Below are positions 1 to 64,000 of a stretch of 64,000 nucleotides of DNA, one piece after another; the stretch's first letter is position 1; each line of letters opens with the position of its first letter. The position numbers and the translations under genes are program-made. Below the pieces are notes generated by a model. It had not been told where the DNA came from. It saw only the letters and a list, made by a program, of their open reading frames with translations, and did not search any database. This DNA is from Dicyema japonicum (taxonomy: Eukaryota > Animalia > Dicyemida). The stretch is from positions 328,310 through 392,309 of the forward strand of contig RDEW01000015.1 of NCBI GenBank assembly GCA_011109175.1, in the 5' to 3' direction.

Positions 1-1382
1 AAAGAAATTGTAAGTCTATATTTATGCCCGAATGTTGAATATTGAAAAGTCAAATATTATGAAGATGAGTTCCCATCATTCTTGTTTAACCTATTAACTT
101 TTAAATTCACACGAACACAGAGAAATTGTTTTAATTTAGAGCAGTTGGTATAGTAGTTGATTTGTTGACGTAGCTCTGGTCCACTATGGGATAGCTACAT
201 GTAGTGTCTTCACGTAAAAATGGATATTATCTCACCTTCTTAATAGACCCAGAAAACGTAGGAAACTAGGGATGTTGAATAATGGATCACCAGATATGCT
301 AATGTCTGAATTTGAATTCAGTTTGGTCTAATTTGAAAACTTTGATATGTCTTCCATGAAGAGGAACATGCGAATTCTAGAATGTTCTTAATAAGAAATT
401 AGAATTCGCTAAGAATCCTAAGAAATAAAGAATCCAATTTTGCAGTCTCAATTTGAGAACGAATGTTCTTGGTTTAATTTACGGAATTGGCGATTTTCAG
501 ATGCGGAAACCATTAAATTAATGAACTAAAAATACTAATAAACTCACTAATAAGCCACATGTAAATATTGGGAGACATTTCCTCCTTTCATTATAAAAAC
601 GAGACAATGTTAGTTCGACAAGGAGTCGTTGATTAACAAACAGGTTGTTTTATCAGGCAAATCGGCGAATTCTCAAAGACAAATTGCAAGCTGTGACCAC
701 ATAAATATATTTACGGGACTAATAAATTAATTATCAATCATTAACGACAGTTCTGTTGGTAAGATTAAGATATTTCCTGAGAGTTCAGTGCTCAAGGGGG
801 TAATTCGACCGGTAAAGAAATGGACCAAATACTAAGCCACGTGGAAATTGGATAAATCAATGACAGCGCGTAAATATTGCGAAATGATATTAATTATTAA
901 TGACGTTCTATTCTTGGTTAAATATGGATTGGACTGAACGGTCGAGTAAAAAAGATGCTGTATCACAATTATTTTTTATTTTACCACATTTAGGGCGATT
1001 GATCAATATTCTCCGATATACGGATATTTTTACAATCAGAAATATTTAAAGGACGGCCAGAATTATTATCGTAGGGACTACCGTTACATGAGAACCCCCA
1101 AAGGTACCGTCTACTACTGAAATGTTCAGGCAAGAAAGCATCCATTGTAGCCTCTTCTAAAAACCCAGTTGGAGACCTCCAATGGACTCTGCCACTTTTG
1201 TCAACCCATAAGTCGTATCCCCTGGAGGCAAAGCTATTTCATAGTTGTGGTTGTGCTGATTTTAGAAAAAATTGTTGAAAGAAGAAATTTAAAGGCAAGA
1301 ACTATTTGATTATTTTTAACTGAAACCACTAATTTATTATTTTTAATTTATTGATTAACATTTCGAATTTTCGCCCGATTTA

Positions 1383-1530
1383 TCAATAAATTATTTTTAA
1401 TTTTTTGACAATTTCGTCAGTGTGGCTATTCCCCCTCTGGAATTCAAGGGAAATCCGTTCGAATAGCCAACAGCTTTCTCGAAGGTCCCCTGAACGGACT
1501 GAGATTATGTTTTTGAAGAAATTGTAGTAT
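1383..1530 (-). mobile_element. 3' end of a CRE-like non-LTR retrotransposon
   Basis: Translates GDLRESCWLFERISLEFQRGNSH, matching the ..FQRIS.AI.RGN C-terminus of CRE-clade RLE elements; homologous to 24100-24290 and 62480-62650. Confidence 0.6.
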
Positions 1531-1813
1531 AAATGTTCGAGGATTCCAAAGGTTTCCACAACGAGAGAAAGAAACGTTGCATTTAATCGATTATTAGTGA
1601 AAATTAGATTATTCAACTTGAATGGCTATTAAAACTGTCAAATTGAGTTTTTCTTAAATATTCCGATCTGATGAGGAATATGTCAATTTTGTGTTTACTA
1701 GATGTTATGTTTGCCGACTTTGTAGTCCTGAGAGCCAATATCATTATTTAATTATAAATCATTATTAATCAATATAATGCCAATATAAAACATTTTATAC
1801 GTATATAACTTGT

Positions 1814-2194
1814 ATGATTGGAATATTTATCATTATTCATTATATTTACAATTTCATTACATTCGAGCATCACTTTTACAACAACACCGTCATCGCTGAC
1901 GAGGACTACGACAGTCTTGAGGACTGGTACAATCAGTTGAAGAAGACCGCACAAATAACTTCAACCTTGACTACCCTGTCAACTAGTGCTGTGACGACGA
2001 CGAAAAAACCCCTCTCAAGTGTCCCCTCCAAAAAGAATGTGGTTGTAATGGCGACTTTGATTTCTTCCCTGGTTTGTGTCCTCATTTTGTGCTGTACTGT
2101 TCTTCATGGAATTGCTCAAAGAAAAAAAAGAAAGAAAAATAGGCACGTGGGGAGTACATTTGTCGTCGACGGACTGAAAACCACTGAGATTTGA
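1814..2194 (+). CDS. Small type I membrane protein of unknown family
   Basis: 126-aa ATG ORF with hydrophobic N-terminus, NNT sequon, Thr/Ser-rich stalk, TM segment (VVVMATLISSLVCVLILCCTVL), RKKRKK stop-transfer and C-terminal TTEI. Confidence 0.6.
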   Translation: MIGIFIIIHYIYNFITFEHHFYNNTVIADEDYDSLEDWYNQLKKTAQITSTLTTLSTSAVTTTKKPLSSVPSKKNVVVMATLISSLVCVLILCCTVLHGIAQRKKRKKNRHVGSTFVVDGLKTTEI

Positions 2195-4329
2195 TTTTGT
2201 AAATATTTTATTGTTACTTAACTTTAATGAGGTCTCTGAACTAAAATTGCGTCATTTTGAATAAAATCTTTAAATAATTAAGAAAATGTAGTAAAAGGAA
2301 TGACGCACGTGACCATATGCATTCTGAAATATGGTTTTTATAATAAAGAATTTTGGTTTTCTAAAATGAACGGTGGTTTATCAGGTCACGTGGGTCTCCT
2401 CTTTATCCTATTTGACAAATATAACTCTTGTCCTCGGATTTTTAGCTAAAGATGAGCTAAGACTACTCGGAAGTACTAATATTTATAGTTAATATGAACA
2501 GGAACCTAAGTAAGGATCGCTTCTTTTGATGAACAGGACGATTACTATTGCCATTATTATTAGCAACGTGTATAGAATCTATTAACTGTCATCCTATACG
2601 CGCACTTCTGATAGGTGATCAAGTTCTATCAATTTGGGCTGGGGGAGATTAAACCTGGATCCTACATGCAAAAGACGCTTCGTTTATTAGAACTTGGTGT
2701 TTCCAACATCTCCATCACCTCGTTTGTCGAATTGTCATTGATTTTGTGATAATTCATTTACGTATAGTCAATAGTTGTATGCTTATTACTGTTAACCAAC
2801 AAAATTGTAAATTACCACAAAGTTGACACCATACAGATGAGCTCAATCTAGAGAGAATAGGCTAATCAAACAGTTGTCGACTGCTCCCCGTCAAATACAT
2901 CATATCACCTTGACTACTTTTCGCTGATCTCAAGCAGTTTCGATTCCCTCAGTAATTTGGTTTGAATTCAAATGGACTACTAGAATCAGTGATGTCTTGG
3001 GAGCTATTAATTCATAGTCTTGTGAATATAGGGTTGGATAACGAGGAAATCAATTATGTGACTTGAGTGTATTTTAGTTTTTATTACATCGTATAATGGC
3101 GGCCCTGCTGTTTATAAGAAAAGAAGAGGAGTAGGTTCGTCCTTTTCCATTTTCATCACACGTCCTACCGTCACGGACATTACATCATTCTTCGGCGGAA
3201 GAGTTTCCGTTATGCAATCTTCTCAGGAGGATTTGTTCAAAGAGAAGGAAATGAAAGTACCCAATGGTCTTGTAGAGTCGCATATTTAATTTAAAGAAGA
3301 AATTTAGCAGATCCCTCGGTGAATTGGTAAAACTATGATAATTTGAAGTCTCTGATTACAGAGCACCGTACTTGGACATAAGAAACAATACACAAACGGA
3401 CAATTCCATAAAATTCAGAACTCACAAAACCCGATTCGAATAAATATAAGGAAAGATCTCGACATAGTGCTTAGAGCACTGTTACAATGAACAATCACGA
3501 GTATAAATTACAAGCCTTCGTTATCCTATTTTACTATTTGCCATTTGTCATCAAAGTTGAAGAAACCACAGATTCGCCTTTGAAGTATGCGTGAGTCATA
3601 GTGACTGCATTAACATGATTGAGCAGCAATTCTTCACTGGTCAATATGAAGGTGGTTTACAAAATGATTAAGCTACATAAATTACAATGACCTTTTTATA
3701 TTGATTTACCCTAAAATGGGGTGAATTTGTTTGAAAAACTGAAATTCAAATGCAGTCAACTCTCACAAATTGGCCATTTTTGGTTTCTTAGAATATGTGG
3801 CCAATTTAAAAAACAATAAAATATTAATTTTGAAAAACAGTGAACAAATAAATTTTTTTTATTAAAAAATTTCTTAAATGAACAAAAACCGAATTTAAGA
3901 TTTATTAAAATAAATTTACTTTCTAACTTTTTTTTGCTTCGTATTTTCTTATGAAGAAATTAGAGAAACTTCATTCTCAACATTGACTAAGAGTTCCCTT
4001 ATAGCAGTTAATCTACTAAAATATTTTTTTGTCTATAAGTCTTATTTTTCCGATTCTTGTTCACTATTTTCTGAATCTTTTGAAGAATTTCATTTCCATT
4101 AAATGCAAACAAAGCGGCCTTGGTATTAAGGAATCATTCAAAAAACCCATAGAAAATTGATTTTTCAAAAAAATACATTTAGACTCTACCCTCATCCATT
4201 TTACTTACATCTCTTCAAGTTTTGAAACTTTGGTTTATGTGCAGCTTTAAAAGACGGTTGATATTTTTTAGAATCTTTCAAAATAGTATGCTTATTCAGT
4301 AAAATAATATGTCGCGAGCGCACGCGTGC

Positions 4330-5250
4330 GTGAAGGTTTTGGAAACTAAAGAAGGTTTGACCGCAATCTGCCTTGATGTATCCAAAGCATTCGACAGTGT
4401 GTGGTATCTTGGTCTTTTTATTTGTCTTGCGAAATGTGGTATTGAAAAGGAACTCTTTTTTTTGGATACAAAGTTTGCTCTCAGATAGACGGTCAATTGT
4501 TAATTTTTTAAACTATGAATCTCGTGAAATTTGGTTGAGAAGAGATGTACCTCAGGGTTCACTGCTCAGTCATTTGTTATTTAACATTGTAATGAGTGAA
4601 TTGCCTTCCCAAGAAAACCCACGTACATAAATTTTTACATATGCTGATGACGTCATAATTTATGATGTTTCTTTAAACCCTTTGGTATCTGAGAAACGAT
4701 TGAAGACGTACATGGACCAGATTGAAGAGTGGTGCAATAAAAACTTCCTTTCGGTGGCACATGAGAAGTCTGGTATGCTGAGGATAACTGGAAGCAGGAT
4801 GGCTAACCTAAAGAGCTTGTTACAAGACATACTTGGGAAGAAGACTATGAAATACCATGGTCTCCTAACTGACGAGGGAGGTAATTTTCTGGAACATGTT
4901 AAAATACGAAAGAAAAAAGCTACGAACGCTCTTTACTGCGTTAGAAAATTAAAACTCGAGCCGGAGACCTTTGTTTGTGTCTTCAACACTGCGATACTAC
5001 CTGCAATGTTATACGGTTTAGAAGGATGATACGAGTCGAAAAAGAGAGACTCTATCCTGAAGAAATTTAAGAAAACGTGAAATTTTGCTCTTAAGCTTGC
5101 TTACAGGATAAGTCCTCGTATGCCAATTCCCCTATGGTTGAAAGGAAAAATGTGCAAGGTTGGCGGAACTATCGAAAATCTTATTCGAGGTTTCAAAAAT
5201 CGCACTAAAGTATCTGGCACATATCTTCAGAAATGACCCCGTGTTTACGG
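4330..5250 (+). mobile_element. Degraded LINE reverse transcriptase fragment
   Basis: RT motifs LDVSKAFDSVW, VPQGSLLSHLLFN and TYADDV across frames, with stops. Confidence 0.8.
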
Positions 5251-5410
5251 ATTTTTTGAGAGACTGTCGGAGTAGAAGTCGGTTAGCATGTTCTACAGTT
5301 TCATATTACTTCTCCATCACTTAATTTACAGTGCTTTTTCTTTATAATAACTTACTTCAAGGACAGACATTAAAAGCTGTAGCTCCAAATATAAAAGCGG
5401 ACCTTCTAAG

Positions 5411-5475
5411 TAGCATACTTGTTAGTGCTGTTGCCTGTATCTCGATTAGCTGTGGGTTCGGTTCCCACACTGCTA
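5411..5475 (+). other. tRNA-like relic directly upstream of a CRE element
   Basis: TAGCA...TGCTA terminal pairing and T-arm-like TGTGGGTTCGGTTCCCACA; D and anticodon arms do not fold well. Confidence 0.3.
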
Positions 5476-5519
5476 CCTGTCGATAGATTCCTCTTTTCTC
5501 TTTGCCTTTTTCAATTCTT

Positions 5520-7790
5520 AAAAGGTGTCATGTGACCCATCTGTCCAAAAACGCTCAGTGCCAGGCCAACATGCAAAAACGATCTAGCTCTTCCTCACTC
5601 ACTGGATAAGTTCACAGATATGGATAGACGTGATGCTTGGAAAGGATGCATGTTCTTCCACCTTTGATGTGTCAGACTGTCGAGGAAGTCTTTGAAACCT
5701 TTGTCTTCTTGGATTTGCCACGATTGAGACCCAAACAATATGATTCCCTTCTAGGAGTTACTAAATCCCTTATGTCTGACCCTGTTTCTGGATCGCCTAC
5801 CAGTCACGTTACGTCTAAAGAAATTTTACTTCTCACATGGAGGTTGCGAGTACAGAGGCGTATTCCTTTGAGGATTCCAAAATCCGTGAGAGTGGTGGCG
5901 GCTGAGGCTCTTGCTTGTGCTATTGACAGGGATGCCTCGTCTTTGGAGAACAAGGATTGGATTCCCTTATTTCTCGCTCCCCTAATTGCACTTGGACTGG
6001 ACTCTAATCATCGAGGAGCTTCTACCGCTGCAAGACTTAGGAAATCTACTCAGTCGTTTAAGGATGAGAATCTTTCTTTTTTCCCTCTCGAGAGTCCTAT
6101 ATCGTGGAAACAAAGTTTTTTCTTCAAAATACGGTTGCAGCAAGCTAATGGATAGGCAGCAGTTAAGGCATTGTTTTCAACCGAGACCATCCTCTCAGTC
6201 ATCCCTGAATCATTTCTACTTTGAAGAATAAACATCCTCCCCTTCCATTAGATCTTAGAGAATTTTCAACACCATTAGACAGCCTCTCCCCCGTTTTATT
6301 TACCGGTCAAATCCTTCTCACCAGACAGCAGCGTGGGTGGATGGTTTACGCCCTGAGCACATTCAGAGACCTTTTTGTCATTCTTAACTTTGTGGCGGAC
6401 GCTCACTCTGTATCATCGTTAACCAAACTCGTAAACCCATTTTCATCTTGGAACATCCCCCGTGAACTCTTTTTCCTGCCCTATTGTTCTCTTCTCGAAG
6501 CTTGGTGTTGGAATCAGGCATATTGTCGTTGGAAACCTATTCCGCAAACTGCTTCAAAACTTTCGTGCTGGCGTGTCATCGATGATCTGTCTTCTGATCT
6601 GAAACCTGTTAACTCTTAGTGGGGGTCCGCGGCAGTTGCGAATATGTCATTCATGCCGCTCGTTCCTTTGTGAACTATTGTAAAAAGGATAACCCTGAAT
6701 TATTGTGAAGCTAGGCGTTTCTAACGCCTTCAATTCGGTGAGGAGAGACCATCTTCTTGAAACCGTTTTGAGGAGACCCCAAGAATTATCCACATTACGA
6801 ACCTCGCATACGGTATCCAACCCATCTCGTATCGGTGATGGACTATTAAATCATCGACTGGGTACAATATGGTTATTTTCTCGTCATTTCTTTTTTGCTT
6901 AGGCAGTTGATGAGGCCATCCGTTCGTGTGTGACGGCTTTCAATTGTTGGTATTGGACGGTGCTACGATTGGTGGATCTGCCTTGTCGGTTATGAAAAGT
7001 CTTTGAATACTTCTTACATTCTTGCCAATTATGGACTCGAGATTAATTCGAGTAAATCTGAAATTTGTAATCCGGGACTCTCGCATGATGAATACTTTAA
7101 ATAACGATACACGCTCATGTCTTTTCTCCCCGATACTGCTATTACCGATGTGGAACACCTTATGATAGTGGGCTCTCCCAGTCCCTCATATACGTAGTAA
7201 TAAAATATCGGAGATTTCTGGAGCCACCATTAAACTGCACGAACCTTTCCACATACTGTGTTTTTTTCTTCCTTCCAAGATTAATGTTTTGGGACGTTTC
7301 TCTCCTTGCTACCTCTTTCCGGAAAGCCTGGAGAACTTCAATATTCTTACCTCCAAATCTATCGAAGAAATTGTGAATATAAATTTCGATAACACTGGAT
7401 TGATGCAAGCACTCTTTCCCGTCAGATTTAGGGATATTGGCCTAACTTCTGTTGTTGACGTTTTCCTGCCATCCTTCCTGTCCCTTTATCATGCAACGCA
7501 TTTCTCATCCTGACTATTCTTCCAGATTTCTGCAAATCCTCCCTGGGCGACAAATTGCTGATGGGTTGAAGAGTTTTTCGGTGGCTTTTGAAGAAATCCC
7601 TATTGATATACTCCAACTGAATAACTGGACCGACATTTTGTACAAAAATATCATTCGACCGCTTTCACCGTCGGGCTTGCATTTTGGCAGCCTCTTCCCC
7701 TCACAGGGGTGCTTGGCTCAACGCGTTCCAATCATCGTCAATTGGTTCTCTTCCGGAACAGGACGCCCTCGTTAGCTCATAATTCTATCA
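5520..7790 (+). mobile_element. Degenerate CRE-like non-LTR retrotransposon
   Basis: CPIC zinc-finger start, RIPKSVRVVAAEAL, and RT fragments GVRGSCEYVIHAARS and LGVSNAFNSVRRDHLL typical of the CRE clade; many frameshifts. Confidence 0.7.
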
Positions 7791-7799
7791 GCTGGATTA

Positions 7800-8010
7800 T
7801 TTTGATTGTTTTATTTATTTAACTTCAAGACCACCAAGAAAATAGGTCAAAACTAACTAATTAGGTGATCCCAGCCTTCAACAACATCCGAACTCTTTTC
7901 GCCTGGTCTTCTGATGACCCAACCGCATTCCGGAAGCGCTTCTCTTCCTTCTGCATAGGAATTCAATCGGCGTGCATTTTTATATCATCAACCTAAATTC
8001 CTCTACATGG
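7800..8010 (-). mobile_element. LINE 3' end (family D, GIT-stop tail)
   Basis: Minus strand reads TPIEFLCRR...KAGIT*, followed by a stem-loop tail and AAATAAAT; homologous to 22808-23011 and 59004-59237. Confidence 0.7.
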
Positions 8011-8331
8011 GCCACCTTTTCCTTGAATGGTTTTCCCAGTTTCTTGCAAAAACGTATGAAACCCTAGCCATTCTTCAACGTCGGCTAATCAGAAACGAGG
8101 CCGCCAATGGAAATGTCAATGTGGTGCATAATTTTCCGCCTGAGAGAGTTCAAACGATCAATTCTCGAAGAGGGAATGGCGAATCTCCAGGCGGAGCAGG
8201 GATATTCAATAGTAGGGACAATGACTTTTGATTGTCTTGTATCGTAATAAATTGTTTTTGTTTAAAAAAATTTAATATTTTAAAATAAAAATAATTTTCA
8301 AATAAAATAACAATTATTTTCAACACGAGAA

Positions 8332-9330
8332 ATGCTTAGAATGAATTTTGGATTATTTTTAGCTCGATCTCTCAGCTCCTCTTACAACAACGGGATAAAA
8401 AACCTTCTCATAATTGGAGGAGGTCAGATGGGCTCAGGGATTGCTCAGGTTACCAAATCACTCACAATTAGGTTTCAGCCATTGCCGGCTACAACATTAA
8501 CGTAGTTGACATGAGCACTGATGTTCTTGATAAAAGCAAGTCCACGATTAGCAGGGGGCTGAAACTGAGTGCTAGGAAGCTCAAATCTCTAGGAGCCTCT
8601 ACAGTTGTTTAAACTGTTTATTTTAGGACAAACTACTAATGGTTGAGTCTGCTTTGGAGAAGATTACATTTTCTACTGATTTTAAGCCTTTTGCTCCTTC
8701 CGCAGATTTGGTCGTCGAGGCAGTGTTGGAGAAACTCGACGTTAAAAAGAAAATATTCGGGGATCTCCAGTCTCTATGTGGCAAAGAAACAATTTTGGCC
8801 ACGAACACCTCATCCTTGCCAGTTGAAGCCATCATGGAAGGCCTCAGTGGACAAGATCGCTGTGCAGGGCTCCATTTCTTCAACCCAGTGGCTGTGATGA
8901 AACTAGTGGAAGTTATAAAGACATCAAGTACGAGTTCCTCCACCGTGGATCGACTTAAGAGTTTTGTCGAGTCCGTAGGGAAGACCTCAGTTCAGTGCAA
9001 GGACACTGCAGGATTTATCGTCAATCGACTTCTTTTGCCTTATTTGGGAGAAGCTATGACGATGTATGATAGAGGTGATGCCGAAATGAGAGATATTGAC
9101 ACGGCCATGAAGCTTGGGGCAAATTATCCCCTCGGTCCCTTTGAATTGATTGATTTCATTGGGCTGGATACGATCAAGTTCATTTTGGACTGTATGGGGT
9201 TTGTTTATTTGTAGTTTGGAGTAAGACTGAACCTGATAACCCCCAATTCAAGTCAGTCCCTATTTTAGACAAATTGGTGGCTGAAGGAAAGCTTGGTGTT
9301 AAAACTAAACAGGGATTCTATTCCTATTAG
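8332..9330 (+). CDS. HADH: 3-hydroxyacyl-CoA dehydrogenase (mitochondrial, short chain)
   Basis: IIGGGQMGSGIAQ Rossmann motif, DLVVEAV, NTSS, GLHFFNPV, GFIVNRLL and GPFELIDFIGLDT; three 23-nt GT-AG introns (8449-8471, 8604-8626, 9192-9214) restore a full frame ending QGFYSY*. Confidence 0.95.
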
Positions 9331-9399
9331 TTATTACATGACATTTCGGTTTGTTTGGGTTTTCCCTCATTATATTCATATTATTTAATACCACAGAAA

Positions 9400-10230
9400 T
9401 ATCTCTTTAATAAACCAGGTAGCATAGTGGTGCTGTGTACCCCGATACCTATAAGTCAAGAATTCCGTTCTGCTCTCTACCTACTTAAATTCCTAAGATA
9501 CAGTCTACCAATCTCACGAAACTCACAGTGCGTTTCACTCCGACAGTGGGAACTGGATATAATCGGTAGTAATATCTGCTTAGACGTTAAGCCATTTTAT
9601 TTATTTACTCACGGTGACTTCGAGTGATTGAAACTGGTGACTAACAAGAAAGTCATAGACATAAGCGGACGTTCCCAGAGATCCATCGGGTGTATTTGGT
9701 GTTGTGCAGAACTCGGAGGCGGCACAATATCGAAAATAACGACACGCCAATTAAAGTTTTGCCATGTGGGTCTCTCATTAATATTTTCCTTGCAAAACTT
9801 ACATAACTAAAGGAACAGCCAAGTTGGAGATGAGAATCAAAGAATTTTAGACATTATAGCTACGTTAGCCAACTACAAATTTTTCGTTGTAAAGAGTCAG
9901 TGCACATTTAAGTACTTGTGATCGTAGAATAAGCCATTCCAAATTTGGGATGCAATCAACCATTCCACTGAGTGACTACAGTATGAAGCATATTCATGGT
10001 GGAAGCAGATTTTACTTTGGTCTGAAAAGTTTAGAAGCAACAAGAATTTTATATTATTGAATAATGACCCTTAAGTAAATTTTCAAATCTTCTCCCAGGA
10101 ATTCAAAAATTTTGATTCCAACTATAAATTCGATTCTTAAAAAGATTTGGGCTTGTTAAGTAAAATGGAATGTGGAATTTGGTATCGTGCAAATGAACAT
10201 CTTCCATTTTTGTGCCAAATTCTCCTTTTC
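9400..10230 (+). pseudogene. Possible fragmented C-type-lectin-domain coding region
   Basis: Scattered CTLD-like peptides (QCVSLRQW..ICLDVKPF, CAELGGGTISKI, DENQRILDII, CGIWYRANEHLPFLCQI); no clean gene model. Confidence 0.25.
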
Positions 10231-12187
10231 ATTAGTAACCCTATGTTAACTCCACTGCTCGCATGCAGAGAAAACTAACATCACTGAACGACTCACAAAA
10301 TAACCTTTCTAACGTGGAATTATACTTAATTTTGAGTCTTCTGATTAAAAATATTCACAATCTTTTAGTTTTTAAGTTTAATTTTTGTAATTTCCAATCA
10401 ACTAGACTGGTGCTTTAGTCTTCAAGTTAAAGTTTACTTTGGAAAAGTATATGGCTCATTCAACCCATTTAACGCTTTCTATATAAATTGGCTTCAAATA
10501 AATGTTCCGAGATCGTGAGAGCGATCCACTGGTTAAAGAGGATGAAAATGTCTTTAACGGAATGAAATATAAACGACATTTCTGGGAACTCGAAATACAG
10601 TTTGAGACAGATAACTTCAAAAATTGACTTTGATAAAATCACATATAGAGGTCAAAACATACTTTCTATATGAATTGTGTCGATTATCATAATGACCCTG
10701 GTTTAGGACAACCATTTTTAAAAGCAGTTCCCCCAAAACTGTAGGTAAATTCAATTGAATGATTATTTCCTTCATAAATTGTATTTCAATGACAATGTAG
10801 TCAAGATTATGTAATCCTCAACTATGAGTAGGCATCCAAGATTATATCACTACAATATTGAAGCTTTGCTATTATGTATTGTCATCAACAATTTCGATAC
10901 CTTACTTTCTCTGGCTTCATGCTCTCAATCAAATATCTTCTCACTCTTAAAGCAGTCTGAGTGATCGAGGAGTTATTATAAACGACAGATTTTCTTTAGT
11001 CATCAATGTAATTAACTTTTACCAGTCTTTCCGACGTTTATTAAGCTGTATTCGAGTAGGTTTAACCACAATTCTACTTTTCAACTTTTCTTGACTGACA
11101 CTCTGAGACGGAGGGGAAACAATTTTCTCTTGGCTTACGAAAACTACATCGTTTTAGCATCATGGGATCAAGACGTCCTTTGGCAGCCACCAAGAGAATA
11201 CAAAATCACCTGAACCGTTTACTTTTGTGGATGAACGAGCGACAATTAGCCTTGAGAAACCCATTTTATCATTAAAATCTTTTACATCCACTCACATTGC
11301 CATACTAGTAACTCAAACATGTGTTAGTATGTGATTGCTCTTTTGTTTTTGGACATTTTCCCATATTACCAAGTTTATTAGAAGACAGGGTCCATTTATA
11401 TCTACAAGCTTACTGACCCCATTCGACACTAATTTTTCAATAATTTGTATAACGTTGCATATGTGTAATCGACCTATACTCACTAGGTAATTTAGGGTTG
11501 TCTACTTTGAGAATCAGCTACGCCATCTTCGTGAATAGGCATTGGGGAATAATACATGGATGGGCGACATAATCCCTCAGAATATTGTGGAAAGGAATGA
11601 TACATGTGATAAAGAATTATACATTTTGTCAACTTACGGGGTTTTCAGTTCGAAAGCCTAACAATGGCATCTGTCATTGTACTGTAGATCCCATCAATGC
11701 CGCAAAACTAAGTCATGTGGAAGTTACTCTGTTCGATTATATAAGAAGAATCCCTTTACGAGTGCAGACTACCTCAAAGGTAATCATTTCCGACTCAAAA
11801 TACAAGTCAATTCCAACATATAGTTGTGAATCTCTCCAAGAAATGATCCAGTAGAGTTGGGGTAAGAAAATGACTCCGCCCTACACTCGTATTCCTCTCA
11901 AGACTAAAGGATGCATGAGTACACGCCAATTGAACAAAAGAAAAAGAATATAGCATACAAGAGAAGCTGCTACCAAGCAACCCGAGGGAAACTAAAACCA
12001 AAGCCTACTGTCATAAACTAGTTACCCTGACCATTAAGCTATCAGGCTCACCTCGGAACAACCATAGCTTATCCCATTCCAGCCCAATTGAACCCACAAC
12101 AATACTCATAATTCTACCTTAAGTTGTTAAATGTTTGAAGAGAACAACAATAGATTAAGGTTAAGAATTAAGAAGTCAGATAAATTA

Positions 12188-13165
12188 TTAATGCCCAGAT
12201 GAAGATGAATCGATACTAAGTAATACTTCACGGAATCGAGAAGTACCAACTTGCCTTCGTCTGCTAGAAAAAAATATCACACATATGAATGATAGAGCTC
12301 CACGAATTAGGATCGACTCCATTCTCAGATTTAAAGCCCCTAATTATAACAAATACATGCAACTCATTCGCTAAATTATGTTCCTTCCGTTCATTAAGCA
12401 TTTTATTCCTTTCATCGTTTGTTTTCTTTAACCATTGTTTAGCCTCCTCCTCTAAAATACGGTTATCCTCAATTTCCTTTGCATCTAATCATCACCAATC
12501 TCCGAGAAATACCGATTGCAGCTATTCTAGCCTGATACTCGCTCATCAATTCATCTTTATTGCATCAGCAGGTCAATAATATTAGCCGGTGGATCAACAT
12601 GACCGAAGGATACTTCATTGGGTGAAATATCAGACTGATTGTCATCCTATTTTAATATACAATAAATAATAATTAAGTTGCGGTTGGGTTAAACCAAGCT
12701 TTGTGGGCATACATTTGGATTCACAACATAATCAGTCTCTAATACTTCCTGGTGAAACTCCGCTGCATCCTCATTATTGAATGGGTATAATTCTGGGACT
12801 GGTGGGGCAAAATCATCATTAGGAGGAAACGAGAAACCATCTTGGATTTCTAAAGCGTCGTCATCGTTTAATGAAAATGCAAAGGCATTTGGGTCTTCTA
12901 TGACGAGAGACAATATACTTTCAATTTCTGAATTTGATACATTTTCGTAGAAGACAGACTCTTGATTTACCTTCTCAGTCATTTCAAAGGCCTCATTGGC
13001 TTCGACAAATGGAAAGTCTCCTATCCCTATAAAATAATAATAGAGGTTATTAGACAAACCTTCATTATCTAACTGTGGAGGAACTGAAGAAAAGTTCAAT
13101 TCCTCATTTCCCTTTGTTGCTTCTTGGTTGGTGAAGTCAATTTCAAATGAATCCGGATCACACAT
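12188..13165 (-). CDS. Clathrin light chain
   Basis: Acidic N-terminal ORF continues via short introns into EYQARIAAIDAKEIEDNRILEEEAKQWLKK (heavy-chain-binding helix) and SWSSIIHMCD..TSRFREVLLS (cf. EWEKVAQLCDF..DVSRLRSVLMSL); one T-run indel near 12270; middle splicing uncertain. Confidence 0.75.
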
Positions 13166-13269
13166 AAGTGAATTTTAATTAGGTAATATTAAGGTTCAAA
13201 TTAAATTAATATTAGTTATTAAGTTAATTTTATATTAATTAATAATCTATTTCCTTGATCGGCCAACGT

Positions 13270-15390
13270 TTTTATTTTCTGGAGGAGGATTATTGACTAT
13301 CGTTAAGGTGGACTTAAATTTACGGATGTCAACCATTTATCTTTTCTCTGCGAAGGGGATTTTATTCTGGAACAGATTTTTATTGAAGTATCCTTTTCTC
13401 CGACGAAATGTTTTACACTGTAATGTTCTATATCTCACCTCAAGGGTCGTGTACTACTTCCTACATCCCCAACCTACTGAGATTGTGTGGACTAAAGGAT
13501 CTGCTACTAATGCGGAGACTTAAATGCCAAATATCCGCTCGTGGTTCCGGACACAATCAACGCGACAATTGCGGATCCCTGCTGGATATCTTTCATGGGA
13601 TGTGTTCGTTATGGTTTTACAAGCGACCATAATCCAATTTTGTTGAAACTCAAAAGATCCAAGATGTTCTACAAAAGTTTAAGAACTATTCGAAGGCAAA
13701 TTGGTTTGGTCAGCACGTTTGTGAATAATCGGGCCTCGCTGTGGAAGACTTCCTTGTTGACAAGGCAGCCATGATGTCAACTTTAGTTTTTCTAAAAGCG
13801 GACAGAATGTTCATCCCATTAACCTATTACAGAAAATTCAATCCGAAACTATCTTCGGCATCCTGGAGCATTATCAAGAAACAGGATGCTTTGAGGAAAC
13901 CAGAATACAATCAGATGGCTCAAACGCTCTCTAAATAGCAGAATTTCCCAGCTAATCCGTACTAACCACAGACACAATCGACTATGCCACAGAACTCATG
14001 TGGAACCTTCTGGAAGACACTAAGAAGTATCAAAAGCCTCACAAAAGAAGATGGCGGCGGAGTGGAAACCGTTACCCTTGTCCCGGAACTTGCCAATAAC
14101 CTTATGAAATACTAATTGTCGATCAGCCAACAGAATTTCTCTGGCTCTATTTTCAAAGGTAATATGACCCGCTTTCACATATTTTATCGAACTAGAGCTC
14201 AAGTCTTCCGGATAGAGGATTTTAGCTCTATCGACGCCGCTGTCACATAATCAACGAATATTATACTCTGAGCTTGCAAAAGATACATTCCGATGTGCCG
14301 TCCTCAACGTCCATCACACCCAATTGATGCTGAAAAGCGAACTCTAATCCAAACGAGAAATAATCTGAAGAAATTCTAAAGACAATAAGTGGACTTAACT
14401 GAAATAATATCAAAACTGAATAAAGAAATCACTCGGAACATCACAAAACACATAAAGAACGTTGGGAAGCCGTGCTTAGAAAGCTACGAATAATACTTCC
14501 TCTACTGTATTATTGGAAATCCGATAAGGAGGCTCAAGAAGTGGTCTTCAAATTTAATTGTACATCGAGAGCCATACCCGAATCCCAATAACCTTATGAA
14601 GTACTATGTAGTCATAGACCATATTCAAAGGACCCTAATGTTCGTTCAGGCCATGGTCGAAGGAATAAATGTCCCATCATGACTTTCCTCGACCCGTCAA
14701 TAGTGAACGCAGAAAATGAATAACTCGTCGTCCCGCGGTTCAAATGACATCTCCATTCTCGAATTGAAACACCTGGGTCCTTCTGCGACGATCACAATAA
14801 CAAAAATTGTCAATTTCTCAATAAACGAAAACAACATCCCGTTAATATAGAAGAAATCACTAATGCTGGTCTCAGTGGATGTGAAGAAGCCTTATGACTC
14901 AGTATCCCGGAAGATCCTTACAGCAAAAATTTTACGACGTCGATCAACCCTAAATTCAAGTCATGGTTGGCTAACTTCATCAACGGTCGAATGGGCCAAG
15001 TGGTGGCAAACTACCAAAAATCAAAACCGAAATACCTTCCAAATAGAGTTCCACAAGGATCACCGTTGTCATAAATACTCTTCAAAATGTTCCTCAGTGA
15101 CCTCCCATCCCCAACCACCAAAAACTGAATTCTTTTAGTGTGCGGATGATCTCATGGTTGCAGTGAAACATCAAAGACTCGAGGAGGCGACACGGTCCGT
15201 GCAAGATATGTTAAACCTGATGGGTCTTTGGTTCTTAAATAACCGTCTGAATACATCAGGAAAGACATATGTAGAGGTTTACCTCAGCACGAAAAGTATA
15301 CGAGCAACACCAGAATATTGTATGATTTCCCGCTCCCCATTAAGAAGATCCTTTCAATCCTTGGAGTTATCCTGCATCCTCTCTTCATAT
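13270..15390 (+). mobile_element. Degraded APE-RT LINE (family B)
   Basis: APE motifs GGGLLTIV and DHNPILL; RT motif VSVDVKKPYDSVS; clear nucleotide similarity to 56760-58885. Confidence 0.8.
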
Positions 15391-16079
15391 TCACTCATCA
15401 AGTGAACCTGGTTAAGAAAATTGGAATTCCCAAGGCCTTTCTCCCCCCCCATTCTCAAAATCATCAATGAAATTTTTAATGTTACCGATGTGAACGGAGA
15501 TGGTTCTCCCAGCGTCTTGGAATCGTTAACTTCCGTGGTAATGCTCACTGTCTCCTGGAGCTGATACCTGATTTGTTTCTATTGTTTAATAAATATTGAT
15601 TTTGTTTAAAAAATGAGAAAAATGTCTAGAAAGCAGAAAATAAAAGATAAATATGAGCGTAGGCATAATGCATAGGTTCGAGGTCCTCGTCATACCAATT
15701 GTAATGACGTGGGAAGGAACTTGTATTATGTACCACAGGGGATATTTAAGTTGATAGGTATTTAAAATCCTATATGCAAACTATTTCAGAGACTTCAGAT
15801 AGCATATTCCTCGAATACAGGATGTCGATTTCATTTATGTCAGTAGGGAATATAATGGCACTGGAAACCTCATACTCAAATATTTTTACCAGTTTGAGTC
15901 ACTTGGAGTGATGGAGAAGGGAAGGACTGTCATACCAATCCCAGGAAATACCGACGTCAACTTTTAATTTTATTAACCCCATAATCACAAGAGGACAAGA
16001 GTTGTCGTATAATTGATCCCATTGTCCATAGCAAACTTTCTCCTACAGTTAGTTTTGGATTCCCGGATTAATCTAGTTT

Positions 16080-16440
16080 AATTGCCGGCCCGAGGAGATG
16101 TTCTGAAGATTTTCTCATTTGAAAAAGTCTTAAATGTTCTCTGTAGTAACGATGATGATGTCTTTTTCGACAATTTCAATAATATTGAGACATTGGTTTT
16201 GTACGACAGTTTGCTGTGTGCCGATGTTGATAGCAATCCATGCAGCACAGGCGTACTCGATACTCGGTAGAACAAATTGTTTGTATAGAAGCTACAACGA
16301 TGGGAGGGAAGATATCTGGAAGTGTGTAAAAGTCTTGGGAATTCCAAATTTCTATTGGATTCTCGGGGTTACCAGGTCCACTTGATGTGTCTTTTCGTGA
16401 TGAGGTAAACGGTATAATGAATCAAAACCCTTTCCATATC
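16080..16440 (-). mobile_element. LINE C-terminal fragment
   Basis: Minus strand encodes LYKQFVL(P)SIEYACAAW; homologous to 17230-17400 on the plus strand. Confidence 0.7.
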
Positions 16441-17034
16441 CACTGAGAGCAGTACTGTTCTCTCGTGTGGATTTGAACTATTCAATACTGAAGAAGTGTT
16501 AAAGTGAACACAGGTAATTAAATTAAAGGATGTAATATGAAATGGTAGGGTTTGACGAGTCTGGCAAAATATTTTGACCTCATGGTTTTAACACAGAATT
16601 TATCCATCAATCGGAACACCATCCCGACCATCTGGAAGTTATCCAATATACAATCGACCTCGAAGCCTGAGGACCAAATGATTCCTCCTTTTATAAACAA
16701 ATATCTCTCCTCTGCTCATCTAATAGAAGCTAATTTTCGATGTGATCCGCCAATATCTCACCATGATTTACGTTCAGCACGACTTCAAGAAGGATCTCAC
16801 GACAACCAACCCTAATAAGATTCATTCTGGAGAACCTACAATGTAATCTGGAACATCAAAAAACACATAGTATGCTATATTGGGCTTTCAACAGTTTCTC
16901 ACGTTTAACCATACTTAAAAGTCTTTTGACTCAATCCCAAGAAAAGTACTAGGAAAGTATTTGATCTGATATTCCAAGCAACTTTTTGAGGGACGGAAAG
17001 GAAGGGTCGTATCAAAAAATAACATTTTAAATTG

Positions 17035-17755
17035 GCCACGTGACACCATGTGGTGCTAAGTGACTAGTTGGACAAAAATTATTTTCTTTCCCTCCGATGG
17101 CGTCATTGGATCCACCTTACTGAGGAGACGTTCAATGCCTGCCCGGCATTAAGAGGATCCAACTATTCTTTTCCCTGTGGACAATTTCGTTACCTGGAGA
17201 CAATTTCTTACTATTATTATTTATTATAGAGCTTTTATACAAACAATTTGTTCTACCTAGTATTGAGTACGCCTGTGCTGCATGGATTGCCCCCTTATCA
17301 ATATCGTCACAGAACAAGCTGGAGGTCTTACAAAATCGATGTCTCAGGATTCTATTGAGATCATCGAAAAAAACGTCCATTTCGTTACTACGGAGAACAC
17401 TAAACGTCCCCCAATCATGGAATACCATACGGAACGTCACAGGGACTTCCTCAAGATGGCAAAGTCCCCTGACCATTCTCTTGTGCCGGACATCAAACTA
17501 TATATGGACGCTTGCCCGAGATATGAGAAGAAACTTTCCCTGTTGTGAAGATTAATCCAGGACTCCAAAACTAACCGCAGGAAAAGGACTGGTATGGAGA
17601 CCGGGATCACTTAATTAGACGGCAACTTTTATTTTCTTTCTCGTGATTTTGGGGTTAATAATAAGGAGACAAGTTCTGGAACGCTGTAACGAGTCAGGAT
17701 CAAGGAGTTAGTTAGATTGGTTACTCTTGGTCATTGAAATAAATTTAATTTTAAT
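17035..17755 (+). mobile_element. SINE-like element (family A) interrupted by a LINE insertion
   Basis: Head and body at 17035-17203 and tail at 17673-17755 match the uninterrupted copy at 53891-54135; 8-bp TSD GGAGACAA at 17196-17203 and 17665-17672. Confidence 0.75.
17204..17664 (+). mobile_element. 5'-truncated LINE (family B 3' end)
   Basis: LYKQFVLPSIEYACAAW and end ..RKRTGMETGIT*; 3' part matches 58630-58885; flanked by a TSD. Confidence 0.8.
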
Positions 17756-18816
17756 CTGTTTTTACACGCCTTAGACAAATTCTGACGACAGATCACTAAT
17801 ACGGATGATGTAAACCTCCCATTCAGCTACATACAGCCAATGGACACCTCCTGGACCTAAATGAGATTAATCCAGGACTCCTATACGATTTTATTCATCC
17901 CGAACAGAAGATTGACCAACTTTGGTTAACCATTTTTCTTAACGGAAAACAAATCCCACTCACGAACTCAATCAAAACATTGGGAGTTACTTTTGACCCT
18001 CTCGTGACATTTGGATGACAATTGAGCAAAGTGTTCTCCTCAGGCCAGAGAAAACAGAATTTAATAAAGCTGCTCCTTGGGCAATACATGAGTTCTTTCT
18101 CCTCAACGCTTTGGTCCCCATGTACCCAATATATTGAACCAAGCGGCATTAACCTAGAAAAAACGCAAGGACTTACAGTCCTATGTAATTTGAACTCTAA
18201 AAAAGTTTTTGTCCTCCATGGTACCCCTACCTCTTAAGAGACCTTAGTGAGGAAAACAGAAGTGTGGGGAATCCCATGATGAATATCGAATTAAGATAAT
18301 GTGATTGCTGAGAGATGAATAAATATCCTAATGGACGAGTTTTCTCTTCCTTAATGGGGATTCTGGTCATTAAATAAGTAAAGTAAAACATAGTTTCTCA
18401 TTCTGCATTTGCATACAAAACCGAGATAAACCTAACAACAATTGATAGTTTAAATGGATCAAAATCAAAAAGCAAGTGAATACACTTAATCTTAGCTGAG
18501 GACATCAAACAGAACCCAGGCAATCATTCAACTCAGCATAAATTGACTTACGCAAAAAATGCCTGAACTTATGCCTTTCTTTCCATCTATGAAATTGATA
18601 TCCTCTAACAGAAAAATCTCTCTATACGATTCATTCGTTCCAAGACTTCTCAATAATAGACAATCAGAATATTTTCTTTCAATAGGCATCCGAGTAGACC
18701 TGTCCCGTCTACACTGAACATTACTCTTCTATATTAAAGGACCACTTAAAAGACTACTTAGACCTACAAAGAGCACACCATTAACAAATAAAAACACGAA
18801 TACTGTAATCAGAAAA

Positions 18817-19224
18817 TTATATGTTGGAAGGATACAGCATCTAACAAAATAAAAACTTTTCAAACCACTCTGATCCTACTCCCAATAGCACTTGGCGGCA
18901 AATTGTGCCTAAACCTGGCTCTGACTGCTCCAGAATTACCATGAGAGGCCACAACCTTCCCCCAAATGGCACGGCGTCTCGAATCCTTCACTGGAAACTT
19001 ATTCTTTCTACTATCACTATTTCACATTACTTTTTGGATTTGTAAACGTAGCAACACTTTTTGCCGAGGAAGAAATCTGTCTCCTCTTTTTTCTCAACCC
19101 CATCTAATTTAAGGAGAGCAGTGTTCTCTCGTTGATTGGTCCTCCCACGACGGAATCCAGTGAAGACTGCTTTCACGTAAAGTCTATTTTGAGTTAATCC
19201 AAACCTTCCAATCTTCTTGTCCAT
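18817..19224 (-). CDS. RPL35A: 60S ribosomal protein L35a (eL33)
   Basis: [45 protein letters not shown] and RIRVMLYPSNI*; introns of 21, 23 and 25 nt. Confidence 0.95.
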
Positions 19225-19344
19225 TTTTTCTGAAATTTGCTGTTCTGGGACTTCTAAAAGTAATTAAATAGATGATATATGAAATCTACAAAAATGCAAC
19301 CAACCAACTTCCATAACAACGTGAAAATTTAAATTTTATTTAAA

Positions 19345-20465
19345 AATATAATTCACCTTTATTTAACAAACAATAAAAAAGTTAATATATTTATTAATCA
19401 ACAACCTTCCTCGCCTGCCTGTTCGCCAGCCTCCTCAGGCAGGTTCGATTCTGGTTGCTGAAACAACTCCGAGAGCGCATTGTCAATTGAACCTTCTGCC
19501 CATATGGCATCTCAGGGCTCTGCCTCCTATACTCCAGTGTCAAGCTCTTTAGGGTCCGCTTTAACACAGTGGACTGTAGATAGGCCTGAAGCTTCCTATC
19601 TACCCCCAACTGCTTCAGATAACCCTTGTGGTACTTTGTTGCAATTCCTTCCCACGTCATTACTATAGGAATAACGAGGACCTTGCAACCAAGCATCTGC
19701 CCCATCTCGATTGCAAGAAAGTCATACTTCCTTTTTTTCTCCACCTCCACAGTCTGCAAACGGTCTTGAGACGTGATGCCAACTTCTATGATAAGGACTT
19801 GGCCAGACTCCTTATCGTGTACCACAATGTCCGGTTTATTGTGCTTGACTAGCACCGAGGTACGGATAACACTGTCTACCTTAATTTGGACCCTGGTGTT
19901 CTCTACTACAGATTGCACCTTATGAGTCCGCAACTTTCTGGTGTGGCGAATACCATACTTATTGCATAGTAGAAGATGAAGACTCCTTACTACCTCGTTA
20001 TGCCTCCACACATAGTCGTGGCAGAGCATGGATCCACATCGAGTGGCTAAATGATCAACCGACATGCTCCTTGACTTACAGTGGGGACATGTATTTGTTG
20101 ATCGACCCCAAAAAATATTGCGGTCTTGCATATACGTGTACAACGCCTCCGATCGAGGTGAGTTGTCACCGTATTTTAGCCATATTGTCGACGACTTAAG
20201 GTCGACATGTGGGTTGTCCAATGCTCTGAAAAGGACTTTATGAAGGCTTTTTAAGTTGATCTTTTCCATCAAATTATTATATTGTAATTCGATCAACGCC
20301 TTCACATTTACTAGCCCACCATCATCAACACCATACTTAGCAGACAAAAAAGGTCTGATAGTGCCTAGGTGGGTTGCCCGTGTTTTCTCGGTCGTTATTA
20401 TGGCGTGCTTCCTAGCAGACACACTTGACCCAGCTATCAGGGTCTCGTGCATTCGCATTAGGATA
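19345..20465 (-). mobile_element. 5'-truncated RLE-type non-LTR retrotransposon (R4/NeSL-like)
   Basis: Long ORF with CCHC knuckle (CPHC..VDHLATRC), RHNEV and PD-(D/E)xK nuclease (KPDIVVHD..LIIEVG..EKKRKY); 3' end very similar to 56090-56652. Confidence 0.85.
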
Positions 20466-20590
20466 CGCTCACTTAGTTGGACTACTCCACACAGTCCACT
20501 TGATATCACTCTGACCTCGAGGACTAGGATCACTTAATTTGCTGAAGACCCTCTTTCTAACCAGTTGATCCTGAGGCAATAATTAATAAT
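20466..20590 (+). mobile_element. Short LINE 3' tail
   Basis: ..TSRTRIT*, AGGATCAC..GATCCT stem and AATAATTAATAAT tail. Confidence 0.5.
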
Positions 20591-21134
20591 CCCGTCCTTC
20601 TCCATAAACGGAAAATATTGTTGTTTTTGCGTTGAATCTAAATAGTTGGGATTTACGCCATCTATTCAGCCATCTACTTATAACACCATATTCAGTCAAC
20701 AATAATTAAAATCTTTAATTACCAATTATATACTCCAAATCTACGTATTCTCAGATCTTTTTTACCTTAGAACTACTGACTTGCTTACCTCTTCCATTCT
20801 GTTCAGATAATCGTCATGTGCTCATCATAATAAGTTGTCAGCTCCAACAAACATGCAGAAGCGAATTCTTCGTTCAGAGTTTTGACTCTATGGTTGCAGT
20901 CGACACTTCTATTTGAAATCAATTAATTTATCTTATCGTCGTTTTTTTAGTAATTTTGACTACGTGATTAAAAATTAAAAATAATTCCTAAGACCACCGT
21001 TAAGCCAAAAAAATGAACTAAGTGATCCCGATGAATTGAATCATGGCTTTCATCTTTGTTCGGTGTTGATCCATTGAGCCTACACAAGTTCGCTGCGGGC
21101 GAGCACTTCCTTATTGGCATTGGTGTCCTTTTTT

Positions 21135-21665
21135 GGGAGTCACCTTTGATCAGGGACTCACCTTTATCCGACATGTTGAGAACAAAGTAACTTCTGCTTT
21201 GAAGAAAATGAGAATTTTAAAAGTGCTCTCAAAACACTTAGAGACCAAACTGGTAGCCTTGCCACGATTTATGAACAATTTATCCGACCAACGATGACGT
21301 ATGCAAGTCCTTCATGGGCAATGCAGATTTCACGATCCTCCTCATTGATACTATCCTGTAGAAGAGACTGTAATAGGTTAATTGGACCAAAACACAAAAT
21401 CCAGCCCTTTGAAAATTTCTTAATCGAATTACAACGGAAACTCTTAAAGGAGGCTAGTTCACCGAACTTCCCTATATTCCATACTATCGAAATATCTACA
21501 ATCATACAGAAATTTTGAGCAGATGCCATGTCCAATGAGAAGAGCTTTTCACGATTCTCGACCCCGCCGGACTCGTCCTCTTTTTTGTCGGTCTGGGATC
21601 ACTTAGTTAGATGAAAACTTTTATTTCTTTCTCTTTGACCCAGTGATCCTGGGGTAATAATAATA
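21135..21665 (+). mobile_element. LINE family C 3' end
   Basis: Near-identical to 31090-31605 and 45365-45890; ends GIT* with stem-loop and (AAT)n. Confidence 0.9.
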
Positions 21666-21699
21666 ATTTGTTTTTTCAATTAGTGTCTCCAAGGGCATC

Positions 21700-22480
21700 A
21701 GTGAATTGATATTTTCCCCTGTATACCGTCTTTCAGTTTGTTTGAAGGCCCTTTTCTGTGTTGCGGAGATTTTCTGAGTGTTCGTATAAGAGACAATGGT
21801 CCCCATGAAGTACACGCACATGAAATGCATGGTTCGAAGTACTGTGAGTAGAGCATCCTGAGTATAGGGTGATGTCCAATTTTTCATAGACCTGTTAGGC
21901 ATTTCAGAAGGTTGATTTTCTTTTAACATTTGTTCAGCACGTTAGTGACTGGATTGTCAGAGTTCCTTTGAGTGTTCTTGTGTTTTTTGATGGGTCATTG
22001 ATGATTGTCAGATTGCGACAACAGCAAATTTCTTGTATCTGCAGGCATATTTAGCAGCCAGAGAGGGTGTTTGGCATTCAAATCGCCGCATATCACAACT
22101 TCGTTCCAACTCTCCAGTGCTGATAAGTCTGGCATAGTGTAATGTTTCAGACATGAGCCCGGAGGGAAAATATACATGTTTACAAAATATAGTCTTCCTT
22201 TTGTTGTTTCAACAGATATTCCTATTATCTCCGTGGTTTCATCACTTCCCAAGAGTTTCTTCACTTTGAGTGTATGGTCCTCATACTTTAGACCTTTTCT
22301 GATTAATGTAAGTATTCCTCCTCCACGTTTATTATTATGTTGTATCCGGGAAAAAAGGTCGTAGTATCTTTTGCTGATAGATTCGATTCTTGGATGAGCA
22401 CGATATCAACTTTGAGTTTAACAATCAGAGTTCTCAATAATTTTGCCTTTAATCCTGTTCACATTTAGTTGTAGAACAGA
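21700..22480 (-). mobile_element. LINE apurinic endonuclease fragment
   Basis: VLQLNVNRIKGK, DIVLIQE, YIFPP and VICGDLNAKHPLW motifs. Confidence 0.75.
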
Positions 22481-22759
22481 GATCCGGTACTTTGACTTGT
22501 GTAGATCACGAATCCAAGAAGCTGATGGCAGACCACTAATCCGTCGACCAAGGGCGACATGTACCCCCGGTGGAAGAGAGATAATGGTTCTTTTTCGAGA
22601 TGCTTAAAGAGCATTCTGAGCGCCTCCAGAATTGTTGTATCAGGTGAACCACATGACGCCACGCTAAAAATTTTAAATTTATTATTATTAGCAATGTCCG
22701 CGGAACCAGAAAAGTTAACTAATTTGAGATTCCACTTTTGCCATCCATCTAATTTATTT

Positions 22760-23400
22760 ATTGACCCGGGATCACCGAGAAAGAAAGACAAAAGTAATGT
22801 CAACTAGTTAGGTGATCCCAGTTCCCACAACCAAACATGCCATCCTAAGTCTGTGTGTCTCCATTGTTCCCACTGTCGAACGGAAATGACTTTTTTGATC
22901 CTTGCATAGGAAGCCGATTGGGGACGTAAATTTTTTAGCCAACTGATTTTCTTTTGCGTGGAACAGTGAGAGGCATCTTCCTCGCAAATGCGTAGAAATC
23001 CGGAGCCACATCTACGAGTTGTAGATTCAGTCAGCAGAAGAGGTATTTCTGTTTCATATTGTGGTCCCAGTATACGTGTTGTACTCCTTTGCAATAAGTT
23101 TAGTTTTTGGATAGTGGCCTCTGATAACGCGAATCTCCACGCAGCAGAAACATATTCCACAGCCTGGCGGTATATGATTCCGATTGCTTTATTCATATTC
23201 GCTGGGGTCTTCTGGATAAGGGCCCGTGTGACATTCAATTTCTGTTATCCTTTGGTGAAGACTTGTTTGGCATGGTAGGTAAAATTAGCAGCCTGTCGTA
23301 TGTCAATCCCAGGATTGAGGGTTTCTTGTGACAGGTATCCGAGTATGTCCGAACAGGGTTTGTTTCAATGTCGCCACATAGCAGGATCAAAAATCCAGAA
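22760..23400 (-). mobile_element. LINE family D 3' portion
   Basis: YRQAVEYVSAAW and ..SPIGFLCK..VGTGIT*, with a GGGATCAC/GTGATCCC tail. Confidence 0.8.
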
Positions 23401-24099
23401 CAAATATGACACGAGACGGAGTCGGAGGCACATAGCTTACGGAAACCCCCAATAGGGGAAGTTATTGGCTCTTTTCGTTCCTTTCCGGAATGAGTGACAC
23501 CTTATCGGGTGAGCCACAAGATACCATGTTAATTACATAATCACTAATTTTTAATTTCAAACATAAATTGCAACTAGAATAATAATATTTGTATAAATAT
23601 TATTTTGTATAAAATTAATTTAATTTAATATTCGAATCACGTTAATTTATGGTTGGTTGTCGTATTTAAGAATTATTTCTATCAAATGTGCTTTATGTGT
23701 CATTTAGAGCTCAAAAAAGACACTGAGGACCAAGTTATTCTTGGCAAAAAAGAGAAAACAGAACCGATCTCTCCCCCATTGGATGAGGCTTAAGACAGGA
23801 AACAGGATTCGTTATAATAACAAGAGGAGGCATTGGAGACGTACAAAGCTCAAGATATAAATAACTTTGATTTTTGTTTTGTCATATTTTTGATTTCTTT
23901 TTACCATCTTTAAAGACATTTCCTGTTTTTTTAGCATAGCTGAGGGCCACAGACAAAGGATCGCACTGTTAATTGAGATTACTGGAACAACAAACTTTTT
24001 CACTATACTTTGTCTCTCTTTCTCGGTGACCACAGAATTTTAAATTTCCCGTTTTTGGGTGACAAACTTCCAACTTTTCTACTTTTTGTTTCCAGCAAA

Positions 24100-24290
24100 C
24101 CTACGCTGGAATCTTGAGTCGTTAGGGCATCGGATCGCTACACGAAAAGGAGACCCTCATGAGTGCTGCTGGCTATTCGAGCGAATCTCGCTCGCTAACC
24201 TGAGAGGGAATAGGCACGCAGTCAGGGCAGCCTCTATATAACCGTTTACACTATTTTCAATAAAATTTAAAAAAAAAAACAAACCTACTG
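24100..24290 (+). mobile_element. CRE-like 3' end
   Basis: GDPHECCWLFERISLANLRGN followed by AATAAA and an A-run. Confidence 0.6.
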
Positions 24291-24456
24291 ATTGTTACTC
24301 TACCCGTATTGGTAATAATAATTTAGGAGCAATCCTAATGTCAGCTCAAAAATGATCCTTGTTTATGTTTTAGCTTATGGAGGAGATGAAAAATCAAAAA
24401 AGATCTGAAAACAGAACGAAAAAAAAATTTTAGAACTACATATATAAACGATAAAA

Positions 24457-24528
24457 TGGAGATACTGGGAATCGAACCCAGGACCTCCCGCATGCTAAGC
24501 GGGCGCTTTACCACTAAGCCATATCCCC
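24457..24528 (-). tRNA. tRNA-Ala (AGC)
   Basis: 72-nt cloverleaf GGGGATA...TATCTCCA with G3:U70, anticodon arm CCCGC-TTAGCAT-GCGGG, GTTCGA T-loop and downstream TTTT. Confidence 0.97.
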
Positions 24529-24599
24529 TTTTTCTTTCAATCATTTATTGAGAATTCTGGAATGGATAGAGAATAGATAAGTTCTGCTTCAGTCTTTGT

Positions 24600-25480
24600 T
24601 CAAGTGGCCGATGTCCTGGTCAGTAGAGAATTTGGGAAGGTAATTTAGAATCTTAGAATCCTCCTGACGAGGATATCACAGATTATCAGTGACGTGAGGA
24701 TGCAGGAAGATAAATGTTTTTGTGCTGAATTCCCAAACTAGTGAATATAACAGGTAGAATGACATGCTTCCATGAAGTATCCTCAAATTGGACAGTCTCT
24801 GAAGATTTTCTGAGGACTGATTTGACAATGTTACAGACGTTTAGAGGCGATCGATGAAGTTTAGTTATTTTCTCTTTACCAAAGGATAATATGAGTTCTC
24901 TGGGGGTCACCCTTTTATATCCTGGAAAAAGGGGACTGAGTGTATACCGAAGAGAAAAGATGATTTCTCTCTGTTTCATTGGTTGATCATATCGAAGATG
25001 GGACATCTTTCCTTAAAAACCTCAGGATATAGTCCCTTCTCAGACTGTTGAATGCATTTTTTTACGAGAGAAAATGCTTATGGAATCCTTGCTTTGTGGA
25101 ATTCTCAATATTGATGTTTTTGAAGTGAACTGCAACCTACGATCCGATACGTATTCCAACTCTGACTTGAGTCGAACTTAGGAACTTTGACAATGTAGAC
25201 GAAGAACATCTGGAGGTAATCTTGGCCACTAGCGTTGAGAAGACAAATCCGATCGTCTTCAGGTGGATTCCGCCTCCCTTCTTATCGAAGACGATCAGAC
25301 CTGGCGAAAACAGGACATGATGGACCTCCTCTGGTATACCTATAGATAATATGTGGTTTGTGAGTATAGTAATCGAATTGGCAAAACAACATGATCAGTC
25401 TCGAACTGACAGAAAAGTCAGGTATCTTAGATGATCAGGCTTCTAAAAGCAAAATTCCGTATTGCTGAAACGACTTCTTC
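24600..25480 (-). mobile_element. CRE-like RT fragment
   Basis: KGGGIHLKTIG..TLVAK, STQVRVGIRIGS and KNAFNSLRRDYIL, with stops. Confidence 0.6.
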
Positions 25481-26656
25481 ACTCTATGTGGTCTGAGGGG
25501 TCACTCCTAAGGGGGAAGTGTAGAGACACCATTTTTGTTATCTCGACTAACATTAGAGCTTTAACGTTAATTCAAGTTATTCGTCCACGATGTTCGTTTT
25601 ACTGTTTTGTAGGATTTATCTACGATGCTCGACTCCATCATCATCGGAGATCTGATTTCTATTAGTAACGACCATATTTTGCACGTGCTTAATCATGAAC
25701 CAATGTCAACAATTTTCTAGAAGATGCACTGACGCATCAAAATGGACGTGAGAAGGTACCCTTCGTATTCAGGAGTCTTCAAGAAATATTTCACAAAACC
25801 ATGATGTAATTGAGGGACTTTTTAAGACTCATATTTGCCGCAAGTTTAAAACTTGAGGTGGAGTCCTCAATTATCCTTATTTTCATGAACTCTGAAAAAC
25901 TGGATAACCCTGATTCGCACATCAAAATTATGGTACGAATCATTTTCAAGATTTATTGAGAATAAAAATGTTCTGGAACAGCAGCAATTCGGTCCAATCT
26001 CGTCGTCCAATCATGTGCTGAGTATCATCTCCATTTCAACTTTTGAATAATAAGGCGGGGGATTTCAAAACTCCCTTGAATATTATATACCCTCGATAAC
26101 CCTATAATCATTCCAAGGTTGCTGTCCAACTCGCTGATTTCTTACAGACTCGCAGAGATCAATCTTCATTTACGTTCTGTTCATTATTCTCTTGTCAGTT
26201 TCCCCTCGTTTAGAGAAAATTAATAATCTCTTTCGAAAAGACGAGTGCTAACCCCATTTTTCATTTCATAAAAACCTTTTACGAAGTCAAATATATTAAC
26301 TCACAACGGAACCTGGGCTAAAAGGGGTGATTTTTTTCTCGAAAAATAATTTACTTCATTCTGGGAAGACAAAAAGGGAATCGAGTAATATTGCCCTTTG
26401 GGTGATGCTAGAGGATGTTCTGAACAATATGAAGACTCCTTAATAAAACGACTTTCTAACTGGGGGAAGGGTTCATCAAAATTGTTCGGAAATCAGTCAA
26501 AAAAGAATTTTAATATGCGTGCAGTCCTAACTTGTCATATTGGAATTTGGGAGAGGTCTACCAACGCAAGCCATATAAAGCCGAACTCCGACGGGAAAGG
26601 GGCAAAAAGAAACCAAAATAAGGCAAATGTTCAAAAAACCGAAAAACAGAAAAAAA

Positions 26657-28357
26657 TTAATTATTATAATTAGAAGCCGTGGTTTTTCCCGCCCTGTCCA
26701 GTCCAATCACAATGTTCAGCCACTCCTGGGCGACTCTTCAACTCATACGTGTGGGCACCAAAGAAATCCCTCATTGCCTGAATCAGATTAGCAGGCAAAG
26801 AAGCGCTCCGATAACCGTCATAGAAAGCAAGAGAAGCTGAAAAAACAGGGGACAGGGATTCCTCGTTGTATAGGCCAAGCTGACGACGTTCCTCCATCCC
26901 TTTTGGCACCTCGCCAATTCCTTAGTAAAAAAATCATCCAGCATCAAATTCTTGAGGTCCCCATTGGCTGTATAAGCCTTAGAAATTTGATACAACAAAG
27001 AACTGCAAAAAGTGACCCAGAAATACCTCTTGATAATACAACCAGACCTCCAAATTCGAGAAATCGCAGCAATGTCAAACTGAGACCCAAAGTCCTCCTC
27101 AGCTGTCCTCAACATCATCAATCCTTGTGCATAACAGACTATTTTACTCGCATAAAGCGCCTAAAGCATGTAAAATCCTCCCAATTCCAAACCTCTTTAA
27201 TTGACTCGATAAAGACTGACTTGTCCACAGTTGAAGGACCCCCCACCAGCTGTTCCTCCAAAACATCGCTTGCAAATGCTCGTTCTTCAACGAGCGAAGA
27301 CAAAAACCGTGAAAATACCGCCTCAGCTAAAATGTAACGGAATTGTCTACCAATAATCGTGGCTGGCTGTCCATATTCCAGCATGTGGTGAACCGTCCAC
27401 TTTCCGGTCCCCTTCTAACGGATAGTGATCACGGAATACCTGGCCAGCTCTGTCAAGAATCTTCGGAAGCAGTGGAGTCCCATCGGCACTGTTGTAGGCC
27501 AATATTTTAGCCGTAATTTCTATCAAATACGATGACAATTCCCCCTGATTCCACCGAGAAAAAATCTAAGAATCACGGAAAACGTTAACCTGGCTCATTT
27601 CTGAGTAGGAGAGCTTCAAGACTCTCAACATAATGTCGAATGCCTCACAAATTATCTAAATTGCGGATTTACAGGTATACCTGCATATCAGCGTACTCAA
27701 TTCCGTTATGAATCATTTGACGTAGTGGCCACTCCCATTTGGGCCAATCCAGCAACAACAGGGATCCCCGTCAGTGGCCTTCGCGGCAATAGCAGTCAGG
27801 AAGGGCTTTATCCGAGGCCTATAGTCAGGAAATTTACTACCATGCTTTTTGACTGCCACCAGGCATGAGTGAAGGTCCATATCTGGCGCCAATTTCACCC
27901 CCACTGACTCCACAACCGACGTAGAGAAAACCGAGTCCTTCTAACTCCTTGCATCTCCTCTAAATGGGTTCAGATAGAAGCCCAAACATTTGTGTCTGTG
28001 AACTCTGAGTTCCCACCGTCGATAATAATATCTCCGGGATTCAACAGAGGGCGCAATTTGGCGATAAATTCGTCGACTGGTTTTCCCGCCTTAACAAGAA
28101 GGATGACAACTCTTGGCTTCTTCAGCTTGGAGACAAACTCCTCCAGAGTGTCTGATCCAATCACGTTTGTATTTAAGGCTTCATTTGCGAGGAACCGATG
28201 AGTTGTGCTGACTGTGCGATTGAACACGGAAACTACGAATCCATTGTCATTGAGGTTGAGCACGAGGTTCTGACCCATAACCGCCAGACCAATGAGTCCG
28301 AGATCAGCCCTATAATTTTTCATATTTTAGGTAATACACTTCATTTTCCTGAGTCAT
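26657..28357 (-). CDS. PGD: 6-phosphogluconate dehydrogenase, decarboxylating
   Basis: [47 protein letters not shown] and [13 protein letters not shown]; nine GT-AG introns of 22-32 nt; three +1 homopolymer indels near the 3' end. Confidence 0.95.
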
Positions 28358-28508
28358 TGTTACAATCAATTTTTATTTATTGAAAATTAAATTTATTGTT
28401 AACGTTTAATTAAAATTAAATTTTATTCAAGTTCTCAAAAATAAACTCATTCAACGATTTTAGTAAAAATTATTTTTTAGGGTTTTTAATGAATTTTAAA
28501 ATAAAAAT

Positions 28509-28830
28509 GATTTATTTTTAGATTCTACGGCCTCATGGTGTCATGTGGTACCATGTGGCTACATGATTGAAGATTTATCTTCCTTCCCTCTGATGGTTTC
28601 ATTGGATTCATCTTACTCAGGAAACGCTCAATGCCTGGCCGACATTCAAAGGGATCAATTTATTTACCGGAGAAATTTTTGTTCCCTGAAGACGAGTTCT
28701 GGAATCGACCTCAGCTTCCCTGAAAACGTCTTCTGGATCACTGTGCTTGAATAAGAATCTGCTATAACGCAGTAGGATTAAGAAATTAGTTAGTTTGGTT
28801 TTACCCGTGGTCTTTGGAATAATTTAATTT
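28509..28830 (+). mobile_element. SINE-like family A copy (long subfamily)
   Basis: Non-coding repeat homologous to 37205-37430 and 17035-17755; LINE-like tail TTAGTTAG..GGAATAAT. Confidence 0.7.
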
Positions 28831-28986
28831 ATTTGAACAGTTATTGAAATTTGTATGTCGATATATTTTATTGGAATCAATTGTCTACGGATCAGATAGC
28901 CTACACTTTTTCAGTATAGTGAAAATCGCTACAAAAGGTGGTAACTATTTTTGTTTTCTTTTGTTCATTCTTTAAGAATGAAAAAA

Positions 28987-31605
28987 ATGTCATGTGAATT
29001 TGGAAGAAAAGAACTACACTTTCCCAAGGGTGGACCAATAAGAAAGGCCTGCGCCGCTGCGAAGACATTGAGGCAAACCCTGGACCAGCCAGAATAGTCC
29101 AACTCAACATAAATGGAATCAAGAACAATATACTCGAACTTCGGACATTTGTGAAAGATATTTTGCTAATCCAAGAGTCTAAACTTTCTCCAAAGAATTC
29201 AACATTAGTATTTCTGGGAATCACGGTAATTCGCCGTGATAGAATTGGCAAACTTGGTGGGGGCCTCACAGTAATTCGCAACGGCATTCAGTTTGAGGAT
29301 ATAACCAACAGTGTCTACAGTATGCTTAAAGGACATGGAAATCTCGAACTTGTGGCCACCAAAGTACGATTCCCAAGACTATCAATAATATTGGTCAACG
29401 CGAATCTCCCACCGTTGAGTTCCTGCTCTTCCAGTGCTCCCAGATTGACCGACATAACGATAAACCTTCTTCTATCGACATCTCACTGTCATAACCGTCC
29501 TTGGCCCCTTTTATTGACTGGTCAGTGAAATATGTCACCAGGAGTGACCATAATCCAATATTTTTGAAGGTCAAAACGAGGTCACGGATATAAAACAATA
29601 TCCAACGATAACTAATTACAGCCTTGCAAATTGGAGAGGATTTAAAGATTACGTCGATAATTGCATTGGACTACTAAATTTCCCCACTCCTCTCTCCGTC
29701 GAACAATTAGTGAAATGGTTCAACTCCACCATAAACGCGGCGAAAAAAAGTACATTCCTATGGGGAGACAACCTACGTCATCAAAACATTTCAACACAAC
29801 GACGAAACATCTGATCAGAGAACGAAATAATCTAAAAATGGTAAAATCGCCAACAGAAGAGAACATCATGAACATACGAGAATTGAACAGAGAGATCGAC
29901 AAGAACATAAAGAGAGAAAATGCAAATAATGGAAAAGACTATCAAAGGCTCTCTGCAAGAACCCCCAATGCAGAAGAGTATGGAAGTGGATCAAGAACAT
30001 CAAAAGATCTCCCTAGAGAAAAAAGTAGAAGTCTACATAAAACCAGACACTCTGATAAAATATTATATGTCTATCTCCTACAAGAAGTTTTTAAAAGAAT
30101 ACCAAGTATTCCTGAAAAAGATTGAACCGAAACGCACCGATGACTGGATCATATTTACCAGCCAGGATGTTCGCAGAACCATATACAAAGCCAAAAACTC
30201 AGAGGTTAAAGGACCAGACAGCATAACCACATGTGATCTGAAGCACCTAGGCCATCGAGTCCTTGAGCAATTAGCCTATATATTCAACCTATCCATTAAC
30301 ACAAATACAATCCCTGAAATATGGAAGAAGTCCATAATCAAACCTTTTCGAAAACCCAACAAACCAATAAATGAACTATTTTCCTACCGCCTAATATCTA
30401 TTCTGAGTCCGGTCTTAAGGATCCTTGAAAGGCTTGTTCTGGAAAAAGTACAAGACTCAATCTCAATACCTTCGACCCAGCACGGATTCCGGGAACCATT
30501 TGACACAACGCACCTCACAACACTCACACAATTTATTGCGGAAGGATTTAACTCCCCTAAACCCCATCAGAGGACAGTACTTATATCCATGGACATCACA
30601 AAAGCGTTCGATTCAGTCTCCAGGAAACTCTTAAAAATGAAGATATTGAAACCAACATCCACCCGAACCTGAAACTTTGGCTTTGAAACTTCTTAAATGG
30701 ACGACAATCACAAGTACTCTGCAACAGCATCAAATCAAGATCTCGTTACTTCCCAAATGGAGTCCCTCAAGGCTCCCCACTATCACCCAACTCTTCAATC
30801 TTTACATAAACGACATGCCACAAACCTGTAATGAAAACTGCCTAATCCTCTCCTATACCGACGATATCATTCTTGCCTCCAAGGACAGAAGCATTCAATC
30901 AGCGACTCATCCGCTCAACAAATGCTTGACAAACTGGAACTATGGCTCTCGAATCGGAGACTTGACACATCAGCAACAAAGTCCTCTGTCACGCTGTTTA
31001 CCACTTACAAAAGACAGCTCTGTATCGAACCAAAAATCTTTATGAAGAACGAGGCTATTCCTATTAACAAAACACCGAAGATTCTGGTAGTCACCTTTGA
31101 TCAGGGACTCACCTTTATCCGACATGTTGAGAATAAAATAACTTCTGCTTTGAAGAAAATGAAAATTTTAAAAGTGCTCTCAAAAACACTTAGAGACCAA
31201 ACTGGTGGCTTTGCCACGATTTATGAACAATTTATCCGACCAACGATGACGTATGCAAGTCCTTCATGGGCAATGCAGATTTCACGATCCTCCTCATTGA
31301 TACTATCCGCAATCGAGGAGACTGTAATAGGTTAATCGGACCAAAACACAAAATCTAGCCCTTTGAAAATTTCTTAATCGAATTACAACGAAAAATCTTA
31401 AAGGAGGCTATTTTACCTAGCTGCCCTCTATTTTATTCAGTATCGAAATATCTACAATCATACAAAAATTTTGAGCCGATGCCATGTCCAATGAAAAGAA
31501 CTTTTCACGATTCTCGACCCCGCCGGACTCGTCCTCTCCTTTGTCAGTCTGGGATCACTTAGTTAGATGAGAACTTTTCTTTCTTTTTGACCCAGTGATC
31601 TTTGA
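28987..31605 (+). mobile_element. Near-full-length APE-RT LINE (family C, Jockey/I-like) with 2A-like leader
   Basis: DIEANPGP, then IVQLNINGI, LLIQES, SDHNP, RT motifs SMDITKAFDSV, PQG and SYTDDI, and a GIT* end; frameshifted. Confidence 0.9.
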
Positions 31606-31861
31606 CTCCCAATGTTGACAGTCAGTCTGAAAGATCTTATTATTTATCCTCAAGTTGTGTGAAAATGTCACGTGGTTCACCTTCAAGTGGTAACGTTGGG
31701 ACATTTCACTAATGAAATAACAGAGAATCTTTCCTCCTTATTCAATGATGATTGACCAAAAAGTTGGATTTGTGTGATATTATAATTAATAATAGTGATA
31801 TTTAAAAACCTTGAATTTACCAAAAAATTTGAAATTTGTTTTTTCCATGGAAATATAAAAA

Positions 31862-34800
31862 ATGGACCAAGTAGAACAAAACATACTAACAGGCACAAGC
31901 GTCAACCCAGAAAATGCACAAATTGGGGGAAATAGATCGATTGAAATATTTATATGCTGTAACAATTTGGGTTTGATCTAAACTAATGCTCAGAATTTGA
32001 AAATGAGATCAATGTCCTCAATAGAGAGGTAGCCCCACAAATAAGGAATATTTGTATGGAAAGATTTGGAGTTGAATTTAGAGTTTTGCTAATTTTATCA
32101 TTTCAGTTACTCGATTTGCACTTTCTGAGTGATTTGATGGCAAAAAGCATGATTTCGAAGGTTGAAATGGAAAAAATTAGAATTTTTGAACTCGCCAGAT
32201 GCCTTTCGGGAATGGGAACCCCAAAAGTCCTTGTATTTGGAATTCTTTACCGGATAGATAATGATAGGTCACAGATACGGGGAGTTCTCGATTCCTCTCT
32301 CCTTTTCTGTGGACGAATTCGAAACGATTAAAGCGAGTCTCGAAAAGCAGATTTTTTTCTCGTCAAAGTGGCTGCCTGTGATTGAAAACGTCTACCAACT
32401 GAATGATAATTATGTTCCCCCTAATTATATTTTGGACGAAAGAAAGCTGGCCTTGCTTGACGAGGACCTGAAAAACGTGATAAAATTTGATATTTCAGAA
32501 ACCCGAATTTATCGGAAATCACCGGCAAACTGATGGCAGAAATCTAGTTTGGAATATTTTATACAAATCTTTGCAAAATTTTGGGGAAAATGAAATCAAC
32601 GAGGATTTCAAACTGCAGAACATTTTATCAGGTAACTTTGTGGTAAAATTGCGGAATTCGGAAAAGAAATCTGTGCCTCTATTTTTGCCAGCAGTAAACG
32701 GAAAACTGACCGCGACGGAGAAATTTTACTTTTTTATCGCAATTTGGTTGACTATCGATACCACGTGTCTCTCCCAGGGGCAGAAAAGCACATGGAAGTA
32801 CTAATCCCTTATTAGGCAGGTTTATTCCACAAAAAGCGACGAACGTTTTCTCGACACCTTTAAGGAGGAGTTGTTGGACCAAATCAACGAAAAATGGACT
32901 CGGCCTAATATTTCCCCAGACTATCAGTTCGAAATGGAAACTTTGTGGAGAGGAAGCAACGGGATAAATCCCCAAACCGAGGTACCTGGTATTTCTCAAA
33001 TTCAGATGCATCAAAAATATTTGCTGGATTTTAAAAATTTATTCCTCAAGAAATTCGGTTCCATCTTTGACTCTCTAAGTCCGGGGGATTTTTCTCCTAA
33101 ACAACTTTTGGTGGACGAAATTAAAGCGACCATCGACTTTTGCTTCAACGAGGAGAAAAACTTTAGTGACTGCAGCAGGAATTTGGAGTTTATTAGAAAT
33201 TACATTTACGCCCAAGACAACCAGCCTTTGATTGTTCACGGAAAACACGGATGCGGAAAAACGGCTTTTTTAGCATCGGCTTGCGCTCATATCATTCAAA
33301 CCAACGACTTTTCCGTAATTCCCGTTTTCTGCGGAATCACACGTGGCGGATTGAATCCAGAAATTTTGTTGAATAGAATCGGCCAGCAGATCTCGATAAT
33401 CGAAGATAATAACTACGAGTTGTGCAATATATTTGGGGATTGTCCCCCGCATCCTCAGCTTACTAAAAAATACGTGATATTTCTCGATTCCGTAGATTGT
33501 ATGATCGACGACGAGTCCTTCTCGAAAGTATTGTTGGGGGTAACATCTTCAGTGGCTTAGATCTATGTTTCTTGCAAACATTAAAGTCATAATTTCAGTG
33601 AACGAATCAAGGTTGCCTAAACTCACAGAAATTTTTGGAATTTCAGTAACAAACGACCTCTGCTTGGACGAAATGACGATGGATGACTCCTTTGACTTCA
33701 TTTCCAGCACTTGGAAGAAGTCCAGCGTTGTTTTAACCGAAAGTCAGTCCAGAACACTGAAAAAACAGCTAGAATCGACAGAAAGGACACCTCTTTTACT
33801 GAGGTTGCGTGAATACTTAAAAAAGTCTTGTTTGTCAAGAATATTTGATGTCCGGTATTTCAGATGATCAGATAGCCCTCCCCGAATCCACGGAGACTAT
33901 GATAAATGACCGTCTACAAAAATTAGAGGATCGATTCGGTCGACTTACGATTTCTACGATAATTTTAAACTTGTTATCCGTGACTATTGGATTGAGTAAC
34001 GCGGAGATGGAAGATTTGTTGTCATTATCAGACGAGGTTATCCACTCAATGTGACAATTTAGGTCCTCGACGAACTCTATGGAGATGTAAAGCCCACAGT
34101 GAGACGATTTCCCTCAATTCTGTGGAGTGCGATTCGTCTGTCCCTTGAAAAGTTTCTGGTTTCCTTTAACAGCCTAAATGTGGCTGTAAACCGAATAAAA
34201 CACGAAATCATAACTCTTGTATGCAGGAAGAGGTGAAGCATTCCTGACTTTTAGGTATTCAAAAAACGAAAATCTCTTAAAATCTGTTTATGAAAATCTT
34301 GGCGAGTATTTTTCTGGGTTTGGCTCTCCTGATAACTCAGAGGGGGACAAAAATAAACGAGACCGATTCATTTCACAGCAGAATTTCGCGAACCCCTCGA
34401 ATAAACCGTTTTTAAATTGGCGGAGAAACGAAGAGCTTCCAATGCTCTGAAAAACGCCAACAGATTTGCTGACTTGGAAAGACTGGTTTCATTCAATTTT
34501 GATTGGTTCACTTCCAAACTAATGACGGCGCCGTCCTCTCACTTGCTTGGAGACATCCGACTCTGTGAGCTTGCGGAATGTGACTTGCTGTGCAATGCGG
34601 TGCTGAAAAGCTACAAGGAAACCAAAGGAAACTTTAATTATTTCAGGAACGAATTGATCAGCAAATTACTCCCATTTATTTCAGAATCCGGCAGAATCAG
34701 AAAAATAATCAATTTTATCGACCAAATTGAGATGAACTTTGGATTAGTCCCGCTTTTCAGTCATTCCTGTGAGCAGGACAATTATTTGAACAAAATTATC

Positions 34801-37156
34801 GACACTGAAATTGTCCCACAAAAGCTGTCAATCAACCCGAAAGAGTAAATCTCAATATTTTAGCAAATTAGAATTATGATTAAAGCCACCAACTCCCCGG
34901 ATATTATTCTTCACGGAATTGAATCCGGAAAAACGGAGAAGATCACCACAGCAAGAGGAAACTTTTACGCCACCAAGGACGGAGAAAGAATCCTTATCTT
35001 CGACAAGACAATCGGGAATGCAATCAGCGTATTCAATCGGAATGGCATATTCCTTGGCTTTTTGATCCCCTCAAAGTATATTATCCCAAAACTTCAAAAG
35101 CACGTGTTAGAAATAGTAAACGGAATTTTGTATCTTAGATGTTTGTAGGAGACAATCTAGCCATCATCCAAGTGATCGGAAAGGACAATTTTCTGGCAGT
35201 CGCGGACGTAACGGAATGCAAATTCTTGCGAATAATCCCAATCTCTATAAAGCTGAACAAATGCTACTTGGTCGACGAAAACTTTATTTGCGGATGTTCT
35301 GAAAACAGTTTGGCTAAGATTTCACTAAACCAACTCGCTGTCGTTTACTTGGAGACTGATTATATGATAAAATACTCATATTTCTCAGAAGACGGGAAAT
35401 ACCTACTGGTCTTGTCCTCAGACGAGAGTTTTGTGGATTTAGCCTCACTTGAGGACCTCGCTTTCGTCAATAGAATCAATTTATCCCAGTTTTCGTACAT
35501 TTTAGAGATCTCTTTGACCAAAGAGAACAAATATCTCATTTTAACGACACCGAAAAAACTCCACGTGATTTGCCAGCAATCCGGAGAATTCATCTATCAA
35601 ATTGAAGTCCCAAAAAACTTGCCCCAGCGATTTACTTTCCCTGACTTGAACGAAGTGTCCCTTGCCATAAGTAATCTGACTTTGCTCGCTGATTCGGAGT
35701 TATTTGCGTTTTCTTACTTTTGCTACGTGTTTGTCGTCCACACAGCCTCCGGGAAGATTATGCACAAACTCAGATGCCCCCTGGGACAAATAACAGATAT
35801 TTATAAAATCGAAGATTACAAACTGGCCATTAAACTGAAGAATCAAAGGTTTTTAGTTTTGTTCGACCTCAATTCCCTTGGAAAACCCTTCAAACTGACT
35901 CCTCAGCTGTACGAACCAGTTAAAAACATAAAAGTGATTATTCCCCCGTATTTTAGATATTCGGTAACAAGGCCGTCGTTAGTTGGGAGAACGGAAAAGT
36001 TTTGGGGGTGTTGTCCAAGTGTAGCGGAAAATATAGCAATATTTTGAGTCACCCGGAAATAGTTGAGGAATACGTTCTTTCCGTGAATGAGGATATTTTA
36101 TTCGTCTCCACCAAATCACGGAAAATTTATATATGGACTCTCACAACTGGAAGTGTCATAAAGGAGTTCACGAGCTATGAGGGATCTCTTGTGGCGGCCA
36201 ACAGTCAAAATTGTGTCATAATGATCGACAAACACCCCGAAGATGAGTGCTACAGCATTTGGAATTTTACTTACAAAAATGGAGAGTTCAACAGCACTAA
36301 GACGAACACTTCACTTCAGGAACTTGGCACGTGTCCTCTAATTTGTTGTAATGACAATTATTTGGTGTTCACACTCCCTGTTAAGGAAAATGGTAACATT
36401 ATCAGCATTTATGATCTGAAAACAGAAAAATGGTCTACATTGAGTCTTACAGACTTTCATTTGAATTATTCTGATGGTCTTTCCGTTGAATGCCGGGAGT
36501 ACAGGGAAGATGGCGTGATATTAATTCACGGAATTTATCAATCATCTGGCAAAATCATATTTTACGATGTTTTTAAGGATTCAGTTATTTCTTGTGTTGA
36601 GCACGTGGACCCAATTGATTTTGAAAAAAGTTTTGTTGACCTGGAAAATTCGCTATTTGTCACTGAAAACTCAAAAATTCTACTTTCTGACGGAAGCACT
36701 GCCTTTGAAGAGTTCGGCGCTCATTTTGTGGGATTTTCCGAAAATAGGGGGACTGTTGTATTCTTCAGTGAATGTGAGATATTTTCGATTTCAACCTGCG
36801 ACTGGAAAAAAGAAGGGAAAGTCAAATTGGGGGTCGAAATCAAATATGCGACAATTAGTAGGGACGACTGTGTTTTATTTGGATTAAACAACGGAAATGT
36901 TGGTTGCCTAAAAATTGTGGACTTTCAAAATAACGAGTTGAAGCGTTCACTGTCAGTAGAAAGTGTCCCCCTTCAATATAATGCGATTTTACACGAAGTT
37001 CCGTCAACCAGCAGCGAATACGATACTTTGTTGCAGAAACTGTCCTTTCAGGGTAAAAGAAAGCCTGTTGATGAAAATGTCAGAATGAATAAGGAAAATT
37101 TGGAAAAACTTACTAATATAGCAATCAGAATTAATTCGTTAAAAATTAATTCTTAA
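31862..37156 (+). CDS. NACHT and WD-repeat protein, NWD1/NWD2-like
   Basis: N-terminal block similar to NWD1/2 (ERFGVEFRLLDL, IGHRYG), Walker A GKHGCGKT, Walker B IFLDSVD, GLSNAEMEDLLSLSDEVL, FNFDWF, and a beta-propeller-like C-terminus; about 14 introns of 22-27 nt; one 1-nt deletion near 34440. Confidence 0.85.
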
Positions 37157-37204
37157 ATTTAACAGAATAAAAGTGTAATACAATTTCTCTCCACAAATAG
37201 TCAA

Positions 37205-37430
37205 TTCATGTTGTGTGGTACTTGATTGAAGATTTAACTTCCTTGCCTCTGATGGTGTCATTGGATTCATCTTACTCAGGAGACGCCCAATGCCTAGACG
37301 GCATTCAAAATGATCAATTTATTTGTTCCAGTGGGAGAAATTTTTTCTCCCTGGGGCCGAGTTCTGGTATCGACCTCAGCTTCCCGGACAATGTCTTCTG
37401 GATCACTGTGCTTGAGCTAGGGTTCTGATA
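37205..37430 (+). mobile_element. SINE-like family A copy lacking the tail
   Basis: High similarity to 28530-28755. Confidence 0.7.
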
Positions 37431-37439
37431 GAACTTTCC

Positions 37440-38100
37440 TCGACAGTGGCAGTCACAAAATAAAAGTTACTATCTCCGTAATCTCAGGGCACTTTCCAAA
37501 TCCTCAAGTGCATATGGGTAATTAATTGAGTACCTGTTTTATGACAAGAAATTCCAAGAACTAACTGATCTTTTCATAGAACTTGAAACTAATGTAGAAT
37601 TTTAGCAACTATTGACCGGAAATCTACGATCTCCATAAATTCGTCTCCACGGTTTGTTCCATAAGGGCAACATTAGCGATGGTCACCTGCTCGTGAAGAA
37701 AATTGCCTGTAGCGAACAGATCCAACCTCACTCTTCACAATCTTGATACTGTAACCTGAATACCCAGATCAAATGAAGAGATAATAATATCATCTGCATA
37801 AGTTAATATAATGCTGTCTTAGATTTCCGGAATAAGAAGATTGTTTGTAGGGATGTGGGACGCCATTCAGAAGAAATCGTGATACCGATCTTAAATCTCC
37901 AAAACAAACACACTTTAAAATGTTTTAGATCGATTTTCATTATTGAGGGCAAAGTTGTTTGTGGCTTCCTTCTAAAAGCCCCTGACAAGAAGTATGATTC
38001 TATAATATCGTATGCAGGAACGGCATGATTCATCCGTAATATGTGTCCAAATAATCCGCATAGGGTGTTAGTAATAATTGTATCCAAGTGTTTCCATCTA
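37440..38100 (-). mobile_element. RTE-like LINE C-terminal relic
   Basis: LFGHILRM..PAYDIIESYF..FRRKPQTTLPS motif. Confidence 0.55.
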
Positions 38101-38322
38101 CATAGTGTGTATAAGTCTTGATTTTGATAAGTAAGATTACTCCAGGGTGTGTTTTAGACATACATGCAATTGGGACACGTCACCACCTCAGCCAAAAAGG
38201 CCTGAATTTGCATTAAATTTCGCTGGACAATCAAATGAAATTAATTTTGCAAAAAAAACTAAAGTAATTTATTAATAAAAATATTTTTTTAAATTCAAAT
38301 TTAGCACGATATTTTTGTTGAT

Positions 38323-39721
38323 ATGCGGCTCACTAGCTCATTTTTCACAAGTTCATTTCTAGTGCTAAGAAACATCGGTCGTCAGCCATTTTACAGTCGC
38401 ATACAAATATTTCGTCGGATAACAACAGAGAACCCGACTCCTCCAAAACCAGAGACTGGCTCAAATACGTGGAAACTATCTCTTGCCGTTCTTGGAATAA
38501 CCATTATATCTTGTGGGACGTGGTTTATTTCCTTAACCGGTTTTCTACTGATTATTTACTTAAAGGGGCGCCGAATGTGAACGAATCGGGCAATGAGGTT
38601 GTTTTATTACACTAACTTTTATGTCAAGATTGAGGATGAGTACACTAATAGTAGTATAAATATCTAATTTGTAGGAAACGTTGTTCTTGCTTATCTTCTA
38701 CGGTCATTCAATGCTGCTAGAGAATTCAAGAAGGTATTTTTATATAAAATATGCTAAAATAAATAATTATTACTTACTTTACTCGGAGCACCCTGATAAG
38801 GAAAATAACAACATAATAAGCGCTGCTAATTATCAGAAGTGCCCGCTCTTTATTTAAATATTTTACATGAATTAGTTAAAATAAAAAAATGTTTAATACA
38901 AATTCTAATTAATAAAAAATTGATTTTTAGAGCATTGAAGATCCAACAAGCACAAAGTTACTCCCAGATCCTCTTCGTCCGCCATATTATCAACCTCCCT
39001 ATACCCTGGTTATAGAGCTGACGGGAGTTCTGCTAAATCCTGAATGGACAGTGAGCCTTATTATCAAATAAATAGCTCAATACTGGCTGGAGATTCAAGA
39101 AACGTCCTGGTCTTGACTATTTCCTCCAGCAGGTTGCCCCTCCGTTGTTCGAAATTGTGATTTTCACACAAGAATCGGGAATGGTGGGGTTTTGTGTGTA
39201 TTTCAGACTGCCTTTCCTTTGGTCGACTCCATAGATCAGCAGCACTGTGTGATGTACAGACTCTTTAGGGATTCAACGCGGTATGTTAAGGGAAAGCATA
39301 TTAAGGTGGCTTTACTGACAAATTGTAGGACCTGAGCTGTCTGAACAGAGATCTTTCAAAAGTTATTTTGGTGGATTGGAACGAGGATGCGATAAATGGA
39401 CAAGACAGGAATAGCCTGAAGCTCGAGAAATGGAAGGGAGAGGACGACGATAAAATTTTGTTTGATTTGGCGGATTTCCTCAAAGGTTGTGATTTTGGTG
39501 AATTTCAGTGATCGCTGTAAGCAAAGATAAATGACGTTAGGGAAGTGATCGACTATTATCGTCAGTATGATGACCCTATTGCCACTTTTAGGGACAACCA
39601 GAGGCGGCTCAAGGTAAATTAGGTGATAACTACGATATAGGAGGAAACTGAACTGGCAGAGTTTGCAAATGACCGAAACAGAGCTTCGAAGTCACTTTTG
39701 TCGCGTTGGAACAGACGATGA
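38323..39721 (+). CDS. TIMM50: Mitochondrial import inner membrane translocase subunit Tim50
   Basis: Presequence, TM segment, [40 protein letters not shown] and [14 protein letters not shown]; eight introns of 23-31 nt plus one of 197 nt (38734-38930); one extra A near 39524. Confidence 0.93.
38784..38845 (+). ncRNA. Candidate intronic hairpin RNA
   Basis: CGG(A)GCAC/GTGCCCG and CTGATAA/TTATCAG stems inside the only long intron traced. Confidence 0.35.
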
Positions 39722-40427
39722 CGATTTGTTGCTGACTTGTGTGTCCCAAATTTATACTAGCAGTAAAAATCCTTAATTATTTCACATTATATTTCATTGA
39801 ATACCCTCCTCATAATTCATGATTCGAGATTGGCAGCCCAGGTGGGATTCGAATATGAACTCTGGCATATAATAGTAAATTCCCTAACAGTCTATTATTT
39901 TCGAATTACGTGCTCGGGTAAATAAATCATTAAGTACTATTCTGATATTTTATGGTCCCCCGATATATCGGGATCTTAGTTTATGAATGATACCAAAATA
40001 AACTTATTGGTAACACGTTGTATTGTAGTTTTTATGTGTAGCACTAAAATGAGTTGGGTAGAACGTACAAGAATGCAAATAGAGAAACGAACGCATTTAA
40101 ACAAACATACTTTGGTTCTAGAATTTTTCGAATCATTTAAGAATTCAGCAAGAAAATATTTTAGAAATCAAAATCCAACCTCTGAGAGATTGCTCATAAT
40201 TCTATTAAATTTTATGATTTTTAAGTCAAGTATTTTTAAATCACATAAATGTAGTAAGTTAACATTCAAAGTTTGAGATTGGATCCCTCAAATGAGTTAA
40301 AATACTTTTCCTCACTCCACATTAAAAATATAAAGCCATATTCCTTAACGAACCCCTTTTTAGCTCACATAAAATTTATGTATAAATACATTAATTTCAG
40401 TAAACAAAACACAATTATATAATAAAG

Positions 40428-42597
40428 TCATGGAGTAAGATTGACAAGTCTTTCCAGTGCAATAGATTTGAACTGATCAAAATTTCCATAACTATAGTCA
40501 AAGAAAATCTCCTCTCCTAATGTCACGTGGTACTTTGCAAAGATCCCAATCCTGTAATCCCCATTCACGAACAAAATCTTCGCATAGCAGTTTGGTCGGA
40601 ATGAGTGATTGGCAAACCGGATCTCATTCCCCTTTCTCGTAGCATCCACAACATACTCTATCATTACTCATACCCACCAACCCTTGTTTAAATTAAAAAG
40701 AAAGCTCGACTTGTACTTGTCATATATTGGTCCCCTTCTGTCAGCTTCATCCTGGGTTATCAGCTAAACTTAACCACGTGTCGAAACCTCTCCACAATAT
40801 TCAGAAATAAAGGCATCCTTTTCCACATCCTCTCCCATAAAGACTCCCCAACCAGTCACAGTAGAGCGAGCCACATACAGATTCTTCTTCAAGCATCTCT
40901 GCATGTTCACATTCCGACAGCATCCTTTATTCTCTGCACGTTAGGCAAATACTCCACCAATATTTGAGGCTCCACAGGAAACACAAAGGTCGGGGTCACA
41001 TTCTCTCAAGGCCACAAAGCAGGGGCATAACCTTGTGTTACAAAACCCTCGACATTTACATCCAGTAAACCGATAACTGCCTAAAACTCAACAATCAAAG
41101 TCTACAATTTTTGCTACAATTACAAAACTTTTCACAAAACTTTGACCGACTAAGACACGTGCAGGAGATCTCCTGGCAAGCCTTACCAGGGTGAGAGCAG
41201 GGGATGAAACTCGAGGCTTCTTGTTTGGTCTTCCTCAGTGACCTGCACATTGACGAGTAAAACCGATTGCTGTTTTGCTTGCTAAAATGTCAAAATAAAT
41301 AAACTTTATCTTCTTTTTATTCTTCTTTCGCCTCAAATTGTTACAGTTTATGTCATTCCGCGTTTCCTTCGAAGGGACCGTAGCCAACAATGGTAAATAC
41401 CCACAAACCTACCGTGAAACCCCCGGATTCACCTCCGAGCACCTCTTCGTGCACAAAAGTCGGGTAATAGCACAGCAGTTGTTCCCCAGGACCTCGTAGA
41501 GGATGTTCATCAGTGTCTTCTCTCTCGCAGTCCACCGGGAAGAGTATCTATCAGCAGGGATGAGGTATGCCAGGGCAGAACTACAACTCCCGGTGCATTC
41601 TATCGACCGATTCCTTGGTGACTCGCCCACTGTGGTGAAGATCTCGGTGGATTCGTCGGCTAATCATTTGAAAGAAGCCAAACTGTGGTGGGGACAGTCG
41701 TACTTGTAGCATCTTCTACAAAAAAGAGTACGAAATGAGTGCATTTCCTTGTCCACTGGTAAAACGATGGTCATTTCTCTGTCAATATTTGCCGTTATTA
41801 CCCCCTTAAAGTCAATTAACGAAAAACCGAGCTTTTGTGGGTGAAAATTCGTTCATATCGTTGTTTGAACTCTTCCGGTGTTAAAATATTGGAGAACACT
41901 TGGGACACACAGTCATAGACAATTTCCTCTGTCGGTTTTTCAAAATGCATGCCCATGAGGCCTAATTTGACGGAAATTCGACTTACCAACAAATTCGGTT
42001 AATTTTGTGAAGATAATCTTTAGATCTTCCTCATCCAAATTCTCCAAGTCAGTCTGGTCGTGAACCAAATAAATAAATCCCCAAACTCTACCTTCCCGTT
42101 GTAATTATGGATCAGTTCTGTGACAAACACGTCTTCCCCCTCCCCAATATAAGGAATGTTCTGAAGGACGTACTCATCCTCTACCTTTCTTTTAGAAAGG
42201 GTACATACCAAGATATTCTTCTTTATTGGCTCCCAAGAGAAAGTAGTCGGAAGGGAATTAACGTACGGGATGTCCTCGCATATAAGGAACTGTGAGTCAC
42301 CCCAGGAGTTTTTGAATTTGCACTGAATGTCAAATTTCCTTACTTTTACGGGATCTTTGAAAATAAATGGACGAAATTTGGATTTCGAAATTGGCTTTTG
42401 TTTGTTTTGGTGAATTTCTTTGATCTTAAGTCGTTTTTTATTAATAATTTCCTTGTTTTCACAGAACAAACGCTGAAGGTGTTATTTTTATTTACCTGAA
42501 CTGACAAATCTGATGATTTTTTATTATTAATATCTTCAATTATCTTGTGAACCATTTTCCTGATTTCATCATACTTGGAATCGGACGAGTTCCTCAT
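40428..42597 (-). CDS. EZH2: Enhancer of zeste H3K27 methyltransferase
   Basis: [31 protein letters not shown] domain and SET domain ([27 protein letters not shown]); twelve introns, eleven of 23-25 nt. Confidence 0.95.
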
Positions 42598-43499
42598 CGC
42601 AAACTCTGAACCCAATCGAACAGTAAATTTTTTAAATTATTAATTTATTATCAAAAATATTATTAAAAAAAAGTTAAAATTATATAGAACACTTGATTCG
42701 AATCTCGCTGCTGTCCATTTTGGCTGATCGTTTCACGCATTTAAGATGCTTCCTGACTTTATCATTGATACCTCACAGTTGAACTGGATTTTCTACATGG
42801 ACTCACGTGCAATCAAAAGTAATTGTTAACATGCCTTGGGTCTTTCCAACGATTAGTTGGCATTACTTTTAAAATAAAGTGTATGTCCTGCACATGCAGA
42901 GGTATAGGCATTATGGCTCTTGTGAGAGTGCTGATATTATTCTGCCTTCCAAGGGGAGCATTATATATTTCTGGTCTCAACTTGTGGTCTTTGGAATAAG
43001 TTCATTCGTAGTTGCATAATCAATAATTTTTGATATCAGCTGTTTCCTGGAGGATTGACTAAAGTAACACTTCAGATGTTGCGAATTTGAATCTGTTCAG
43101 AGATTTAAGTTTCGCCTGTAGAATACAGAATGAGAACAGAGACGGAATTCTGTCTTCTTTCCAGATGACATTGCTACTATTGGAACTCTGTAGTTTCATT
43201 TATTTAAAACCATCTTGTGGAACTAATAGAACAAGAGATAAATCATGAGAAATGCATCAAGTCTTAGATAGAGTAGAAACTAAGCAAAATGATGACTTTA
43301 CTTGTCTATTATTTAAGCCAAATTATATGGCTTTTAATCTTTGTTGGATCTTTACAGCCAATATTAGATTTTATATAAATTAGGAACGCTCGATAATAAT
43401 ACTCTAACTTATAATTTCCTTGCTACTCATTGCTGACTTATCTATCTTCCAAATTTTGTGCTATACGACATTCAAATGAGTACCACAGTGTATCAGACG

Positions 43500-44350
43500 T
43501 TTCCTCGTTCCAAAACTTCGTATATCCACCGTTTCTTAATTCTATCATTTCTTCCTTTTACTGGTAAGGAAGAACGAAACATCATATAAATCTTGGGGGA
43601 TTAAAATATTCGTCGCCACCTCAACCATCCCACAAACTAACCACTTGCTAATTGGTCTTCGATATAACAAAAATATTGATCTACCAATCTGGTGTATTCC
43701 CTAAGGTTAAGTCACTGAGTGGTATAATTTATGGGTCTCTGAGAATGCTGAATTGAAATTTTATTTCCAAAGACAAAAAAAGTTGGGTGCTACCAGCTAA
43801 TAAGTAAGACCCCAAAACTTCTGCCAAATTGGTCATGCCTTTAATGCCTTTGGAATAACAGTTAGGAGAAGGAGTCTTTTAGATCTGTTCTGAACTTATC
43901 TAACACGGATGAATGTCTAGGTCGTTTGAATTAACTCGTATCTGAGAGGGTCATTTCGCTCAGGATCCCAAGATCGCGTCTAACAGTTACCTCTGTAATT
44001 TCAAAGCTAATCAGGGCAATAAAGACGATACTCAAGATGTCTGAATCCGCCTTCTCTGCTTTGCATCTCTTGTACTCGGATTACATACAACCGAAATGAA
44101 AGAAGGGAAATTAAAATCAATCATCAAGAAAAAATGGCTCCAAATAATAAACTGTTAACCTGGCGACTACACTTGGAAGTTTTTCGATCTCTGATTTTTC
44201 AGCCCATCATGCAGGGTCAAACAAGACAAGCGATCTACGTGCATAAGTGAACACGAAAATTATGGTCTGGGACATTTGGGGAGTTTTACGTTCGCTCTCC
44301 AGCGACCATAGAATTCTTTTATCAACAAAAGAAACTCTCAACAGATCATT
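43500..44350 (-). mobile_element. Highly decayed LINE RT relic
   Basis: Peptide scraps such as VRRDLGI; mostly stops. Confidence 0.35.
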
Positions 44351-44446
44351 TAAAGCCATCCACCCGGCCCAGTAGATCTACGCGAGACGTAAATTTGACG
44401 AACATTGCACATTTTATAACCACCACATGGGTCCTATCACTAACTA

Positions 44447-44635
44447 CATTTCGTCAATCACTAACGACAATAGTCAGTAAATAACGACAATAGTCAATCA
44501 TTAATGACACTTCGTCAATCAAAAACGACGATAGTCAACCATTAATGACACTTCGTCAATAAAAACGCTTTTTCGTCAACCAATATAAGACACTGGTCAA
44601 TCAATAATGACAAACGTCAATCAATAACGCAAGAA
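44447..44635. repeat. Minisatellite with ~21-bp units (GTCAATCAnTAAnGACA..)
   Basis: About nine imperfect tandem units, each carrying GTCA and a TGAC/CGAC-like motif. Confidence 0.8.
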
Positions 44636-44720
44636 AATTAATTTTTACAATACTAGTTTTTTTTTTTTTTTTTTATAAAACAAAAATTTATTAAACAATA
44701 AAATATTATTTATTAACTAT

Positions 44721-44839
44721 GGGGGAGAGCGGCTGCTGACATCACGGAGTAAGCGTTTCCGCGAATAACAGCGATACCAATTCTTTGCCTCAGCCAGACC
44801 GCTTCCCGCACGTCTTTCTTGCGGTGGGCCAATTCCCCC
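44721..44839. ncRNA. Candidate 119-nt structured RNA
   Basis: GC-rich island with GGGGGA/TCCCCC ends, a long bulged helix and a CCGCA/TGCGG hairpin; no family recognised. Confidence 0.4.
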
Positions 44840-44939
44840 GATTTCCTTTAGGAAAAAAACAAAAAATATTCATTCATAGATATAATTTCACCATTAACTG
44901 CTCTCATAATTTTTACAAAAAAATATTTGAAAACCAAAA

Positions 44940-45890
44940 TCTATCAGAACCTTGGCTTGGAAACTTCCTAAATGGAAGACGAGCACAAGTACTCTGCAAC
45001 ACATCAAATCAAGATCTCGCTATTTCCGAAATGGAGTCTCTCAAGGCTCCCCATTATCACTCCAACTCTTCAATCTCTACATAAACGACATGCCACAAAC
45101 CTGTAATGAAAACTGACTAATCCTCTCCTATGCCGACGATATCATTCTTGCCTCCAAGGACAGAAGCATTCAATCAGCGACTCAATCCGCTCAACAAATG
45201 CTTGACAAGCTGGAACTATGGCTCTTGAGGCGGAGACTCGACACATCAGAAACAAAGTCCTCTCTCACGCTGTTTACCACTTACAAAAGACAGCTCTGTG
45301 TCGAATCAAAAATTTTTATGAAGAACGAGGCTATTCCTATTAACAAAACACCAAGATTCTGAAAGTAACCTTTGATCAGGGACTCACCTTTATCCGACAT
45401 GTTGAGAACAAAGTAACTTCTGCTTTGAAGAAAATGAGAATTTTAAAAGTGCTCTCAAAAACACTTAAGACCAAACCGGTGGCTTGCCACGATTTATGAA
45501 CAATTTATCCGACTAATGAAGTATGCAAGTCCTTCATGGGCAAGGCAGATTTCACGATCCTCCTCATTGATACTATCCGCAATCGAGAAGACTGCAATAG
45601 TTAATTGGACCAAAACACAAAATCTAGCCATTGAAAATTTCTTAATCGAATTACAACGGAAACTATTAAAGGAGGCTAGTTTACCAAGCTGCCCTCTATT
45701 CCATATAATATCGAAATATCTACAATCATACAGAAACTTTGAGCAGATGCCATGTCCAATGAGAAGAGCTGTTCAGGATTCTCGACCCCGCCGGACTCGT
45801 ATTCTCATTTGTCGATCTGGGATCACTTAGTTAGATGAGAACTTTTATTTCTTTCTCTTTGACCCAGTGATCCTTGGGGAAATAATAATA
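44940..45890 (+). mobile_element. 5'-truncated LINE family C
   Basis: Near-identical to 30690-31605; ends ..CRSGIT* with stem-loop and (AAT)n. Confidence 0.9.
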
Positions 45891-46559
45891 ATGTATCCTT
45901 TCATCTTCAGGAGTAATCAATTCAAAAGAGATGTCTTAGCTTTAAGTCATCAATAGCAGCCCCTCTCTTCACATAATTCTTCCATTTTGAGAACAAATTC
46001 TAAATTGGATTAAGGAAAGTGAGTATGGAGGAAGATGTAGTATCTTGAGGTTGTGGGATTGGATTACTTCGTTGAGTCCATTGTAATGATGAATCCTAGC
46101 ATTGTCCATGACGAAGTAGGGATCAATAATTTATACTTCGTCTATAAAGACAATTCGGTTATCCCCAACGTCAAATAAAATTTCTTGGAAATTTGTTCTA
46201 TATTCCAATCGTGTCTCAATGGTTCTTTCACAGTTTCTTCTCTAAGGAACAATGTTGAGAGTTTTCACTGTGTAGTGAAATTCATTTAAACAGCGGTTGA
46301 TGGTACTTGTAATTACGGATATCTCCATCTGCTTGCACAGTTTTATTTTTCAACGCTCTCAAGATCTTTTCTGATCAGCAGTCAAAATTGTTCTATGATC
46401 CCGCCACGCTTGCAACATTTGGTCTTTCCATCCTTCAGATATTAAGAAAGAATTGTACATACAGTTGTACGAGGAAGACCCATAACTCGGAATATCTCAG
46501 TATTGACAAGATTATTCTTAGTGTGGTTAATAGCGAGCTCTCTGACTTCATTTTATATT

Positions 46560-47460
46560 TTGCGCCTTGACCCCAGCCAACAAAAGGCCTGAAGGTACAA
46601 CTCTCTTCTCATGGGAAAATGATAGATACCTCCCCTGGGACACCACCTGTGTGGATGACTTCTTCTTATTAAACCTTGCAATGAAGCAACTCACCCAGGC
46701 TCAGCCTCGGAGATGACTGAAATCCTAAAGAAATACACCTCGATGAAGAGTTCATACAGTCACTCGATGGAAGTTTCAGTTCACTTAGTACTGAGCTAGA
46801 TTTCAATGGCCACGTGCTTTCGATCTCTGGTAAATCATGCTTTATCGCGAAGGTTTAAAACATGCAACGTGAGTTCGATTCGGTGACGTTAAAACTTTCT
46901 CGAGTTGGTAAAAATGTTGAAAGGAAAAAATGAGAAAGGTCACTTGCGTTACCAGATGGTAAGAATATAATTCTTGCCTATCCGAGAGCGTTGTGGCAGC
47001 TGACCCAAAAGAATGGGCGAGGCAGGTAGTCCTGCAGGTACGTAGCAGGCTATCCCGAATGCCCTATAATGGTTGGCCATACTTGGCTGAGCTCTGCAGT
47101 GGCAGATTCAGTACTGCTATATCTGTGAGTGAACTCAAGAAAATGACTGTAGACAAAGAGGGTCAGAGGAGGAGTATTGGTCTAAAGCGGTGAGTACCAG
47201 ATGACCACAACTGTCAAAGAGAGCACGAGCACCATATTTGTGATACGTTGCAGCTCAAGCATGTTTATGAGGTCTTAGGTTCGGAATCTCACTGCAGATG
47301 TCCCACGAGAGGACTGTAGATTTACCCGCAAGAACCTGTATCAATAATGTTGTGGATTATGCAGTGGAAGATAAGCAAGTAGGACCACTGGGTGACATCT
47401 CCTAGTGTTGTATGCACCACAGATCACCTATGAGGAATTGATGTACAAGCACTGATTATC
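46560..47460 (+). mobile_element. Decayed RLE-type RT relic
   Basis: Fragmentary RT-like and C-terminal peptides with many stops. Confidence 0.35.
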
Positions 47461-48713
47461 CGGTAAATGGAGGGAGCAGATCTGTGCCAAAATTGTTTGG
47501 AGACAAAGCTGGAAGCACTGGAGGGGCACATAAGTAGTGTGACGAGAGGGGTTAAAGGAAAAGCACCGCCTATAGTAAAGGGGCTAATTAGTAAACTCCG
47601 TGTTTATAAATGGGACCTCAAAGAGTTGAGGAGAGCAAAGGTGGAGTTAGAGGGGGCAATAATGGTGTATAAGAGGAAACTCTATACACATGAAAGTCGG
47701 TATAAGAGAAGGAGAGAAATAATCTGTTTGAGTATAATCGCAGATTGTTTTTTAATGGCCATAGTTTATGTCCCCAGCAGGAAGCGGAAATGCTTTCCAC
47801 ATGGGGTAGTATATAGGAGGCTAACCCACGCAGAGAAAATTTATTGTTACTTTACGTCCGTTCTGATATGTCAAACTGGAATTGGCAATGTAGAATCATT
47901 ATGTGAGCCTCACATTGATAATTATCCTCAGAGTTTTCAAGTTACTGCTGGACGGGATTTGAACCCTGCTATTTGAGGTTTACTTAAGCATTGTTTCAGA
48001 ATAGCATTTTTATATCTGGAAAGTCTTGTCTTATCGACATGCTTTCGAGAGTCACCAATTTATTATGTTTGTGAAACTGGAGTTGATAATTCAAAAGGGA
48101 CATTTATATTAAGAACGTTCCAGAATTAATAAATCCCTTGTTCCTTCTGAAAGTAGACTTGGCCAAATTTCCCAAAGTTTTGTGCCGAGGTGCCTACCCT
48201 CATTCCTGTAGAGGAATCCGATAAGTGAGTTTCCATCTTCTCCGGATCCACGACTACGGGTCATAGTTTCCGCTTGACATGAGACAATGCTTCTTAAAAT
48301 CAGGAAATAATAAATTATTTAAAGACTATTGCCCATTTAAAGATTCTATTTTTAGTAACTATTGACTTTATGGTTATTTAATCCAACATACCAGCATGCT
48401 ATAAGAGGGGAACAACACCAATCGGAAATGTTACGTCATGGAGTCACTTGCGACAAAAGTGGGGGTATTTCAAAGTGCGGTGTCTCATTGTAATAAACCC
48501 CATTAATTAGTTTTCCGGTACTTCCTTATATTAAATAGTGTTAATTAGCATCGGATCCGTGGCTATTCAAATATGCCGTTATTTTCTGTCGTATAAATTG
48601 AGGGGAGTACTTTGCCGTTCTAAAATGAGCGAACAAATTGAAAGGAATGTTAACCCAGGGAAATAAAAGCCCAAATTAGAAAATTTGAAAAAAATATAAA
48701 ATCATTGAGTAAA

Positions 48714-48944
48714 ATGGCGGAGAGAACACTTGAGGAAATAAACGACGTCTTCCTAGTTCTATATGTGATGTCTTCAATTGATAGTGACTATATCGGTGTA
48801 AATGAGACTAATACTTAGTTTCCCCCTTCTTCAACTTGAAAGAGATTTACGTATACAATATGTATTGATTTGTGAAATTTTTAGAAAGAGATTCAAGAGG
48901 AACTCAAAATTTATACTAACATATTAATTTCAATCGATCCTTGA
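48714..48944 (+). CDS. Possible small orphan gene (~57 aa)
   Basis: AAAATGGCGG start; GT-AG introns of 23 nt (48796-48818) and 34 nt (48851-48884) give an open frame MAERTLEEINDV..SIDP*; no homology recognised. Confidence 0.3.
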
Positions 48945-50689
48945 ATTTTTTAAATATTTTTGTAAATAATATTTATATTTTTATTCAATAATAATTCAGT
49001 CCTTCCGTAATGTTTCCGTTACTCAACTCAGCTTAGGCTAATTGGTGTTTTGCCTATTCCTCCTCTTCCCTTTCCTATTAAAGTGGCGTCCTGTGATTCA
49101 CCTGTTTCAGGTCGTACAAAAAAAGGATCATTTGTTCTCTCCACTGAAAAGGTTTCCACAACTGCAAGGAATGGATGTCTTTTACTTTTTATGCTGGTTC
49201 CGGAGACTTGTGTGACGTTGAAGGACTCTGTGCTAGTGGAAACTGGATACAGTTAACTATTTGTCTACTGTTAACTTATTTCTATGTGTATTCGTGGTTA
49301 ATAAATTAAATTAATTAATCTCAGCTTAGGCAGAATTCACACTTTAAGGAGTAAAGAATATAATCCAGACCTGTTGTTGTTATCTTTTCGAGTTCTTAAG
49401 TTCATATTTTTAGCTTGTATTTTGGTAAGTTATCGAAATATCTAAGATTTTGAGGAGTTATTGAATTGTTTTAGATAGTACTGTTGGCCTTTTTTAATAA
49501 TTTTCTTATTCGTTCGAGAAGTGCTTCAAGAGCCATAGACTATGACCGATGACTATGTTGGAGGTTTTCTGCATAAATTGTTGATGTCTGCCAAAATTAA
49601 TTTTATGTTTATATTAGAAGCAATCAAAATTATATTATACACGTGCAAATTATGACAAATAGTCTTTGTCCAAACTTTCTAAGACTGATAGATTAAAGTG
49701 GTAACGCAGCTCTGGTGCACTATGACACGACTTAGTATCTTCATCCCCTCAGTATGGATGCAACGTCCCCCTTCTTGGACTTAGAAGTTATCGGATACGC
49801 GAACTCGAAAATAAGTATTCGGAATGGTCGAGTAATTTTTGTTTTTTAATTAAAAACACTATTCCTTAAATTGAAACGACGGAAGCAGACCGCACAAAGA
49901 ACTGTCGTATAATAATTCCTACCAGAGCGATCGTGTTTCGCGAGGACCTTAGCAAAATTATGTCTTGGGTACTTCCTCCTAAGAGGCAAATCGGGCTCTT
50001 GGCTTCCTCCACCGGACCAATTATCATTGATTCTATATATCTAAGATGCCCAGTTTATTTTCCTTCTGGAAACTTCGGACTTGACAAAGGTTATGGCAAG
50101 AGACCGGATGACATGACGACCATGCCATGGAATCAGGGAAGCTATCTTGTTTGAGACTCACTGTGTAAGGATCTTTTTCAAACGCGAATCTGTTCATGTC
50201 ATCGTTGTGCTCTTGTTCCACAGCGGTTACTGATGAAGATTAGAGGAAGAAATACAGTAGTATTAAAGATCGGTTAGCCGTCCAGCGATGGGGACGTCTG
50301 CCGTTCTTGGCCCCACCACGTCAAAGTTTATCAGGCCGATCGGTGACTGCCGAAGGGAGAGTCTAGAATTAAACGACGGCTCATAAAGAACATTGGGTTC
50401 TTGGTCATGAGGGGTAACTCCCATTTGTGCTCAAGCCTGAAAGTCATAATGGAACCCTTTGGCTTTCATTGACATTTTGTTTTTTAATTGAATTAAATTA
50501 AAATTAACTTCTTCCAGTGGTTAAATATACTAAAATCCTTGGAGTCACATTTGACACGCTTCTCTGCTTTAACAAGCAAGTTGAACAACCTTGCAATAAA
50601 GAAAAGTCAAAATCCAAGATCCTTCGAGTAGTAACTGATCACTTGAAGGGCCAACTTGTGGAGTGTCTAACGCTCCTGTACAAGCAGTT

Positions 50690-51760
50690 CATCGTACATA
50701 TCACTCCCTCCTACAAAAGCTGATTTGAATAGTAATCTTCCATGATTTGATTGCAAAGAATCACTTCGTACATTCTCAGAACATGTACGAAAAGTCACCA
50801 GCGTGAGGAAATTACTTCTTGATTCCCGCAATTTCAATTGATTTCTATGAAATGTGTTAGTCTGTCAAGGTCCTTCTTTGATGTTCCCCATGTTCCCGAG
50901 TTATATAATAGGACTGGTTGTACAAACGCGGTATATAAGCGCATCCGAAGATTTAAGGAGATAAGTTTTCTGAGAGTCCAAATACTCCACATTTTTTTAA
51001 TGCACACAATGTCAACATCTTTCTGCGAGCAATGTCTTCAGCATCACCCAAAAGCCTCTTAGTAAACCTCCATTTCTCATCAATCCGTGTCGGTAACCGC
51101 TGAATCGAAGTTAACTCTGTTTTTTTCTGAATTGATCTTCAAAGACCACCTCTCCAGAACTGTTGTGGCTTTATCTATTACAGTTCTTAGTACCTCCACA
51201 TCCTCAGACACAAAATCGATGTCATCAACATATATTAATTCACAAAATGATTATTTAAGTGACCCATTTCTTTTATAACGTCCCTCAACGCAGCTTCCAA
51301 ATAGATTGCAAAGAGAACTGACGAAAGCGAGTCCCCTTGCGGAATACCAATTCCGGTCGTGAATTTTTCCGAATAGACATTCGCCACTTTCACCATGAGG
51401 ATCGTGTCAGCCAGCAAAATACGCACAATCCTCAAACAGTCCTCATCAATTATGTCTTTGAGAACTTAGTAGTTTATCTCGGCAGACACAGTCGAATGCT
51501 TTCGATAGGTCGACTCCCAGAATATACATTGTTTTTCTGTACTTCTGACATATTGCCATAAGCCACCGATGATTCCATACTATATCAGCGGTTGATCTTC
51601 TTGGTCTGAATCCGCTTTTGACTTGAACAACCGAATTTGATATTCAATGTTGTAATCGACAATGTTTTTTCGCAAAGTGGTCGAAAGCACGATCGGCCTG
51701 AGATTTTCAATTGGACCTGCAGGTTTGCCAGATTTTTGTAAAGGAAGTAGAACTCACATC
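50690..51760 (-). mobile_element. RTE-like LINE RT fragment
   Basis: LRPIVL, GIPQGDSLSSVLFAIY, YVDDIDF and INSEKTE. Confidence 0.75.
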
Positions 51761-51769
51761 GCGATGTCA

Positions 51770-53160
51770 TTCTATTTCCTGTTTCTTTTGATTCCATAAA
51801 TTCGACAAAGATGAAGATGGATGCACTTTATCACTTCATTATATCTTCGGAGATAATCACTGTTTAGCATTTTGCCACACTGACTGGCTAAATGATCAAC
51901 AGTTTTCTTGCTTTTTTTACAATGGTTGCAAATGACCCGTGTGTGCAAAAAACAAATTCCTATCTTGCAAAAGACAGTACAATGCTTCGCTCCGTGGGCC
52001 GTTATTTCCTTTGGATAACCATTCTGAGGAAGTATATAGGTCGACATTTGTTTCATCAATACATTTGAACATAATTGAGTGTAGTGTTCTGCAATAAATT
52101 TTATTTAATAAATATTTTTTCTGAGTGTCCTTGAGGGACTTAATATCCATGCTTTCCCTGTCGGCAATTGCATATTTAGAGGCAAGAAATCCTGCGATTG
52201 TAGCCAAGTGCCATTTTTTTGTTTTTATTACTCGCAGAATCCCCGACCTTCGCAAACACACAGTCGACTGTTTTTCCAAACTTTTAAAAAACTGGAAAAG
52301 TATTAATTCGCTCTTTAATGAAATCGAGGAAAGTCCTCTTCCAAAAGTCTTCCTGTCCAAATACAGCCTCTCTTTATTTGCAGGTTTGAGGTGCAACTTG
52401 AGTGACGTAAGCAGTTGGCGTATTTGTTGGTCAATATCATCAAATTCGTATGGTTCAATATTAATTAATCCAATATAATAGTAGGGACATTGAGAGTTCA
52501 TTTATTGCGCGAAATAAGTTTACAGAATTTAACTTTGTTTTTGAAAGCATGGTTATTTTTCTTAACATTTTCAAGTATGGACTCCATGACTTTGTTTTTA
52601 AGAACATTACTTCCCTCGTCTTCAAAAACACCCAAATATCGATATCCACTGACTTCTTCTAGAGTCTCACAACATGATAACGATTTAACATTAGAGACTG
52701 TGATTTCCGAATTTATCTCCAAGCCGGCAACATGAAAGAAATCGCGAACAACTTTCATCATTCTAATAACAGTATCTTATTTTAGCCCAAATATCTTTAG
52801 GTCATCAATGAACAACAAATGATTGGTAGAATAAGCCAGACTATTAGGATCCTCTAATTAATTTGGAGTCTTGGGAACATAGAGTTAAGAATCCTGCTCA
52901 AGGGTTCCATTACCATAACAAATAGTTGAGGGGATAATGAATTTCCTTGCAGAATTCCACATCCCAGCTTTACAGAACCAATTCTTCTTCCATCTAAGTG
53001 GAGATTTACAGTCCACTTTTTGACTATGGTCTTTACAAAGTTAACAATCCAACGGGATATTCCTGAACAGTCCGATACATGAAATGAAAATTTATGGTCA
53101 ACAGAATCAAAGGCCTTCTTCACATAACCCAAGCAGAATAAAAGGCGTTTCCATACTCCT
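51770..53160 (-). mobile_element. RLE-type (R4/NeSL-like) element, RT plus CCHC
   Basis: KKAFDSVDH, GILQGNSLSPQLF, LLFIDDL, GNNGPRSEALYCLLQDRN and CNHC..VDHLASQC. Confidence 0.85.
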
Positions 53161-53399
53161 TATGTAAGCATTGATTAATAAGGGCCATTTCTACGTGCAT
53201 TCGATACTTCATTTCTTTGAAACTAAAGATTTCAGATGTATAAAAAGTCCATCCATTGTCCATGCTCAGAAGAAGAACAAATGAAAATGATTTCACATCA
53301 TAAAGCTAAGCAGACATTTAGTGCGTTAGAAATATGTTACCACCTCAACCTTTCAACCAATTAATCACTCGAATAACAAGCAAAAATATATTGAAACTT

Positions 53400-53795
53400 T
53401 GATTCTAGAAGACTATTCTATTAAAGGGAAACAATTTAAGCCAAAAATTTTATTTTAACAGAAAATCGTGAGAATAACCAAGTGCCGAGAAAAGAAGCCA
53501 AAAACAAGAAACTAATTATTTGATTGAGGATCCTTAAAAATAAAATGATAAAATTTAACCTCAGGTTGGGTGATATTGTTTCTACAAAATTAAATAAAAA
53601 AACTACAGAAATTCCTCAGTTAAAACTTGATTGCAGATTTCTCCCCGTCGATGCCAATTTCCAAGAGGACAGCGGTACATTTCATTCAAATAGGCATCTT
53701 TATTATTATTCGTCTCTTGAGGTTTTTTGACCTAAAGCAGTAAAAATAACAAAAATGACCATTATAAAAGTTAATGTACGAATATTATCTGACAT
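53400..53795 (-). CDS. Possible orphan membrane protein
   Basis: Signal-like MSDNIRTLTFIMVIFVIFTALG, Cys motif CPLGNWHRRGEIC, NIT sequon, introns of 25 and 27 nt, and a hydrophobic segment; needs two homopolymer corrections; 3' end uncertain. Confidence 0.4.
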
Positions 53796-53890
53796 TTGAT
53801 TTTATACTTTATGCGGTAAAAAAAGATTAAAAAGATTAAGCATTACACATTCAAAAACTTTTAAGTATATTAAGTTTTATTAAATAATAA

Positions 53891-54135
53891 ATTTATTCCA
53901 AAGATCAAAGGTAAAACCAAATTAACTAACTCCCTGATCCTGACACGTTCTAGCGATTCCAGAACTTGTATCTAGGTAATGAAATTGTCTCCCGGTGGAA
54001 AGAATAGTTGGATCCTTTTGATGCCGGCCAGGCATTGGGCGTCTCCTTAATAAGGTGAATCCAGTGACGCCATCAGAGTGAAAGAAAACAAATTTTTATT
54101 CGACTAGCCACACAGCACCACATGGCACCACACTA
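53891..54135 (-). mobile_element. SINE-like family A, uninterrupted copy
   Basis: Head TGGTGCCATGTGG, pseudoknot body and stem-loop tail with GGAATAAAT. Confidence 0.75.
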
Positions 54136-54153
54136 CTAATTATTCGAATCGAG

Positions 54154-54266
54154 TCTTTTCACAGGGAGACAATTTCGTTACCTGAAGACAAGTTCTAGAA
54201 TCGTTGAAACGCGTCAAAGATCAGGGAGTTAGTTAGTTTGGTTTTACCTTTGATCTTTGGAATAAT
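54154..54266 (+). mobile_element. SINE-like family A, 5'-truncated copy
   Basis: Matches the tail half of 53891-54135 in the opposite orientation. Confidence 0.75.
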
Positions 54267-54539
54267 TTTATTTTTTTATTTATTAAGGACACTAAGATTT
54301 AAAGTTATATAATTTTACAAGAGAATATTTAATTTTGTAAAAAGCATAATTTTTTTGCATGTTTTAAATATAAAGTCCTGAAAATTCTCTTAATGACCAT
54401 ACAGAATAACCTCTTGAGTTATCTATAAAATGCCCCAGAATACAAGAATCCTCAGGAAATTTCTAGAATCCACAGCTTTTGTTTAAAATTTTCTATTAAA
54501 CTTGCTAAGTTAGTTTTTTATATTCGTCAATAGTTTTTG

Positions 54540-54985
54540 ACGCATTTCGAGACAACTCCATCCCAGGTCATAATAACCAGTGGGATAATCTTGACAATCG
54601 TAGAGAAGCGAAAGCTCACTTGCGAGGAGGTTCTACATGTGACATTTTTCTACTTCCACCTGTTTTAGGCGATCCTGAGATGTAATTCCCACTTTTATTA
54701 GAATTATCTCAATCTTGATAATGTTTGAAAATATCTAATTTGTTGAACTGTCGTTTTAGTCAGAATCGACGTATCGACTTTATCTCAACATTCTGTGTTA
54801 ATAGAATCAACTGAACTGAACGCCCCTTCAACTTTCTAGCCTTTTTGATTCTATATACTCTGCATAGATGGAAATGTAAGCATTCTACAACTTCATTGTG
54901 TCTTCGGATGTGATCATTATTTAACATTCTACCACACTGAGTGGTCAAGTGGTCAACAGTCTTCCTGTTTTTCTTGCAATGAAAG
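54540..54985 (-). mobile_element. Diverged RLE element 3' fragment
   Basis: TTQCGRML..RRHNEVV and nuclease remnants. Confidence 0.7.
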
Positions 54986-55204
54986 AGAAATCTTCAATCA
55001 GAATCCACATGGCATCATGCGACCATTTTCTAATCTTTTAACCATATTTTAGCCAAATAAATTAAGGACATAATTTTTTATATTTGGCAATTTCTTTTGA
55101 ATTTCCATAGGCTTTAGTTATAACATCAAAGATAGATAAAATAATCATTAATATAATAAATCGTTTAGTCAAAACCATATTTGATGGAATAAAAAAGCCA
55201 TTCC

Positions 55205-55645
55205 CTGCTCTCGGTATTCTCTATAAGCAATTCATCGAGCCATCAATCAGTTACGCCTGTGCAGCATGGGGAATTAATCTTTCGTGGACTAACCGTCTTA
55301 AAGTTGATAACACCCTATGTCGAGCGGCAACTACCATAATGCACATCGCAAAGCTGAACAACATTCCACCCAGTCCCTTTGACCACCTTATTGAGCAAAA
55401 CGGCAAGAGCTTCTTGACGTTAACCCTCCAGCAGGACCTGTCGTCGACAGTCTGTCCTGTATCAAGTTTCCAGAAGCACATCACCCCAGTTAGCTTTCTC
55501 ACGAACACTGTCCCCCGCCCATACCGTGAATGTGTTGGGTCAAAAGTCCAGCATCGGGAGAAGCTGAGAAAGCTCTCAGGATTGTCGGGATCACCTAATT
55601 AATTTCAACAAGATTAACTATTGGTGTTTTTGGGTTAAATAAAAA
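55205..55645 (+). mobile_element. LINE 3' end (D-like)
   Basis: LYKQFIEPSISYACAAW, ITPVSFL and a GGGATCACCTAA tail. Confidence 0.75.
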
Positions 55646-56089
55646 AACACCCAAAGTCATTAAACCAGATAATTATGATCAATAAAACACGTTTTATTTA
55701 ACAATAAAATTATGATCATCGATTAAAACAACTCAGTAATTTTGTTGGTCCTAAAATTTCATTTTACTTTGGATAAGATTTTCGACCTCTTCTATCATGG
55801 CGATCATCTCCCACATTTTCCCTAACCTTGAGTTAATGTTAAAATATTATAAATTTGTGCTCATTCTGACTGATAAATACCAACTCTGACGAACGGTGGA
55901 AAATAAAAAAAATACTCCCCTTTTGGAGGTCTTTTCTTATTGCTAAAATATGAAAAAATTAAGCTTTGCCAGGATCTACATCATTACAGAGTGATTGTCT
56001 TAAGGAAACTAAAGCCGAACTTGAAGACTATGCGAAATTTAATAAAGATTTTGATACTCTTTATTAAAAATTTATGTAGATTTTTTGAA

Positions 56090-56652
56090 TCCAACTTTAT
56101 TTAACCAACAATAAAAAAGTTAATATATTTAATAATCAACAACCTTCCTCGCCTGCCTGTTCGCTAGCCTCCTCAGGCAGATTCGATTCTGGTTGCTGAA
56201 ACAACTCAGAGAGCGCCTTGTCCAATTGAACCCTCTGCCCATATGTCATCTCAGGGCTCTGCTTCCTATACTTTAGTGTCAGGCTCTCTAGGGTCCGCTT
56301 TAATACAGTGGACTGTAGATAAAGCTTCCTATCTAACCCCAACTGCTTCAGATAACCATTGTGATAATTTGTTGCAATTCCTTCCCACGGACCTTGCAGC
56401 CAAACATCTGCCTCATCTCGTTTGCAAAAAAGTCATACTTTTTTTCCTCCACCACCACAGTCTGCAAACGGTCTTGAGACGTGATGCCAACCTCTATGAT
56501 GAGGACTTGGCCAGACTCCTTATCGTGTACCACAATGTCCGGTTTATTGTGCTTGACTAGCACCGAGGTACGGATAACACTGTCTACCTTAATTTGTACC
56601 CTGGTGCTCTCTACTACAGATTGCACCTTATGAGTCCGCAACTTTCTGGTGT
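56090..56652 (-). mobile_element. RLE element 3' fragment
   Basis: Very similar to 19345-19945, including the 3' UTR ending TTAAATAAAG. Confidence 0.85.
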
Positions 56653-56759
56653 AAAATTTATGTAGATAAATAAAATCAAAATTTTAAAAATTTAAAGTAA
56701 AAAAATCGCCCTAATTATATCAAACTCTTCAAATCCCTGTCTCATATGTACATACCCCC

Positions 56760-58885
56760 TCATATGTACATCAAAATTTACATACCCACTTCACCGTCAT
56801 GGCCCAGCGGCTCAAACGATTCACCAGGTTGGAGAACACGCTTATTGGCGGTGACCTAAATGCGAAGAGTTCTCAATGGTATGCTGACCAACAACTGGAT
56901 CAACTGGGAGCCCTCACATCCGACACTTTTGACAACTTGATCATTCTCAATAATCCAAGCAAACACACAAGGACCCCTCTCCGTCGAGACGACAACCCTA
57001 CTTTATCAGACATTTCTGTTGCTCTTACTTCTCTCGCGGCTGTTATTTCATGGTATACTATATGCGACTTACATACCGACCATAACCCGATCTTCATGAA
57101 GATCCCACAAAAAATAAGTTAATGACACTCCGAGAACCAATGTGAACTACTCAAAGGCAATATGACCCGCTCTCACACATTTTACCGAACTACACATCCA
57201 GGCCTTCCGGATAGAGAACTTCGGATCTATCGACGCTGCTGTCAAATACCTCAACTAGATTATAATCCGAGCTCGCAAGATGCATTCCGATGGGTCGTCC
57301 TCAACGTCCATCAAACTCAATTGATGCTGAAACGCAAGATCTAATCCAAACGAGAAATAAGCTGAAGAATTTCGAAAGACAATCAGTGGACGTGACTGAA
57401 ATGACATCAAAACTGAACAAAGAAATCATGCGGAACATAACAAAACACAACAAAGAACTTTGGGAAGCCTTGCTCAGAAAAGCTACAAACAATACTTCCC
57501 CCACTGTATTATGGAAATCGATAAGGAGGGTCAAGAAATGCTCTCCACATTTAATTGGACATCGAGAGCCATATCCAAATCCCAATGACATTATGAAGTA
57601 CTTATTAGTCATAAACCATATTCAAAAGACCTTGATGTTCGTTCTGGCAATGGTCGAAGGAATAAATGTCCCAACATGATTTTCTTCGACGTTTCAATGG
57701 TGCACTCAGTAATCAGGAAAATGAATAACTCGTCGTCTTGAGGTTCAGGTGACATCTCCATTCTTGAACTGAAACACTTGGGTTCTTCCGCGACGGCCGC
57801 AATAACACAAATTTTCAACCTCTCAATAAACGAGAACAAGATTCCGTCAATATGGAAAAAATCTCTGATACACCCTATCCTGAAGAAAAACAAACCACCA
57901 AACTGGCTGTCCTCCTACCGCCCGGTGTCCATCATCTGAGCCTTATCACGAGTGTTAGAACTGGTCCTTCTCAAGATCCGTCCTTTCATAACTCTACCAT
58001 CTTTTCTACATGGATTTCACAAAGGACACACAACAACAACTCATCTAACAAAACTGGTTCAATTCATTTCGGACGGCCTGAATATTCTAAATCCAAACGA
58101 GAGAACCGTGCTGGTCTCAGTGGATGTGGAGAATGCTTTTGACTCAGTATCCCAGATGAGCCTTACAGCAAAAATTTTTACGACGTCGATCCACCCTAAA
58201 TTCATGTCATGGTTGGCTATCTTCATCAACGGTCGAATGGGCTAAGCAAACAACCAAAAATAAAAAACCGCGATGCCTTCCAAATGGAGTTCTACAAGTT
58301 GTCTCCAATGCTCTTCAACATGTTCATCACTGACCTACCATCCCCAACCAACAAAAACACAATTCTTCTATCGTATGAGGATGATCTCGTGGTCGCAGTG
58401 AAACATCGAAGAATCGAGGAGGCAAAATCTACTAAACCTGATGGGTCTTTGGTTCCTGAAGAACCGTCTGAATATCACCAAGAAAGTCACATGTAATGAC
58501 GTTTACCTCAGCACGAAAAGAATTACGGGCAACACCACGAATAACATTATAGGACTTCCCGCTTCCCATTAAGAAGACCCTTTCAAACCTTGGAGTCATC
58601 CTGGATCCCCTAATCACATTTACCCATCAAGTGAACCAATCATGGAATACCTTACAGAAGGTCACCAGGATTTCCTCAAGATGATAAAGTCTCCTGACCA
58701 TTCCCTCGGACCGCACATCAGACTATATATGGACGCACATCAGACCTGCCCGAGATATGAAAAGAAACCTTGGAGATAAATCTCCAAAACTAACCGCAGG
58801 AAAAGGACTGGTATAGACACCGGGATCACTTGATTAGACGATAACTTTTATCCTTTGTCTCGTGATTTCGGGGATAATAAAATAA
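56760..58885 (+). mobile_element. APE-RT LINE family B with internal deletion
   Basis: IGGDLNAK, TDHNP, VSVDVENAFDSV, SYEDD and GIT* tail; similar to 13270-15390 and 17400-17664. Confidence 0.85.
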
Positions 58886-59003
58886 ATCCTTGCCTCTTCG
58901 AGTGAAAGAAACCAATGGCCGACGAAAACGTCCGAGTGTGCTCTTTAAAAAACATCGAACACTTAGTAGTTCTAAGAAATGAAAGACTTAATATCTAAAA
59001 TTT

Positions 59004-59237
59004 ATTTATTTAATAACCCCGGGAACACCAAGAAAGAAAGACAAAAGAGTCAGACAGTTAGGTGATCCCAGTCCTCGCAATCACTTGTGCCATTCGACGT
59101 CTGTGATCCTCCATCGTCCCCACTACTTTCCGGAAGAGCTTTCTCTCGGTCTTGCAGAGGAATCCGATCGGGGAGGGGAATTTCTTATCCAATCGGGTTT
59201 CTCTTGCCATGGGAAGGATCAGGCGAAGCGGATTTCC
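59004..59237 (-). mobile_element. 5'-truncated LINE family D with TSD
   Basis: Open frame ..SPIGFLCK..ARTGIT*; 11-bp TSD ATCTAAAATTT at 58993-59003 and 59238-59248. Confidence 0.85.
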
Positions 59238-59669
59238 ATCTAAAATTTGAGAGTGTATTTAGAGAAAGCTTTATTAAAGAAGGCTCATTTTCCAACATCA
59301 ATAAAGGGCAAATTGTATGGTAAAATTAAAGTATTTCCATATGTATACGAATACTTAGGTTTTCGATTCTGTCGTACTCCCCACTATTTTTTTACTAGTT
59401 TCTTTTATGTGTGGTTGAGTAGTGGACACGTCTCCAGTGATGCTATATCATGCAGTTTCTCTACTCAGTCATAGAAAACATTATTTATCCTTGACGGAAA
59501 GCTTATGAGAGTTAATAAATTTGAACAGTCAATGTGAATAACAAATGTTGATTCAATCTCTCTATCATTAGCAAGACTCTTTCTGCTTACGAAAATCCTT
59601 ACATTCTCCTACCCTCACTGTTTCCAAAATAAAGTTAAAAAGCATATTTAAATATCAAATAGTATAAAA

Positions 59670-61063
59670 TCATGTACAGCATTCGGGGGTGAGACCAATC
59701 TCAGCACAATACATCAGCTTTGAAGGTGAGACATCTCTAACACGGCGAATTGCATGTAGGCATATATTCTTACCCCCAAATTTACTGACAACAATATCTC
59801 TGATTTCAGCAATTGCTTCGTCATCACATTTCTGGGAGAAACAGTAACAGTAAAGATTGGGCATCAGACAGTCAACAGAAATATCAAGCATTCTGGCCTT
59901 CTTTGAAGCAGACTTGTAAGATTCAACCATGGAGGAATCCCCGAGGGTCGAAAAACATGGCAAAACTCAACAGCCGCGGCAGGGAGGTTCATAATAACAA
60001 TAACTTTTGGGGAAGTTATCTCCCCCGTTCGAGAAATCATCCCAAAGCTTAGTCAAGCCTGTTTTGAAAACATCCCTAATAAAGTCAACAGCATCCATGT
60101 TGTACGTCGAAATGTTCTTTGACCTCCGATTGAGTCTTATGTTCTCATTAAGCCAGTAATAACACTCAGGGTTCAGATCATTAGCAAACACGTGGTCAGA
60201 CCCCCGGATAGAAGAAGGGACAGAAAAAGGCCCGATTCCAGCGCAAACATCAAATACAACAGTTCCAGGACCGGTTAACTTAACCACGTGTTCATGTTCC
60301 GTACTCAACCTCGAATTCCAGTAAACTTTTGAAAATCCATTTTGAAACGTAACTCCGTTCTCCCGAACACAAGTGACCATCTCATTCTCCCAGCAATTAC
60401 CTCCAGGTCCATAGTCCTGAACGTATTGGAGATGTTGGAAGTCTTCATTACCACTGTGCGGACGTTGTGGACTTTATCGAGAAAAACTTGGCCTACGAAT
60501 TAGTTGGTCCCGAACCAATGACGTAATCGGTAGGAAACAAAGTCATCGTCAATGTTCACGTGAAGAATGTGACCTGTGATTGTGTGAGATGCCATGGAGA
60601 AGCCATAAAGACTACGTAACACGTCCTTCCAGGACCACGTGGTGTAGTCTATTTTCAGCAGCATTTTTACTAGGTTTGCCTCAAATTTGGAGATGAGACT
60701 CTTTATTGTCATTATTAATAAACTTTCTGACGGGACTGAAATCTCCATAGCACGTGACCAGATGTGGATCCAGAATAAGGAGTTTTTTCCCAGATGGAGC
60801 TCTAAAATCGCATATTTGTTCAAAGGAGGACGGCTTTAGCTTAACAAGAGAGTTTCTCAGTTCCTTGGAGAGTTGGCTAACTGACTGTGGTTTAGTAACC
60901 AATCCTAGCACGTGGACCTCTCTTTCAAAAATAGAACGGTCAAGTACTGTCGGGGGTGATGTCTTTTCAATCTCAAACAGCCTTTCCGTTGACCCAAAGT
61001 TGGTTGAGAATACAGAAACGATTCCATAGCTGAGGTAATTCTACTTATTAACAGTCTGTACAT
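59670..61063 (-). CDS. TRMT5: tRNA (guanine-N1)-methyltransferase Trm5
   Basis: LDRSIF, GHILHVN, GQVFLDK, FSKVYWNSRLSTEHE, VFDVCAGIGPFSVP, ANDLNPE, MNLP and RRVRDVSPSKLMYC; introns of ~23-32 nt; several homopolymer indels; may have one more 3' exon. Confidence 0.88.
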
Positions 61064-61150
61064 TCTTACAAAATTAGCACGTGTTATCTTTCAAATTAAT
61101 ATTTATTATTTTATTTTTAATTATTTTTTTCTTTTATGATGTGGAAGCGA

Positions 61151-61234
61151 TGACACGTTTGGTTTGGGGAACTGGGATCACCTAACTAGTTGACTTTACT
61201 TTGTCTTTCTTTCTCGTGATCCCGGGGTTAATAA
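61151..61234 (+). mobile_element. 84-bp LINE-D 3' stub with TSD
   Basis: ..GTGIT*, GGGATCAC/GTGATCCC stem, and 12-bp TSD ATGTGGAAGCGA at 61139-61150 and 61235-61246. Confidence 0.85.
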
Positions 61235-61369
61235 ATGTGGAAGCGAGAACTACAAGATATGTGACATTTATAGTAAATGTTCTGAAATGCCTCAGGCTTT
61301 TGGAATATCGAAATTAATACTGTTATGAGCTCTATTTCCAGTCACCATTGCCACTTGAAAGTCTTGATA

Positions 61370-61535
61370 CGAATGAACCATGGAACGCGCCGTCGTGACT
61401 GCGAAGACCCAGTCACTCGACCGATACGTGCTTGTGTAGGATCGAGGGAGGAGCATCGGCCAAGATGAGGTCCCTGCTAGAGCGTGCTGGAATCACGTGA
61501 TTAGTTGTTTGTGTAACCGTGGTCTCTGGTGATTA
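61370..61535 (+). mobile_element. LINE 3' end of another family
   Basis: ..SAKMRSLLERAGIT* (TGA stop) followed by (ATT)n. Confidence 0.55.
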
Positions 61536-61700
61536 TTATTATTGTCATGTGTCTTACCAATGTTGTAGTGGTGTTACACATTATATCTAGACATAAACCC
61601 CTATTCATTTTTCATTGAGACGTGGATGGTGTCCGTGCTTCTCTTATTATTTCCAAAATGTCAAACCCAATCCTGGATTATCCTCCAAATCAACATGAAT

Positions 61701-62757
61701 GTCCGTTAACGAAATTACGGACTTGACTTTTTTTTCCGTTTATAAATTAAGATTTTTATTCATGATCGTTTTATTTTAAAGTAAGCGAGTTTAGAATAAC
61801 AAATTATTTAAATAGTTAATTTTTGGCTAATTTTAATGCTTTAGTTTGTAATTGCATTAAAATGTCCCGCCACAACTAAAACTACACGTGGTTGAAATAA
61901 ATTCTAAAAATAAAAGAGATTTTTTCTACTTTTAAAATTTTTTAAAATGTTATAAACATATGATTTTTATTTAACGTGAATCAAGGGATTATTTAATGTG
62001 AATCAAAAGAATATTTAATATTCCATGCAATTGCTTTTAGGGCTTCTACTGTTTTAGATTTGTAAGGGATTTTCTTGACTCGTTTTAGCAATAAGTTTTG
62101 TTTCGTTGCTCAATTTCATCAGTTTTATTTGACTTTCGTCAAATTCGTGATTGTGAGAAATTCCTTCTTTGGAAAATTCAAAATTATGATCTGTTTCTTA
62201 GGCTTCCTCTGCATCTTTGTGAAGATTTTTTCACACATTTAAAAATTATATAGTTTTTTGTCACCGAGTGCTTTGTATACATAAAACCCTTAAAACAAAT
62301 TTTCTTTCCTCCTTTGTTAGTTGATATTATCTCCATTTTGTCTCTTATTTTTGGGCAAGCATAATATTTAAAATATGCTTAATTATAACCTTAAAATCAG
62401 TATATTGATTAAGTCAAAAAGATTAAACCAAAGCGAAAAAAGTTAAGTCAATTTTATTATATTAAAAATCCTTGGACCCCAAGCAGATGAGTTGGTTTGT
62501 AAGATCGGCTCCATGATTCAAGCTGTGACCAAATATCCGCGAAAGACTAGTTGGTTCCGAGAACGTATCTCGTTGGCTATTGTTAGGGGAAAAAGCATGG
62601 CCATTCAGATGCCTTAATTTAATTTTTATTCATTTGATAATAAAAAAAAATTTATTATTACCTTGAAATTCTTAAATTGATTTAGTCAAAGCGATTATAC
62701 CAAAGCGGAAAAAAAGTCAAGTCCGTAATTTCGTTAACGGACTTGACTTTTTTTCCG
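61701..62757. repeat. Foldback/MITE-like element with ~37-bp inverted repeats
   Basis: 61701-61738 is the reverse complement of 62706-62742 apart from run length; perfect 21-bp hairpin at 62706-62757. Confidence 0.65.
62480..62650 (+). mobile_element. CRE-like 3' end nested in the foldback element
   Basis: KTSWFRERISLAIVRGK followed by an A-rich tail. Confidence 0.6.
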
Positions 62758-63049
62758 AAAGGGAATAAACCTCGAGCAAAAAATAGTAGCATTTTCGGAG
62801 CTTTACGCTCTGAATCCGTGTATTCTGAGAACGGGAGGATGCAACGAAAATATGCATGGTTTGTTTAGTTTTGTTCATTTCAGATAACGGATGTCTCTCC
62901 AACTCATATTTCGATCAATCAGACGCTAAATTCGCCGGGAATTTTTTCGCCGAGATTTCGGTAACATTTTTGTTAAGAATGGAAAGAGACTCCCAGTTGT
63001 GAAATTGATCTTAAGTTCGAAGGCTGAAGCCTCTAATACACATGGGTAA

Positions 63050-64000
63050 TTATAATTGTATAAAAATCATCTTAAAAATGAAATTAGCATCATCTCATTT
63101 ATTATTTTAGCATCTCTTGTGCATGAGGCACATGGGATCCATTCATTTCCTGGACAAATTCCTTTAAGATCCAAGAAAGATAGGTTTCTCGTTGCAGAAG
63201 GCTGGAATGTGAAGGTAGGAGTCCAAAATGAGACGAAGCCTTTATCGGTCTGTATAGATGAGGAATCAGAAACTTCCTCGGGTCGACATTGGCAAACTTG
63301 TGTCGAGTGTTTATTCCATTTATGCAACACCTACTTTCAACACCCCATGAATGTAGCAATGTCGTTTGCTTTGTGACAAGAGGAATTTGGAAGGTAAACT
63401 AAGACAATGTGGGATCCGCTGAGTTTTACTTTCTTAAAGAAATGATCCAATGCATGAATCCCTCTCTTCTCTATTCAGTGAAGGAATTCTCACAATGCCG
63501 GACATTAATACTTGGAAAATATACGTCCCATTCTTAAAGGGGGGGGGGTTATTAAAAATATTAGTGAATAACCTTTAATGGTTGTTAGTCTGACTATTAT
63601 GTGGTTCTCCTACATTATCGTAGATGCGTGGAACCTTTAAACGAAATGTACAACAACGGATTTCGAACTAGTGACCATTAGGTCTTTTGCCCGGCACTCG
63701 TTACACTGGGCCACCTGGTCATGAACCTGTAAGTGCTTCTTTATTTTGGAAACTTCTGATAGAAAATTTTGTAACAGATAACTTTGCAGACAGACGTCCC
63801 AGTTTTTTAATATGAGAAAGTGACTTGTTGCTTAAAATCAGTTGTCCCTACTCACGGAGCGTAAAAAGACCCAGGGATCTTTTTTAATTCCGTCTTTTAG
63901 AGTTCTTAATTTTTTCGTTATCGGATAATGCGTTTACCATCATCCTAATAATGTTTGTCCCAGAAAGGGAGTTGATAACATTGCGTCACATACCAGTGGC
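63050..64000 (-). mobile_element. Possible LTR-retrotransposon gag/protease relic
   Basis: CNECRAKD knuckle-like and INGI..TLDTSL protease-like scraps, with many stops. Confidence 0.25.

Follow-up and report, generated by a model that had tools for sequence, protein, structure and literature searches.

The question raised by this locus is what kind of RNA domain recurs in the short repeats of Dicyema japonicum, and whether that domain cuts itself. The window analyzed here, meaning the whole 64,000-nucleotide stretch of contig RDEW01000015.1, is eukaryotic, has a G+C content of ~38% and contains LINE fragments and one tRNA gene. An initial annotation had flagged four copies of a SINE-like family in which complementary segments follow the strand order of HDV-like ribozymes around a non-canonical core, and had proposed a divergent or new self-cleaving motif or another functional pseudoknot. 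The conserved pseudoknot, the helix order and the non-canonical core all stand, but the motif is better described as the 5'-terminal domain of a LINE than as a new invention of the SINE. As judged from its sequence, this 63-nt HDV-type pseudoknot is real, conserved in the short repeats and inherited from LINE 5' ends; on present evidence it is not a new ribozyme class.

Flagged copies and divergent relatives

All four flagged copies are found where they had been placed and belong to a single repeat family (nhmmer E ~1e-47). The most complete description concerns the copy at 54009..54071 on the minus strand (c54), where the helix order P1-P2-P3-P3'-P1'-P4-P4'-P2' and the individual helices are as annotated: P1 GGCGTC/GACGCC (6/6 pairs), P2 TGGATTC/GGATCCA (7/7), P3 CCT/AGG (3/3) and P4 ATGCC/GGCAT (5/5), with J4/2 reading CAAAA and the whole motif spanning ~63 nt. 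On the plus strand, the copy at 17099..17161 (c17) retains P1 6/6 (two of them G.U) and P2 7/7; that at 28595..28658 (c28) has 6/7 pairs in P2, 4/5 in P4 and, as had been remarked, a decayed P1 with 4/6; and that at 37254..37317 (c37) has P1 6/6, P2 5/7 and P4 5/5. The variability of the P4 loop (TGGCC twice, TGCCC and TAGAC) was likewise recovered, as was CAAA in J4/2 of three of the four copies, the exception being c17, where TAAGA has replaced it and the C is lost. The motif indeed lies inside its element, starting 62-75 nt from the element's 5' end. Its strand is fixed by the G-U pairs, since ~17 G.U cells become C.A mismatches on the opposite strand, and for the flagged copies this is also the LINE sense strand. 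At 32871-37156 (+) lies a series of long ORFs that match NTPase (ATPase_2) and beta-propeller (WD-like) domains weakly; it resembles a large host gene, and its 3' end adjoins the c37 element.

A covariance model built from the motif and run over the window without filters, with a second model for confirmation, added four divergent copies and brought the total to eight. Two of these lie inside elements: c5 (5524..5586, +) is a decayed copy preceded by a CT-rich spacer and, further upstream, by a tRNA-like head at 5403-5476, and c49 (49085..49131, +) is divergent, having neither P4 nor the J4/2 C and keeping P2 at 7/7 through compensated changes. The other two are of a LINE type. In c22 (22584..22660, -), an endonuclease (APE)-type LINE begins ~7 nt before the motif, which lies ~100 nt upstream of the endonuclease ORF of this decayed element (Exo_endo_phos_2, E 2.5e-5), and shows a G1.U wobble, P2 GUGGUUC/GAACCAU, P4 AUGCU/AGCAU and J4/2 CGAAAAA. 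The c23 motif (23465..23525, -), with P2 GUGGCUC/GAGCCAA and J4/2 CGAAAA, stands at the head of a LINE with an internal deletion, which closes at ~22760 with a G-I-T-stop and a stem-loop. Because the similarity of c22 and c23 to the other copies ends, on the upstream side, within ~7 nt of G1, the motif can be placed as the 5'-terminal domain in LINEs. At least five lineages are represented among the eight copies with a common fold. A further covariance-model match at 55619-55676 was rejected as a motif copy, being a LINE 3' end. LINE 3' ends in the window, at 17590-17665 (+), 22820-22760 (-) and 55585-55660 (+), carry GGGATCAC(C/T)TAA (G-I-T-stop), a stem-loop and an AATAAA-type end, and the G-I-T-stop and stem-loop are likewise present at 61174-61223.

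Beyond the window, a pattern scan of metagenomes gave 0 matches, no credible motif copy was found in ~227 kb comprising three Octopus sinensis, three ENA, one Littorina and one Elysia loci, and 63 kb of O. sinensis DNA held no copy of the repeat family, so that the fold draws no cross-species support from the ~227 kb of outside DNA. Exact look-up of ten window ORFs in a protein collection found none of them, and protein searches with the ORF downstream of c5 returned nothing at first and later only weak, short relatives.

Chance level and conservation of the fold

Helix order alone carries no significance at this locus. A topology descriptor with P1 = 6, P2 = 7, P3 = 3 and P4 = 5 pairs, G.U allowed and flexible loops and junctions, matched the window 21 times, as against 9-24 matches (mean ~16) in dinucleotide shuffles, which is chance level. 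Energies of the nested fold are equally unremarkable against shuffles (z-scores between -1.2 and +1.6). Rfam gave no support either: the curated HDV-type covariance models found no match, no ribozyme family reached the gathering score anywhere in the window, and relaxing the threshold to E 10 near c54, c5 and c22/c23 brought up none. With topology and fold energies ordinary and no Rfam match, the argument for the fold depends on its conservation in different lineages.

All eight copies can be drawn in the HDV helix order as a nested double pseudoknot. In a gap-free structural alignment of the eight made by hand, with P2' aligned with the structure in view, 137 of the 159 cells are paired. In P2, the long-range helix that creates the knot, 48/56 cells pair, and four of its seven pairs have changed on both sides and still pair (shuffle p 0.0025-0.007), the variants running from UGGAUUC/GGAUCCA in subfamily A to GUGAUUC/GGAUCAU in c49 and the two LINE-type forms given above. 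P4 also covaries (p ~0.04): in c22 a C-G pair has become U-A, and c23 forms another hairpin altogether. In P1 and P3, which are conserved and accept G.U pairs, these eight copies show no covariation beyond shuffles, and the only double change in P1, in c23, is explicable by two CpG decays. The pseudoknot, that is P1 together with P2, therefore rests on conserved complementarity as far as P1 is concerned. A second, model-made alignment, which was not fitted to P1 and in which P2' of subfamily A is mis-registered, has 84% of cells paired versus 79% in shuffles (0/500 reach the observed value) and seven pairs changed on both sides (reached by 5/500), and pairing falls to 33-52% when the partners are slid against each other. 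It is important to note that the copies are few (n = 8), interrelated and drawn from one window, which makes these figures supportive rather than conclusive.

Elements probably assembled from the two ends of a LINE

The architecture of the flagged elements points to the source of the motif. The c54 element, of subfamily A (53888..54139, -), consists of a head, a spacer, the motif, a 5' UTR stretch and a LINE-type tail ending GGAATAAATTTA. It is adjoined by an inverted partial copy of its 3' part (54154..54276, +; ~87% identical to 53879-54003), which makes c54 resemble a foldback and was probably inserted separately, 5'-truncated and in reverse orientation. The c17 element, also of subfamily A (17031..17747, +), is bounded by the target-site duplication ATTTTAA at 17024-17030 and 17748-17754 and is interrupted at 17209-17665 by an inserted LINE that lacks its 5' part, resuming at 17666; the inserted LINE 3' fragment (+) has a ~12 bp target-site duplication of its own, GGAGACAAKTTC. 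Subfamily B is represented by the 309-nt c28 element (28518..28826, +), flanked by ATTTATTT at 28510-28517 and 28827-28834.

The head of subfamily B, at 28533..28558 (+), is a truncated LINE-type motif reduced to the 5' strands of P1 and P2. The same type of head opens c54 (~54139-54110) and c17 (~17031-17060) and recurs at 55023-54982 (-), there fused to LINE coding sequence. These heads, 60-70 nt long, start with a leader followed by a match to the first 17-19 nt of the LINE-type motif in c22 and c23, and the complete motif together with ~25 nt downstream of it is common to the flagged elements and the LINE 5' UTRs of c22 and c23. At the other end, the tails of c17 and c54 align to the G-I-T-stop LINE 3' end at 55540-55665 (p = 0/300 and 0.003, respectively), and that of c54 also to the LINE 3' end at 22745-22880 (p = 0.007); the tails of subfamily B gave no significant alignment to LINE 3' ends. 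The 5' heads at 17034-17055 (+) and 28528-28550 (+) are near-palindromic, CCACGUG-ACAC-CAUGUGG being the c17 example, and a short hairpin might fold from them at the RNA's 5' terminus.

The label "SINE-like" holds only loosely, the head being a truncated LINE 5' end and not a small-RNA gene. Rfam gave no tRNA, 5S or 7SL match on c54, and a 5S-derived head was rejected on this ground. Runs of 4-6 T occur within all four flagged copies and an AATAAA-type signal at the 3' end, which favors transcription by pol II rather than pol III. Since copies of the motif stand at LINE 5' ends in c22 and c23, what had been called a SINE can be read as a LINE-derived non-autonomous element, and on sequence grounds we classify the flagged elements as retroposons of this kind, not as small-RNA-headed SINEs. 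We also considered the Ceph-domain of Ceph-SINEs, but the one Ceph/RTE fragment that PMC5786205 quotes does not belong to the motif. Upstream of c5, by 47 nt, the tRNA-like sequence at 5403-5476 (+) scores 17 bits with the Rfam tRNA model, below threshold, and suggests a tRNA-headed SINE family sharing the spacer-plus-motif body. An intact tRNA-Ala(AGC) gene (71.5 bits) lies amid LINE fragments at 24457-24528 (-).

Probable retention of an RNA structure, and the question of cleavage

HDV-like ribozymes have a P1 of ~7 bp that starts at the cleavage-site G with a G.U wobble, and a P1.1 in which L3 pairs with the two bases that follow P1', usually as two G-C pairs. Measured against this, the description of the core as non-canonical was accurate. 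P1 has 6 bp, opening with G1.U in five of the eight copies (c17, c28, c5, c22 and c23) and with G1-C in c54 and c37. J1/4 is CA in 7/8 copies and AA in the decayed c49, which with the L3 sequences does not give the usual P1.1: the short L3 of the SINE copies (5 nt; UAUUA, UACUG, UACUC) offers at most one U-A pair and, because its first base is U instead of the G of the LINE type, no G-C pair is possible there. An L3 beginning (U)G would permit G-C, with or without U-A, in c22, c49 and c5, and G-C alone could form in c23; across copies L3 ranges from 4 to 13 nt. The catalytic C expected at the start of J4/2, with purines after it (C-N-A-A), is present as C-GAAAAA in c22, C-GAAAA in c23, C-AAAA in c54, UC-AAA in c28 and c37 and GC-AAAAA in c5, the LINE-head form resembling the C-G-A-A of HDV, and is missing in c17 and c49. 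Finally, copies of such ribozymes in retrotransposons begin at the cleavage site, and here not one of the eight has G1, the predicted cut site, as its first base: the LINE heads have a similar leader of ~7 nt before it (UUAGCGU, UUAACAU), and 62-75 nt precede it in the SINE copies. Leaders of related sequence are also found before c49 and c5, both inside elements, so that the leader does not come from the target site, and its retention before G1 implies that the RNAs copied into DNA were not cut there.

The reading that we favor, with a probability of about 0.6, is that the motif is a LINE 5'-terminal RNA domain that was carried into LINE-derived non-autonomous elements, its fold being kept as RNA structure. 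What is seen directly is the LINE-head homology, the LINE-type tail, the target-site duplications and the compensated pairing, chiefly of P2 and P4. A nested double pseudoknot in HDV-like helix order would thus have been the 5'-terminal domain of one LINE family, and the short elements would be built from a short leader with the truncated first ~20 nt of the motif, a CT-rich spacer, the complete motif, ~25 nt of LINE 5' UTR and the LINE 3' end, which the LINE machinery would use for target-primed reverse transcription. The fold would be kept because master elements need the RNA structure. A role at the 5' end or as promoter may fall to the truncated head copy, by analogy with Pr77 of L1Tc and its dual promoter/ribozyme nature. 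The LINE-head version may act as a self-cleaving ribozyme now or may have done so in the past, a tentative proposal with the odds somewhat against it. The internal SINE version most likely has little or no cutting activity, and for the flagged SINE copies self-cleavage is doubtful, given the missing Rfam match, the missing P1.1 and the upstream sequence kept in 8/8 copies.

The alternatives differ in what they make of the same features. Conservation could stem from the youth of the elements or from a function of the DNA itself, such as that of an internal promoter of the Pr77 kind, the pairings being incidental and no RNA structure selected. The chance-level topology, the ordinary fold energies and the lack of covariation in P1 and P3 fit this, as does the palindromic GGATCC in P2, which makes the two P2 strands direct repeats of each other as well, and the persistence at the 5' end of a truncated head that is unable to form the knot. 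It nevertheless seems unlikely, because P2 keeps 6-7 pairs in c49, c22 and c23 although both strands differ there from the SINE version (through A-U to G-C, U-A to C-G and G-C to U-A changes), because P4 changes from C-G to U-A in c22 and is a wholly different hairpin in c23, and because sliding the partners destroys the pairing. We consider it quite unlikely, in turn, that the internal SINE motif is an active HDV-like ribozyme that would cut 5' of GGCGUC and release an RNA with a 5'-OH, detached either from the head or from read-through transcripts of the host. Its helix order, the C followed by AAA in J4/2 of three of the four SINE copies and the G1.U wobble and CGAA of its LINE-type relatives are compatible with such activity, and the ribozyme of L1Tc (L1TcRz) is active with a P1.1 of a single base pair (PMC3185411), active copies being carried by NARTc and SIDER2 (PMC3185411, PMC4035085). 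Against it stand the absence of a G-C P1.1, the 5-nt L3, the 6-bp P1, the lost J4/2 C of c17, the lack of an HDV-type Rfam match even at E up to 10, and the fact that cleavage would strip from the retrotransposition template an upstream sequence that is conserved, with 0/8 copies beginning at G1.

To two further possibilities we give a low probability. The fold might be functional and never have been catalytic, serving as a platform for LINE proteins, an exonuclease block or a support for translation, its likeness to HDV being purely topological. A non-canonical L3/P1.1 core in every lineage, the variable length of L3 and the ~7 nt leader before G1 even in LINE heads argue for this; it is made improbable by the way in which the LINE heads unite a 5'-terminal site, G1.U, J4/2 CGAA and a possible G-C P1.1, all features of proven retrotransposon HDV-like ribozymes (PMC3185411). 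Conversely, the LINE-head form could be an active minimal HDV-like ribozyme whose P1.1 is one G-C pair, whose J1/4 is CA and whose P1 has 6 bp, and the short elements would have split a promoter/ribozyme module. The truncated 5' head would then act as promoter, and the full internal copy would serve either to remove that head once transcription is over or as a non-catalytic structural domain; this version, too, appears improbable.

The favored reading, a LINE 5' domain retained as RNA structure, can be placed among known systems. HDV-like ribozymes at LINE 5' ends that are inherited by short derivatives are established for R2, RTE and L1Tc/ingi elements. To these the present locus adds an animal case in which the fold is now interior to an abundant short repeat, with a truncated copy left at the 5' end, a split that separates the portion needed at the 5' terminus from the portion kept as RNA fold. 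The closest parallel is L1Tc/ingi Pr77 (L1TcRz), which places an HDV-type fold at the 5' end of an endonuclease-type LINE. As with the L1Tc carriers of trypanosomatids (NARTc, RIME, SIDER1 and SIDER2), the fold is common to a LINE and to short LINE-derived elements; P1.1 is weak, as in L1TcRz; and the two tandem head signatures of SIDER2 recall the truncated head plus full motif found here (PMC4035085). A dual promoter/ribozyme role has been proposed for Pr77 (PMC3185411, PMC4035085, PMC3383444). Unlike the present motif, in which G1 follows ~7 nt of leader in the LINE heads and 62-75 nt of element in the SINE copies, the L1Tc ribozyme starts at +1 of the element and has been shown to cleave in vitro; the host here, moreover, is an animal and not a trypanosomatid.

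The LP-SINEs of gastropods and bivalves are similar in build. As described by Matetovici et al. (2016, PMC4758252), they are short retroposons flanked by target-site duplications whose head is the first ~70 bp of a LINE 5' UTR, in which a CT-rich region can follow the head and a polyA signal lies near the 3' end. The Dicyema elements share the LINE-5' head, CT-rich spacer, target-site duplications and polyA signal of that description, and the sharing of LP-SINE bodies with tRNA-headed SINEs, also reported there, may be compared with the tRNA-like head of c5. They differ in the internal position of the complete motif, the 5' end having no more than a truncated copy, and that paper proposes a promoter role for the head and no RNA fold. 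If the 70-nt domain were the LP-SINE/LINE head known from molluscs, insects, fish and turtles, an unexplained conserved head would gain an explanation as an RNA fold, and the motif is a concrete candidate reason for the strong conservation of some SINE bodies and LP-SINE heads. The combination of a LINE 5' part with a LINE 3' part also agrees with the model of Kojima (2018, PMC5786205), in which SINE bodies arise from the 5' parts of bipartite non-autonomous LINEs and in which it is noted that a ribozyme within a SINE would cut off the head; the donors in that survey, in contrast, belong only to the RTE and Vingi clades, and no conserved pseudoknot is described. In R2 and the R2-derived SIDEs, a 5' HDV-like ribozyme is likewise kept in internally deleted non-autonomous derivatives, but R2 is site-specific for rDNA, has a restriction-like endonuclease and possesses a canonical P1.1 and L3 (PMC3414825, PMC3774820).

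Some further coding remnants in the window deserve mention. LINE C-terminal ORFs at 19394-20533 (-), 51917-52501 (-) and 54850-54980 (-) encode a CCHC knuckle followed by a KPDIVV...IIEV motif and, by sequence, look like a restriction-like endonuclease of R2/R4/Dong type; identity of such ORFs (e.g. 19394-20533) is 70% with Octopus sinensis proteins and 35-46% with proteins from microsporidian annotations (Vairimorpha, Hamiltosporidium, Dictyocoela). An intronless ORF of 191 aa at 8639-9214 (+) contains both domains of 3-hydroxyacyl-CoA dehydrogenase and, at ~52-60% identity to many animals (~60% at most) with no close cephalopod match, may be a retrocopy or a divergent paralogue.
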